Part shown: positions 1-64,000 of the stretch, one piece after another | How the letters are laid out: the number at the start of each line of letters is the position of its first letter | How positions within the stretch are numbered: the first letter of the stretch is position 1 | Assembly (NCBI GenBank): GCA_002189035.1 | Contig: NEEC01000008.1 | Span: 2,170,001 to 2,234,000 of the forward strand | Direction of reading: 5' to 3' | Length of the DNA: 64,000 nt | From: Utricularia gibba | Lineage: Eukaryota; Plantae; Magnoliophyta | Position numbers and translations under genes: made by a program | The notes under the pieces: model-generated | Seen by the model: only the letters and a program-made list of their open reading frames with translations | Database searches by the model: none | Told to the model about the DNA's origin: nothing

Positions 1-1381
1 TCCACTGGACTGAGATGACAGGTTACGTTGACGTGAACTATTCACAGAAAGTTGATGAAAACCTGGTGGAGGCAAAGAAGTATAAGACATCGTTCGGCCT
101 AATATAGGCTCACTCGAAAACTTATGCAATTGTTGATTCTGCTCAGGATATGAGGATGTTCTGTAAAGAGGTTTTGAATCCGAAGTGAAAGGATCACTGG
201 AAAAGAATGATAGCTGCTGCTGTTCCAGCTGAAGAGGGTAAGATGACGCTCTATATAATGGTTTAGACTCTGAAGAAGACCCTGAAGAAAAATGAGACTG
301 GGGCGACCATATTTTATTTTCTATAGAGAGTTCCGAGTCCGAAAAATGGTGATCAAACCAATCAGAAAAATCTGCTTCCTTCGTCCACTCAGTAGCTGAT
401 GAACCTGAAGTTACAAGAGTACATCAGTAATAGAAAATGCCCCAAATGCAATAAACATTCATGCATTCTATATTAAAATATAAAAAAATGAGAATTGCAT
501 GGATGATATTACTTCAAAGAAAACTCAAAGACCAACCAGAACAAAATACTCAGGCCGTAAAACTCACTTTCCCGAGAAAAAGAACCAGATCCTCGATCGC
601 CAATAATCCCAGGATGCTTTGGTTCAGAAACAAATTTGTTTATCTGCAAAATGCACAGATTTTGATGAAAATGGCGGGTTTGTAGGTTCCATTTGACAAA
701 GTGGTAACCAAAAAGAAATTATCCTGCATCTCCCAGAGAAAATCCAGAACTCCTTGAAAAAGATTTGCGAAGATTATCAGCAGAAAGAAAATCACCTTAG
801 CAAAAGTAGTTGTCATGTCATCTATGTCAGATAATGATCCGAGTGCTAAACCCTGTTGTAGCAAAAAGCGGGTAAAGGTACTTGATTCCGCCAGTAACAC
901 TATTATACATACGTGCATACTTTTGTCAATTTACCTCGTATTTTTCAAGCAACTGATACTCGTCTAGATCATGATCAGCAACACATATTCCAGTAGAGCC
1001 AGCCTCTTCATCTTCCAAGCTCCCAAATTTCTCATCATCAAGGATCTCCGTCCCAAAAAAGGCGTGATGGGACGCATCAAACACCTCTCGATCTGGATAC
1101 AACATTAAAATGAACAGAGCCGAAAATCAAGACCAAATACACACACATGAGCCCCAATACGGACGCAACAACGATTAGAACGCAACAAGCTGTTGCTTAA
1201 TCAAACAAATCGGAGTTCTCCCTACGAACAAGGGCCAAAACCCATATCCATTCGAGAGTCAAAACACTTTTTTCTTCCTTTTCAACAACTGAAGGCGCCA
1301 AAGTTCAAGCAAAAAAGCAGGAAAAAAAAAACCCAGCCGCGAACCTGAAACCCAGCTGCCTGAGAGCCCCCGGTAAGCCAT
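1..1381 (-). CDS. PAT1: PAT1-like mRNA decapping activator, 5' portion (runs off the window start)
   Basis: GT-AG exons 1381-1345, 1092-935, 852-796, 643-568 and 404-<1 join in phase to give [26 protein letters not shown]...[45 protein letters not shown]...PLYRASSYP. The FDAS-x-x-AFFG, DDL/MxxTFx[15 protein letters not shown] and PLYRxSSYP blocks match plant PAT1. The first exon is the least certain. Confidence 0.85.
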
Positions 1382-2497
1382 GCTGACGAATTCGGGCTAG
1401 TTTCTACAAGCAATCCCGCATAAAAAAAAACTTCAAGATTCCTTGTTTTTTTGGGAGGGGGTAGCTGTGTTACTACACTGAGGCCCGGGGCCAGCGCGGT
1501 ACGAAGTCCGGCATAAATTAGGGTTTAGGTGGAGACAGATCCACAACTTCCGGGACAGAGACGTGCACGCCGTGGATGATGAATGAAGCTGGTACTTGTT
1601 TGTCCCCTTACTCGCCCTCACCAAACATCTTGTTGTTTGTCTGTTTGCAGTTGGTACACGCTTCGCCATCAAGATTCCGCTCATGACTTTTCTTCTCTCA
1701 AAAACAGAAAAAAACTTTAATTAATACGGAATAACGTAAGCATTATGATTTTTCTATATTTATTTGAAAATGACTTTTTTCTTATTCAAATTTATGAATA
1801 AAAATATGATAATAAAACTGAATAGGAAAAGCATATAGAAATAGTCTCTTCCTTGTAATTGTCAAATTAGTGATGAATTTTCCACACAAAAAAATCAATA
1901 AAATAATTGAAATCTCTCCACACTATTTTTTAGTACAAAATTAAAATTCAGACTAGATTCAATGCAAATTATGTTCTATGATTTGAAATTTTGTTTCAGA
2001 TTATGTAAAACAGAATCAGATTTTAAAACCGTTTTTGAATAATGTAAAATTATATTATAAATTTTATATATTTAAATTATTATATAATTTAAATAAATAA
2101 TATAATCTTCAAAAATTAAACAGAATCACTTTGATAAATTAATAAAACAGAACAATTTCATGTATCATTCAATAATTAAATTTAAATAATTATTGTTATT
2201 TTTCATAGAATTCAATTCAATACATTATAAAAAGAGTTCAACTCAAAATCATATATAACATAGAATGAATTCAATTGGATTTTAATTCAATGATTCATGT
2301 AATAAAATTATTCTCATTTTTTCTTATGTAATTTTTTTAAAAAATAAATAAGTGTCATCAGAAATTCACAATGCATCAAGCAGGCAACAAAAACAGAGTA
2401 TGAGTCAGAGTCATTCTTCAACAAGGCGCTTGGGGGTGTGGAGGCAAAATATGTGAGGGGTAGTGAAGATGTGTACTCATTCTCCAGGCTTCTTCTT

Positions 2498-4052
2498 TCA
2501 GTCAGAGTCATTCTGGTTAGAAGCTGCACAAGAGTGTGGAAACGAGTCAGACCGATCGGGGGACCCTCCCGGAGTATTCTCCTTCGGCGGCTCATCATCG
2601 TTGACCGCCGTGGGTTTCGCTTGAGGAGGTTCGGACGAGGGCGATGAGGAGGATTCGCGTCTCTGCAATGGGGAAACCAGAAGGAAGGCAGTGGTTAGGT
2701 GGAGTTATGGAGAATTTTAACTTGGTGAGGGAGAAGGGATTACTAACAGGGCCTGAAGGAAGACGAGGCGGTGCCACAGGGATGGAGGCTACCTGCGAGA
2801 TCCTCCCTGCTGGGTGGTTGTATCTGCAGTTTGATCCATATCTACATGTCCCGTGACTGATGAAGTATCGGCACTCCGGTCGACCGGGCCGCTGAGGAAA
2901 ATCATAAGAAGGCGGTGCAGTAACGACATGAGAAGCAGAGGCAGGCCAAGCATTTCCCTGCTCACAGATCACAAGTTTGTATGCTATTACCAATAACACA
3001 TCGCAAGATCCAATCCAAATACAAGGTGGCTTTAGCTTGTCTTCATACCATATACAAGGGCCAATCTTGCGGCGAGTAGATGAAGGCTGGGGGGTAACTT
3101 TGCCATGGTTGAAGGGAAGAGCCAATTAAGTAAGGTGATGATGAAAAGGTTGCAGGGGGTCCAAGAACAGGGAAGAAAACAGGAGGTGGAGAGGGTTGAG
3201 GATGATGGAACTTGCAAGCATGCCCATATCCACACACGCCCATCCTCATATAAAAAGGACAGGGCTTTGCATCCTGTGAAGAAATCACCAAAATTCGCTA
3301 CATTTTCAGACAGACGCAAGAGATGGGAATTAAAGAAACGCCAGACTGAGTGAAGCAAAGAACCTGACGCATTGGTAGACCCAAAATGTTCATCCATACA
3401 TCAGCCTGCTTACCCTTGGGGTGATTATATTTACAAGAACTTCCATATTTGCATGTACTGGTCTTCAAATAGTACTTCAAGACAGCAGAAAAGAATCAAG
3501 AGGGGAAGTTCAAGTTCTTAGATTCAGAGAAAACCAGAACGACATTTATCAAAGGTGAAATCAATTACCTCACAATCTGGTTCTCGGACTCTTTCTGGGA
3601 ACTCGAGAGTGTAGGCAATGCCATGATCCTATTAATCATCGGGCAAATCAAGAAAAACCAATCAGAAAAGTCATCTGCAGAATCTAACGTGAACAGGATG
3701 AAGTTGTTTACATAAAGCGCGTCACGTGGATGATTGAAGCGGCAATTCCTTCCATAATCACAAGTTCCCGTTCTCAAAAAGTGTTTGCAATCGGGTTCCC
3801 CAGGGCGTTCCGGATACATACTCGAGGCGCATCTCAATTGACTACCATCAGCGGTGTCGTTGGTACTCAATCGTCCCACTGCTCCTGCAAATTCCGCTGA
3901 TTAATCAACTGCGAAGCGTAAACTCAGAAGCAAGAAACACGAAGACAACCAAACAAGTTCCCAGGAATAAACAACAAGGCCACAAAAAGGGATGATCTCG
4001 CAAAACGTAATTCCTCACCCACAACTCCTCCTGATGTCAGACTACCATCCAT
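2498..4052 (-). CDS. Tandem CCCH zinc-finger protein (C3H3/ZFN2-like clade), four fingers
   Basis: Seven in-phase exons starting at ATG 4052 ([11 protein letters not shown]). Fingers: [29 protein letters not shown]; [29 protein letters not shown]; [29 protein letters not shown]; [29 protein letters not shown]. The last exon ends ...SNQNDSD with TGA at 2500-2498. Confidence 0.88.
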
Positions 4053-7000
4053 CGCTTTTCCCGTCCTCCGGCGTCAAACAGAAACAAAGAAAACAAAAGC
4101 GTCGCCGAAGTGCTTCGGACGCGACAGCGATGCTATATCATGTTCCTCCGGATTTCAGGGAAGACACAGGCAGACGGTAATGATCAATGAATGACCGGCA
4201 ACAGCGACTTCAATCGCGAGCAGGAGAGGAGTTTCACGTACACAGAAGAAAACCCTTCACCCAGATTCCATGTTTCTCCCGATCCTCCAACAAAGCATGA
4301 CGATAAAGAAGAGCAATTTCCTGTCCGAGGAAGTTCTCTTCTCGTCCTCTCCCCCTCTCTCTCCGAATACCGAAATTCCTAAGGAATAATAATTTACGCA
4401 CATTTTTATCGTTATCTTAGTTGAATTAATGCAGAGAAAAAGGGGTTTTGTCCTTTTTTTATTATTTTTCCACGCTTCGTATAAATGCCTCCATTAATGT
4501 ATTCCTTTGAATCAATATCTTTGGTAACTAAAAAAATTCAAAAAAATCAATCAAATATCATTTTTTTAATCTCCATCTTAAATTCCAGGGAAGAATCTTC
4601 TTATCAAAACCCTTTATCTGCAATTTTTTATTCATATACATATATGTTGGTTGAAAGGGAATATTCTCTCAAATAATAACCTGAATTTAATTATTTATAG
4701 GTAAATATTTTTCCAATGGTTGGGATCTTCATATTTTATATAAATAATACATGATTATGGAAATTTACTTGGCAATTCTCTGAGGAGAATTTAGGAAACA
4801 GGAGGTTTTTGAAGGATAATAGTGGAAGTAAATTCCAAAAATAGGACTTGAATTTTGATCGAAAAAGAAAGGGTGATATTATTATTATTAATAATTTAAC
4901 TAAAAAAAATTTTTAAAAAATATTTAAACATCGCATATAAATGCATATTTAAATATTATGATGGTTTTATTTTCCGATGGGATTGACGTGGAATGAGTCC
5001 GCTTTCGGAAAGTGGATTCTGTGGGAGAGTTGGTTTCCCAGGCGCAAGATAGAGAGCCTACGGGGAGAAGGTATGACTTCCTTGTACGGAAAAAGGAGGA
5101 CGCTCGTGGACATGTAATAAAATGGAGGGACTAAAAAGCGAAGAATCGGTCTACATTGATTAAGGGAGTATATAAAGTACTTAAATAAAATGAATCTTCA
5201 TTTAGACTTTTTTCTCAAAAAAAAATGAACGTAAAATTGTGAGGATTAAGTATTCGAATCGTACAATATTATATAAAACGAATGTGAATCGTGACATTTG
5301 ATATCATAAGATCCTTGGTATTTGATTGAGTCTTGTGAGTGTTTTACAGTCAAGTGGAAATTTGGTGAGAGTGTTGGAGACCATCTTCGGTCCGGGCAAA
5401 GCTTAGGGTTGAAGAAATCAACCCTGGCCAGACACTTTACCCCTTTCTTGACATGAAGTCGTTGGTACCTGATAATGAAATTATTATATGAATATTTTAA
5501 AAATCTTTAATTTCAAATAAACAATTCAGTGAATTATAACATGTGATCTTTGGATTTTATGGACGTTTAAAAATCAAATGGGCCACCTGAAGGCAGATGG
5601 ATTGAATTGGGCTCTCGAAAGCCCATTTACTGTGTTTTTTTTTTTTAAACATGGTAGAAAGTACATGTCTGATTTCATCGGCCGTGATTCACGTGGGTTG
5701 CACATCTTTACACATGGGGTCCACACTCGCACTAAAATAAGTAATCTTATTGGATGTTTGCCTAATCATGGCATTTGCCACTTGAAACCACAACCCTCCA
5801 AAAAATAGCATAGTCGATTCTAGATGATAACGTTTGGGATGAATGGGTGATATGACGATCCTCAAATTCAAACTATATGATTGTTTTAAATACAAATAAT
5901 TCACATATATTATTAATTAAACTATAATATCATCCCCCCACAACAAGTAACTTGTATGCATCTATCCTGGTCACCATGAAATACTTCATTAATTCCAGTG
6001 GTTCATTCTCAACGATCGCGGGGGAGGCTAATTATGAACGATAACTGGGCGCCAAAGGGGTGGCGTGGTAGCTGCGGGCGACAACTCACTTGGGCCACCC
6101 CCACCGCCCCCAATTTCATTTCAGCAAACCCGTCACGTGACAATTCTCAACCCCATACGTAAAAATAAAAATAAAAAAATTTCATAATAACACATTGTTG
6201 CTATTTACGTTTTCTTTTTTTTTTTTTGTTGTCCAAAGAAACCGTGAATTTAAAATTTTGTACGTCCCCGGCACGAGTGTGGGTCTCCCACGTTAGTTGT
6301 CACCATGGAATAACTCGGTGTTTAAATGTAGAAACCATTCTAATTTTTATATAAAGTAAAATGACGTAAAATCATAAAGATTATATGTTTAAGATGAAAA
6401 ATATGGTAGCTGAGCATTGAGTATGATCTATATAATAGGTGGATAAGGGTGACTATATATATGTTTATTTATTTATTTATTTGTTTATTTGTTTCTTTAT
6501 TTATTGTAATATAATAAGGTAAGGAAGCAAATATAAAACATGAGGCACCGACAGTGGGGCGAGGTGTGGTTGCGCGGTGCGGGTGCAGTGAACCCAGGCA
6601 GCTATGAATAAATGTATGGCCCTTGGGATAGTATAAAACCTTGCATTTATCGAGTTTGTGCAATGTGAACAATATTAACCGTATTTGAAATTAACACGTC
6701 ACGTGCATGCACAGTATAACTGCAACTACACCCTACCCGTACCTTACTAATCCAAATACCCAAAACACATCAAACTGTAAAAACCATTCACCATCACTAT
6801 GATATTATGATATTATTGTATTGATTCTCGTATATTAAAGATGAGAAAAACGTAAAATCGGTATGATATAGACAATACTAATTATTGATTGGATACAGGG
6901 TTATCAAATTAAAATACATATCCCTAGATGCAATGTGCGATTCTTGATAATATTGAGATAAAAGGGAAAGAGAAAAGGAAATTATTAGTAAATTTGAAAA

Positions 7001-7253
7001 TACATTTTTTTTATTCCACATAAACAAGGAGGGTTGTTGTCTGTTAAATTGCGATGGCGCTTGTCTGTGTGGTGCTGGTGATATCCTACTTCACTCGTTG
7101 GCTTCCTACTTTCTCCGGCGACGCATAAATGCTGAATCTACGGTCGTCACTGAGCTCTCATCATCGATCTCTTCTCTACGTCGCGTCTATAAATTCATTT
7201 AGTCAAGATGCATGCAGCCGCACTGTGAAGGTGGTGGTCATCCAAGGGACGCA

Positions 7254-7793
7254 ATGGAGGTATCCCCGAGATGGCTTCGCTTTTGCTTCTATCTTGTTCT
7301 CATGTTGATGCTGAGCTCGCATTGCGCTCACGGAGAAGAGAGTGTCGTTGTTCCTGAGAGATGGGGTGGAGGCGGATGCAGGCTGGGTAACCGCTGCCTG
7401 GGTCGCCGCGGCGGCGGCAGCGGGGACGCCGGTTTCGGGAAAGGTGCCGGCTTTGGCGTGATTTCAGGGCCCGGAGGCTACGCAGCAGGAGGCGGTGGTG
7501 GCGGCGGAGGTGGGATTGGGTCGGGTCACGGTAGCGGGTTTGGGTTCGGGGGCGCCACGCTTGGTGATGGGAGAGGAGTCGGCGGAGGTGGTGGCGGAGG
7601 TGGCGGTGGTGGCGGTAAAGGGAGCCATAGGGGGTTCCCCGGCGATTTGGGTGGGTTCGGTGATGTACCCGGAATCGGTAATGGCGGAGGGTTTGGCATC
7701 GGTGTTGGTATCGGAATGGGGATCGGAGCTGGATCCGGAGCGGGTCGCGCGATCGGAGTCGGGAGCGGTGTCGGTTCCGGCGGCGGACATTGA
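7254..7793 (+). CDS. Secreted glycine-rich cell wall protein (single exon)
   Basis: ATG 7254 opens a hydrophobic signal-peptide-like stretch (FCFYLVLMLMLSSHCAHG), followed by Gly-rich tracts and a C-terminal GGFGIGVGIGMGIGAG motif. An upstream in-frame ATG exists at 7212. Confidence 0.8.
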   Translation: MEVSPRWLRFCFYLVLMLMLSSHCAHGEESVVVPERWGGGGCRLGNRCLGRRGGGSGDAGFGKGAGFGVISGPGGYAAGGGGGGGGGIGSGHGSGFGFGGATLGDGRGVGGGGGGGGGGGGKGSHRGFPGDLGGFGDVPGIGNGGGFGIGVGIGMGIGAGSGAGRAIGVGSGVGSGGGH

Positions 7794-8942
7794 CGACTTC
7801 GTTGGAATCAACCTCCTGTCACCGATTGATTCACCTCACCTTCCTGTACTTTCATGAATATTATTCCAATATTGTCCCTTCCTTTCTTTTTTCTTTTCCC
7901 CATCGTGTTCAATTCAAATTAAAAAAAATAAAAAATTATAAAATTAAGAATATAAATTTAAGTGATTATTTTTATTTAAAAAAGGGAAAAAATCCAAAAT
8001 ATTTGTGCCAAAAAATTATTATCATATCATAAGAACGTTTCCTTATAAAGTCACGTTTCCAAACTTGAGTGGGACCCACGTTTTTTTTCTTTTTCGAGCC
8101 ATTCAATTCATGCATGCATCTCTATGTGGTTTGTTGTCGTCGTCGGTCGTCATTAATGGGCTGACATATGGGCCCCGTCGTTGGGCCCAATAACCTCACT
8201 GATCCAGTCCATTCCAACCTCTCCATTAAAATGGGCTGTTGTCAGCCCATTTGATCAGGAAAGGGGTGGGTCCTCAAAGACACACACACAAACTTGTACG
8301 GACACTCCTAAATCATTGGCATTGCGCATTAATTAATTTCTAATAATAAAAATAGTAGCATACTTATTATTAGAATAGACAAGGAAAACCCTACTACTAT
8401 AACGAGTGACGTAGCATTAAAGTTTGCATGTGGCGTGGGGGCGGGATGCCAATAATGTCCCTGCCTAGGGAATATTTTTTAACCTTGCTCCCACCCTCTC
8501 TATGTATATACATATGGTTACACTTGGAAATATGTATATGCAACATTTATATATTAAATGTGTGTTTTTTATTTATTAAAAAATTATATTACATTTTTTT
8601 CTCATGAAATTGACCTCATATGAATTTTATTAATTAAAGGAAATTTAATTTCTTAAATGCATTTTTAAAAAAAATATATTTATCAAATACATTATAATTT
8701 TAAACAAATAGTTGTGATATCTCATCATGTTGTTGTACAGTCTAGAAGTGTCAATAATGGATGCCTTGTTCATCTTCATCGTAGCCAAACAGCCATTTGT
8801 TGGGAGTTGGAACCAACTTTCCATCCTTGCAGACGGGTCACATGGCCATGCAAATTAATGGCGCTTTTTCAAATCCCTTCTGATATATAGAGACGTACAT
8901 CGGTGGAGGAGAGTTGCATCGCACTTTGCAGGTGCAGGAGCG

Positions 8943-11007
8943 ATGGGTTTCGGGCTCGGCGTGTCTGCGTGCCGGTTACTCTGCTTCATTATCGTCCTGA
9001 ACTTGATAGTACATTGTTTTGGGGATGGGAGGAAGGAGGCACTTGGCAATGATGGTCGTGATTTCCGCAAGGACTTCTTCGGGCGACGGGTGGGTGGTGG
9101 CCACGATGGTAGGGAATTCGGGAGGCATTTCTTTGGTGCGCGGCCAGGGCACAGACGGGGGAAACCCGGCCACCATAAGGAGGAGCCTGCAATCAGTGGC
9201 AAAGAGCATTTGGTGGGTAGAATAAAGGGTGGTTTAGAACATGGTGGGGGAGTTCGTGATGTGGGTTCGGGGTTGAATGGTGGTTTTGAGCATGCTGGAG
9301 GAGTTGGGAGAGAGGACTTCCAATTCGTGTTGGTCGCCTCATACGGAGACATCACGTGAGGCACAAGGGAAGAATCAGTGCAGGAGGAGCAGGAGGTAAG
9401 GGAATCTTCGCCTCTGGAGGTGGTGGCGGTGGAGGAGCTGGAGTAAGACATCATGGGATAGGGGGAAGATTGGGGAGAGGAAGAGGAGTGGGTGTTGCCG
9501 GAAATGCTGGACACGGAAGTGGAATTGTTGCCGCCGGAGGTAGTGGTGGTGGCGGTGGAAGTGGAATAGGTCATCATGGGATAGGAGGGGGATTAGGGAA
9601 AGGCGGAGGAATTGGTGTCATCGGCCATGATGGACATGGAAGTGGAACTGTTGCCGCCGGAGGTGGGGTGGCGGTGGAGGTGGAATAGGTCATCACGGGA
9701 TAGGAGGGGGTTTGGGAAAGGCGGAGGAATTGGTATAGTCGGCCATGCTGGACACGGAAGTGGAATTGTTGCCGCCGAGGTAGTGGTGGTGGCGGTGGAG
9801 GTGGAATAGGTCATCATGGGATAGGAAGTGGATTTGGGAAAGGAGGAGGAATTGGTGTAGTCGGCCATGATGGACATGGAAGTGGCATTGTTGCCGCCGG
9901 AGGTGGTGGTGGTGGTGGAGGTGGAATAGGTCATCATGGGATAGGAGGAGGATTCGGGCATGGCGGAGGAATTGGTGTAGTCGGCCATGATGGACACGGA
10001 AGTGGAATTGTTGCCGCCGGAGGTGGTGGTGGTGGAGGTGGAATAGGTCATCATGGGATAGGAGGAGGATTCGGGCATGGCGGAGGAATTGGTGTCGTCG
10101 GCCATGATGGACACGGAAGTGGAATTGTTGCCGCCGGAGGTGGTGGTGGTGGAGGTGGAATAGGTCATCATGGGATAGGAGGAGGATTCGGGCATGGCGG
10201 AGGAATTGGTGTCGTCGGCCATGATGGACACGGAAGTGGAATTGTTGCCGCCGGAGGTGGTGGTGGTGGAGGTGGAATAGGTCATCATGGATAGGAGGAG
10301 GATTCGGGCATGGCGGAGGAATTGGCGTCGTCGGCCATGATGGACACGGAAGTGGAATTGTTGCCGCGGGAGGTGGTGGTGGTGGTGGAGTGGAATAGGT
10401 CATCATGGATAGGAGGAGGATTCGGCATGGCGAGGAATTGGTGTCGTCGGCCATGATGGACACGGAAGTGGAATTGTTGCTGCCGGAGGTGGTGGTGGGG
10501 CGGAGGCGCGGAATCGTCATCATGGGATAGGAGGAGGATTCGGGCAAGGCGGAGGAATTGGTGTCGTCGGCCATGCTGGACATGGGAGTGGTATCATCGC
10601 CGCAGGAGGTGGTGTGGTGGTGGTGGCGGCGGAGCTGGGATAGGAGGAGGATTCGGGCAAGGCAGCGGAGTAGGAATTGTCGGTGATGCCCGGCATGGGG
10701 GTGGAATTATCGCTGCTGGAGGTGGTGGCGGAGGAGGAGGAGGTGGAGTGGATTAGGCGGAGGATTTGGAGAAGGAGGAGGATTAGGCGGAAGTATCGGC
10801 ACCGGAGGTGGTGGCGGCGGAATCGGAGCAGGATTTGGAGGAGGCAGTGGTTTCGGTGGGACAGATGGAGGAATCTTCTCTGGAGGCAGCGGCGCCGGCG
10901 GCGGATTCGGTCTAGGAGGCGGGTTTGGTATCGGGATCGGAATAGGCTTTGGAGTAGGAGTTGGCGAAGGCGGCGGAATCAGCCTACCTGGAGGCGAAGG
11001 CCGGTAA
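8943..11007 (+). CDS. Large secreted His/Gly-rich repeat cell wall protein (frameshifted as assembled)
   Basis: Signal-peptide-like N-terminus (CRLLCFIIVLNLIVHCFG), Gly-rich body and about 10 copies of a 39-aa unit. The C-terminus reads GGGFGIGIGIGFGVGVGEGGGISLPGGEGR with TAA at 11005-11007. The frame is broken near 9310 (extra GA in a GAGAG run) and by single-G losses inside repeat units. Confidence 0.75.
9445..10670 (+). repeat. Coding tandem repeat, 117-120 bp unit, about 10 copies
   Basis: The (G)GTCATCA(T/C)GG anchor recurs at about 9569, 9688, 9809, 9929, 10046, 10163, 10280, 10398 and 10515 (spacings 119, 121, 120, 117, 117, 117, 118, 117), with degenerate flanking units. The unit encodes GGIGVVGHDGHGSGIVAAGGGGGGGGIGHHGIGGGFGHG. 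Confidence 0.95.
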
Positions 11008-11300
11008 GGCTATCGTGCTAACGCTAGCTAGAGACTTGGGGAAAGGGAATATCATAAATAAATACCATATCGTACGCATCTCCTCTGTTCCATTGCTCAT
11101 GTAACCAGAAATAAGCAAGCAACAGTGACATTGTTTCTTCAAGAATCCTTCTGCATCATCAACAAAAGCATGTGGTAAGAATTCATGATTACAACACAAT
11201 CCATAATATGCATCCAAATCTTCCTCCGGCGAGCCCCGGAGGGAAGGATAACTAGCTAGTTGAGCCTGAACTCAGGCCTGTGGGAGACGAGATGAACTCA

Positions 11301-12632
11301 TCACAACAAATCTTTAATGAACTCAAGGCTCAAGGTGTCACGAACAAGGAGGTACAGTCCAAGAACTATGATGCACATTATGCCTGAAGACATGATCCCT
11401 GCTCCAACTCCAAGGGGAGCTTTCTCCACCTCTCAACGCCTCGACGAGGATCAATGCTAAAGACCCGCCATCTAAAGCAGGCAGAGGAAGCAGATTGATC
11501 ACAGCAAGATTGATGTTCAAGACAGCAGCAAATTGGAAAAGTCCATCAGAACTTGATTTTGCAACCTCTGCACCAACAGCTATGATAGCCACAGGGCCGG
11601 AGACTTTGCTGGCTGATTGAGAAAAGTTCATTACTGTTTGTTTTAAGTTGTCCACGACGCTGGAGGTCAAACCCCAGAACTCACGGCCGTGAAGCTAAAC
11701 ACTTCGAAAATGTTCTTAGGGACAACTTTGGAGAACTTCACGTTGGGTGATAACTGAACTCCTATCCTCCCTGTGCCATCTGAATTCTCATCAGGGGTAA
11801 CCTTGATCCCCACCAGTTCTTCCCCTCTTGCTATCTTGAAAACCACCTGTTTTTTTGGGCTTTTCTTAATGATTTCCACGACTTCTGAGACTAAGCTTGG
11901 ACTTGGTTTCGATAGCTGTACATCGTTTATCCCCAAAATAACATCACCAGGCAATAAACCGTCTCTGGAAGCCGCTGAAAAGGGCCTAACCTCAGGTACA
12001 ATAACCCTGGAAAGGCCTCCTGAACAGGCAATCCAACAAACAAAACTTGCGCAAGAACTATTGCATAAGCAAAAACTACGTTTGCTATCACACCAGCGGA
12101 AATGACAATCACCCTGTCAATAATCGGCCTGTTCTTCAGTAAATTCTTGTCTCCAACAGGAATATCACTCTGCGGATCATCATCAGGGAAACCCACAAAC
12201 CCACCAAGCGGGAATGCTCGGATAGAATACTCCACATTATTCGAATTAAACTTTGGCCAAAATTGGGCCAAAACCAACTGCGAACTTACTCACGTGAATC
12301 CCTTGCAGATAGGCAGCCAAAAAATGTCCGCCTTCATGAACAACGATGATACCAGTCAATACTCCAACTGCCTCCAGTACCGACTGAGCGCTCTCAAACC
12401 CTCCAAAATCAAGCGCCGCGTTTACCGCCAAGGACCGCCTGTAATTTTTTCTCCCATGTTTTCTAAACAGGAAAAAGCCCCTCCTGCCAAATCTTGAGCA
12501 TGACGGCACTGAAATCAATGGCTTAGAAAAACGGCTTTTATTTTCCAGAACAAAGTCTGGGACCGGAACACTCGAATCCCCGAATCTCAAGAGATTATGA
12601 GGGGAAGAGGACGATGAGAGAGCTGTGATCAT
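11301..12632 (-). CDS. ARASP: Chloroplast membrane zinc metalloprotease ARASP (RseP/S2P M50 family with PDZ), intronless, five frameshifts as assembled
   Basis: Transit-peptide-like N-terminus, HEGGH zinc motif, GFGP, RAFPLGGFVGFPD, PDZ region, NLAVINLLPLPALDGG and a terminal DTLSLEFIKDLL-stop, spread over successive frames. Breaks occur at 12252-12254 (+1) and at 12005-12007, 11687-11688, 11426-11427 and 11397-11399 (each -1), all in homopolymer runs. Confidence 0.9.
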
Positions 12633-13264
12633 TCTGATGCGACTCGCGCAGGATTCTGGGAGAAGAAATCAATCAATCCTAACCCCAAAGCTCAGGAAGA
12701 AGCCATACATTGCTGAACGGAAGGAAGGCTGAGGAGAAGACATTTTTGAATGGATAGAGTACTGTTTTTCTTCCAACTTGTGATCCAAAACAATCTGCCC
12801 TCATCCCACTTTCTATTGGCCAAAAAAATTCAAACAATTAAAAAAACTTGAAGAATTCAATTATTCTTGTAATAATAAAATTGTAAATCAATTTTAGTTT
12901 TTAAATCCTTTAATAACGTTTAGTATGTGTTTAGGATTAAGTTTCAATCGCTTGTAATTCACGTACTAAACGTGGGTTTATTACTAAATATACAGATTTC
13001 ATTTTATTTTAAATAAATATATTATATTTCAAGTTTTAAGTTTGAATCTATAGATTTCATTTTATTTTAAATAAATTATGAAATGTGTTAGAGAAAATGG
13101 GGACAATTCAATTATTATTGCAATTCTGATGAATATTATATGTTTTGAATTTCAGTTTTTAATAATAAATCATATGAAATAAAAAGTGGGAGATATTTAA
13201 ATAAATAATGCAGCATTTAGTAACATCAAATCCATGGAGGGGAAGCATGTGTCTTGAAGAAATG

Positions 13265-13864
13265 CTATGGACCACTTGAGGGAATGCCAACTGGACCTGG
13301 AGTTACTGGGAGTCCTCCAATCGGAGGAGCCAATTGGGGAGGCGCTGCCGCAGGCGGGGGCGGAGAAAGCAATGCAGGGGGCGTCGACAATTCCGGAGGC
13401 GATGCGGAAGGCAGCTGAGGCGAATCCGAAGAACTTAGGGGCGGCGAGAGCCATGTGGGAGGCGGTGGCTCAACCGGAGGATTTGGGGGCGGAAAACCAG
13501 ACGTCGTGGACGGCGGAGGCTGAAGAGGAGGATATGGAGGCGGAAAACTGGTCATCATGGACGGCGGCGGCGGAGGATATAATCCCGGCGAAACGGGCAC
13601 ATTACCATCGATCGTCTGGGGCGGCGGCGAAGCCTTAGGGTGGCGGGAACTGATTGGAGGTGACCCAGAAGAGGGAATACCAGTATTTGGGTCAGGGAAA
13701 GACCGCGGGGTCTGCTCAGAGCAAGAACTGGAAGAGCACTGCAGGTTTCTGTTGTCGCCGCGCTGGCGGTGCACGACCGCAAGCACGAGGCCGATAATGA
13801 TGAGGAGAATCACCACGGCCACAAAGATCTTGGTAGCTTTCCCCACGTAACACCTCAGTTCCAT
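13265..13864 (-). CDS. Proline-rich (HRGP-like) protein with N-terminal membrane anchor
   Basis: 199-aa ORF. MELRCYVGKATKIFVAVVILLIIIGLVLAVV is a conserved plant N-terminus with a TM helix, followed by a Pro/Ser-rich tail ending in GP. Confidence 0.75.
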   Translation of the reverse strand: MELRCYVGKATKIFVAVVILLIIIGLVLAVVHRQRGDNRNLQCSSSSCSEQTPRSFPDPNTGIPSSGSPPISSRHPKASPPPQTIDGNVPVSPGLYPPPPPSMMTSFPPPYPPLQPPPSTTSGFPPPNPPVEPPPPTWLSPPLSSSDSPQLPSASPPELSTPPALLSPPPPAAAPPQLAPPIGGLPVTPGPVGIPSSGP

Positions 13865-15331
13865 GAATTCGCAAGCTCAGAACTCACACTGCTCCAAGAT
13901 TGAGTCTTTTTGCTGTTATCATTCGTTGACCTCTAAATCTGAGGTCACCGGTGGTGGGGTTGCTCGGTTTTGGTCGACACGTGACCCACACTGCTTATGC
14001 TTTTGTTCTGGTCTCGGGATTTTACAGTCCGAAACTTGCTGCTATATTCTTTGTTCAGATCAGAATCATTGTCTCTGCATAAATGCAAGATCTGTAAATG
14101 CAAGATTTTGGGACCCAAAACCTGATCATTGCAACCCACTTCACAGAAACTTCAATGTGGGGAGTACGTGACTACAATTTAGCAACTGCAAATTGCAGAG
14201 GAGTCTTACTATTTTCATCACTTAATCCCGTCATATTGATCAACTGATACAGCACAAAAGCCCTATGATTTTAACCTTCATCTCAATCTCCATCGGAAAG
14301 AGGCAAATTGTGTGGATCAGCCTGAGTCACGGGCGGCGGAGACTCGACAAGCTCCGCAGCACTGACTTCCTCTACGGCCAAGCCGTTCGGAGCCTGCACC
14401 GCCTTCCCGGGGGCGGCGGAAACAATCAATACGTGAGATTGGTTGGGATGTAGTCAATCAGAAGATTCCAAGCGGAAATAACTCCTCCAACGCATCCGGC
14501 CGTGTGCCGATTACCATGAGCTTTAACCCCAGATATCTCAATTCCAGATACAAAAACAATACTCTGGAAAATGAACATATTTTCTGCAGAAACAATTCGA
14601 GGGACTGATCAAGAACCGGACTTTGTAGCCAGTGGCTTGAACTACAGAAAGAAGATTGCCTATTTCACTCTCCAGCGTCAAGATGACACTGAACTTGGCC
14701 ACGCGAAGACAATTTGAAAATGGAGTTAGGGATCATGGCTGATTTCTCACTATCCGGCCCAACACAAGAACATTCCGATGGCACCGGCCACTGTGCCTGT
14801 TTTTTTTTTGGGCCTAGAAACTTTCCGATTGCACCGGTCCAAGAGACGAACGTTCCAACAGAGACGACATTTTATAGTATATTTTTAATTATAAAACCAG
14901 CACACTGATTTCCCGACTATTTCACAGTTCAGATTCTCGCCCTACGCTGATCTCCACCCAAACAAGAATTGTTTCGATCCTTCTGATTTCAACACAATTT
15001 CTCATACCCATTTCCCCAAACCCACCTGCGACTTTTCCCATCGTCCCTACGCCTCCGTCGAGAAGCGTGAAGCGTAACCCCGCCTCTGATCGTTCGATTA
15101 ACCTCTGGTTGAGGCCGGTTTTTTTCTATACTCATCTATTTTTTGAGATTTCAACGCTCTCTGGGGAGTGGAGGTCTTAAATTTTGTATATGGTTTCCAG
15201 TTGAAATGGGGTCCTGTGACTTGTCTGCCTGTCCGAATTCGGTACTGCTTTTGGGACAGAATGCTGTTTCTTAATTCCTGCTTCTGGTATCTGGGGAGTG
15301 TACCCTTCCTTCAAGCTTTTTATACATACAA

Positions 15332-17057
15332 ATGAATAGTAGGCCCCGAAGTATGGGGTTCATGATTCAGTGTTTGCTTGATTATCTGAAAAGGATGCAA
15401 GATGAGAACCCCAGTTTCTTTTATGCCGTTGATGATGATGATGAGCAGTTGGGAAATGTATTCTGGGCTGATTCCAACTCGCAGATGAATTACTGCTATT
15501 TTGGGGACACAATTAGACTGGATACATCGTATAGAACTAACCGTTCAAGGATGCCACTCGTAACCATCACTGGCATAAACCACCATGCGCAGCCAGTACT
15601 TTTTGGGGTTGGATTGATTCTTAATGAATCGGAAAACACATTCATTTGGCTGCTTGAGTCTTTTCTTCAAGCAATGTCGGGTAAGAGCCCTATCTCCATC
15701 ACCTGTGATCCTGACAGAGTCATTCAGATGGCAGTCTCACGAGTACTTCCTGCTGCGCGCACTCGTTTCTGTCGGTGGAGCATATTCAGGCAGACACATG
15801 AAAAGATGGGTGGTGTAGTGCAGGATAATCCTGGTTTTGATTTTGAGCTCAAGAAATGTGTTAATGAAGCCGATATAGTGGAGGAATTTGAGTCCTCTTG
15901 GGCGACCCTTTTGAGCAGCTACTTCTTGATTGATGATGAGTGGCTGCAATCCTTGTACAATATCCGCGATCAGTGGGTTCCTGTGTATCTGAAAGATGTG
16001 TTTTTTGGGGAAGTTTCCATGGTGGAGTGCGTGGATCCCTTGAGCCTACTCTTTGATGGTTGTTTGTCCTTTTCTACCAGCATACAGTCGCTGATTAAAC
16101 AATATGAGAAGGCCATTACCAGTTGGCATGAAAGGGAGTTAAAAGATGATCTTGATACTTGCAGCCACGCCCCTGCTCTTAAAACACCATCCCCAATGGA
16201 AAAACAAGCTGCAGATGTGTATACCAGAAGGATTTTCTTAAAATTTCAAGGGGAACTAGTTGAAACCCTAGCTAACTCTGCAAATATTGTCGATGATGCA
16301 GGCACAATATCAACATATCGTGTATCCAAATTCGGTGAAGAGAAAGACCATATTGTTAGATTCAATGCATTTCAGATGAAAGCAGCCTGTAGCTGTAGAA
16401 TGTTTGAGTTTTCCGGTATCGTTTGCCGACATATACTCTCTGTATTCAGAGCAAAAGATGTGTGGTTGCTTCCTGATGAGTATGTTCTGAAACGGTGGAC
16501 CAGAAATGCCAAAGCTCCCTCCAATGAACCAACAGTTCCTGCATCTGCTCCCATGCTCCCTCATAGTTATTATGAATCCAGAATCATTCGCCAAAGCAAC
16601 CTACGGGAAGAGGCTATCAAGTTTGTGGAAGAGGGTTCTAAATCCATACATGTCTACAATGTAGCAGTGAATGCCCTCCAGGAGGCCTCCAGAAAAGTAG
16701 CAGCTGTGAGAAGCAAAACCGGTGCTTCCTCCAAGGGTACTGCTAATGAGGCCAATGGTGGAGATTTGGAATCACATCCAACCCAAGATCATGCTTCTTC
16801 TTTCATGTCTCAGGTTCCATACTTGTGCTCTCTCACCCCAGTTTGAACATTTCCCTTAAACCCCTCAGTTTTGGCATGTGACACCGCAGGAAGAGAAAAA
16901 GAAGAGAATATGCGACCTGGAAAGCGAGCTGGAGGGAGTGAACCAGAGATGTGCTTTGTATCGCACGGTTCTTCAGGCCCTCTCCAGAGACATTGAAGAC
17001 CAGAAGCTGAAACTGTCGGTTAAGGTTCAAAACGCCAGGCTTTCTCTGAAAGAGTGA
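15332..17057 (+). CDS. FRS9: FAR1-RELATED SEQUENCE 9-like domesticated MULE transposase (no N-terminal FAR1 DNA-binding domain)
   Basis: Exons 15332-16813 and 16890-17057 with a 76-nt GT-AG intron. Contains the MULE core (GNVFWAD, GINHHAQPVLFG), a SWIM finger CSCRMFEFSGIVCRH and a C-terminal coiled coil ending KLSVKVQNARLSLKE, typical of FRS9. Confidence 0.9.
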
Positions 17058-17541
17058 AGAAGAAAAGGAAGCAAGCATAGACATTGTGAAGGTTTTGTCT
17101 TCGCCTGAGATGGGTACGGGGCGGGTCACCTCCTCTATGTTCGACAGATCTGGGCCCGGCGGGGGTGAGGCTGATTTTTGAGCTGAGGAGATCTCCACGT
17201 CGTCTTCTCAGAGCCGGCGAAAATATCTTTGCGCTGCGCCGACGGGTAGCCACGTGTATGCGCCTCGTTCGCCTGCGACGCCCCGAGCGACCTCCGCCAC
17301 TCTACTACCCTTGTGTACGGTGACCACAGGAATTAATCTGGAATATTTTTTATTTCCTTTTTTATTATTATTTAATTAGAGAATCTCGTCGTCACTATTC
17401 TTCATCGACGACCTGCAACAATGGCATTACTATAAATTTCGCCCTACGTTTCGTCTTCGGTTCCAAAACGTTTCTGGCAAGGAAGCGAATCGATCTTCTT
17501 CTCGCTGATTTTACGGCGAAAATTTGCGGGAGAGTCACAGA

Positions 17542-18009
17542 ATGAAAAGGTGCGAGCTCTGCAAACGGGAGGCGCGCGTGCAATGCGACGCGGATCTGGC
17601 TGCCTTGTGTTGGGATTGCGACGCTACGGTTCATTCCGCGAATTTCTTGGTAGCGCGGCATAAGAGGAGCCTGCTCTGCGAACTCTGCGCCTCGGTATTG
17701 CAGTGGTCGGCCGACGGAAGCAGATTGCCTCCGATATTGTCTGTTTTGTGCCAGCAATGCGCCAGCGGGCGCAACATAGGCGCGAAGAAGGCGGAGGATC
17801 GCGTTACTGAGGAGGAGGTTGTTCATGTGGTTCCAAGTTCTCCGGCCGATTCATGTTCGAGTAGCAGCAGTAAACACGAGTTGAGGGACGGAGATGCGCG
17901 ATCGAGAAGTAGTTGTTCGAGTAGGCGTAAGCGGGGGAAGTGCGACGACGTTCCGGAGGATTTGCGGAAGCGGCGCAGGGCGGAGAATGGGTGGGATTTG
18001 ATGAACTGA
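17542..18009 (+). CDS. Single-B-box protein (BBX28/29-like, no CCT domain)
   Basis: MKRCELCKREARVQCDADLAALCWDCDATVHSANFLVARHKRSLLC is B-box1. It is followed by CxxC remnants and a Ser-rich/basic tail; intronless, 155 aa. Confidence 0.85.
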   Translation: MKRCELCKREARVQCDADLAALCWDCDATVHSANFLVARHKRSLLCELCASVLQWSADGSRLPPILSVLCQQCASGRNIGAKKAEDRVTEEEVVHVVPSSPADSCSSSSSKHELRDGDARSRSSCSSRRKRGKCDDVPEDLRKRRRAENGWDLMN

Positions 18010-18857
18010 TTTAATTGTATTCTGAACTACTTATTTCAATATTCAACTAGGTACTGTTAAAAAATCAGGTTTAATAAAAATGAATTATAACCATATCTTT
18101 TTAATTACAATATTATTGTAATCACACACACACATATATATATATCTGGTAATGTGTGCAATAATATGTGACAACACGGTAATGTATGCTTTCCAAGCGA
18201 CGGCTGAGTGTGCTTACGTAATAACAAATAATTTAAATAAAATATTAATTAAATTATTTTACTAAAAACCGTCTTATGGATATGAACCTCAACCTTGCAC
18301 AGCAAGGTCATGCGTAAGATGTCCCTTCCAAGTTCTTTTTGCTACCCAACGCAAAATTGGTAGGATTAGTTCCACGAGTTGTAGTGTTGTGTGTGGTCAA
18401 GAACGAAGAAAAAAAAGAAAGTGTTGTGGGGTTCCCTGAACCAAATTTGAGGTCAAGAATGAGAGGGAAAAGTGGACAGTTGTGGCTGAGGCAGCTTCCT
18501 ACCGCATGGTAGAAACCTTAGCTGACAAGGAAAGATTTGGACCAGGAAAAGAGAGAAATCAAAACTGGGCCATGTTCTATTCTAACCTCCACTTCCCTGT
18601 GGCGGTCATTGTGTGCCACAAGTTCAAAGTATGGACTTCAATGCATGGTGGGGGCGGGCATTCCTGAGTACTGGGACTATACCTCAATACATGCTTGTTT
18701 TTTGTTTCAATTTTTCCAATGGGATGGTCAGTAATGTGTAACAGGATGCACTAATCGGTAGAACTCGATACTCGAATGAAAGTGAACTTAGACATCTGTT
18801 TAGCATAAGAATCTAGGCCTAGGAACAAACTCAGAGGGGTATGTCATGTATAAAAGC

Positions 18858-19923
18858 TTAGGCAAGTTTTATTGGTTTCCCGCAGAGCTTTTCTAACTCA
18901 GTTTCCAGTACCTTGAAAAGACTTCCCTGTGTGCGCCGGTATATCCAAGACTCTGTTGCTTGGTCCCAATCAAATCTGGATGGTCCACTGTAAAAAAGTG
19001 ATGTTGAGCTTCTCAAGGATTCCAATGTAGGACAGCATCGCGGTAGTAGGAGATGAATGAAGCTGGAGGAAAAGTACCTCACGGGGGATGACATCCAAAT
19101 CTGCCTGTTCGGCGTTTGCTTGTTTATGACATATGTTCCCGAGCTCCCAAGCTTCAAGGTCAGCACTTGATTCTGGATGACAAACAAAAGTTGTAGGGGA
19201 AACTGGATAATGCAGTCAGCCTTTAGTTAACAATTGATAAAAATAGCTAACCCCATAATCTATGTCAAAACCATCCATCTCCACCGCGTCCCGTATTCCT
19301 ATACACAAAAGGGAACCACTAAGATACATACAAGGAGAGCTTATGAATGAGCTAAACGATACCAAAAAGTTCCAAAGGGATTATAGCAACAAAGTTGAAC
19401 CATCAAAGGGAATCACCTCGAGCTTTTCAAGAAGATCATGGATGGTGGTGTCAGCCAACCGGTGATACTCGTCTTCCTGGAGGGCCGAGCTGAAAGAACA
19501 AGAGAAAATCACCGATCTTTCAGAAGACACCTTGATCGAAATCGAACGTTAAAGAATCCCTCCCTCTCCATAACGAATCCAAACTCAACAAAGGCAAATT
19601 ACTACCATTCACTACGTGAATTTACCCGAAGAAATCAAAATCCCCGAGTGGCGCATTCATTCCTCAAATACTCACCGGTAATCCGTTAATTCTGGCCCTG
19701 CAGACTCTTCGTTGATAGAAGAGTAAGACAGAGCGCGATGGTGCGCAAAACCCCAGCGCGATGAAATTTGAGAATCGGCGGCAGATGAAATCGACCGAGA
19801 TTTACTCAACAGAGACAATTGCGGAGAATTCTGGGCTCTAGAAACCGGAGACAACCACCGAAACGATACCAAAGCTCGAATCACCGCTCTGCTACTTGAG
19901 TAGAAGCAGCGAGGAACGGCCAT
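18858..19923 (-). CDS. FH: Frataxin, mitochondrial
   Basis: Five exons: a mitochondrial presequence-like N-terminus, then [71 protein letters not shown] and SGPSRFDWD...YRRT...[13 protein letters not shown]. Confidence 0.95.
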
Positions 19924-19983
19924 TTCATCAGTTCTGCAGTAGTTGCACTGCCGTATCTGTCACCTGATTGTCCTGACCTTTAG

Positions 19984-20040
19984 ATGGGCTTTTAATTGGG
20001 CCACAGACAATCGGCCCAATAAAATCAACATTGAGCCCAA
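19984..20040. promoter_or_regulatory. Cluster of four site II elements (TGGGCY) upstream of frataxin
   Basis: TGGGCT, TGGGCC, GGCCCA and AGCCCA lie within about 60 bp, starting about 60 bp upstream of the frataxin ATG. Site II motifs are TCP-bound elements common in nuclear genes for mitochondrial proteins. Confidence 0.6.
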
Positions 20041-20660
20041 CTTGATGAGCTGGTGTGTGGTCTGAACTCTGAAGAAACATTGATGGGTGATTATTACGCA
20101 TTCGCCCTTGCTTGGTATCAGGTCAACGATGCATCAATTATAAATTAAGAAGGATGGATTACGCTGATCGTAATTACCCAAGAGCCCTGTTTTCGATCTC
20201 AGGAATATGTGATATTATCCATTTAATGTACAATAAAATAAAAAATTAAAATACATTACTAAATATATTTAAACAGAAGCACAACTCTTTGATACTAAAA
20301 ACAGTAAATATTATATCCTCAAAGAGTGACATGATGATCTTTCATCAACCAGCTCTTCTTTTGTTATTGCAAGACTTGGAACACATCCTCATGGCACTTG
20401 AACCAGAATCCGGCGCCGTTTGTCTCCCGCCCAAGAGGTCTGGAACATGTGAAGACAACGTTTCGGCTTCGCATTCAGAATTGCAAAAACCACATCGAAA
20501 AGAAGAGATGTCTCTGCGGCACAGTGTGGATCGGATGACTTGCAATGCTGAACCTACAAGCGAACAAAATTCAGGCTCTTGGGATCACCCCTTCTACCAG
20601 ACTTTCCAATGAACCATCACAAGCATGAAGATGATACATTTACAAATTAGACATGTGGAG

Positions 20661-20778
20661 TGCCTCAGAGATAGATGTATAATCACTTGCAGTACAGACC
20701 CACCAAGTATGTTATCCCTGCGGAGCAGGGGCTTGGCTACCTGCCGCTCATATACTATCCAACGAAGCATCACCGGCA
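20661..20778 (-). ncRNA. Box C/D snoRNA, predicted guide for 2'-O-methylation of 25S rRNA U2347 (yeast numbering)
   Basis: Terminal stem TGCC/GGCA, C box GTGATGC (20773-20767), D' ATGA (20751-20748), C' GTGATTA and D CTGA (20668-20665). The D' guide UUCGUUGGAUAGUA forms 14 bp (one G-U) with 25S UACUAUCCAGCGAA, and the fifth-nucleotide rule points at UAC[U]AUCC. Confidence 0.8.
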
Positions 20779-20905
20779 AAATGTGAGTGTTCCCCAACAA
20801 ATCAAAAAGTTCAGTGTAAATATGCACTCTTTTATGCGAATCTAGTGGCTTTAATTTCAAAGCATGAACAAGGTAAGCATCCAGAAAACGAGACCAACAG
20901 ACCAT
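20779..20905 (-). ncRNA. Candidate box H/ACA snoRNA (copy B of a tandem pair)
   Basis: Two-hairpin layout with H box ATAAAA (20835-20830), basal stem GAGTG/CACTC and ACA followed by TTT (20784-20779). It sits between two C/D snoRNAs. No target could be assigned with confidence. Confidence 0.5.
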
Positions 20906-20920
20906 AATACATTGCTCGGT

Positions 20921-21058
20921 GGCAAAATGAGAATGTTCCCCGACAAATGAATAAGCTACACTGTAAAAAAGCAGTCTTTTCTGAGAATGCAGTGGCTTGA
21001 ATTACAGTTATTTCCAAGCATGAACGAGGTTAGCATCAAGAAAACGATACCAACAAAC
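20921..21058 (-). ncRNA. Diverged duplicate of the H/ACA-like element (copy A, possibly decayed)
   Basis: Aligns end to end with 20900-20775 (for example GTTCATGCTT, AAGCCACT, GGGGAACA and CATTTTGCC are shared). H box AGAAAA is at 20982-20977, but the ACA position reads TCA and the basal stem has a mismatch. Confidence 0.35.
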
Positions 21059-21180
21059 TAGAGTAAGTTGATGGGTGACACCAACTTTCTACCAATCAAG
21101 GGTTTTCTGAAGCAGGACGGGCATTCCTAGCGAGTATTCATCGTCGCCATGAAGACTGCAAATCAAATGTCTAAAAAAAA

Positions 21181-21278
21181 TTGGCTCATATCAAGAAATT
21201 CAACCATAATCCCTTGATGCTTCATAGATTGCACAGTGCAAGCCTCAGAAGCGCGGATAAAAGATTAATCATAGCCAA
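21181..21278 (-). ncRNA. Box C/D snoRNA, U36a-type dual guide for 25S A2220 and G2236 (yeast numbering)
   Basis: 5-bp terminal stem TTGGC/GCCAA, C box ATGATTA (21272-21266), D' CTGA (21248-21245) and D ATGA (21189-21186). The D' guide UUUAUCCGCGCUU forms 13 bp with 25S AAGCGCGGGUAAA. The D guide UGGUUGAAUUUCUU forms a perfect 14 bp with 25S AAGAAAUUCAACCA. The predicted targets are 16 nt apart, as for A2220/G2236. Confidence 0.9.
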
Positions 21279-21638
21279 TTTGAATGTTTTTTGCACATGA
21301 AGAAAAAAAGGAACGATCTTGTATTTTCAGATATTGCGGATGTCTTTAGAGGTAAAATCATTGAAGAAGAAAGACGAAACCCCCACGTGAAAACCCGCAT
21401 TACATATTTGCCTCCATGACTAGCCCCTTTCCCATTGCACTAAGCGATCGGGAAACAGCTAAAGGTGTGGAGAGGCAAAAGCAAAGAAAGTGACGGAAGA
21501 CAAGAACTTGATCGCTTCATAAACGAAAAGCCAAACGATGACGACGGATTCGATACGAATCCAGAGACGCCATGAATCATGAAGCAAACCTGCTTACAAG
21601 CTTGAAGGAAAGGCTGCAGTTTATCGCCCAGCGGCTAC

Positions 21639-21715
21639 TAGGGTTTTATTATGAATTGTGGCATCGGCTAGGGCTTCGTTTCGTATAGGGCCCGGGCTTA
21701 CAAATGAATTGGGCT
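21639..21715 (-). promoter_or_regulatory. Telo-box plus site II promoter of the snoRNA host transcript
   Basis: AAACCCTA (21646-21639) lies downstream of GGGCCC and TGGGCT (21710-21715) site II-type motifs, followed by a GTAAGC donor at 21597. This TeloSII architecture is established for plant snoRNA and ribosome-biogenesis genes. Confidence 0.65.
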
Positions 21716-22376
21716 TTTCTCTGAAATGGAGTGTGTGCAGCGGGAAGAGGGAAGACGGCGGCAGGCCAGAGACGAATTCGCGAAAATGCTTGCTTGGCCT
21801 AACCTGAATCACCCATGAGCTCATCGGCGAGTGAACAATCCAGACACCTTCGGATGCTTTTACTGGTGTTTTGGAATGTGAGGCCTTGCATTTAATGAAT
21901 GATCAGAAACGCCGAGGGAAACTTCCGGCGCGCCAGATTTCTGCCGGGAAACTTGTATTTTTCTGGGTGGAAGTACTTAAGTTTCAACTTATATCTCCTC
22001 ACTCTGAGACTACTGAACTTATTCTTACATCATCATCATCAACATCAGAAAGGGGTGTTTCAACGTTTCAGGAGTGCCATCACAAGCCTGAAGATGACAA
22101 AAGACCAGCCTTCGAAGGCTTTATGTGCTGAATCACGAAACAACAACCTTATCGAGAGGATAGTGCAAACAATAGATACAGGGTCCCCGCCCAGCTGGTG
22201 AGGTTTAGCATACATAACCGTCATTGGAACTTCGAAGTTCTCAAAACTTCACGGCGGATGATGATCAACCGGAATCCGTTTGTTCGGCCCTAGAAAAGGG
22301 AAACATGAGCTGAGCATGTTGCTTGAAGTTGTGACTGGGAATGAGGGGTGTAGTCCTAGAATCAGTTGTCTTCCTC

Positions 22377-25300
22377 CTATGTGCTCAAAGCCACCTTCCG
22401 TATCAGATCCAGGAGGTCACGTACAACATCAGACATGAGTGGTCTGAATTCCGGCTCATTCTGCAACAGAAAAACAGATCCCTGTATTGTGTTTGAAGAC
22501 AGAATGTGTTGCTACTTTGATCGTGCAAGAAGAACACTAACCAGAACACAGCGTGAAATGATATCAACGAAGTGGGACAAGGATTTCCCCGAGCATTCTC
22601 CAACAAGCGCAGGATCAATCATTTTTGACAAGGCATCGATGTCGTGGAGTTGTGGGATAGCCCATCTCACCAGATACTGCTCTCCCCGGGGTCTACTCCT
22701 GTGAAGAGTATGTAACACACATGATGAAGACTACAGGGAAACCAGAGCAAGCCGGTGGTGTTATGTTTCTTTACCGGTCGTATGGCATTCTTCCTGTTAG
22801 AAGCTCAAGCATCACCACCCCAAAACTGTAAACATCGCTTTTGGTGGTGTATATCCCTGACTCGAATTCCGGTGCACCGTAGCTGTAAGTGGTGAGAAGC
22901 TGTTCTGACAACTAAATCATCAAGGTAAACAATTAGCATCTGCATAAAGCTTTAGGCAGGATTAGAGATTATAAAGATGACCACCTGGCTTACATCTACT
23001 GACTGCATCAATGGAGCCAACCCACAGTCAGAAACAAGAACAGAAACATCTTCATCAAGTAGAATGTTTGCAGACTTGAAATTTCTATGAATAATGGGTG
23101 GTTCGCAGACCTCATGCATGTACCTTACACCAAAGTTTTGTCAATCCAGCAGAACTCATGAGTCCAAAAAGCTGAATAAAAGCATGGTAGCTAAACTAAG
23201 TTGCGTCAGTGAACTTACTCCAGTGCCCTGACAGCCCCAAGAGCAATTCTGATGCGCATATTCCATGTCAAGTTCTTCTTGAATTCATCATCCGAGTGGA
23301 GAGCATCATACAGAGTTCCATTGACACAAAATTTGTAAATGAGAAGCCTTTGGGAATGCTCTGAGCAATACCCCATCAGGTCAACCACATTCGCATGCCG
23401 AATTTTATCAAGGCTATTGATCAGGTCAATAAACTGGTCATCCTTCAACTGGTTTGCTACTTTTGGGTCCAGTTTCTTCAATGCAACCAACTGCAAAATG
23501 CATGAAAATGAATTTCCAAAATGATTTTTCACATTCCGCAGAACACAGATATGAAGTAGAAATCATACCCTTCCATCTGGTAGTTGTGCCTTGTAAACAG
23601 CCCCAAGCATACCACTTGCAACAAAGTTTTCCCTTGAAAAGCTATCAGTGTACTGCTGAAGAGATGCTATTGTATACGCCCTTACTGAAGTTCTTGACTC
23701 TGTAGAAGGCCTGATGGAGGCTCCTTGTGGAGGTGAAATTGGATGTACAGTAACTTTATCAGGAAGTATAGGGGGAGTTGGCGGAGGTGGAGGAGGCGGC
23801 AATATATCCATCTCAAAGCTACTAGTATCAGTCACATACTCATTTAGCTTAGAAGCTCTCATATTTTGTGTGCTCACATCTTCATTTCGCAGCTTAGGTA
23901 TCAAACCCATTGATCTATGATGATCCAGAGGTTTTACCAAAACAGCAGGTGCAGTAGAAGCTGTTACATGGAGTTCACGAGCCCGTCAGGAAAAGGAAAT
24001 CATCAAACATAATGAATGCATGAAAGCAAGCAACCATCAATTGCTCATACAAATGATTACCTTTCTGTTCTCCGTGGCTTGGTAAAGTAACTGAACCAGC
24101 ATCTCTAAGATTCTCTCTGGTGCCAGTTTCAGGAGCAATCTCATATCTTTTTGGGGTCCTATGCGATTCACTCCCTCTACTCTCCCTAAGGCATCTCGGC
24201 AAGAGAAGCAGGATTACCAACAGCAATACGACGAAAGACAATGCTACTGCAATGGATATGACTACAACTCTTCTCGTGTTGGAGGAGGTTCTTGAAGTAC
24301 TTGAATTTGAGTGAACTTTTGTAGATGGTCCTTCAGCATGGGTCGGTGGTGGCGCTCGCCCTGAGGTCGGTCCAGGGAAAAATGGCACTCCTGGAGGCGG
24401 TTTTTCAACAGAAGGAGGCTGAGCTACTGGAACGAAACTGCTGGAGTTAAACGGATTCCCTTCTTTCCTGCACTCAAAAAATATTCAAACATCATGTCAG
24501 CACACAAGCAAAAAAAAGATCAGGCAACTGCTCAACATCCACAAGGTACAAAGCAGGGGTTACCGGAAATTAGGTATGTTCAGTAGCTGTGAAGGTATTG
24601 GCCCCGAAAAAAGATTGTTCTCTATGTTTCTACCATTCAGAGAAAAAGAAAGATGACTTGCCAAGCTTATGGAAGACATGAACAGATACACAGCACGTAT
24701 GAGAAATATTACAAATCCTTCAGTGGAAGATCCTGCAAAACGTCAAGAGTTCCAGAGAGCTGATTATTCTGCAAATGACTGCCAATGAGACTGTGAGTTA
24801 CTTCATGCAAATAAAAAGAGCAATTATCACAATATCCTATTTACTCACAGGGTTGTAAGGGATGACAGATTCTGCATTGAAGGGGGTAACTGTCCACTAA
24901 AATTATTGCTTGATAAATCACTGTATAAATAAGAGTTGAAGCTGCTCATAACCATCTGTGCTTTTAATGCTAAAAAATATGCAAAAATCAGACACGTACA
25001 AATTAGTCAAAACTGAAAGGTGTGTGAAAGAATCAGGAATTTCTCCAGATAATTCGTTGTCGTTGAGGGACCTGATCAAGTTCATTCTGTTAAAAAAGGG
25101 TAGAACAGACAAGCATGAAAAAAAAAGAATAGTGTGGTACTTACATCGCTGACAACTGAGTCAGAGAAGATAAACTACTTGGTATAGTTCCAGTAAGCTT
25201 GTTGTCTGAGAGAAAGCTGTGAAAAAAGCAGAGAGTGCGTCAAATTCCTAATTGACACAGATCATTTCCATTTCTTCCTTGAATGATGTTCAAACCTACA

Positions 25301-26019
25301 AGTTCATCAATGTGGGTGGTAAGCTGGAAGGAATGCTGCCTCGAATAAGGTTGTTGCTTAGAGTTCTGCAATAGAATAATCCCGTCACCCAGAAGAAATG
25401 CAGAAAAGGGACATTGTTATACTGATACTCACATGTCTCTGATAGAAGAGAAGTCACCAAGACCATCACCAAGCTCTCCAGCCAAATTGGCCCCAATGAT
25501 TTTTCTGAAAAACAATACCATACAAGTATTCAGTCGGAATTCGATAATCCAGAAGAGTGAGCTTCAGGAGAAGGTCCATACATGGAGGTTATGTTAGGTC
25601 CACCCTGACAGTCAACTCCTTGCCACTTTTCACCACAAGGATCTCCACCACTGGAGATCCATCCTGGAAGTGAGGGTGATCCCAATGCAATGTGTAAGGT
25701 ATTGATGGCAGCAACTGAAACAAATCAAACGAATCAGCATTCCATAAGACAGTGAAGCAAGAACAATGAGTTATCGACATCCAGAAGAAACGAGATGGTT
25801 AGCATCTTGACGAAAAGTGATACCATCTCTGCCGTGAGAACCACAAAATACAGTCACTGCAATTTCGAAAGAAGCACAAGAGTTTCATTTATGGGGCTCA
25901 CCGTCACTGGGATTGGTAAACCCATGTGACAAGCTGATGAAAAATAGGAAAGAAAATCCAAGCAGAATCTCCCAATCAGAACAATTCCCAGTAGATCTGT
26001 TCCCTGACATTGGCAGCAT
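22377..26019 (-). CDS. SRF3: STRUBBELIG-RECEPTOR FAMILY LRR receptor-like kinase (SRF1/SRF3 clade)
   Basis: Signal peptide ending HGFTNPSD, many short LRR exons ([28 protein letters not shown]), a TM helix, a Pro-rich juxtamembrane region and [16 protein letters not shown]. The kinase has [23 protein letters not shown] and [20 protein letters not shown], with a last exon [12 protein letters not shown]. The start could be 26019 or 26010. Confidence 0.92.
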
Positions 26020-27826
26020 AAAACACCAGTTTTTTCTTCAATCTGCTCTGCCTCCAGATAGAAACTATTTAATCAATTCAAAAAACACCGCCCAGCCTGA
26101 GAAAAACAAACATCAATTGAGGAAAGATGAGAATTAAAGGCATGAATTAGACTGGTCCCGGATAAAAGCATTTAAAGTTACCAAGAAAGTGAAAATCAAA
26201 CCCAGCCACCCACAACCACCAATGAAGCAGACCCAAAAACACAACTTAAATGAACTCCAACGGCTCTCCGGGAAAATTAAAAAAGGGGCGAACAGAAAGC
26301 AAAAAAGGACCGTTTGAAGATTCTCAGGTATCCAGACGCATCATAACAACAAAGTTTTCAAGACCCGATTTTGCGTTCGTGTCAGAACTCCGTTTAGCAG
26401 CAAGACACTCGAACATAGAAGCAAGCTCGAGAAACCCGCTAATGAACAAACGTATGCTACTGTAGCCATGAAATTCAGTGCGCATTCGGCATGAAGAAAG
26501 AAAGACGTGCAAGGCTAATCAAAGTAAATAAGGGATCATCCAAAACAAGGAGGAAAAAAGCCGAACCCGAAACTTCCACCGAGATGGTGCGGGAGCGCAG
26601 AAGAGTAAACAGAACCAAAAATATGGAATGAGATGGAGAGAGAGAGGGAGACAGAAGAGACGGAGAGAGAGGGTCCCCTGAGTTTCTGTAGAAAACTTGC
26701 CGAAAAAGCGAGATGGGCATGGGAAGTGGAGGCGATGATGACGTAGCTATTTTCCTATCTGGCGACGCAAAAAAACTTGATCCTTATCCTCACGCGCCTC
26801 TAGCGCGTGATTCCAGACAGGTGTATGCTTTAGGCGCGCACCAACATTTATTAATAAATATTTATAATTTGTAGCACATTGAATAATATTTAACAACTAT
26901 TCAAACATCCCAATTTAAAATTCACTATAATCCAGAAAATAAATTTAATAGAGGCTTGTCAGTTGTCATGAGTCCAAGTATCCAATAGGATCCCTTTTCC
27001 CAAAAGGGTTGGTGATTTTTGGAAAGTTTACTTTTTGACTTTCAACTTCAAAGCAAAGTTAGTAAATTTGAACATATAGATTAATCATATAATGAAGTTA
27101 CTATATTTAAATTTTGACTATCCTAATACTTAATGACTATTTAGTAAAATCAAAAATTAATATTTTATGATTAAATTTAAATAATATTAATTTTTTAATT
27201 ATAGATTAATTAGAAAAATTATATTATTTATTTATATTTATTTTAAAATATACTTATAATATAATATTAAATTCTATAATAATTTAATACATTAAAATTT
27301 ATAATTTATTTTTTTATTTTTTATTATAATTTTATATTATCCTAAATTTTTGTTTACAATTTTAAAATTGATTTTATTCATATAAGATCACATTTGATTC
27401 CATTTTACATAATCTAAAATAAACTTTTGAATTACAGAAAAAATCTATAATTTTCATAAAATTGTAAAACAAAATGATTACAATCGAAATTTAAAATTTT
27501 TAGGAGTTTTGGACTCTTGACCTTTTAAAATGTTAATAGTTCAATACTCTGTATGCAATTTTTGTGTGATTTTATCAATTATTTATGTAAATTAAGTATG
27601 CTGTGATCATGTTTTAAAATGAATTAACTTGTGGATTTTAAAACATAGTTCAGAGCTTTCATTATATGATAGACGGGCCTGCGAATATCTGGATTATTGG
27701 GCTATAGGCCCATGATGGAGAGTTGGGCTGGCTTGTCATCCGGTGGGTCGAATTTATTTAATTAAAAATAATACTAAAAAGCGATACCGATATATATCGG
27801 TGGGAGGAAAATGGTGGAGCTTGGGA

Positions 27827-29328
27827 ATGGCTTCCATCGTCGCACGATCGCGGGAGGCCAAAGCTTCTCTTCATCATCTATTTCGTGTCGGGCGGCTGTT
27901 CTCTACCGCGTCGACGAATCAGGAGCCCGGGAGTTATCCGGCAACACTGGATGGCCTGCGACGGCGTCTGGCAGATGAATCGCTTTCGCTCTCTGACTTC
28001 GTGAAGCTTCAATCGGAGCAGAGCTACTCTGTTGAGGTTGGGACGAAGAAGAATCCATTGCCGAAGCCGAAATGGATGAAGGCGTCTATCCCTGGTGGAG
28101 ATAAGTATGTCCAGATTAGTAAAAAGTTGAGGGAACTGAAATTGCATACTGTGTGTGAGGAGGCTAAGTGCCCTAATTTGGGGGAGTGTTGGTCGGGAGG
28201 CGAGACGGGAACCGCTACTGCTACGATTATGATTCTAGGCGATACTTGTACTCGTGGTTGCAGGTGAGGGATGAATCTCCTTCCCCCTTTGGTTTATCCA
28301 TGCAATTGTTGAATGAAAGAAGGTCTTTTCGCAGATTCATCTCTTTCCGATTCTCGATTTTTACGCATTGGCTGCAGTGATTAGTGAAAAACTCATGCAA
28401 TGTACAAGCTTTGTTTGTTTTCCCCCATTTTCTTAATCCAAATCTTTTGCAGGTTTTGCAATGTAAAGACATCACGTACTCCACCTCCGCCTGACCCCAA
28501 CGAACCTACAAACGTTGCGGAGGCAATAGCATCGTGGGGCTTGGATTACGTTGTTATCACCAGCGTTGACCGAGATGATTTGCCTGATCAAGGAAGTGGC
28601 CATTTCGCTGAAACTGTACAGAACCTGAAGAAGCTGAAGCCTAATATGCTTGTAGAAGCTTTGGGTATATATAAAGTTCTCCATTACCCTCATTTCTCTT
28701 AGATGACTTATTTCTTGGTGATATTTGCAACGCGTTGCTGGAATTTGCAGTTCCTGACTTCAGAGGAGACGCTGCCTGTGTGGAGAGAGTGGCGAAATCT
28801 GGACTAGATGTTTTTGCTCACAATATTGAGACAGTGGAAGAGCTTCAGAGTTTTGTCCGTGATCATCGTGCAACCTTCAAGCAATCCCTAGAAGTTCTCA
28901 CGAGAGCAAAAGAAAACGCCCCACCAGGCACACTCACCAAAACATCGATAATGCTGGGCTGTGGAGAAACACCCGAGCAAGTTGTGAAAACCATGGAGAA
29001 GGTGAGGTCTTCCGGAGTCGATGTCATGACATTTGGACAGTACCTCCGACCATCCAAACGCCATATGCCTGTTTCTGAATACATCACACCGGAAGCATTT
29101 GACAAGTATCGGATTCTCGGGATGGAAATGGTTTGTCCCAATCGTTTTCTTCTCATGAACTGAGTTGGATGGATGCGTTTTGTTGGTGAAGCTTTATGCT
29201 TTTTCCCATGGCTGCAGGGCTTCCGGTACGTGGCATCGGGGCCAATGGTGAGATCTTCATACAAGGCTGGAGAATTTTATATAAAGTCGATGATAGAATC
29301 CGACAGGGCTGCTGCTACTCGGTCCTAA
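27827..29328 (+). CDS. LIP1: Lipoyl synthase, mitochondrial (radical SAM)
   Basis: Exons 27827-28263, 28453-28664, 28751-29130 and 29218-29328. Contains the [12 protein letters not shown] and CTRGCRFC Fe-S motifs and the C-terminal [14 protein letters not shown]. Confidence 0.97.
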
Positions 29329-29619
29329 GACCCCTAGCCAGCCATGGATGTTCTCTAGTCCCAACAAGCAGCAAAACTGCCTCATTTTTTACTGCAGTCT
29401 ATTTGTATCGCTTCTTTCTTTCTCCAGGATATAAGACAACGATATAAAGACACCACTCCTCTCCGTATCTCTCCAAAAAAAGTGGGTAAACCAGCTCCCA
29501 CACTCAACAATGGAATTCAAATCGACATCAGAAGAATGAATGTTCAGAGTACTTAATACATCAGAGAGGATGATGGCATGGAGGAGGAAGAGAAGGGATA
29601 GCACAATATGCATTGTTTG

Positions 29620-30525
29620 TCATGGTGGTGGCGCAGGTTGTGCGATGTGTGTTGGAAAGGCCTCTCCGGGCATCAACACCGATACTCCCAAGGATTAGCC
29701 TCTGCCTGCACATTTCAGTCACATCAGACACTGCTTCATCATCTCATCAAACCTTCTTTAATGCAAATTGCATGATCCATGGCCCAGGAATCAGCTCAAA
29801 CCTGGCCATATGATCGACTCCAACCACACAGAAAAATGGAAATAGACATCACATGGTTCTGGTGACACAGATGGGTCGAGGGATCTGATAAATGAACATG
29901 TGACCAATGAGTATCTGTAGCAGGAACTGGTCAGCAAGATGAAGCAGGGTTCAGTGGGGTTTACAGCAGTAACTTGTAAAAGATGATTAGATGACCAGAT
30001 ATTTGAAAAGCAAGAAGAACACCATCATTTGCTGTCATTGAAGAAGAGAGAATGATAACACGATATTATTCTTTTTCTCAGGTGGGCCAATGCGCCAGAA
30101 AAGTGATCAGCCATGTGAAAAAAACAAAGCGTATGGACGGACTTATCAGATTGTGGCTCTGTTGAAAGCAGAGGATGTGATGTGAATGACTAAAAACCAC
30201 CATAATCACTGAAACATGCACACAGGTTTGGAGCATTTGGATCAGGTACCTTGGGAGGAGATTGTTCCAGTTTGGGAACACTGGTTCCAATTGAGCTGCG
30301 GCCGTCTTCTTGGGGTTGAGTCAATGTTCTTGGGCGAATGAACCTTTCGAAGATGGCCATGACGACAAACATGGAGATGAGAATTGCAGTGGCCACGAAC
30401 CCAAACGACACCGCTTCAGCAGAGTTGTAGGAATTCCGCCATTGCTCACCTCTGCCCACCTCCCTATCTACCGCCGCCTCCGGCCCCGGCGCCGCCGCAA
30501 AACCGCTCCCTGAACCTCTCACCAT
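29620..30525 (-). CDS. Uncharacterised single-pass membrane protein (AVSFGFVATAILISMF family), one frameshift as assembled
   Basis: Exon 1 (30525-30250) has AVSFGFVATAILISMFVVMAIFERFIRP. Exon 2 starts at 29705 and gives the family motif GVSVLMPGEAFPTHIAQPAP only if one G is restored at the run 29687-29689. Confidence 0.75.
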
Positions 30526-31880
30526 TCTCCACAAATTAAATACTCCGACCACTCTCAAGTCGGTTGTATTTTCAATATGGGTTTCTGTACAAGGACATGA
30601 CACAGAGAGAAAAGGTGAGTTCAAGTTTTCAGTTCGGCTCAAGGGGTTTGTTTGTTTAGCTGGTGGAGGCACCAAACTGACTGTAAATAAATAGATGCTG
30701 TAGGAGTTCAGTTCAGGGCTGTGCTGTGCAGTGCAGTGGGCTTGGAATGAAAAACTGAGAAGAGCAGAGCAGTTTCAATTCCCGAGGCAGAGACTCCCTC
30801 TAACTCACTCAATAAAAGGCTCTCGGGTTTATCAATGAAACTCTCACTCATTCCTTTAAAAAGCCAGAACTCAGGGCCTTTCCCTTCTTCCCACCATCAT
30901 ATAATCCAAGGATCTCACTGTTGGATAACCCTTTTCTTTTTGAACAGCAGACTTTTGCTTGCACATTCCTATTACATACATAAGGCTGATGATAACACTG
31001 TCTCAAGGCAAGATTCATGCCCAAACTGTAGCCTTGGACTTGTGAGCACAACCATGCCTAGTGGTGATTGAATTCATCCCTCCACAGACGTGTCCGAGTG
31101 TTAATTCAATGCCCTCAATATCAGTATAAACCACCCCACTTTGTTCTGATCAGTGTTACTACAACACACATTTTTCAGACTAACCATGATGAGGGTTCAG
31201 AGAAACTGAGCTTAGGAACAGAGTGGTAAGAAATGTTTTCTCCCTAAAGATCATCTCTGTCGCTGCATATTCCCTGGTTTGGTGAATGCAGTCAATTTAG
31301 CCCCACAGGTCACAACTCAATGGGGGACGCCGGTCTATTAATGTTTTTGGGATCATTCATAATTCACTGACAGTTGAGTCCCCTCCACTACCAAGTCTTT
31401 ATTGGAGAATTCCCCCCTCCTTTCGCTTTTCCCAATTGGTGTTCATTGCTTTTTCACTGCATAAACCCCATCTGGCTTTTACTGGGAGTGATTTAAGGCC
31501 ACTAATTAATTCCATCATCAACTAACCACATAATGAATAGCATCCAGCACCTCGCCACCACTGAGTTTAGGCCCAAAAAGGTTATATCCGTACAACAGGC
31601 GTCAGTTAATGACTCTAGTACAATGCGCACCGGCGTACTTTATAGAAAACCCATGTACATGATCATATTAGGGTTTGATCATTCGGTTTTCATTTGATTT
31701 CTTGAGGTGGGATTCTTGATTATGATGTGGAGGTGGTGAATGTAGTGGAAGAATCATCCGTCTAACAAAAGCAAAAACACACAAGCGAAGTACGCCTTCG
31801 AGTACAACTTATTCGCTACACAAAATGATCATCGCCCCCTGCAGCAACATCTGAGATGAAAATGAAAGCCGAACTCGAGC

Positions 31881-32257
31881 TCAAGGGGTCGGTTGCGCGG
31901 GCGTGGCACCGGTGCCGGCGGCACCCCCACCCCCACCCGCGCCAGGGAAGATGGGGATCTCGAACCCCGGGTTCGGAATGATGTTGTTGTCCAATCCAGG
32001 GATATACCTCCGGGGAGTGGTGACTCCCCCGATGACCGGAACTTGGACCCGCCCGGGGCGCCGGTGATGGGGTTAGCATGAAAGGGGTGAACGCCCCATT
32101 TGGGAGGCACGAAGCGGCCGATGCCCGGAATCCAGAACGTCCCGTCGAAATGTCCGAATGTCTGCGGCTGTCTGGGGGCCTCTCGAGCCGAAACCGAAAC
32201 GACAAAGCATGCAACAGCGGCGACCAGGAGAAGCATGGGAGATGAAGAAGTGGCCAT
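31881..32257 (-). CDS. Small secreted putative cell wall protein (IPGIGR...YIPG...PNPGFEIP family), one frameshift as assembled
   Basis: Signal peptide and FWIPGIGRF are in one frame, and RYIPGLDNNIIPNPGFEIP...TP-stop (TGA 31883-31881) is in another. Restoring one G at the run 32048-32050 joins them. Confidence 0.8.
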
Positions 32258-32737
32258 CGGTGAAGCAGGAGACGATGGTGGGAAGTTGGGTGGTATTTGG
32301 AGGGCTTTTTAAGGTTTGATTCGTCGCTTCTGCTTTGGCGGTGGGTTGAATGCGGATGGGGTAGAATGCATCTGACCAAATGCGGATGGCCAGTAAATGC
32401 TCCCTTTCTTCCCCTCCATCCTCATACATTCTTCCCCTCCCGCCACCCACACACTACACCCGCGGCCGCCTACTCCTAAACAATACCAACATTTTTTTTC
32501 TGAAAATTTAAGATAAGAATATTTGTGAGAGTTAATGAATACTACAATTGAATTCTTCTTATCCTTAGAATTAGTTTGATATTAGCATAGGTATATATTC
32601 AATTATATAACGTTTGATATTAAATGATATAAATTTAAATATATTAATAATATATATAATTAATATTTATTCTATTTATATATATCACCCACATGCTTAA
32701 AAAATTAGTATATAAATAATATAGTCATACAAATTTA

Positions 32738-32772
32738 ATATATATATATACAATATATATATATATATATAT
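32738..32772. repeat. Interrupted (TA)n microsatellite
   Basis: Alternating TA run with one CA interruption, in AT-rich intergenic DNA. Confidence 0.8.
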
Positions 32773-34677
32773 TAGTCAATCAAATAACAATTTATATGTA
32801 AATGAGTATAAATTTCTATATTATACTATCAAACAACTCCTTACAAAGATGAACTATTGTCTATGGTAATTTTTTATAATTAAAAATAAAAAATTAAAAA
32901 AAGACTGATTCAATCAAAATTTGAACTATAGGATCGAACTATGTTAACCTTGAATAAATCATGCAAATCGATCATGATTTTTAACAGTATATTCATAAAA
33001 TGTATATTTTAAATTTTAACTGCATGATGCATGTTTATTGAAATATAAATAATCTAAATACATTATTAATTAAACTACACTATCAAACATCTTCTAAATT
33101 ATTACGAAATGATACCTCATTTTCATGAATTTTATAATTATAGGAGCTCACATGCCATGAGACCGTGACATGAAGCTCCAACTCTCCCATTAAAAAAATA
33201 TGATAAAAGAAATATAATTTGATAGTTCCAAAATTAATACCGTATTTTTTTATGTAAAAGTAAAATGAATAAATGATTTCACTGTTGAGAGTGACGTCAT
33301 CAGAATGTGGGCGGCTGCTGGTAAATTCGCGCATCTAGACCCCTACAGACATGTGCCAGGCCGCTTTCTACCTTGGAGTCTTTTTTGTCCTCGGTTAAAA
33401 TAATAATAAAATAACAAATATACAGCTGTAGTTATATTTTTAAAAAAATAAAATTGTTTTCTTCCATGGGGACCCTCGTCCCTAGATCTACCCCCATAAT
33501 CAAAGAGAACTCACCAATGAGGTAAATTTCCTTTTTTGTTGAAATTAAAAAAAATTAAAATCATAAAAATTAATTATGAAATACAATGGATATGATTTAG
33601 GGTTCAGGGGCTGATTCCATTTCTCATATCATGCACCTAAAGTGAAAAAACTGTGAGAAAATATGGGAGTGAGGTCGGGGTATTCTGGTCATTATTCACA
33701 TAAAATCAATGCTTCCCCTTGACATTACAGAACCAAAAAGAATAAAAATAAAAATGAAAATAAAAAAGCATTTGTTGGTAGTGAGTAAATGTGAGAAGAA
33801 ATTCCTTGCATTGTGTTGGGGTGGCGCGTGGGGAGGTGGTGCTGTGGTGGGCCCCACTTTGTCATTCTGAGGTACTGTAGGGATTCATGGATGGTACCTC
33901 ATACTATATTTTTTTATCTTCAATATTTTATTATGTTATTTGTTATTGGTGAATAAAGTTCATATTTAAAACATTATTCTTCTTCTCAAATGTGTATATA
34001 TTAATAGCTTTTATAATTATAATAGTATTAACAACATACTTATTTTTATAATAAATATACTATATTTTATAATTTGTCGCTATACAAAACATTTCCTGAT
34101 AACAACGGTCAAGATTGGATTAGGAATTGACCAGATGGAAGTAGTTGGTCGATTACATGGCTATCAGCTTTGATAGGGCGGTTCCTTCCTGGCCCCACTA
34201 ACTGAATGCGAGACACTACGGAGGCGGACCGGACCGGACCCGGCCGGACCACCCATTTGTCAAAATGACCCTCTTTCGGATCGTTTTCCCTGCGGAAATA
34301 GCCTTTGGGTAAAAATTAATTATATGAAAAATAAAGAATTTTTTCAAATTTCAAAATTCGAAATTCGGGGTTATAATTAAAAAAATCCGAGAAAATGTGA
34401 TTTTTTAAGGTGGGCTGGGCTTAAAGGAAATAGGCGGTAGACGGAAGGCCCTTCGGGCTTGGAGTTGAGTGGGAGGGGCTGGGCCCAAACACGAATTTTG
34501 GAATTTGTTTATTTATTTATTTGAAGGTTATTGACTATTTTTGGCGTCACCCATGGCACACGTTGATCTGTCTAGCGCCACACGATGAGGATAAGGAGAT
34601 AAGGCCACGTGGCACCAGTCGGAAGTCTTATCTCCCCCGAACGAACGCTACTGAGCTACTCGCTGTTTTTCTCCGCC

Positions 34678-35205
34678 ATGGCTTCCCCTACTCTGGTCAC
34701 CCCAACCTCCGCGGCCACCAAGAAGCCAACTCCGATTCTGAAGAAAGTGTACGCGGCCACCGCCGTACTCCCCAATGCAGCCCAGCCCAAAGCTGCCGCC
34801 GTCGCCACACCCCTCCGCCGCAAATTCCTCCTCTTGTCTGCCGCTGCCGCTGCCATTCTTGTCCCGATTACTCCGGCGTCGGCGGAATCGGATGAGGAGT
34901 ACATCAAGGAGACGTCGGAGGTGATCAACGCGGTGAGGACCACCTTCACCCTCGACAAAAACGACCCCTCTGTCGCCGACGCGGTGTCGCACCTCCGCGA
35001 GGTGTCCAATTCGTGGGTGGCCAAGTACCGGAGGGAGAAGTCTCTCCTGAGCCGCACCTCCTTCCGCGACATGTATTCCGCACTCAACGCCGTGTCCGGA
35101 CACTACATTAGCTTCGGGCCCACGGCTCCCATTCCGGCGAAGCGAAAGCAGCGAATCCTGGAGGAGATGGACACGGCCGAGAAAGCTCTGCAACGTGGCA
35201 GATAG
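34678..35205 (+). CDS. PSB27: Photosystem II repair/assembly protein Psb27 (thylakoid lumen)
   Basis: Bipartite transit peptide with twin-Arg (LRRKFLL) and an AxA site (ASA-ES). The mature domain has SNSWVAKYRREK, SFRDMYSALNAVSGHYISFGP and KRKQRILEEM; intronless. Confidence 0.95.
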   Translation: MASPTLVTPTSAATKKPTPILKKVYAATAVLPNAAQPKAAAVATPLRRKFLLLSAAAAAILVPITPASAESDEEYIKETSEVINAVRTTFTLDKNDPSVADAVSHLREVSNSWVAKYRREKSLLSRTSFRDMYSALNAVSGHYISFGPTAPIPAKRKQRILEEMDTAEKALQRGR

Positions 35206-37116
35206 GCGATGGACACGGCTGAGAACCAATCGAATTATCAAGAGATGTTTTTATTAAAAAATAATAATAATTTCGACGTCCTTTGTGTGCAACCGAGGCA
35301 ATTGCATCCACGGCTCAGATTACATTTGCGATTGAACAAATTATTATGTACGAACTAGTAATGTTCATGTGCAGGGTTTGGTACGATACTAATAACAATT
35401 AAAATCGAACCAGATTAAAGATTTGTATATCTAGATCCGGATTGAAACTGATTTGATATTAATCAGATTTGGGTGAAAATCGAATATAATTTTTTTTTCA
35501 ACCGTTTGAGTGTTTTTGATACATGAATAAATTATATAAGAGATAAGATATGATATATAAAAAATAGTTATATGACATTATTATTTTATATCAATTCATA
35601 TTATCTTATTATTTTATTACATATTTATAGTATAATTTATTCTGAGTATAATTTATCCCATTTATAAAATATATTTTTTTTCTCATTTAACTATCCCCTT
35701 TATTATTTCTACGAAACACACTTTGAGTATTGTTATTACAAGTATTTCAATCCTTTTGATATAACATTTTTTCCATATTAGAATCATTTATTAACGATTT
35801 TAGATTTGACATTTTTAAAGTGATTTTAATTATATTCCATTTTCAATAATACCGGACGATCCGTGTACCAACCAAAAGCAAAGGTGGCGGCTTCCAGACC
35901 AAAGACAAAAATGACCTTGGCCTGCCCGCCACTGATTGGTTGTACCAAGACGTAAATGTGGTTCAAGTACATTCATATTTAATGTTACAAATAAGCAATA
36001 AAAATATTTATCTACAAAAAATCAGAGGTTATCTTTAAATTAATTAGGTCGATGATTTAATTAATAATATATTTAATTTGTTGTGTTTATATAGATATAT
36101 TTATATACATATGTATAACAATTGTAATGTTTAAAATATAAGAATAAAGGTGGGGGATCGCCGGGGTAGCCCCAGGCGGCCGGAACTGGGAGTACGAACG
36201 GAGACGTTTGGCGAACCTAGGACACATGGGAAGGGGAAGCAAGGACAATGATGGTGGAATGTAGGAAGGATATAACGTAAATAGCCCATCTTGTGAATCT
36301 CAACTCTCTGATAAACCTGGAGAGACTGACCGGAGAGGCGGAGGCGAGTGCTGTGCTGCGCAATCCAATAGCGGGTATGTTTTTGTGTGTGTTCTTCCGG
36401 TGGTTGTCGTTTGTTTCAAAAAAGTTGATTCCTTTGTTCGAAGCCTTGGCACAATTCTAGAAACCAACTTCATATTTTTTTGTGTCTTCGCCTTTCTATT
36501 CTAGCAAAGTTGAGTGATTCCCTCTTCCTAGTGGTTGCTTTCTTCCGACGGAACGCGTATTCGCTACAGGAGGAAGACGTGGGTTTTGGTTCATGCTAGT
36601 GAACGTCCTTTTCTGAAGGGAAAAAATGGAGGGGGATTCTAATGTTACTGTAAGCAAAAGACTTTCGTTTAATTCTCCCTGGTTCTTCTGGGTATCTTCT
36701 CTTGGTCCATTGAATTGAATCGAATCACAGGTTCTTCCTTTTCTTTGTTGACGTAAATGAGTTCACATTCTAAAAGATTGGACTTTTGGGTTCTGGCCAT
36801 ACGTTACCAATTCGCTGGTAGTGAGAGATTCTGAGAAGGATGTATTGATCCTTTTCCGACTTTGTTCTTTGCAAGAACCATTTCTTTCCTTAAATTTTCT
36901 CCTCCGTCTTTACATAACCAAGATCCCGTCTATCTCTCTCCTCCACCTTTCTTGTATTCATCTGCCTCCTCCTCTTCTCATCTTTGCACCCCTTTCTCAG
37001 AAGGAAGAAAACAATAAATTTGGGGGAGAGAATCAGGGGCAATTCAGTTTCCCTTTCTCTGTCTTGTTGTTTCTTGATGAAAAATATATTTGATCCTTTG
37101 ACAAACGTTTCCTCCA

Positions 37117-38444
37117 ATGCAGACAAACCTTGAATGTTTCTTGGAATGCACAACGCCTCTGGTCCCATCTCAATCCTTGTCTAAGGTTTGTTCATTCATC
37201 ATCAGACCAATATTATTTACTGTTGCATTCTCCATCCTGTAAGGGTACAAGGTTACCTGCTTCTTAGGTTTTTAGTCTTTTTCTTTTTCCATTCCAGCGT
37301 CTTATTTTTCACATATCCTGCTTTAGAGTGAGGCCAGGAAGCTCAACAAGCTATGGCATCCATGGGAAAGACAACATTTGGACTACTTTGTGCTCTGTGA
37401 TCTTTGGAAATGCCTTGATGAAAGGAGTGCTTATGGACTAGGAGTTCCGGTAAGAACAGAAGATGGGCAAAACATAGTCCAGTACTTCGCGCCCTATCTC
37501 TCAGCTATACAAATTTTCACCAGTTCTTCAACTGGATGCTTAAGGTAAAACCTGTTTTAGTTCTCTTTCAAACTCAGTAGCAGTTGCTGATGAAAAACTC
37601 TCAATCTGGGACAGGGAAGAGACAGATTCAGTAACTGAATCGAAGGGGTTTCTTAGCAACTTGTTCAGTGATGAGATCGAAAGCGAGAAGCTATCAGGGT
37701 GGGATGCATCTTCCTCAGAGGAAGGAGCACTAGAGCAAGAAACCTTCTGGTTTCCAAACCAAAGATTAGGGAATCTTTACTTTCAGTACCTTGAGGGATC
37801 ATCACCTTATGTAAGAGTGCCTATTGTAGACAAGGTAAATCCTCCATGTATTCTGCTGTGATGTAAAGGGAAAGATCCTTGAAGTATTCTGTTTTTGCCA
37901 TAGCAGATTCACAGTCTAGCCAAACGGTATCCGGGATTGATGTCCTTGAGAAGCGTCGACCTCTTGCCTGCAAGTTGGATGGCCATCGCCTGGTTAGTTC
38001 TTCCTCATTCGTGCTACCATTCACCTGAACTCAACTAAGAGTTGCAGATCATTGTGTCACTAGGTACCCCATTTATCACATCCCAACAGTCAGCACCATG
38101 AGGGATCTGCAAACATGTTTCCTAACATACCACACTCTATCATCGTGGTTCGAAGGTGAGAATTTGGTCACACAATTCACGTAAGAACTCCCCTTATGAC
38201 TGTAATCTGAAGAACAGATATGGAGTTGGAATATGACAAGGAGGACGGCGAGAACCGGATCGCCCTCCCGCCGTTCGGGCTGGTTTCATACAAGATGCAG
38301 GGGAAGATATGGCTGTCAACAGAAAAGAGCGATGAGGACATCGAGAGAATGAGTTCCCTATTGAGCGCAGCAGATTCTTGGCTGAAGCAGCTACAAGTCC
38401 AGCACCATGACTACAACTTTTTCATGGGAATCAGACATGGGTAG
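37117..38444 (+). CDS. DUF789 family protein
   Basis: Six in-phase exons: NLECFLECTTPLVPSQ, LWHPWE...SAYGLGVP...VQYFAPYLSAIQIFT, LYFQYLEGSSPYVRVP, YPGLMSLRSVDL, WYPIYHIP...TCFLTYHTLS and LPPFGLVSYKMQG...ADSWLKQLQVQHHDYNFF. Confidence 0.92.
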
Positions 38445-39108
38445 GTCTTACTTTTAGGAGACACTGGTTTAGTTTGCAGGGAGGGGCTTGTGCTCCACTG
38501 CTGCTATCCGCCATGGTTGTCAGCTGCGAGGAAGGATGAAGAACACCTCCTGGCTTCACGCGTGTTGGTAGATTAGATTTCTGGACAGCAATGTTTTCAG
38601 GTATAATCCCGTAAATCCAATAACGTGATCACGCCGTACAAATCTGGGCAGAAGAAGTTGAGTTGAAGACGAAGCCTGTCTGAACATCAGGACTTAGATT
38701 CATTTGTGTCTGAATAAAGGTTAGTTAAAATAATAAATTGTATAATTTTTTAGAATTGATTCAATAGTTTATATAAAAAATTAAAAATGTTAAATTTAAA
38801 TAATAATTTTAACTTTTAAATAGTGTATAATAAATATAGTTAAAAATTAGTAAATCAATCCAATTAATTGTAAAAAAAAAAAAAAAATTCAAGCCACAAG
38901 AAAAATAAATAATATCTTTCTATTATGGACAAATAAATACAATATTTTGTAATTTGTATCGAGAGAATTCGGGGCTCGGATTCTGATTGGGCAGAAGAAG
39001 CTCAGTTGGGGCCCACGGCGTCCTCTTATCCTCGAAGACGAAGAACTCACAGAAGTTCCGATAAGCGGCGGCAGTTTCAGGGAGGAGGCGTTGTTTTTCT
39101 TCGCTGGC

Positions 39109-40643
<1,535 letters not shown>

Positions 40644-41352
40644 TCACTGAACCAAGCATGGATGAACAGAGTAGAATGCCAATACACATGAGCAAGAGAT
40701 ATTCAGGGGGCTTCAGAATAAGAACCTTTTCAGGTTCAGTGTTCTTTTCTAGACAGATCCTCTTCTTCATCATGAGAAAAAAGCTTGAAAGTTCTTGAGC
40801 TGGATTCACCCCTCATTTCCATTTCTAAGCTTTCTGCTGATTCCATGGACAACATCAAACCAAGTAACAAAACAGACATGGGAAAACAATCAACGAGTTG
40901 CATGGTACTAAACTGAAAAAGATGATTACATCCTACACAGTGTTCCTGCAGTCACATAGGTCTCAATTCCTTATAGTGTGAAAAACCAGAGTTCTCTGCC
41001 AATGACAAAGAAGCTATCAAGTCATTATGCTAAAAGCTAATCACGCTTCTTCATCCAGTTGTATATGATTTATTTTCGTCATTTTTTTATTTTTTAAATT
41101 GGGAATTTGGACAGATGGAATAGCAGAAGCAACAAAATGTGCTTCTGTTGGAGCATCAATTTGGGATGTTTCAACGTGAAGGTCCCACAGCCACTCACTC
41201 CCCCTTCTTGTTGAACCTGAAAGTCTCTGTAAAGAGAGGGACAGTTGCACAAAACTTGGACTGCAATCATTTCTTTGTATCTTCATTTCCTCTAGTACTG
41301 ACGAGATTCATTCACATGATGTGGGGTGGGAGAAAGCGAACAAGCCAAGGGA

Positions 41353-42049
41353 TCAGAAGAGAAGAAGACACATTACAGTGCAGCAGCATAGAAAGAAGCA
41401 CAGCCTGCTAAGTGATCTGTTCATCTGAGTCATCCGGTGTTGTTGGCGTGGGCTTGCTGTGTATCGGTACGACGCCGGATATGTGTACAACGCTGCACCA
41501 GAGTTACCGAATATCCTGGCATAAACCATTTCCCCAAACACACCGATCCTGGGATCAGCCGTGGGTGCAGGAGGGGTGTGGCTCACTGCTGTGAGATACG
41601 GCTGCTGCTGCTCTGGTACTGTGAAGCTCCGGTGGGGAAGATGATTGAATGGCGATGAGCGGTCGGTGCGTGGCACCGGAGTTGAGGGCCTCTCGGGGAT
41701 GAGGTGAGCATCATGTTTGGAGGGGTGCGTGGGCTGTCCTCGGCCGTATAGTGGGATCATGGTCTTTTCTGAAACCTCGGTCTTGCAGACAGGGCAACTC
41801 GGGTCTGTTCATCTGGGTCGTTTGGGAAACTGATGATCCATTTGTAGATGCACGACCAGCAATAGAGGTGCCCACAAAATGTGACCACAGGATCCTGCAC
41901 AAGGTCCAGGCAGATGTTGCATTCGAACCCTCCTCCCACTTGATTTTCTTCCGGTTCCGGCTGGTCGACCTTGGAGGCCAACGGCTTGCAGGCCACCTCT
42001 CCGGTGAAACTATTGCCAATCGGCTCTGCTCCCCTAGAAAACGCTCCAT
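41353..42049 (-). CDS. RING membrane-anchor (RMA) E3 ubiquitin ligase, two frameshifts as assembled
   Basis: Contains FECNICLDLVQDPVVTFCGHLYCWSCIYKW. CPVCK appears after restoring a C at 41801-41803, followed by IPLYGRG and the RMA tail SLSRLCFFLCCCTVMCLLLF. The ATG at 42049 (MERFLG) is out of frame with the RING by one base. Confidence 0.85.
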
Positions 42050-43653
42050 GATATATGCTGCTTCACAAACCTGAGAACAGAACACTTGAATCATGTAATC
42101 ATCACATCTAGATTCATTCACAATACTATGCAATGCACCACACGGATATAATAATTTGATACCATAAGCAGCTGCAGCAATCAGAAAAAAACAAAAACAA
42201 AAAGAAGTCACATAATTATCATCTACATTGAGAAAATACTTAAACGTGTGGGATGAGTTTTGCCAACAAATACTCAACGTCAGAACCAGTTTTTATAATT
42301 GGTAAGGCCTAGTCGTCTCCCCAAAGAGTGTTATTGATTGGAGATGCCACCGAACTAAGTACCTAACGTTGATGATATTAAAGGTGAAAGCATGAAGTAG
42401 ACAGATAAACAACACGTCAATTCATCGCAAGCCATACACATCTGCTAAGCAGATTCACAGGAAGGCGCAGAAAGGGTTAACGATAAGTAGGATGCCCCAA
42501 CGCAGAAAGGAAACCTGCCCATGTCCCAGAACAAATTCAGGGGAAGGGAACCCTCAATCCGAAATTCCCATTTTCATTCAAGAATTCAAAACACGAGGGC
42601 GCATACCAAAAATTAGGACGAATCCGCTGACACCCCTCCAATCCTCCAACAAATAACAAAGCTAAATCGTCCCCAACACAAAGCAGACGCTTAAACACAT
42701 GGAAGGCGAAAATATCTGGGAAGTGGGTATCCTTTAAAGGGAAGGCGCCTGAACCCCCTGCAACAGCTCTATGCCGGAAATATTGAATGCAGAGAAGGAT
42801 GAAGCTGGGAAGCAGATAGAGAGATGTGTTTGTTTTTTCTCTGGTTATCGAAAGGGGAGAAAACGAGGGGGATTTGGAGTATTTGGATGGTGGTGATTCT
42901 GGATCAGCACGTACAGAAAGTCTATGGGCTCTGGGGCCCACCATCATTATCTATACCTAAATATTTTATTTTTTAATCACCATTAATTCATTTTTAATTC
43001 TTCATATAATATACAATTCCCCAGGTTGGCGTTGTTTCCTGACTTTTCACCACTTCCTTTATAAATACAAATATAATAATACAATTACATTTTTGTTACC
43101 CACAATTAAAATAATATTATACTAACATATAAATGATCAATTTGTATATAAAATAAATATTTTTAAATGAAATCAATTTTTATCTCTTTTTTTTTTTTGA
43201 AATTATCATATTTTATTCTTTTATTTCTTTTAAATTATTAAAGTTGATGGACTGATTCCCCATTTCATTTTACTAAATTGTACGGTAAACCCATTGTTTG
43301 GATAGATGGGCTTCTGGCCCGTGGGGGAGCCCGAGCGGACTCCTGATCGCCGTTCGTTCTTCCCCGGGGATTTGATGATATTTGGGTGCGATTCGTTTCT
43401 GTGTTTTGTTCTCTCTGAGGACTGTATGGGTTTCCGGGTGTCATTTGTTGATGCTGTCGATCGTGGGTTTTAGGTTAAGTTTGTTGATTTTTGGGGTTGT
43501 GGATGATTTCTGTTGGTAGAGTCTTCATTGTGGAACTTGATCCGTTAAGTGGTGATTGCTGGCTCTTCGGCCAAGTTTGTTTCTTGCTGGTGATTATTCA
43601 TTTAATGATGATGGTTGGGTTTGATCAGGGATTCGAGGTTTTGACGTCTTTAT

Positions 43654-44860
43654 GTGAAGAACTACATTGATAATCTCCTGCGTTTTCTTGACGGAATAAG
43701 ATCTCGTGTGGCCCAGAGTGAACGCCATTGCCATAATGTTGATATATCGGTGAAAATTGTTCAGAGTTGAGTCAAGATCCGAGGAATCACAGGGGAAGCT
43801 GAATTTCCTGGAAAAGTGTATGCAAGAGGCATCCTCTGGTTCTTCTGTTGTTTCAAATGCAGGTTCACAGGTCTGTCGAGATCCTAAGAGATAAGAAAGA
43901 GTTGCTCACTATCCAAGCTTCAACTTGCTCTGGAGGAAAGTTCCTCATCTGGTAAAACTCTGGATGATGATAGAATTTTGGTCTCTTTCGAATCTGAAAA
44001 GCCTGAAATCTCTCAAGATTCACATGGGAAGAAACCGGCACCGGTACACTATCAGGCGGCAGTACCACGATCAGTCCCTCGGTCAGACCACCTGATGTCC
44101 AGCACTCGTCTACACGAGACCCTTCATCTCTGCCTCCACCTTTTATGGCAGACGGACAAGTGTACTACATGCCTCCACCGCCAGTGATCCCTTCATACCA
44201 ATCTGAGGCTCAGTACCGACCAAGCCAACCCCATGTTCAAGAGATGACTGGGATTTCCAGTTCCCCGGCACAATCTCGAATGAATCCAAACCCCCAGATT
44301 CAATCAGGGGCTCCATGTCAGACAGTGGCCCCAGCATCTTCAACAATCTCAGCATCCCACCATGGAAACAAAGATCAGAACTTGGTCTCAACATATGTAT
44401 CCTTCATATATGCCTACTCCTAGCAGCATGTCAATGCAGCCTGGTGCATCACAGCCAGGCTTTGCTGCCTCTGAAACGTCGTCCAATGCAACAACTGCCT
44501 CAGGAGCAGCAATTCAAGGCTCGGTATGGTTCACAATCTGGAGATGGATGTATGGCTGGGGGTTGGGGCACACCGCTCTATGCTTCAAGGTAGAAATCCC
44601 TACGAGAGCTTTAACAGCGACGGAGGAGTAAGGCGCAATGGATCACCAGCTCAGCATCTGCAAGGTTCTTTTCCTCCACCATGTTTCCCTCCACAGAACA
44701 TGCCCTCTTGATGCAGCCATCCATATAGCGAGCTAATTGAGAAGCTTGTGGGCATGCGGATATGGCGGTGATCGTGTCCTTGGTCAGGCCAACCGAATTC
44801 AACTTGGTGCTCCGCATGCTGAACGATTGGGGTTCTTCTCATAGAAGCTGGCCTAGCTAG
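43654..44860 (+). pseudogene. FLOE1: FLOE1-like (DUF1421) pseudogene
   Basis: Collinear remnants: KNYIDNLLRFLDGIRSR, KLNFLEKCMQE, VHRSVEILRDKKEL, KLQLALEESSSS, Q/P/S-rich pieces, HPYSELIEKLVGM, GYGGDRV and EFNLVLRMLN. They are spread over about nine frame changes, with an in-frame TGA (44709-44711) and a 34-nt GC-AG residual intron (43829-43862). Confidence 0.8.
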
Positions 44861-45404
44861 GGGAAGATTCGCAAGTCTTTCCACCATTGTGATGCTGCCT
44901 CAGGATTCTGCATTAGCTCCTGATCTATACCCCTGATGGTGCTGCTGAAGGTTGAGAACCAAAGGGCAGGCGAGGCCATTCCTTCCCTCCCACTGCATTC
45001 AATGCACCCACCCACCAAGATCTGCCGACTAGAAAATGAATAAGACAACTAGATTTTTTTTTCTCTTGTATTTATCTCCATCTTTCTTTTCTTTTCTTAT
45101 TCTGCATTTCTGTGAATACAAAGTCTTCTAAGAAAATGTAATTTAATCGGTTTGTCAAGAAAATCAAAATAAAATATATTCATCCACTCAAATAATAGTG
45201 CTGATAATTATAAGAATAAAACAAGGAAAAAGAAAAACGGTCCCTCTTATCTTCTCTATATACTGTAATTAAAGATTGCAGACTTCCGTTGGTCTAGTTC
45301 GTTCATTCACTCAGAATCACTCCACGGAGCTCTTCTGCATTGGAGGCAATCCAGAGAAGTGTGTGACGTAAAAGGGGAATACACTTGGACGGTGTGGAGT
45401 GGAG

Positions 45405-48400
45405 ATGGATGTGCCATTACTGGGTCGTGATCGTGTCACTAGGGATGGCACGCGCGTTGTTATTACTAGTGTTTTCGGTCTACGGTCATCTGCTATTGCC
45501 CACGGATCACCATACCAGAAGGCGGCTGCTTTGGTTGATCTCGTATGTTATCTCCGTTGTTTTTGTCTGAACTCTGATTTTGAGGCATGGGTGTAGATAG
45601 GTAGTGGGTGAAGCAAAGAGTCATCTTTGAACATATTGTCTTAGAGTCTGGTAATCTGGGGCCATACAATGCTGGAAATATGTGACTTAAGCGAAGATTC
45701 TTCATTTCAAGGTTATATAGCTTGTTAGCCTTGACAAAATCTCGCAACTCTGGTTTTTTGTGGGCGTTTTTTTTTTTTGTTTGTAACAAGCGATAGGCAA
45801 TTGTTGCTTCTATTTGCGAAAAATCATGTTCTGTGGATCTTTGAATTATCTGTAAGTTTCTTTTGAATGGTGCCGCAACGTTGCAGGCTGAAGATGGAGT
45901 AGGCATACCTGAGGAGATTCTTGACCACCCAAGATTTGCGAGCTCCTTAAATTCATACTTGTTTTTCATACAATTTGATTTCCTTTGGTCTCTCAGTTAC
46001 ATTGCACTGATTCTTCTAAACTTCTTAGAGGTATATGCATAGATTTTTTTTTACCTGTCTTTTCATCTCGTTACTTCAACTTATCTGAATTTAAAGCGTG
46101 TGTTCTATATATAAATGAATTCTTTATTTCAGAAACCTCTGTGGTGTTCGGAGGATTGCAGTGATAGGGACTACTACTTTCTTGGGCAACTTCCTTACTT
46201 GAGTGGTATTGGAAATCTCATATACGAGGTAATCTGAGAAGCTGATTTACTTCCTTGTTAAAAGTGTTCTATGAAGTATTTTAAATGTCTCCTGTAATCT
46301 GCATCTATACTTTGTACTGAAACCATCAACGGCATTAGCAGTTTATGAAGCATATGATTTTCAGCTCTCTTTCTTAGTTCACATGTTTTGCTGGATTCTT
46401 ACCATGGCCAATGTGTTTTTCAGGGAGTAGTACTTCTGATTCTCATTTTTCATACTCTTTTTCCTGTTACATATGAAGGTTTCAGTGTATTTTGGAAGAA
46501 TCACATAAATAGAATCAAGGTAAGGGTCCAACCTCCTAAAATAGACTCCCATTACTACTTTTTCAGCAGTTAGACTTGAGAAAATGAGTCTGTTTTCTCA
46601 GGTGTTAGTTTGGGTTCTGTCTGTGTTGCCTCAAATCCTCATTTACCGTACTTTTAATATGTATCTTCAGGTTCTGTTTTTTTTGCTGTTGATTGCTGAC
46701 TTAGCAGTCTATGCTGTATATCTCTCGCCAATCTCGTTCCACACACTCCCATTCCGGATTGCTCCTTATGTCCGAGTTTTTCTTTTTGCTGCCTATTTCA
46801 GGTTAGTGGGAGGCTAGTCTCTTTGAAATTTTTTTTCTTAATCTCAAGAATATCTTCAACACAGTACATGTGGAGAAATTGACTCTGGGTAATATGACCG
46901 TACATAAATTTTCAGGAATATTACCGATAGCACCAAGATACTGTTTGGAATGCTTCTCACGTATCTCAATGTTCTGGTGAGTTACTCTGACCAGTGCCCT
47001 TTGGTACCTTCCTATTACTCAACATATGTCAGGAACACAAATTTTTATGATGGGCGGCCATTTGTAGGCTTTGTGGCTGCTATTTCTTCTATTTTCCAGC
47101 TGGTTGGCATACCTTCTGTTTGAAGATACTGATCAGGGAAGGGCTATATTTACATCCTACGGGACTACACTGTACCAAATGTTCATTTTATTTACGACCT
47201 CCAACAACCCTGATGTCTGGATTCCAGCTTACAAGTTAGTTGCTTTCGGAAGGGTGCTCATTACACAGAAAATTGTATTGTAATTGCTAGCATCTGTAAA
47301 TTTTGAATCCCCTTGTAGGACCTCACGCTGGTATGCCATATTCTTCGTGCTGTATGTGCTCTTGGGAGTTTATTTTGTCACCAATTTGATCCTTGCTGTT
47401 GTATATGATAGCTTTAAGGGCGAGGTATGCTTTAAATCATCAACTGCTAACTTTCATGATAATATGACTTGAGAGCCTAGTGTTTTAATTCTTTCTGTGC
47501 TCCTTCTTGTGTTGGTCATATATGCAGCTTGTCAAGCAAGTGGCCGAGAGGGATCGTCTAAGAACAAGAATACTGAAGAGAGCCTTTCACCTGATTGACG
47601 ACAAAGTCAGCATTTATATTGCAACTTCGCATACTTTATTCTTGCTTTTTGCTAGTGAGGTCTCAATAATGCCCTGGTTGACAACGAATTTGGTTCTTTT
47701 TTTTTAGATAAATGGTTTTTTGAGCAATTAGCTTGTCATTTAGAATTGTAACTGCCTTGAGCATTCGTCTATGATAACTATGCAAAACAATACATCGTCA
47801 ATACCTGATAGTTAAACCCATTTGATATTTTCAGAACCTGAGTTACCTTGACAAAGATCAATGCATCCGGCTATTGGAAGAGCTTAACAAATACAGGTAG
47901 CACTTATTTTTCTTTGAGGTTGATTGTGAAGGCGTTTCTTATTTAATTTGATATGAGAAATCGTTTGTTTTGAACTGAGCAGGACGCTGCCAAAAATTTC
48001 ACGTGAAGATTTTGAGTTAATTTTCTATGAACTAGATGACAGCCATGATGTCAAGGTAGCTAAATGGACATGGACTTGTCCTTTTTATTCCTTATACCTT
48101 GGCCTCTGGTTTTCCGTGTGTTCAATTTTATGATCATTTTCATGAGTACATCTAAAGGAAGATTATTCTCTTCATGGAACTTTCTGTTTGATTTGTCCTT
48201 CTTGTTGGCACTTTCAGATATGTTTAGAGGAGTTTTATGATCTTTCTAATGCAATTGGACTCAAGTTCCAGAAAGAAAATTTGGTAAGCAGTCATTTTTA
48301 CAGACTTGAACATCAATTTCTGCTGAATGTCATCCAGCCTAAGAAAGCCATCTCTTCAGGCATCCTTTTTTGACAGAACCTGCCCATCTTTTTATCACTC

Positions 48401-50406
48401 CCCCATCTCTGAGAAGCTAAAAAATTTCGTACGAAGCTCCACATTTGGATACATCGTCATGTTCTGCCTAGTGATAAATTTCATTGCCGTGGTTATAGAG
48501 ACAACGGTAGGATACTGGCTCTGATCTGATTTTATTGGGATTTCCTTGTCAACTGACTGTATATTTCTATGAATTTCAGCTTGACATTGCCAACAACTCT
48601 GGTCAAGCTGCTTGGCAAGCGGTCGAATTTGTATTTGGTGAGGCTCCATACATCCTCTTTTATCACTGAATAAGTGGTCAAGATCCTTTTTTTGGGAAAT
48701 ATAAATAAAATGTCCTTCCTTTCTTTCATCAGGATGGATTTACGTCATTGAAATGGCCTTAAAAATTTATTCATATGGGTTCCTGAATTATTGGAATGAT
48801 GGGCAAAATCGTTTCGACTTCATAATAACCTGGGTTATTGGTAAGCGCCTTTGTGAAGAATGTGATTCTCAGGCCACATCAGAGATAACTTTTTCTGCGT
48901 GTTGCAGTTATTGGAGAATCAACCACTTTTCTTACCCCTAGTGGGGTCACTTTTCTTTCAAACGGAGAATGGTGAGGTTTCTTCAACTAGTATTTTCCCT
49001 GCGTTTGTTTTCTTCATCTAATTTTGCAAAGCCTGACTTTTTCTCCAAATTTAGCTTAGAATGCTTCCCAAAACAAGGTTCTGTGCCCATTTTACAATGC
49101 ATCAAGTCCAAAACGCACTAGTACTGCTAAATATGTTGTGTTTATTCATCTACTTGATATCCCTCGTCTCAGAAAGTGAAACAATATCTTTGTTGACGGG
49201 CATAGTTACTTTCTTACAATTTGCTTTACCTGGAAAAAAGAAAGGCTTTGCTATGTTTGAATCTTACCACTATTTTTTTTTTCTTTTTTGCAGGATCCGT
49301 TATCTTTTAATAGCAAGGATGCTGAGGCTGGTCAGACTATTATTGCACGTTCAACAGTATCGAGCTTTTGTTGCAACATTCTTGACACTTATTCCAAGTC
49401 TAGCACCTTATCTGGGAACCGTGTTTTGTGTCTTATGCCTTTACTGCTCTCTTGGCGTACAGGTAATACACTCCAGGCACACATTTTTTTTAGAATCCGA
49501 GGTTCCCTGCAGATTACTTGGTTTCTTATTCATTCTTTAGATCTTTGGGGGTATTGTAAATGCTGGAAATCCAGACCTCAGTGGCACCGATCTCGAAGAT
49601 AGCGAGTATCCTTTTTCCCATGAGTGCTATGCTGCATTGCTTAATGACCTTTGAGACTTTCCTCTGTTTCCTTTGACGAATGTCAGCTACCTCCTCTTCA
49701 ACTTCAATGACTATCCAAATGGAATGGTAACACTCTTCAATTTGCTAGTGATGGGAAGCTGGCAAGTCTGGATGCAGGTACACAAATTAGTTCACCTGTG
49801 TTTTGTGGGTCGATATTCGTGTAAGGTGTCTAACTAAGGTTTGAAAACTCAGAGCTACAAGGAGCTGACGGGGACTATATGGACGTATGCCTTCTTCATC
49901 AGCTTCTATCTGATTGCCGTCTTGCTGCTGTTGAACTTGGTATGCATCTCCAAAGAGCATTGTTCCTTTTAATCCAGCTCTGATCCCAGACAGAATAAGA
50001 AAACAAAACATCTCTTTTCACATTGTTTCAGATTGTGGCTTTCGTCTTGGAGGCTTTCTTCGCCGAAATGGAAATCGAATCAGCTGGTAATGGTGAAACA
50101 GAGGTCAGTCACACAGATTCAATGCATAAAAATGTAGCACACCACACTTGTGATGATAAGGTTGCCTCAAAACTGAACTTGATGCAAATCTCAGGGAACC
50201 ACAATACGGAAGCGCAAAGTTGTGGGGTACGTACACAAAACTGAACACTCTTATCTGAGATTGCAGCTCAAGCAAGAGATGTCTTACACTTAACACAACT
50301 GATGATTCACAGGACATCATCAAGGAACCAAAGGGTTGATGCGCTGCTGCATCATATGCTGAGTGCAGAGCTGAACAAATCAGGAGATGCTGCTGCTGCT
50401 CCATGA
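45405..50406 (+). CDS. TPC1: Two-pore channel 1 (vacuolar slow-vacuolar channel)
   Basis: About 20 in-phase exons with no frameshift seen. Contains [14 protein letters not shown], filter I TTSNNPD, two EF-hand regions, the voltage sensor [35 protein letters not shown] and the terminal [14 protein letters not shown]. Confidence 0.97.
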
Positions 50407-50617
50407 ACAAGAGAAAGATGCACTTTGAGCTTGCTGCTCCCTCCTCTTCTGCTTTCCCTTTTCAGTCCGTTTCTGTCATCAAGTTCAGAACTTCAGCTCA
50501 AATGCCGAATCTTGCTGCTGCTCCATGGACAAGTGGAAGTTTCCCTCGAGCTTGCTCCGGTCATCTTCTTCTGCATCTCTCTGTTTCCCTCGAGCTTCAG
50601 GTCAAATGCCCAAATCT
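50391..50617 (+). repeat. Degenerate tandem duplication (122 bp and 105 bp units) spanning the TPC1 stop and 3' UTR
   Basis: TGCTGCTGCTCCATG(A/G)ACAAG...GAGCTTGCT occurs at 50391 and 50513. CTTCAG(C/G)TCAAATGCC...AATCT occurs at 50491 and 50595. Confidence 0.8.
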
Positions 50618-50850
50618 CTCTGTAGTGCTACGTTCTTGTGTTGTATTTGTAGTAAGACGGAAATACCCTCGAGAATAAAATTATATTTGAAATTTCAAAA
50701 TTAAAAATAATCTTAAGTACAATAAATGCCATCAGTCTTGAGAAAATGAAGTGATTCAAATAGAAGGCCGAGAAGACTGGGGGGCTCTCTTGGCTTAGAA
50801 AAACCCTTGCCGTGTCTCGGTAGGCGTTTCCAGTAACACATTGCTTGTCG

Positions 50851-52202
50851 ATGGGCGCGTATCGAGCTGACGACGACTACGATTACCTGTTCAAGGTTGT
50901 GTTGATTGGCGATTCCGGCGTCGGCAAATCTAATCTTCTCTCCAGGTTCACTCGGAATGAGTTCAGCTTGGAGTCCAAGTCCACAATCGGAGTTGAGTTT
51001 GCTACGAGGAGCATTCGCGTTGATGAGAAGGTGGTGAAAGCGCAGATTTGGGACACTGCTGGTCAAGAGAGGTACGCTCGTCTTACCAGATCGTGTTCGG
51101 GGGTAAAACTTGGTTAGGTGTAATGCGTGGTTCGGTTTTCTGCTAACTTTTGGCGGTGAATCGAGATCTTCATTTCTGGTTGGGATGATAATGGGATCGC
51201 TGTCTTTAATGCTGTTTCTTGTTTGGTAGCTTTTTATATTAGACTGATTCACGTAGATCTGGGAATGCGGTGGCCCGATCTGAAATTTTTTGACGGTCGG
51301 AATGACCTGATCTGCACAGTTTGAATTGCTAGGGTTGTTCGGATCACCGATATCGTGCACATGAATTTGCCTTGCTGCTTTTCCCATGCTAGATTTGCTG
51401 CATGGTCATGATGGCCATCCCATCCCCCCTGTTGCTTGAATCAGAAAATTACACTTGTTCATATATGAGCTTCTCAATCTAGTTTCTCTAGAACCATTCT
51501 CAGCGAATGAAATTTTCGAGAATCCTAGCATCTGATATCCGTGTCAATCTGCTGTTGTTGATCTTATGCCCATTCAGTGTTCTGCTTGCTTGTTTTCTCT
51601 TCACCAGTGTTTTCTTTTCTTAAAATGTTTTCCACTCATCAATTCGTGACATGAAGCTTGCCGTGGAACAAGGGCTTCTTCAGTTTTTCTGTTCACTGTT
51701 TCCTTTGTGAAACACCCTCTGGTTTCTACCATATGCATATATCTAATCACTGATTCATTCTTTCTGAAGGTATCGTGCGATAACAAGTGCTTACTACCGA
51801 GGAGCTGTGGGTGCGTTGCTGGTCTACGATGTCACACGCCATGTTACATTCGAAAATGTGGAGAGATGGCTCAAGGAGCTCAGGGACCATACCGACTCCA
51901 ACATAGTTATCATGCTCGTGGGAAACAAAGCCGACTTGCGACACCTGCGTGCTGTTTCGACCGAAGACGCCACTGCTTTCGCCGAAAGGGAGAAGACATT
52001 TTTCATGGAAACCTCAGCCCTTGAATCAATGAACGTCGAAAATGCCTTCACCGAAGTGCTCACACAGATTCATCAGATTGTGAGTAAGAAAGCTCTCGAA
52101 GCTAGCGATGATCCCGCATCTTTACCAAAAGGGCAGACCATCAACGTTGGTTCCAAGGATGATGTCTCAGCTCTTAAGAAAGCCGGCTGCTGCTCTACTT
52201 AG
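50851..52202 (+). CDS. RABA1f: Rab11-type small GTPase RabA1 (RABA1f-like)
   Basis: Exons 50851-51071 and 51770-52202. Contains [37 protein letters not shown] and the C-terminal prenylation motif GCCST. Confidence 0.95.
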
Positions 52203-52606
52203 ACACTCCATTTTTCCTGCAATGCCGCGCACCAGACTACACGGTGATGGTCTATTCTCCTTCGCTATCCATATGCTTTCATTTTGGATCCCTTGTTTGT
52301 AATGCCTGTGTTTGATTTATTTTTCTTGGTGGAAGCTGCTTATTCTAGTAGTTGCTCAACTTATCTCATCACTATGAAGCTTGCTGTGTGCTGTTTCTTC
52401 TTCCTTTTCATCAAATTGCATGACTAGAAACTTGAACCAACACATTGCACAAGCCAAGTTGCTGTTCATTACAGAATACAGACAAGGAAATGGATGCAAG
52501 GGTGGTGCCAATGTAACAACCAGAAACCATCTTCAACCAGAAGCAGTAGTCATCGTCAATCTCCTCAAACCAAATACACTAAAGTTTAGGAACGAAGAGC
52601 GTACCG

Positions 52607-53152
52607 TCAACCACTAGAGCTAGGGCGGTTCCCACCTCCAGAAATGGGTCTTCTCTCGAACACCTCAGGCGCGAAGCCTCCAGCGCGGTGAATCGATGCC
52701 GGACGGTGTCCCCTCGGCTCCGGCTTGCGGCCGATTTCGATGCCCTTGGTGGGCTTCTCCTCCCTGGGTACGAACCCCGGCCTCAGATGCGGCGGAACGA
52801 AGCGGTCGGACTTGACGGGAGACGGATTGATCGCGGGGATGGAAATCGGAGGATTTAGGGGAACAGGATCGGGATCCGAAAGCGGCGGTTTCGGTTGGTT
52901 CGGGGAGGAGGCAGATGAAAGAGGAGGAAACTTGTCTCTGGTTTCCGGATTGTTCTGGGCGGAGGGCGATTTGGGAGCTGGACGGCTCAAAACGAGCATG
53001 TTTCCATGGATTCTGGAGTTGGAGAGAAGGGTTTTAGTCTGATTGGGGAAGGATTTGGGTGCGGCGATGGGACTGGTTGCGCCCTCGTTGCTCAGCTTTT
53101 TCTCGAAGATTCCATTGAAGTTGAGAGGGGTGTACTTGTTGCTTCTTGCCAT
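52607..53152 (-). CDS. Uncharacterised conserved Pro-rich plant protein
   Basis: 181-aa intronless ORF from ATG 53152, with plant-conserved blocks NFNGIFEK, HGNMLVLSRP, DRFVPPHLRPGFV and the terminal GNRPSSSG. Confidence 0.75.
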   Translation of the reverse strand: MARSNKYTPLNFNGIFEKKLSNEGATSPIAAPKSFPNQTKTLLSNSRIHGNMLVLSRPAPKSPSAQNNPETRDKFPPLSSASSPNQPKPPLSDPDPVPLNPPISIPAINPSPVKSDRFVPPHLRPGFVPREEKPTKGIEIGRKPEPRGHRPASIHRAGGFAPEVFERRPISGGGNRPSSSG

Positions 53153-54643
53153 CCACCTGCTTCTCCTCCTCCGTCGCCGCCGCCGCCGCCGCCTGTATAA
53201 TTCTTCTTCTCGGGGGGAGGGGAGGCGCCGAGCTCTCTTACCACTTGTTTTCCCCTTTTTAGCCCGGGTTTGTATTTTTGTGCCTGCCTCCAATCCAATC
53301 AGGACGCGCCACGCTCCTAGCCACGTTGAAGATCTATTCTATATTACTAGCGATCGAATTTAATATTACTACAAAAATTAAAATTGTATTTTGTTTGTTT
53401 GGTGTGATCCTTTTCATTTAATCCACATTTTAAAGATTTCTCTTTAAAAATGCATTATTCTTGTTACATTAATTTTCAGATTGGTAAGCAAAATGTCACT
53501 CCTCAGTTCTCCCTTTATTTGAAATTTTAAAAGAAATGTCTTGAAAATGAGAATAATTATTTTGAAAAAATATATAATAAATTTAAAAGTCAAAAAGTTA
53601 GGCTCAAATTATTATGTACATGCTTACATGGCACAGCTAGCAACTGCATCATTTTCCTCTATTACCTAATACCACTTTGACCTTTTTTTGCATTATTTGT
53701 TATTTTTAAAAGGGATTATTTATAGATAAAAAAATGTTTTGATAGAATATTATAATAATAATAATGTAGTTAAAAAAATATGTAATTATTTTATAAATTA
53801 ATTGAATATAATACAAACACACAATTCCTCGTACATAGTAAAACCAACAATGTAATTCAAACATTTTAGATGTACGATTGTTTTACTTGGTATTCTTTTC
53901 AAGCATTTCTCTGTGGGATTGTTTTACTTGGAGCATTCCTCTGATTCGTTTGTATGCATCTTTAAACTCTGATGTGCTTTCCCAGTGGTGTGCACGAGCA
54001 TGGAGTGTGACATAACCACAGACCAGAAAGAGCATCATGTTGGGCCACCATCGAGGAATATGATGTGCAGAGGGCAAATTCAGTTGATCAGAAACTGAGG
54101 TCAGGGATGCCGATCAGCTCCCCTGCATCTGCTCTCGCATTAAACATGGGGTGGTATCAGTTATGACAGACAACATTCCTCTTCGTGTTGCAGCCTGTTT
54201 TTCAGAACCCCATGAACGCCCGAGCTGCGAGGGAATCCTGACTCGCTTGTTGGACTGTGAATTAGCACTTCGCGTACAGGAAAACCAACACAGGGTCTCA
54301 TTTCTTGTACATGGGAAATTTGATATCTACTCCCTCGTACATGTAATTGATTCTCATGATGAGAAACACAAAGCTTTACATTTCATGACCCGCTCGTCTC
54401 TTGGGAAGGCCTGGGGTGCTCCTGTAGCTAAAACATTTGAGACATATTGGGGATTGGTCATTCATTAGCCATCTGAAGCAAGGTTTATTGATGCATGCTC
54501 ATCTCATTGGATACCTTTTTTTGCTTCAGATAATTAAATAGCGCAGAAAATTCAAAGTGCTTTCCCCTGTTTCCGCAGATCACGGACGCTTCTCTCGGCC
54601 TCAATGAAGTCTTGGGGAGGGTCTTGAGGCATCACTTGTGGTG

Positions 54644-56781
54644 CTACATTTTCTGTTGCAAGACTTGGCGCAGCTGAATCTTCCGGTTCTCCACACGAGC
54701 TTCCATCAGTCTGGCCTTCAAGCTATCCTTGACACCACTTCTCGGCCATTCAATGCACCCTTTGGCCTGAATTCCATGATGTTTCCCGGACTCCGGTGAG
54801 CTCATCTGTTCGGAAAAATCGTAAGGGAGGAAACCACCTTTCTTGGGGCCATTTTCCTTCGATGTTGTGGTTTGGTTTGAAAGTCTGGAGGCAGTGTTTC
54901 CATCAACAGATATGATTCTACAGTTGCCCCCATTGGCAGGGCATGACTTCCATATCTTAGATGCTGATGAACCCACGCTAGTATCCATGATGGGTGTCTC
55001 GCGTCTGACGTTGTTCCCCTCCCTGCGAATCCTTGCCCTTGAAGCACTTCTGCCATGGAAACCTTTTCCAGCTGAAGGATCGCTTCTGGAAGGTGAGTAA
55101 CTAGAGCCTCGATCATCCTCAGCTTGACTCACCGTCTCCCATTCACTGGTATCATCATCAAGAGCACCACTTTGGTCAATGTACCCATTGTGTTGGGCTT
55201 GAGTAATGTCGCTGCTAACCTTCTTCACCTCCGGACTCACTGTGTTGTTGGATGCATGGCTTGCAGGACTGTAGCCTACAAATGGTTCTTCTTCGTCTCC
55301 CTTGTGGTGAGATTGAGACTCACCCATAACATTTTCGAAAATGGAGAAGATCTCATCCTGATTTGGAGGCTCATAGTTCAAGTTCCTGACATCATGCATG
55401 TTAACAGATGCAGCAACCTGTTTCAGGAACTGGGCTTTCTTGATCTCCCCTGAATCCACCCTTTGAGCTGTAGAACTCAGGAAACAATCAAGATCAGCTA
55501 TAAGCTGGTTCATCTGGTTGTATTTCTCCTCAAGCATTACCTTGGCATCCACCAATTTCATCTGTACACGCTCCTCGCGCCAAATCTCAGCCATCTGCAG
55601 CATCTTCCTTTCGTCTTCAACTTCCTCCCGCACAAGAACAGTCTCTTGTTTCAGTGCTTCAACTTCCGCCTTGTCTTCTCCAATCTCCTTGGCAAGCTCA
55701 TCACATACTTCCTCTATAAGTTCACGAGACTTCCTCTCCTTCTCATACTCCTGAACGTAGTGCTTCGCTGATAGCTTGACGTTTGTCAACTCATTCACTA
55801 ACTTAGAATTCATCATCTCCAGCCTTTGACGGTTTTTCTTTTCTTGAAGCAGTTCATCTTTCATGTCATGCAATATAACACGCACTTTATCATACTCTCT
55901 GCTCCTCCAGGCAGCCTTCTCTTCGCTGACCTTTTCAAGGAACTGTTTGAGCTTCTTGTTTGAAGATCTGCGCTCAGTTTCAAGATGATTTATTCGGGCT
56001 TTCGCCTGATCGAGCTCTGCCTCAAGAGTGGATATAATAGCAGCAGACCGCTGGTCGCCAGGCTTCGTTCGCTTTATTGGCCCCTCCATTTCTGAGTTTG
56101 GACACTGATACAATGGATCAAACTGCAAGCTCTGCATATTGGAATATAGAAAGAAAAGTGAAGACAATCAGCAAGAAAGTGAATACCTTGAAGCGAGGCC
56201 CTTGTTTTGGACCAGATTCCGAATCCCGGCTGCTCGTTATATTCTTCACCGGAGAAGGATCCCCCATGTTTACAGGATTGCAAGGTGTGTTCTCTCCACC
56301 GTGTCTTCCTCCAACCTGCAGAACAAGGTAAGAACTACAGGTATCATTCAAGGATTGCGAAAAACTAGCCGACACAAGTAGGGATGGTGGCAATGATCTG
56401 TCAAAGGGAAATCTAATCTACCTGAACACCAATCCTTTGATCCTGCACATCAGGCAATTTCATTCGCCAGAGTCCGGCGGCAAGTTTCCTTGCCGACACA
56501 GCAGCCCTAATTCGGCCACCAACACCTTCGCGGGAGTTTTGATGGTCTTCCATGGACTCCTCATTATTCACAATGCGCCCATCAAACTTCCATTTGAGCA
56601 AAGGGGTTTCAGGCCTGCTATATATCCTAGCAGACGGATCCAGAAATTCCCTCCTCACCTTGAACCCACGCCTGGGATTCTTCGTTCTCCGGCGCGGTGG
56701 CTTCTTCGGAGGAAAAGTAGGCCTATTTTCCGGTGGCACCATTTCCTCAACACCATGTCTTTCACTAGAGACTAACTTCAT
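54644..56781 (-). CDS. Long coiled-coil protein (SRPETPLLKWK / VSARKLAAGLW family)
   Basis: Phase-0 exons 56781-56422, 56315-56187 and 56131-54644. The coiled-coil core includes ELCDELAKE-like EVCDELAKEI, RKMLQMAEIWREERVQMKL and the terminal SLKARLMEAR...QLRQVLQQKM. Confidence 0.88.
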
Positions 56782-59000
56782 TGCTATTGCTGCAGAAGAA
56801 CAGAAAAACCTCGGCCCAACTCCTGCGTCCCACGCGGAGGCGCGTGAGCACCCCAACCTCTCAGAGACGGGGGAATGCGATAATTCTCCGTGGTACTTTT
56901 CAGATCAGAACACCATCGAAAATGTAGGGATGTGTGGATTCAGCCGCAGTCAACCTCTCCTCAAGAACACCATCGGAAATCTTGGGGTACAGATTCCCTT
57001 CAACAGGAAAAAGGGATGGGCGCTGCCGAGAATCCAACAAACCGAAACGACGTCGTGGAATATGCGTCTCCCCGACAGTCCCTCTCCCTCTTCTCAGTCC
57101 CCCGCCAGTTGGACCGCTAAACCGCGGCCCAATTGACCACTGCTGCCGCCAATATTTTTTAATTTTTCCCCCATTTTATTTAATAATATCAAACATATCA
57201 AAATATTTTATTTTCTTATATTTATGTTTAATATATTTAAATATTATGATTTTTACATCAAATATAATTTATATGCATGTGTGTCCATATCTCCAAATAA
57301 AAAAATTCACTCAATTAAATTTTTGGAATCTTACACAAATTTTAGTATTTAAAAAACCCTCCACTTGTATGATGAGTGAAATGTGTCACATAAATTCTTA
57401 CTTCACTTTTTTTTGTTAGATATATTGGTATTAATATTAAAATTTTATAATTAGTGTATTCTATGCCATTTTTTTCATGTGTGCATATTATACACATTTA
57501 AATAGAGTTGCAACCTGTTCAGGACCGAAATATTGGAATAGAATTGTAATAAGTTGGAACTATAATAAAGCAAAATATAAAATTTGGTAGATATTAAAAT
57601 AATATGTAAGAAAAATTAATAATAAAAAAACACTTGTGTGCAATTGTGGCACAAATTATTTATAAGAATGAGGTTTTGGATGTTCATATTTTATATTCAT
57701 TACATATGATAGTCTTATAATATGAATTTTGTAATTTGTTTAATATAATTAAATAATTTAAATGCGGTAAGATTAGTAGGCAGATGGTACTGTGTGGCCG
57801 ACATTCGGTGGTTGACTGGCGTCCAAAAAAACCCTAAATTCCAGGTAATGACTGGTATTGCCCTCCTGGGATTTGCATCACTTCTGCAATCAAGTTGTTA
57901 GAAGGAAAGAGATAATCTTGGGCCGTTGGGGCGTTGACGGAGGTAATCTGTTGTTGTGTGGGTAGTATTTTGTATTTTCGCTTTTTATTTTTTATTTTCT
58001 CCTAATTTTTGTTTCGTGCTTGCGCTGGTGCGGTTCTTTTCTTGCTGTCGACGCATGCATGCTTGATGTGCTGTTTGCAAGTGTGAATTTCTGTTCTTTT
58101 TTTTTTCTTGAGGACGGTGTTTGGATTTGTGGGTTTTGTAGTGTTGTGATTTAGGAGTTGCTTCACTGTGACGAATCGTCAGCCTCGTCTGCAAAGGAAT
58201 GAATAGACAAGCAGGAGGCTTCCTTTTTTTAGTTTGGTGGGAATGTTATTCTTCTGAATTTAGACGTATGCGAGGCTGAGTTTGGGCTAACTCGATTCAT
58301 CTTACTAGAAATGGGAGTGTTGGTTACATGACGTTATATATGATAGGTGCGTTCTCCCCTCGCCTATTGTGACAGGCGAATAGCTGTATTTTACCTTTGG
58401 CTTGTGTTGAGATGGGTGATGTATTCAGCAATTGATCATCCAAATATAGTGTCGAGCTTTTGTGAGTTCCTTATCTTTTGATGATCTTTAATTAGGAAGT
58501 GAAGGCGATGGTATTCCTTTTATGCTCGAATAAAGTTAGACAACTTCTCTGTGTCATGCTGTGCACTTTCGAGGATTTCATCAGCTGTTTCCCAAGAAGT
58601 AGCGACCGATTATACTTTTGACAATTTGGTAAAAGTAAAAGAGTGACTAAGATTGAAGTATAGAATCGCTGAAGATTCTTCTTGATGCTGTACGTTTGAA
58701 AGCTTTTCAAATAAATTGCTATGCTCTAGTTTTGTATTGCTGCAATTATCCAGGAGCTTTTTTAAAAAAATTATGCTTCCAAGCTATGTGTCTGCTTCTC
58801 TGGTGTTAAAATGTCGCTACTTGTTTCCTTAATCAGTATGTTGTTAGTTTTGTGCTGTGAGCATTTATCACTCCTTTGTATCCCTGAGAGGTTTATCATA
58901 CAATTTTCTACAGGAATATACAGACATTTCTCTAGCCAGTCTAGCGAAGATCTATGTGATATTTTTCTGCATAGTGATAGTCGTTTTTAAAACTCTCTGA

Positions 59001-60172
59001 ATGAATCCAGTCATTCTACTTGAGACCTCTGGTGGCCCATCAAGTCATCAAGAAAAGCGTAAGCGTGGCCATCCACGGAAGGATACAAGCCTGAAGAACA
59101 ATGAATCCCTTCGTTTAGCATTTGGTTCACAGGATGCTCTTGGAGCTCAATCCATGGTGGGACAACCGGTAGCTGGTTTCATTGAGGCCTCCTTTGATGC
59201 TGGTTTTTTGCTGACTCTTAGAATTGGGAACTCCACTACAAATTTGAGGGGTGTCGTTTTCAAGCCAGAACACTCTGTTCCCATCACACCTGAAAATGAT
59301 GTTGCTCCACACCTTCAAAAGATCGGTGGGGATGTTCTTAGTTTTCTGCCTGAGAATCACAGTTGGACTCGCTATCCAAAACCTGCAATCGTAAAAGCCG
59401 GTACTAAACATGGATCTACAACTACAAATGCTGCTTCTGTCACTTTATTTGACAGCAGAGGTAATGTGGTTTCTATGTCCTTCAAGCTGTTAGTTTTGCA
59501 AGCCGAGTGCCAACTTCCAGTCTAATGCCTGCAGATGCATCCCAAACTACTCATCTGCTTGCTCTTGGAGACAAGGACATACACATGGTCGAGCCACTGT
59601 CTGCTATCCCTCCAAATCGAGCAATGCCAGTCGACCAGAGTTATATTGTGTCACCTCTCCCCACCAACCACCAAGTTTCACAGGGAATCCAGCAGCAGAA
59701 TTCTAATCGAGGCACATCTAGCTTTGGACAGGCAGAGAAGGCCACGCCAATAGTATCATCAGATACCGACAACATGACCTCTCAAGAATCATCTGATGAG
59801 CAATCTGAGAATGGCATTGATGAGGAGTTAGATGTTTCTGGTGATTTAGATTTAGCTCTTGATGTAAAGCAAGAAGCTACCAACTCCAATGAAATATTTC
59901 CTGCTGCGCCTTCCGATACTGCTCCCACAACAAACTTGTTCAGTTACGGAACTGGAAGGATGACTGATCTCTTACAGGTATGAAAAAAAGCAGAAAAGTT
60001 GGACACATTCCTGACAATTACTCCAGAAACTGCCATTTCTGACAGCTGGTTTCAGGCTGTTCAGGAGAACATCAAAGACAAGCAAGTTGAAATTGCTGAG
60101 CAGCGGATACCATCCACTTCCAAAGTTGAGTTCAATGAATTCGGGGCTTCAGCAGCTTATCCTAAGAACTAA
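59001..60172 (+). CDS. AT-hook-type protein (METABOLIC NETWORK MODULATOR 1-like), one frameshift as assembled
   Basis: Contains KRKRGHPRK and MVGQPVAGFIEASFDAGFLLTLRIGNSTTNLRGVVFKP...ENDVAPH. Restoring a G at 59476 gives VVSMVLQAV and joins the two ORFs. There is an intron at 59978-60055 and the last exon AVQEN ends at TAA 60172. Confidence 0.75.
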
Positions 60173-60999
60173 CTCTGTTACTACAGCAAGAAATCCCACA
60201 AACTGCTGGTGATCTTGTAGTTCACGCCGCATATGGCTTTACACACAATTTCGATACCGAAGCTGGGGACCTCTGAAAGCCTGGTTTTACTACACATTGA
60301 TCACCAGGTTAACTCTTTCAGGTATGATAAATTTTCAGTATAGTATAAGTCGTGTAGAATTTAGCTGATCGCAGAAAAAGTATATGTCCTCAACAGACAC
60401 CAGATGGTTGTCTTCTCTGTCAAATAAATTGCAGTTTATTATTCAAATCAGTCATTTCTAACCTTTACTGGATATGTATTACCAAGATTTAGAAGGAACA
60501 TCTGCTGACATGAAATGCCACTTTTGGGTAGATGCATTCATCTTGTATGCAGTAGATACACATTTCCTTACATCCACAATATGCACCATGCAAACAGCAT
60601 CTCTTCTGGTAAGAGCAAGTATCAGTGATTCAGATGCATTTTACAGAGAAGGTGCAATATGCCTGTTGAAAATCTGTGAGTTTGTGTATGATACAACGCA
60701 TACAGTACATCACCCAGCTTGAGTATCAAGACAAGTAGCAACAGAATCCCAACTCGCTGTCAGGACTTTTTTTCCCAAAATCCGTACAAGTCATTCCATA
60801 GAAATGGGCTGAGACCAATATTACCAACATTGGAAGGTGCGTATTGTCATTTTTGCATGTAACAAGATAGCATTTTTAGAACAGAATTAAATGATAAAAT
60901 TCTATGGTTTGTTGTTATTAATGCTGCCTTTGCTCATGAAGCTGGACACTCTTTGAGAGGCACAAGTGTGGCGTTACTACCAACACTTTTGGATCTCCG

Positions 61000-61722
61000 A
61001 TGGCGCCATCGGAGACGGACGACCAGTGCAGGTATGCGGCGTCGTGGGCCGATCGGGTGTGGTTCTCCGCTGGCTGCGGCACCTTATTGATGTCTTTGAG
61101 CAAGGCAGTGAGGGGACTCGCCGCCACGCCGGAAAATCCACTGGTGTGGGCGAAGGTGGCCATGGTGGCAGTACTTGGATACCTTCTCGCGGATTTGGGT
61201 TCCGGTGTGTACCATTGGGCCGTTGACAACTACGGTAGCGGCGAGACCTTGATTTTTGGTGCCCAAATTGAATCTTTTCGGGCCCATCACCAGCGCCCAA
61301 CGGAGATCACCAAAGTGGAGACCGCCGGGATTCTGTCGATACTTGCGGCGGCCGTCACCGTCGCCCTCTTGCCGGTGAACTTATTCTCCAGCGACCCTGT
61401 GTTGCTTCTTTTCTTTGTATCGTTTGGTGGGTGCGGAATGTTTAGCCTCAAGTTTCACGCATGGGCGCACACCCCGAGAAAACGGCTCCCATGGACGGTT
61501 GCGGCTTTGCAGGACTTCGGCATACTTCTGCCGCCGCGGCGCCACTCTGCACACCACCGCCCGCCGTTCAACAGCAACTACTGCACCGTGTGTGGATTTT
61601 GGGATAAGTTACTGGATAAGTGTAACGTCCTCGCCATGGCGGAGTTGGTAGTCTTCCGGTGCACCGGAGTGCGTCCGCGGTCGTGGTCGGAGCCGATCCA
61701 TGGCTGGACTCCTCAGGAATGA
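61000..61722 (+). CDS. FAD4: FAD4-like / TMEM189-family lipid desaturase
   Basis: Contains LLADLGSGVYHWAVDNYG, the His motifs FRAHH, HAWAH and HSAHH, and NYC.V.G.W..LLD; intronless. The exact start is uncertain. Confidence 0.85.
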   Translation: MAPSETDDQCRYAASWADRVWFSAGCGTLLMSLSKAVRGLAATPENPLVWAKVAMVAVLGYLLADLGSGVYHWAVDNYGSGETLIFGAQIESFRAHHQRPTEITKVETAGILSILAAAVTVALLPVNLFSSDPVLLLFFVSFGGCGMFSLKFHAWAHTPRKRLPWTVAALQDFGILLPPRRHSAHHRPPFNSNYCTVCGFWDKLLDKCNVLAMAELVVFRCTGVRPRSWSEPIHGWTPQE

Positions 61723-61725
61723 CAG

Positions 61726-61742
61726 CCCCCCCCCCCCCCCCC
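61726..61742. repeat. Poly-C homopolymer (17 nt) just after the desaturase stop
   Basis: Uninterrupted C run; its length is unreliable given the homopolymer errors elsewhere in the window. Confidence 0.8.
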
Positions 61743-62248
61743 ATTCATTGAGTACTGAAATCCTGATGCTTCAAAATTCCGATGCATTTAATTAATCACC
61801 ATTATGGTTATTAAATAAAATCACTAATAAACCTTCCACGTTTCCTCACGTGCCTGATTATAGTATTTAGATTAGACGCGTGCCAGTGTCGGTGCGACAT
61901 TAATTATCATTTGAAATAAAAACATTAATTAAAACATATTTCTTATAATTTTTTACTTGAAATTTAACACTATGATATTCAAAAACCAATGAGAAAAACC
62001 TAATTCATATATTGTAATAGAAATTTAGATTGAATATTTTTTGAAATATTCGAAATTCCCAGTACATGAAGTTTCGTGGTGTAATGAACTGGGTCGGGTT
62101 CATGGATCCTGTGTCCATGGAATGTGAAAGAGACAAGAAACTACCGATCCATCTCTTTGTGGGTTCGTTCGGGTTCAGCAGACAATCGGATCCTCCACTT
62201 CTGTAGCAACACTTTGTTTGTTACATATGGGAGATGCTTCAAGCGCAA

Positions 62249-63787
62249 TCATGTTATGGAACTGGAACTCCCAGTCTCGTGTCCGGCATATGAGGAGGAC
62301 ACGCAGGGAAACCAGTATCTTCGTCTCCCATCTCTGTGGCCATCATCGATCATGGCAAGACCCTCCTGAAAACGCCACACAGGCTCATTGTCATTGTTGA
62401 TGCTCTCTGAATATAATGAGAAGATCGTGTTGCTTACATCTAGCAGTGTTTCCAGGGCATCAGTGGCTCGACCGGAGGACCACACGAGCCGCCTCTCGAC
62501 TTCATCCACAGTGACAAACCCTTCACCCTAAGATAAGCAGAAGCATGCCCTTGTTAAGCATGACTCAAGAAGCGAAGAGGAGTGTGCTCAGTATGACAGA
62601 TGGGTGAACCTGTGCTAGCTCCAGAATTTGATTGTGATCTTTGTTCAGTTCTGTGGGAACAGATCTGATGAGCTTCTTCTTGCCCACAGAAATAACCTCG
62701 AAACCATTGCCTAGAACCTGGAACAATCCGTGTGCGAAGCAAAGCCAGTAAGGATCATCGAAAAATACAAAAAATAAAGACACCCTCCATGCCAGAATCT
62801 TTAAAACTAATACTATCACTAAACCAAAAAATTCATCAGTTCAAGGTTAACTAGTGTTACAGCTAGGGAAAAGAACCATGAATCCTCAATGGGGAAGTCA
62901 CAAAAGCTATTGTAAATTACCTTGAGCTTGCTGATGGCACGTAGGCAGTCATCTTGAGATATGGGTTCACGTGAGTTCCTTCTTTTCTGAAGAAGCAATT
63001 TGCACAGCTCTTCCAAACTGATCAAACCTCCATTGTGTGGTCTAGTGGCCAAACAAATGTCGACAATCTGGACCCCTGCCTAGACAGTTTGATCGCTAAG
63101 TTTCTTGACCAAAACAATTTCTCAGTGATAAATCAATTCTAGAACGCCAAAAAGCAATGAGCCCGATTGATCACGAGGTGTACAGACAAACATAGCACAT
63201 AAATGATGATGATGATGCTAAGAAGATAAATCCGGTTTCCCGCATTATTTATTTGGAAGGCATATGATGAGGGCATAGAAATGCAACAGTACCAACCAAG
63301 TTCGTAATAGAAGTCACCAATTCCCAATAACTCAGCCCAGAAGCCTTTATTTGATGCCAAGGGATCTACTCCAACTTTGGCACACATCTCATGAAACTGA
63401 GCCCGGAAAGTAGGGTTCTTGCGGATATCGTTCTGCCCATATGAGAGTTGATAAGAGGATCACTAAAAAAACACTCTCTTGATTCAGCTAACTCCATCAA
63501 ACATTCTGACCAAAAATAAACCATCTAAGTCGTAATAGTAACGATCACCTTGTGTTTGCGGGCGAATTCTTCCAGTTGAGTGCGAAATGTAGCCAACTGT
63601 TCCTTCATTAGATCGGTACGCAGTTTCGCCACACTCTCCCCCACCACCCGAAATTGGTCCTTTAATCAACAACTCAAATCAGCCTAAAATACTATTCACG
63701 ATTCCATAAACGAACATAAAAAAAGAGAAAGCACAACCCTCGCCGCCGCCGCATTCTGCAGACCCCAATCCCCGGCCTTCGCCTCAT
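62249..63787 (-). CDS. VPS22: ESCRT-II subunit VPS22/SNF8, one frameshift as assembled
   Basis: Seven exons. [17 protein letters not shown] needs one more G at 63763-63766. Then follow [81 protein letters not shown] and EGLAMIDDG...YWFP. Confidence 0.95.
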
Positions 63788-64000
63788 TCCCAAAAAAGTC
63801 TCGTCTCCTCAGCTCAAGAGTTCAACCCAACGCTCTTAAACGAAGGATCAAATATCAATCAGATTCAATACCGTAACGCCCAACTAAAATTGCAGGAAAA
63901 CTTCCATACTTTTGTGGAAAGATTCCGGTAACCCGATAGTCGACTCTTCAGAGAAATGCATCAGATTAGATGGAGGAGGGTTGGAGATGATATCATTGAA

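Follow-up and report, generated by a model that had tools for sequence, protein, structure and literature searches.

Organisation and transcription of the locus

The interval between the frataxin and SRF genes in the window (the whole 64-kb stretch of Utricularia gibba DNA analysed here) had been described preliminarily as a gap with short, meaningless open reading frames. This is borne out, since none of these frames has a credible Pfam match, and the interval is occupied on the minus strand by the primary transcript of a polycistronic pre-snoRNA (21617-20275). From 5' to 3', this comprises an H/ACA-shaped candidate (here termed element X), the box C/D snoRNA U36a, a degenerate homolog of U38/Z223, a pair of tandem units, a box C/D homolog of snoR6/Z278 and a 3' tail (20661-20275) in which neither a recognisable RNA gene nor a homolog in other plant clusters was found.

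The transcript is about 1.34 kb long, with its 5' end at about 21617-21607 and its poly(A) site at about 20275. It is represented by unspliced RNA contigs at 20280-21560 in run X1, 20270-21607 in run X3 and 20830-21617 in run X6, and is continuous and unspliced in the assemblies of two independent studies (X1/X3 and X6). The single contig of X3 and that of X1 each span all cluster members; in a third study (X5) the cluster is covered by separate contigs. The X6 contig carries an adapter-like loose end at 21617, and in the same run a loose end of poly(T) occurs ahead of 20275. As an internal control, frataxin is spliced in these runs, and RNA depth is zero in the spacer at 19943-20196. One X5 contig that is continuous with the upstream SRF gene extends to 21632, so that some read-through transcription into the cluster is possible. 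The precursor RNA is rather abundant; the library type is not on record, one library having poly(A)/adapter-like ends. Such abundance could also mean inefficient processing.

A minus-strand promoter with site II and telo-box elements had been proposed, and a scan with the motif definitions of PMC4660826 located both. The Telo-box AAACCCTA occupies 21646-21639 of the minus strand and precedes the mapped 5' end of the transcript by 22-29 nt; both strands of the 64 kb together hold six copies. One Site II element, TGGGCT on the plus strand (AGCCCA on the transcribed strand), is found at 21710-21715, about 95 nt before the transcript begins. None of the TATA-like motifs listed in PMC4660826 occurs in 21560-21900. 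Telo-box and Site II together are recognised as the hallmark of polycistronic snoRNA genes in plants (PMC4660826). Transcription by RNA polymerase II would begin about 25 nt downstream of the Telo-box, Site II lying further upstream, and would yield the RNA of some 1.34 kb, with its poly(A) tail added near 20275. The snoRNAs able to assemble into protected snoRNPs would then be freed by endo- and exonucleolytic processing.

Box C/D members of the cluster

At least two C/D snoRNAs with rRNA guides had been anticipated on the minus strand, with a cmscan-type search of Rfam as a check. U36a (21277-21182, minus strand) is found in this way with 69.4 bits, above the gathering threshold of 45 for RF01302, and is matched by an HMM of plant orthologs with an nhmmer E-value of 1e-20. 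Its boxes (C AUGAUUA, D' CUGA, D AUGA) include the AUGAUUA and AUGA that are the norm of the plant family; its C, D', C' and D boxes and terminal stem align with those of nine orthologs, and both guides are kept. In duplexes computed on plant 25S rRNA from contig L144, the guides place 25S G2237 (D') and A2221 (D) at box+5. Both A2221 and G2237 were confirmed for U36 by RiboMeth-seq in Arabidopsis (PMC8053127 Table 1). U36a is intact and would guide 2'-O-methylation of 25S A2221 and G2237.

The second of the anticipated C/D snoRNAs is the snoR6/Z278 homolog (20777-20662, minus strand), which is matched by the plant-ortholog HMM over positions 6-123 (nhmmer E 1e-9) and by RF00201 with 22 bits, below the gathering threshold of 36. 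It has a C box GUGAUGC (20773-20767), a D box CUGA (20668-20665), a GCC/GGC terminal stem and the conserved internal hairpin; its D'-type box (20751-20748) is AUGA instead of CUGA. The family guide (AAUCCAAY upstream of NUGA) is replaced here by a different, 15-nt guide (20766-20752) that pairs with 25S 2345-2358 of contig L144 and places U2348 at box+5. The duplex has 14 contiguous base pairs, a length equalled by 3 of 200 shuffles. For the guide at the D box no target was found, 189 of 200 shuffles doing equally well. The identity of Z278 with the snoR6 family is judged from guide strings (PMC5122169 supplement). All three methylation targets of the preliminary description (there numbered A2220, G2236 and U2347) hold by complementarity as plant A2221, G2237 and U2348.

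For the snoR6/Z278 homolog the prediction is that it directs 2'-O-methylation at 25S U2348, which corresponds to yeast U2347. Arabidopsis has no listed Nm at this nucleotide and has a mapped pseudouridine instead. Yeast snR65, the guide for 25S Um2347, resembles the present gene in that the guide of the latter puts the equivalent nucleotide at box+5; the two differ in that they share no sequence homology and that the plant family is otherwise orphan. In this lineage of the Lamiales, the orphan snoR6/Z278 family may have gained a guide that pairs over 14 bp at 25S U2348, a suggestion that we make with less confidence than the one concerning element X below.

The U38/Z223 homolog (21155-21078, minus strand) is recognised by its plant-ortholog HMM (nhmmer E 2e-9) and scores 22-23 bits with RF00135, below the gathering threshold of 45. 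The alignment ends at HMM position 73, the 3' third being missing: neither a CUGA nor a complementary 3' strand follows this position, so that the homolog lacks both D box and terminal stem. Its D' box reads CAGA, and the guide, otherwise invariant, has two substitutions that put a C opposite each of A1145 and U1148 and leave six contiguous base pairs around 25S A1143, the nucleotide confirmed for U38 by RiboMeth-seq in Arabidopsis (PMC8053127 Table 1). This homolog is a pseudogene with a dead guide. Retargeting of its guide to 25S A1238 (10 bp) was considered but is not credible, an equally good match being found for 43 of 200 shuffled guides.

A probable local copy of a conserved angiosperm cluster

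The preliminary description suggested that the combination of snoRNAs found here might be undescribed. This is not so: the order snoR134-U36a-Z223-Z278-snoR97 recurs in 14 plant contigs, and Arabidopsis has three published clusters of snoR134/U36a/U38/snoR6/snoR97, copies -1, -2 and -3 (Kim et al. 2010, PMC2875012 Table 1). The cluster arrangement is not new and matches this known plant cluster. Like its Arabidopsis counterparts, the locus is a mixed H/ACA and C/D polycistron with the C/D families in the same order, an independent precursor and the same U36a targets (25S A2221 and G2237). It differs from them in several respects. Neither snoR134 nor snoR97 is detectable in the window with family HMMs or with Rfam at E<=10, and both appear to have been lost from this copy; U38 is a pseudogene; element X, which is not listed for Arabidopsis, lies upstream of U36a; a tandem insert separates U38 from snoR6; and the guide of the snoR6 homolog is a longer one of different sequence. 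The locus is very probably an independently transcribed polycistronic snoRNA gene and a local copy of the angiosperm cluster (snoR134)-X-U36a-U38-snoR6-(snoR97), in line with the earlier proposal of a non-coding, mixed C/D and H/ACA polycistronic transcript under a promoter of the ribosome-biogenesis type.

With two canonical members missing and one dead, the locus could nevertheless be a decaying paralog, still transcribed, that gives rise to no working snoRNP or to that of U36a alone, its functions being covered by intact copies elsewhere. The losses of snoR134 and snoR97, the clearly degenerate U38, the abundance of unprocessed precursor and the existence of three paralogous copies in Arabidopsis would all fit this explanation, as would the Rfam scores, which are below those of other plants (69 versus 84-92 bits for U36a, and 22-23 versus 55-80 for Z278 and Z223). 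However, U36a retains every box, both guides and the stem, and the guide duplex of the snoR6/Z278 homolog is unusually long. Element X and the snoR6/Z278 homolog keep their structures and have no variants among accessions, although their flanks carry some; only one of the 17 variant sites of other accessions falls in the 363 nt formed by element X, U36a and the snoR6/Z278 homolog. We consider general decay unlikely. In the preferred reading of a local gene copy, three members look functional: element X, U36a and the snoR6/Z278 homolog. The rRNA modifications themselves would follow from their predicted guides.

Element X

Two or three H/ACA-like structures had been proposed for the locus. Those placed in the tandem pair are unsupported (see below); a conserved H/ACA-shaped element was found instead at 21479-21329 on the minus strand, upstream of U36a. 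This element X is about 150 nt long and recurs, with scores of 100-130 bits, at 11 other plant loci; no match to it was found in Rfam. It is not a paralog of the snoR134 or snoR97 families, and its conserved motif gave no match in searches of literature texts and supplements.

Element X folds into two pocketed hairpins parted by a single-stranded hinge in all eight orthologs compared, with pocket sizes of about 8+4 nt in each. The copy in the window has a minimum free energy z-score of -2.5, equalled by none of 200 shuffles. Pairing holds in 87% of the alignment cells, compared with 33-55% when the partners are slid, and double changes occur at ten pairs. The most conserved bases are those of the pocket strands. 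The hinge contains an invariant A-N-A-U, with an invariant A 14 nt from the pocket top; in most copies its sixth position is a base other than A, and the fit to ANANNA is not strict. In all copies, at most 1 nt (0-1 nt) separates the end of the stem from the ANA box. This 3' box, 3 nt from the presumed 3' end, is ACA in three, AAA in three and AUA in two of the eight copies (AUA in the window), and contig L048 adds a further AAA.

The pocket of hairpin 1 fits 25S U2447, forming 14 bp in the window copy and 16 bp in each of contigs L041, L025 and L118. Shuffled pockets reach this fit in 4/1000 and 0/1000 trials, and U2447 is the global best target in five of the eight orthologs. For the pocket of hairpin 2, no rRNA target of at least 10 bp was found. 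In Arabidopsis, the plant-specific 25S pseudouridine "U2436" corresponds to U2447 in RiboMeth-seq numbering, and a 2021 compilation gives its snoRNA as 'nd'; the predicted target of element X coincides with this mapped pseudouridine having no assigned guide. Element X is predicted to direct pseudouridylation of 25S U2447. We tentatively propose, as a possibility somewhat short of even, that it represents a widely conserved angiosperm H/ACA snoRNA family which is absent from Rfam, unnamed in the literature searched, and the missing guide for the Arabidopsis U2436/U2447 pseudouridine.

Rather than a snoRNA, element X might be a conserved part of the precursor that serves its processing or structure, the match to U2447 being fortuitous. 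The loose fit of the hinge to ANANNA and the variable ANA box (ACA, AAA, AUA) are compatible with this; moreover, the lower stem of hairpin 2 is 65% paired in the MAFFT alignment, equal to slid partners, the target is matched less closely by contigs L013, L086 and L014, and plant contig L033 has no element X. Against such a role stand a textbook H/ACA architecture in eight of eight orthologs, the concentration of conservation in the pocket strands, the spacing of 14 nt between pocket top and invariant hinge A, the rarity of the fit among shuffles with U2447 as best target in five of eight orthologs, and the coincidence of this target with a guide-less pseudouridine. This alternative seems distinctly improbable.

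Splicing and the tandem pair

In the model originally put forward, a non-coding host gene consists of a first exon of about 20 nt, an intron of about 1.04 kb (21597-20554) holding all the snoRNAs, which would be freed from it after excision, and a second exon. A GT at 21597 and an AG at 20554 are indeed present, and intronic snoRNA clusters do occur in plants, for example the intronic H/ACA clusters of Arabidopsis (PMC2875012). The acceptor is really used: in one contig of one run (X6), the AG at 20555-20554 closes an optional GT..AG intron of 150 nt (20703-20554, minus strand; joint at 20551/20702, 'cut +2'). However, the donor joined to it is 20703, within the snoR6/Z278 homolog, and the intron removes the 3' part of this gene. 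Use of the proposed GTAAGC donor at 21597 was not seen, the contigs running straight past this position (X3 to 21607, X6 to 21617), and the 21597/20554 junction is absent from the RNA contigs of all four runs, in which four frataxin introns and one SRF intron were recovered. Assembled contigs can miss rare isoforms and an exon of 20 nt is hard to place, so that a minor spliced form is possible; as an account of the locus, the short first exon and long intron are very improbable, the precursor having been found unspliced. The independent, unspliced and polyadenylated precursor observed here is the usual plant mode.

The tandem units between U38 and snoR6 lie on the minus strand at 21058-20931 (unit 1) and 20922-20785 (unit 2) and are about 81-83% identical. 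The preliminary description regarded them as H/ACA-like, and they might be an intact and a decaying H/ACA snoRNA, both specific to this lineage, given that each unit ends with ACA + 3 nt and has an ANANNA-like motif (AGAAAA or AUAAAA), and that two short hairpins differ between the copies with changes on both sides. This is the least probable of the alternatives. The units have no Rfam match at E<=10 and no homolog in the 14 plant clusters, their fold z-scores are -1.1 and +1.0, and 54% of column shuffles give as many compensatory changes. No stem closes beside the ACA, and the 'H box' falls within the only large domain. The pair holds 6 of the 17 variant sites among accessions, and unit 2 contains both an internal cDNA 5' end (20864) and a poly(A) addition (20830). 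The tandem pair is lineage-specific filler.

Relation to known systems and significance

The locus shares with the TeloSII polycistronic genes of plants (Qu et al. 2015, PMC4660826) an upstream Telo-box and Site II, multiple snoRNAs on one RNA polymerase II transcript and the non-coding nature of this transcript; it differs from them by the lack of a listed TATA motif in 21560-21900 and by a precursor that is polyadenylated and rather abundant. TeloSII-driven polycistronic genes of plants are also attributed to Leader et al. (1997), as cited in PMC8053127. With respect to the Rfam families RF01302, RF00135 and RF00201, U36a passes gathering whereas the Z223-like and Z278-like homologs are identified by ortholog HMMs only. 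The Arabidopsis HID2 clusters (snoR4/snoR5/U31/U33/U51; PMC8053127) are likewise mixed C/D and H/ACA polycistrons, although their snoRNA families are different, which makes the arrangement an ordinary one in plants.

Since plants have many such clusters and the locus is orthologous to one already published for Arabidopsis, a 'hidden snoRNA locus' as such is ordinary and mainly of value for annotation. Element X, which lies next to U36a in many plants and has no Rfam family, provides a strong and specific prediction for a guide-less Arabidopsis pseudouridine. The cluster is also an example of turnover, in which two H/ACA genes appear to have been lost, U38 has died by guide and box mutations and the guide of an orphan C/D family has been replaced. 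Such turnover within a cluster bears on the drift of rRNA modification patterns between plant lineages.

In a synteny walk from the FRS9 open reading frame, the loci of Paulownia, Sesamum, Handroanthus and Erythranthe, which end before frataxin and are without snoRNA, all keep the FRS9-B-box order.

Identity and organization of the locus

A non-coding minus-strand stretch separates the STRUBBELIG-receptor-family (SRF) kinase gene, whose last exon ends close to 22005, from frataxin, whose ATG is at 19923. The stretch contains a genuine polycistronic snoRNA gene that is transcribed in its own right. This gene represents a partially degraded version of a cluster known from Arabidopsis and conserved among flowering plants. 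The short ORFs in this interval, dismissed as meaningless in the preliminary description, indeed give no credible Pfam match. The sole Rfam family above gathering thresholds in the whole 64-kb window is snoU36a (21277-21182, minus strand, 69.4 bits). A permissive Rfam scan of 20200-22100 added sub-threshold minus-strand matches to snoZ223 (21155-21078, 23 bits) and snoZ278 (20777-20662, 22 bits), and returned no H/ACA family at E<=10.

Three Arabidopsis clusters of the type snoR134/U36a/U38/snoR6/snoR97, mixing H/ACA and C/D members, were described by Kim et al. 2010 (PMC2875012). For comparative DNA, metagenome contigs were scanned for the U36a D' guide plus box. True U36a was found in 23 loci, and 14 low-GC plant-type loci share the order snoR134 - U36a - Z223 - Z278 (one or two copies) - snoR97, with scores of 55-146 bits each. 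Guide strings listed for snoR6 in grape and peach (PMC5122169 supplement) match Z278 orthologs, which places Z278 in the snoR6 family. The window itself derives from a plant of the Lamiales. A second cluster type in other plants, represented by contigs L118 (1500-2900) and L063, has a Telo-box (TAGGGTTT) followed by X - U36a - Z223 - Z278 - snoR97 - snoR8a - SNORD25, where X is the conserved element treated below; it is without snoR134 and begins with element X, as the window does. U36a homologs also occur in GC-rich contigs (0.50-0.62; L009, L020, L053, L054, L055, L078, L105, L107, L108), presumably not from angiosperms, with both guides conserved, a canonical CUGA D box and differing C boxes.

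Within 15332-19923, FRS9 (a single-exon FAR1-related ORF) and then a small B-box gene follow an order shared with Paulownia, Sesamum and Handroanthus (L001-L003), where intergenic distances are about 10x larger, the window genome being very compact. The joint at frataxin intron 3 (19292-19416) reads GT..CA, an alignment artefact with six letters between the sides; the true exon start lies about 6 nt further upstream, near 19298.

Transcription and splicing

Four RNA runs from three studies supplied Logan contigs, which were mapped to 18800-22600. Continuous unspliced contigs cover 20280-21560 (X1), 20270-21607 (X3) and 20830-21617 (X6). In the same runs frataxin was assembled with four introns removed and SRF with one, and depth is zero across 19943-20196; the contigs therefore represent RNA and not contaminating DNA. 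In X6 the sequence past 21617 and past 20864 is one and the same adapter-like loose end, and poly(T) loose ends stand before 20275 and 20830, which assigns the RNA to the minus strand with a 5' end at ~21617 and a poly(A) site at ~20275.

A motif scan places a Telo-box, of which the window holds only 6, at 21646-21639 on the minus strand, 22-29 nt upstream of the 5' end, and a Site II element at 21710-21715. The two motifs together are documented to mark plant genes for polycistronic snoRNAs and for ribosomal proteins (PMC4660826).

The proposal that the snoRNAs lie within an intron of a host gene is not supported. The junction 21597/20554 is absent from the contigs of the four RNA runs, which may miss a minor isoform. 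A single X6 contig shows splicing to the AG acceptor at 20554, but there the donor is a GT at 20703, within the Z278-like gene, and not 21597.

One X6 cDNA contig terminates at 20830 with 16 non-templated A's versus only 4 A's in the genome, and another begins at 20864 with the same adapter as at 21617. These ends, inside the second of two tandem units (see below), resemble intermediates in the processing or decay of the precursor, either polyadenylated or cleaved. On the SRF side, an X5 contig (21632-22460), continuous with the spliced SRF gene, extends beyond the points where SRF stops in X1 and X3 (~22005-22019) and reaches 21632 over the snoRNA promoter, reflecting either a long SRF 3' UTR or read-through toward the cluster.

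C/D box members and their targets

HMMs built from plant orthologs and searched against the window recovered U36a (E 1e-20), Z223 over HMM positions 7-73 only (E 2e-9) and Z278 over its full length (E 1e-9); snoR134 and snoR97 gave no match. In the ortholog alignments U36a retains all boxes, both guides and the stem, its boxes AUGAUUA and AUGA being the norm of the plant family. The Z223/U38 homolog is without the 3' D box and terminal stem, has CAGA as D' box and carries two substitutions in a guide invariant across ten orthologs. In the Z278 homolog the boxes, stem and internal hairpin are preserved, but the guide regions differ.

Guides were tested by the box+5 rule with shuffled-guide controls. 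The reference rRNA (L144, complete 18S, 5.8S and 25S, from a Rubiaceae leaf-nodule symbiont assembly) was found in a scan of bacterial assemblies that looked for the 25S stretch to which both U36a guides are directed; its numbering equals Arabidopsis RiboMeth-seq numbering in the region used. The U36a D' guide pairs at 25S G2237 and the D guide at A2221. A canonical U38 guide finds its match at A1142/1143. The window U38-like guide has no significant target (43/200 shuffles); at the A1143 site, for which Arabidopsis 25S 1139-1151 was taken from the PMC8053127 supplement, 6 contiguous bp are left. For the Z278-like D guide no target was found in L144 rRNA with the shuffled-guide control. The Z278-like guide upstream of the AUGA box (20751-20748) forms 14 contiguous bp at 25S U2348 (3/200 shuffles), a target identical in 20/21 plant rDNA contigs; ortholog guides at the same position are shorter and aimed elsewhere. 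Thus all three methylation targets named in the preliminary description hold by complementarity (in the numbering used here, A2221, G2237 and U2348).

25S U2337/U2348 corresponds to the nucleotide that yeast 2'-O-methylates (Um2347). Arabidopsis has confirmed Nm at A2221, G2237 and A1143, and U2348 is not an Nm there (PMC8053127); as U2337, it is listed as a mapped pseudouridine with no guide (PMC8351944 Table S2). The modification type at this position, a predicted C/D target in the window, may differ between lineages.

At 20760-20753 the window Z278-like guide reads GUUGGAUA versus the reverse-complementary (U)AUCCAAC in orthologs, which could be a small inversion or coincidence. Through this change a guide that in the family is a short antisense to the 25S ~2918 region becomes one directed against the U2348 region.

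A conserved H/ACA-shaped element

In its leader, the window transcript aligns with the snoR134-U36a interval of other plants (E down to 1e-14). The conserved block, element X, spans ~150 nt (21479-21329) and recurs in 11 other loci at 100-130 bits, missing only in L033. In that plant contig (470-855) snoR134 adjoins U36a across a 30-nt gap; this arrangement may be the Arabidopsis-like state, which could explain why element X is missing from the Arabidopsis cluster annotation. Element X shows no relation to snoR134 or snoR97 and no Rfam match at E<=10 or E<=5, and its conserved motif has no match in the literature text searched.

The window copy folds as hairpin-pocket, hinge, hairpin-pocket and AUA plus 3 nt (z = -2.5; 0/200 shuffles as good). 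With the halves folded separately, the same architecture appears in eight of eight orthologs. In hairpin 1 the outermost pair alternates between U-A and C-G and the sixth between C-G and U-A, while the lower stem of hairpin 2 has differing sequences always ending 0-1 nt before the ANA box. On the alignment of element X copies (A2), 87% of positions are paired versus 33-55% with slid partners, and 10 pairs have double changes; this alignment does not support the lower hairpin-2 stem. The hinge has an invariant A-N-A-U and does not match strict ANANNA. In X5/X6, 17 variant sites fall within 20275-21617, and the 363 nt of element X, U36a and the Z278-like gene contain one (21213, in the U36a internal loop) against ~4.6 expected (binomial p ~0.035 by our arithmetic).

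A bipartite pocket search of plant rRNA with shuffled-pocket controls gave 25S U2447 as the global best target. Pairing reaches 14 bp in the window (4/1000 shuffled pockets), 16 bp in L041, L025 and L118 (0/1000) and 13 bp in L028; in L013 and L086 the fit leaves one base unpaired, and in L014 it is poor. Among plant-type rDNA contigs the core of the target does not vary, and in every case it lies 227 nt past the start of the U36a site. Numbering in PMC8351944 Supplementary Table 2 equals RiboMeth-seq numbering minus 11 (checked on A2221/A2210, G2237/G2226, U2422/U2411 and U2456/U2445). Position U2436 of that table was mapped as a pseudouridine by Sun et al. 2019; its snoRNA is given as 'nd', it has no human or yeast counterpart, and neither pseudouridine mapping paper assigns it a guide. 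The conserved, H/ACA-shaped element X, a noteworthy by-product of this analysis, is a predicted guide that fits this orphan plant pseudouridine.

The tandem units

Two minus-strand units, 21058-20931 and 20922-20785, are 81-83% identical and had been read as H/ACA-like. They have no homolog in the other plant clusters compared, no Rfam match in the permissive scan (E<=10), fold z-scores of -1.1 and +1.0 and no stem closing beside ACA. The single compensatory pair between them is equalled or surpassed in 54% of column shuffles, and the two units carry 6 of the 17 sites variable in X5 and X6. Their reading as H/ACA snoRNAs is not supported. Unit 2 contains one cDNA 5' end and one poly(A) addition.

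Eukaryotic rDNA in bacterial assemblies

Many 'bacterial' genome assemblies hold contaminating eukaryotic rDNA (L126, L144 and about 120 other loci), among them those of leaf-nodule Burkholderia and Caballeronia, of Frankia, and various Streptomyces and Collinsella MAGs. Twenty-four of the contaminating contigs are plant-type, since they contain an exact 43-nt Arabidopsis 25S fragment. Such contigs are a useful reference, yet a contamination issue for those assemblies.

Follow-up and report, generated by a model that had tools for sequence, protein, structure and literature searches.

A sequence of 118 nt on the minus strand of the window (the whole 64-kb stretch of DNA that was analysed), at 20661-20778, is arranged as a box C/D small nucleolar RNA (snoRNA), and we propose, with a probability of about 0.6, that it is a working guide for methylation of the rRNA uridine equivalent to yeast U2347, built on the scaffold of the plant snoR6/Z278 family. 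An earlier note on this DNA had read the locus as a box C/D snoRNA directed at the U2347-equivalent; the computational evidence laid out below supports this core reading as a prediction, and the minus-strand sequence contains the features that the note had described at these positions. The candidate would join two gaps, namely plant Um2350, a methylated uridine without a named guide, and the snoR6/Z278 family, which is bound by fibrillarin and has no accepted function. Otherwise, it represents a gain in annotation within an ordinary class of genes, with a predicted specificity that is moderately interesting.

The locus carried no prior annotation, the open reading frames that overlap it have no Pfam match, and the 64-kb window contains no second copy of its guide. 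Position 1 of the RNA corresponds to window position 20778, and the RNA is read from 20778 down to 20661. Its elements are as follows.

20661-20778, minus strand: the whole predicted box C/D snoRNA, 118 nt, defined from its sequence; its sole Rfam match is snoZ278
20775-20778, minus strand: 5' half of the terminal stem, UGCC (RNA 1-4), read directly from the sequence
20767-20773, minus strand: C box GUGAUGC (RNA 6-12), matching RUGAUGA at 6 of 7 positions, the last A alone deviating
20752-20766, minus strand: D' antisense element UUCGUUGGAUAGUAU, 15 nt (RNA 13-27), of which 14 pair with 25S/LSU rRNA ...UAC-U-AUCCAGCGAA
20748-20751, minus strand: D' box AUGA (RNA 28-31), 1 nt past the duplex, its A1 able to pair with U6 of the C' box
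20689-20747, minus strand: three-tier hairpin, 59 nt (RNA 32-90), predicted by folding, with the inner helix and flanks aligning to the snoZ278 model
20680-20686, minus strand: C' box GUGAUUA (RNA 93-99), a direct sequence reading
20669-20679, minus strand: D antisense element UACAUCUAUCU, 11 nt (RNA 100-110), for which no rRNA target was found
20665-20668, minus strand: D box CUGA (RNA 111-114), also a direct reading
20661-20664, minus strand: 3' half of the terminal stem, GGCA (RNA 115-118), forming 4 bp with UGCC

The C box, the D box and the short terminal stem that are general to the C/D class are all present. The antisense element that adjoins the D' box exceeds the 10 nt required of such guides and places its target at position 5, and in its sequence the locus has the make-up of a real box C/D snoRNA gene. 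In the terminal motif, GGCA directly follows the D box CUGA and a gap of three nucleotides (GGU) separates UGCC from the GA of the C box, which gives K-turn geometry. The tiers of the hairpin are, from the outside inward, GCGGCAGG/UCUG..CUGC, GCCAAG/CUUGGU and CCCUGC/GCAGGG.

The specificity of the candidate is predicted from its 5' antisense element, which lies beside the NUGA box and is complementary to the rRNA segment ...UACUAUCCAGCGAA. With eukaryotic large subunit (LSU) rRNA, represented here by metagenomic sequences that were fetched by an 18-mer containing the target (and are, in this respect, partly circular as evidence) rather than by this plant's own 25S rRNA, the guide forms 14 base pairs, 13 Watson-Crick and one G-U, over guide positions 2-15, and the U of CUAC-U-AUCC is located opposite position 5 counted from the D' box AUGA. 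The scan of metagenome contigs with this 18-mer produced 44 loci, several of them annotated by Rfam, and in about 40 of these the 18-mer is embedded in conserved LSU rRNA context. The D' guide was compared with shuffled guides on a set of three rRNA sequences, an SSU, a 5.8S and an almost complete LSU; of 2000 shuffles, a single one equalled its score. The match also ranks first among those obtained for all D-like tetramers on the minus strand of the 1.2-kb cluster, and it outranks the pairing of the neighbouring U36a D' guide with its own known target. Four nucleotides past the target uridine, the metagenomic loci have a C and yeast has a U, and the G of the guide pairs with both; the C form is presumably the one carried by plant 25S rRNA. 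The 3' element behaves differently from the 5' guide: the best run of UACAUCUAUCU against rRNA is 8 bp, a length reached by 1577 of 2000 shuffles, and as far as rRNA is concerned this element is an orphan, in keeping with what the earlier note had reported of it.

Two independent anchors agree in equating, on sequence grounds, the target uridine with U2347 of yeast, U2348 of Arabidopsis and Um2350 of tomato and tobacco. The first is the yeast RNase T1 fragment UCCCUAUCUAC[Um]AUCUAG described by Taoka et al., in which the Um is made by snR65 and whose position 2345 corresponds to 2347 in the common (SGD) numbering. The second comes from the U36a gene of the same cluster, the D' and D guides of which match positions 2228 and 2212 of the LSU sequence L022, equivalent to Arabidopsis Gm2237 and Am2221; the offset of 9 given by these control sites places the candidate's target, L022 position 2339, at Arabidopsis U2348. 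The U36a D-guide duplex begins at guide position 4, in agreement with Wu et al. Arabidopsis U2348 is found 10 nt after Cm2338 (yeast Cm2337), and the same spacing of 10 nt separates Cm3787 from the pseudouridine-methyl 3797 of human 28S rRNA, as it does Cm2337 from Um2347 in yeast. The 14-nt pairing claimed in the earlier note and its statement that the vertebrate equivalent carries a pseudouridine-methyl modification both hold, and its assignment of the D' guide to the U2347-equivalent, the snR65 site, is corroborated by the yeast fragment and by the U36a offset. The candidate is thereby predicted to select the same uridine as snR65-type guides and shares with yeast snR65 the conserved rRNA segment that is recognized; no kinship between the two RNAs was detected at the level of sequence, snoZ278 being the only Rfam family to match at E-values up to 10, and the likeness is one of functional analogy or convergence rather than of shown homology. 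As for the modification itself, Um2348 is absent from both Arabidopsis RiboMeth-seq maps. A 2024 review tabulates Um2350, from cryo-EM, in both tomato and tobacco and aligns it to yeast Um2347, with Arabidopsis entered as 'np', and gives no guide for Um2350; no plant guide for the Um2350/U2348 site is named in the literature that was searched.

Box C/D snoRNPs are well known to follow the +5 rule and to have K-turn geometry, and long spacers between C' and D' are known from yeast to fold into a closing stem. Folded alone, nucleotides 32-90 of the candidate form one hairpin, the dominant predicted fold, with an energy of -22.9 kcal/mol and 38% of the ensemble. Its stability is unremarkable relative to shuffled sequences (z = -1.0; 31 of 200 shuffles fold as well), and folding of the whole RNA, on both strands, revealed nothing unusual; since the energy is ordinary, we judged the structure by its position and by the match to the Z278 model instead. 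In the predicted fold, the internal helix starts directly behind the D' box AUGA and stops 3-4 nt before the UGA of the C' box, a placement around C'/D' that parallels the geometry of the candidate's own terminal motif. Two K-turns can form in this model, one closed by the terminal stem and the other by the hairpin. The internal bulge comprises 4 nt, not 3, which counts against the proposed guide function. At position 6 the C' box carries U in place of the consensus G, and at position 1 the D' box carries A in place of the consensus C, such that the G-C pair is replaced by U-A. The same compensating pair of UGAUUA and AUGA is present in the plant U36a family (RF01302), both in its consensus and in the neighbouring gene; there it forms the terminal C/D motif, whereas in the candidate it forms the internal C'/D' motif, and U36a, itself a C/D guide of the same cluster, is 96 nt long, lacks the long hairpin and has other targets. 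That the U36a family also uses this matched deviation supports AUGA as the true D' box. An alternative D' register, UGAG at RNA 29-32, would select the preceding C and represents a minor possibility at most; AUGA is preferred to it, as the box that offers the GA and whose A1 can pair with U6 of C'. Within the candidate, GGAUAG of the D' guide (RNA 19-24; 20755-20760) is complementary to CUAUCU of the 3' element (RNA 104-109; 20670-20675), and in an unconstrained fold the two guides pair together, probably by chance, yet in a way that could compete with target binding.

The family relationships of the candidate were explored with Rfam and with the published descriptions of plant snoRNAs. A cmscan search of 20640-20800 at E-values up to 10 generated, apart from snoZ278 (RF00201), only a chance match to the archaeal sR55 on the opposite strand. 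The snoZ278 match reaches 22.1 bits, with a gathering score of 36, at an E-value of 0.26 in a 3-kb search and 0.014 in a 161-nt search; it extends over model positions 1-115 and window positions 20662-20777, including the inner helix and its flanks. Since the hairpin is taken in by this match, it is a family trait, and what the earlier note had called unusually long is the normal snoR6/Z278 architecture. That note had also considered no named plant family to be assignable: this stands insofar as the Rfam match is below threshold, but synteny, together with the hairpin, the low-scoring match to the model and the uncommon length of the RNA, allows a family to be proposed, and the candidate is probably a divergent relative or paralogue of snoR6/Z278 rather than a member by the Rfam threshold. 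Arabidopsis snoR6 (At1gCDbox1.1/1.2 and At4gCDbox1.3), the same as rice Z278, likewise follows U36a and U38 in its cluster, and its variants measure 117, 117 and 118 nt, compared with 118 nt for the candidate and 115 positions for the Z278 model. The internal hairpin is equally placed in the family and in the candidate, with similar flanks, and both have a short 3' element after a degenerate C' box. Three Arabidopsis clusters with the order snoR134/U36a/U38/snoR6/snoR97 have been described by Kim et al., and a study in cotton found U36a, snoR134, Z223 and Z278 to behave together.

The antisense elements follow a different pattern from that of the scaffold. The target files of Patra Bhattacharya et al. 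2016 contain short grape and peach snoR6 strings that are similar to the Z278 consensus in both halves, and it is on account of this resemblance that Z278 and snoR6 are treated here as one family; these fragments were also the only guide or orthologue sequences found in Wu 2021, Azevedo-Favory 2021, Patra Bhattacharya 2016 and a full-text search. In the UGAG...AGCCAA stretch, grape snoR6 (UGAG...GGAGCCAA) resembles the candidate (UGAG...GUAGCCAAG). Neither antisense element of the candidate agrees with the Z278 consensus or with the strings from grape and peach. A search of the Z278 consensus guides against rRNA produced no convincing target, and none near U2348. AtsnoR6 is abundant in fibrillarin-2 immunoprecipitates and has no predicted target; snoR6.3 has been assigned to 25S G2918 together with snoR34, and the other Arabidopsis snoR6 genes, snoR6.1 and snoR6.2, have been called orphans, while the candidate fits U2348 instead. 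Because the family is regarded as an orphan one, its antisense elements are only weakly defining. A speculative extension of these comparisons, which we consider possible but doubtful, is that snoR6/Z278 is a long-hairpin scaffold on which the 5' guide has been swapped among paralogues, the candidate being the as yet unnamed plant guide for the ancient Um2347-type methylation of tomato and tobacco ribosomes. If this equally doubtful extension is true, loss or decay of the guide in the Arabidopsis lineage would explain both the missing Um2348 and the orphan status of AtsnoR6.1 and AtsnoR6.2.

The genomic surroundings of the candidate include three further elements that belong to the cluster.

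21182-21277, minus strand: snoU36a, Rfam RF01302, 69.4 bits (gathering score 45), with guides that recover the Arabidopsis sites G2237 and A2221
21078-21155, minus strand: apparently decayed U38/Z223-like gene, Rfam RF00135 (snoZ223, the U38 equivalent), 23.4 bits (gathering score 45)
21639-21646, minus strand: telo-box AAACCCTA, one of 6 in the 64 kb, on the same strand as U36a and about 360 nt upstream of it

The gene order in the window, U36a, the U38/Z223-like gene and the candidate, agrees with the order in Arabidopsis, two repeats of about 140 nt being inserted here ahead of the candidate. The snoU36a gene is the only match in the window at Rfam gathering scores and, as far as its sequence indicates, is intact, both guides included. 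The U38/Z223-like gene has CGAUGA in the position of the C box and CAGA in that of D', has no D box (no CUGA occurs near its 3' end) and shows two changes in its guide, which has lost its match to the U38 site of LSU rRNA; by these features it looks like a pseudogene. The two tandem units of about 140 nt, at 20779-21062 on the minus strand, are clearly akin to one another (local score 146, compared with 21.7 +/- 4 for shuffles) and have no Rfam match at E-values up to 10. That they are decayed copies of the candidate was considered and rejected, as 130 and 776 of 1000 shuffles, respectively, match the candidate as well as they do. Site-II-like motifs (AGCCCA and GGGCCC) are found just upstream of the telo-box, and the combination is likely to be the promoter of a polycistronic cluster. 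Telo-box and site-II elements are the usual promoter type of plant snoRNA clusters and of ribosomal protein genes.

According to the proposed guide function, the U36a, U38-like and snoR6-like genes would be transcribed as a polycistronic unit from the telo-box promoter. In the candidate RNA, the terminal C/D K-turn would be closed by UGCC/GGCA and the internal C'/D' K-turn (UGAUUA/AUGA) by the hairpin, and a set of Snu13, Nop56, Nop58 and fibrillarin would be recruited at each K-turn. The 5' antisense element would then pair with 25S rRNA, and fibrillarin would methylate the ribose of the U opposite the fifth nucleotide upstream of D', while the 3' element would probably be idle or directed elsewhere.

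The partial erosion of the cluster is the main reason for caution about its function, and it bears directly on the alternative that survives best, although we regard it as unlikely: the candidate would be an idle or decaying snoR6/Z278 paralogue in an eroding duplicate cluster, its match to 25S rRNA being fortuitous or disused and no methylation taking place. The adjacent U38-like gene, deprived of its D box and of a working guide, the two unexplained repeats of about 140 nt inserted between the cluster genes, the sub-threshold Rfam score of the candidate itself and the orphan status of Arabidopsis snoR6.1 and snoR6.2 all count in favour of such decay. Against it, the candidate has kept all of its boxes, the stems that close both motifs and the compensating C'/D' pair, and U36a in the same cluster is intact throughout. 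Furthermore, the candidate's rRNA match exceeds the one that the neighbouring, functional U36a guide makes, and its +5 register falls exactly on a uridine known to be methylated in yeast, tomato and tobacco.

Somewhat more improbable, in our estimate, is that the RNA is expressed and acts as a chaperone, binding pre-25S rRNA via the 14-bp element and perhaps the hairpin arm and aiding its folding, with methylation absent or incidental, a situation that other orphan snoRNAs, or those serving in processing, exemplify. That most snoR6/Z278 members have no assigned methylation target would fit this role, as would a second complementarity: the 5' arm of the hairpin, GCCAAGCCC (20729-20737, minus strand; RNA 42-50), is a perfect 9-nt complement of the rRNA segment GGGCUUGGC, which lies 18 nt downstream of the target uridine and, within the rRNA, makes up the 3' arm of a local inverted repeat, GCCAAG...CUUGGC. 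An additional pairing at this place is possible but weakly supported, about 3-4% of shuffles being equally good, and this slight excess over chance counts against the chaperone role. So do the position of the 14-bp duplex, in the canonical register beside a D' box that is viable and has a C' box as its partner, as a methylation guide requires, and the presence of Um at the equivalent site of other plants.

Finally, it is very improbable that the D' box is instead CCAA at RNA 44-47 (20732-20735), as might be suggested by the snoStrip annotation of the family, which puts D' 15 nt further downstream (CUGA in peach, where it is canonical, and CCAA in grape, in the files of Patra Bhattacharya 2016) and under which the +5 rule would fail for the U, given that CCAA lacks a GA dinucleotide for the sheared pairs, is buried within the middle helix of the hairpin and is preceded by an element with no rRNA match, and that a NUGA directly precedes the purine-rich stretch in the candidate, grape and peach alike.

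Several minor features were observed around the cluster. Just upstream of U36a, at 21300-21365 on the minus strand, there is a C/D-like remnant (AUGAUUU ... CUGA, about 40 nt) in which a pyrimidine-rich 16-mer before AUGA forms a run of 14 positions with the 3' part of LSU rRNA, 11 of them Watson-Crick and 3 G-U; the 16-mer is of low complexity. Downstream of the candidate, 20560-20625 on the minus strand contains the C/D-like series GUGAUGG ... CUGG ... GUGAUCC ... CUGA over about 60 nt; it lacks a clear terminal stem, matches no rRNA strongly and may be a further member of the cluster or a remnant of one. About 4 kb from the cluster, an open reading frame of 504 amino acids at 15332-16846 on the plus strand codes for a transposase of the MULE type, a transposon protein that includes a SWIM zinc finger (Pfam E-value 5.6e-24).
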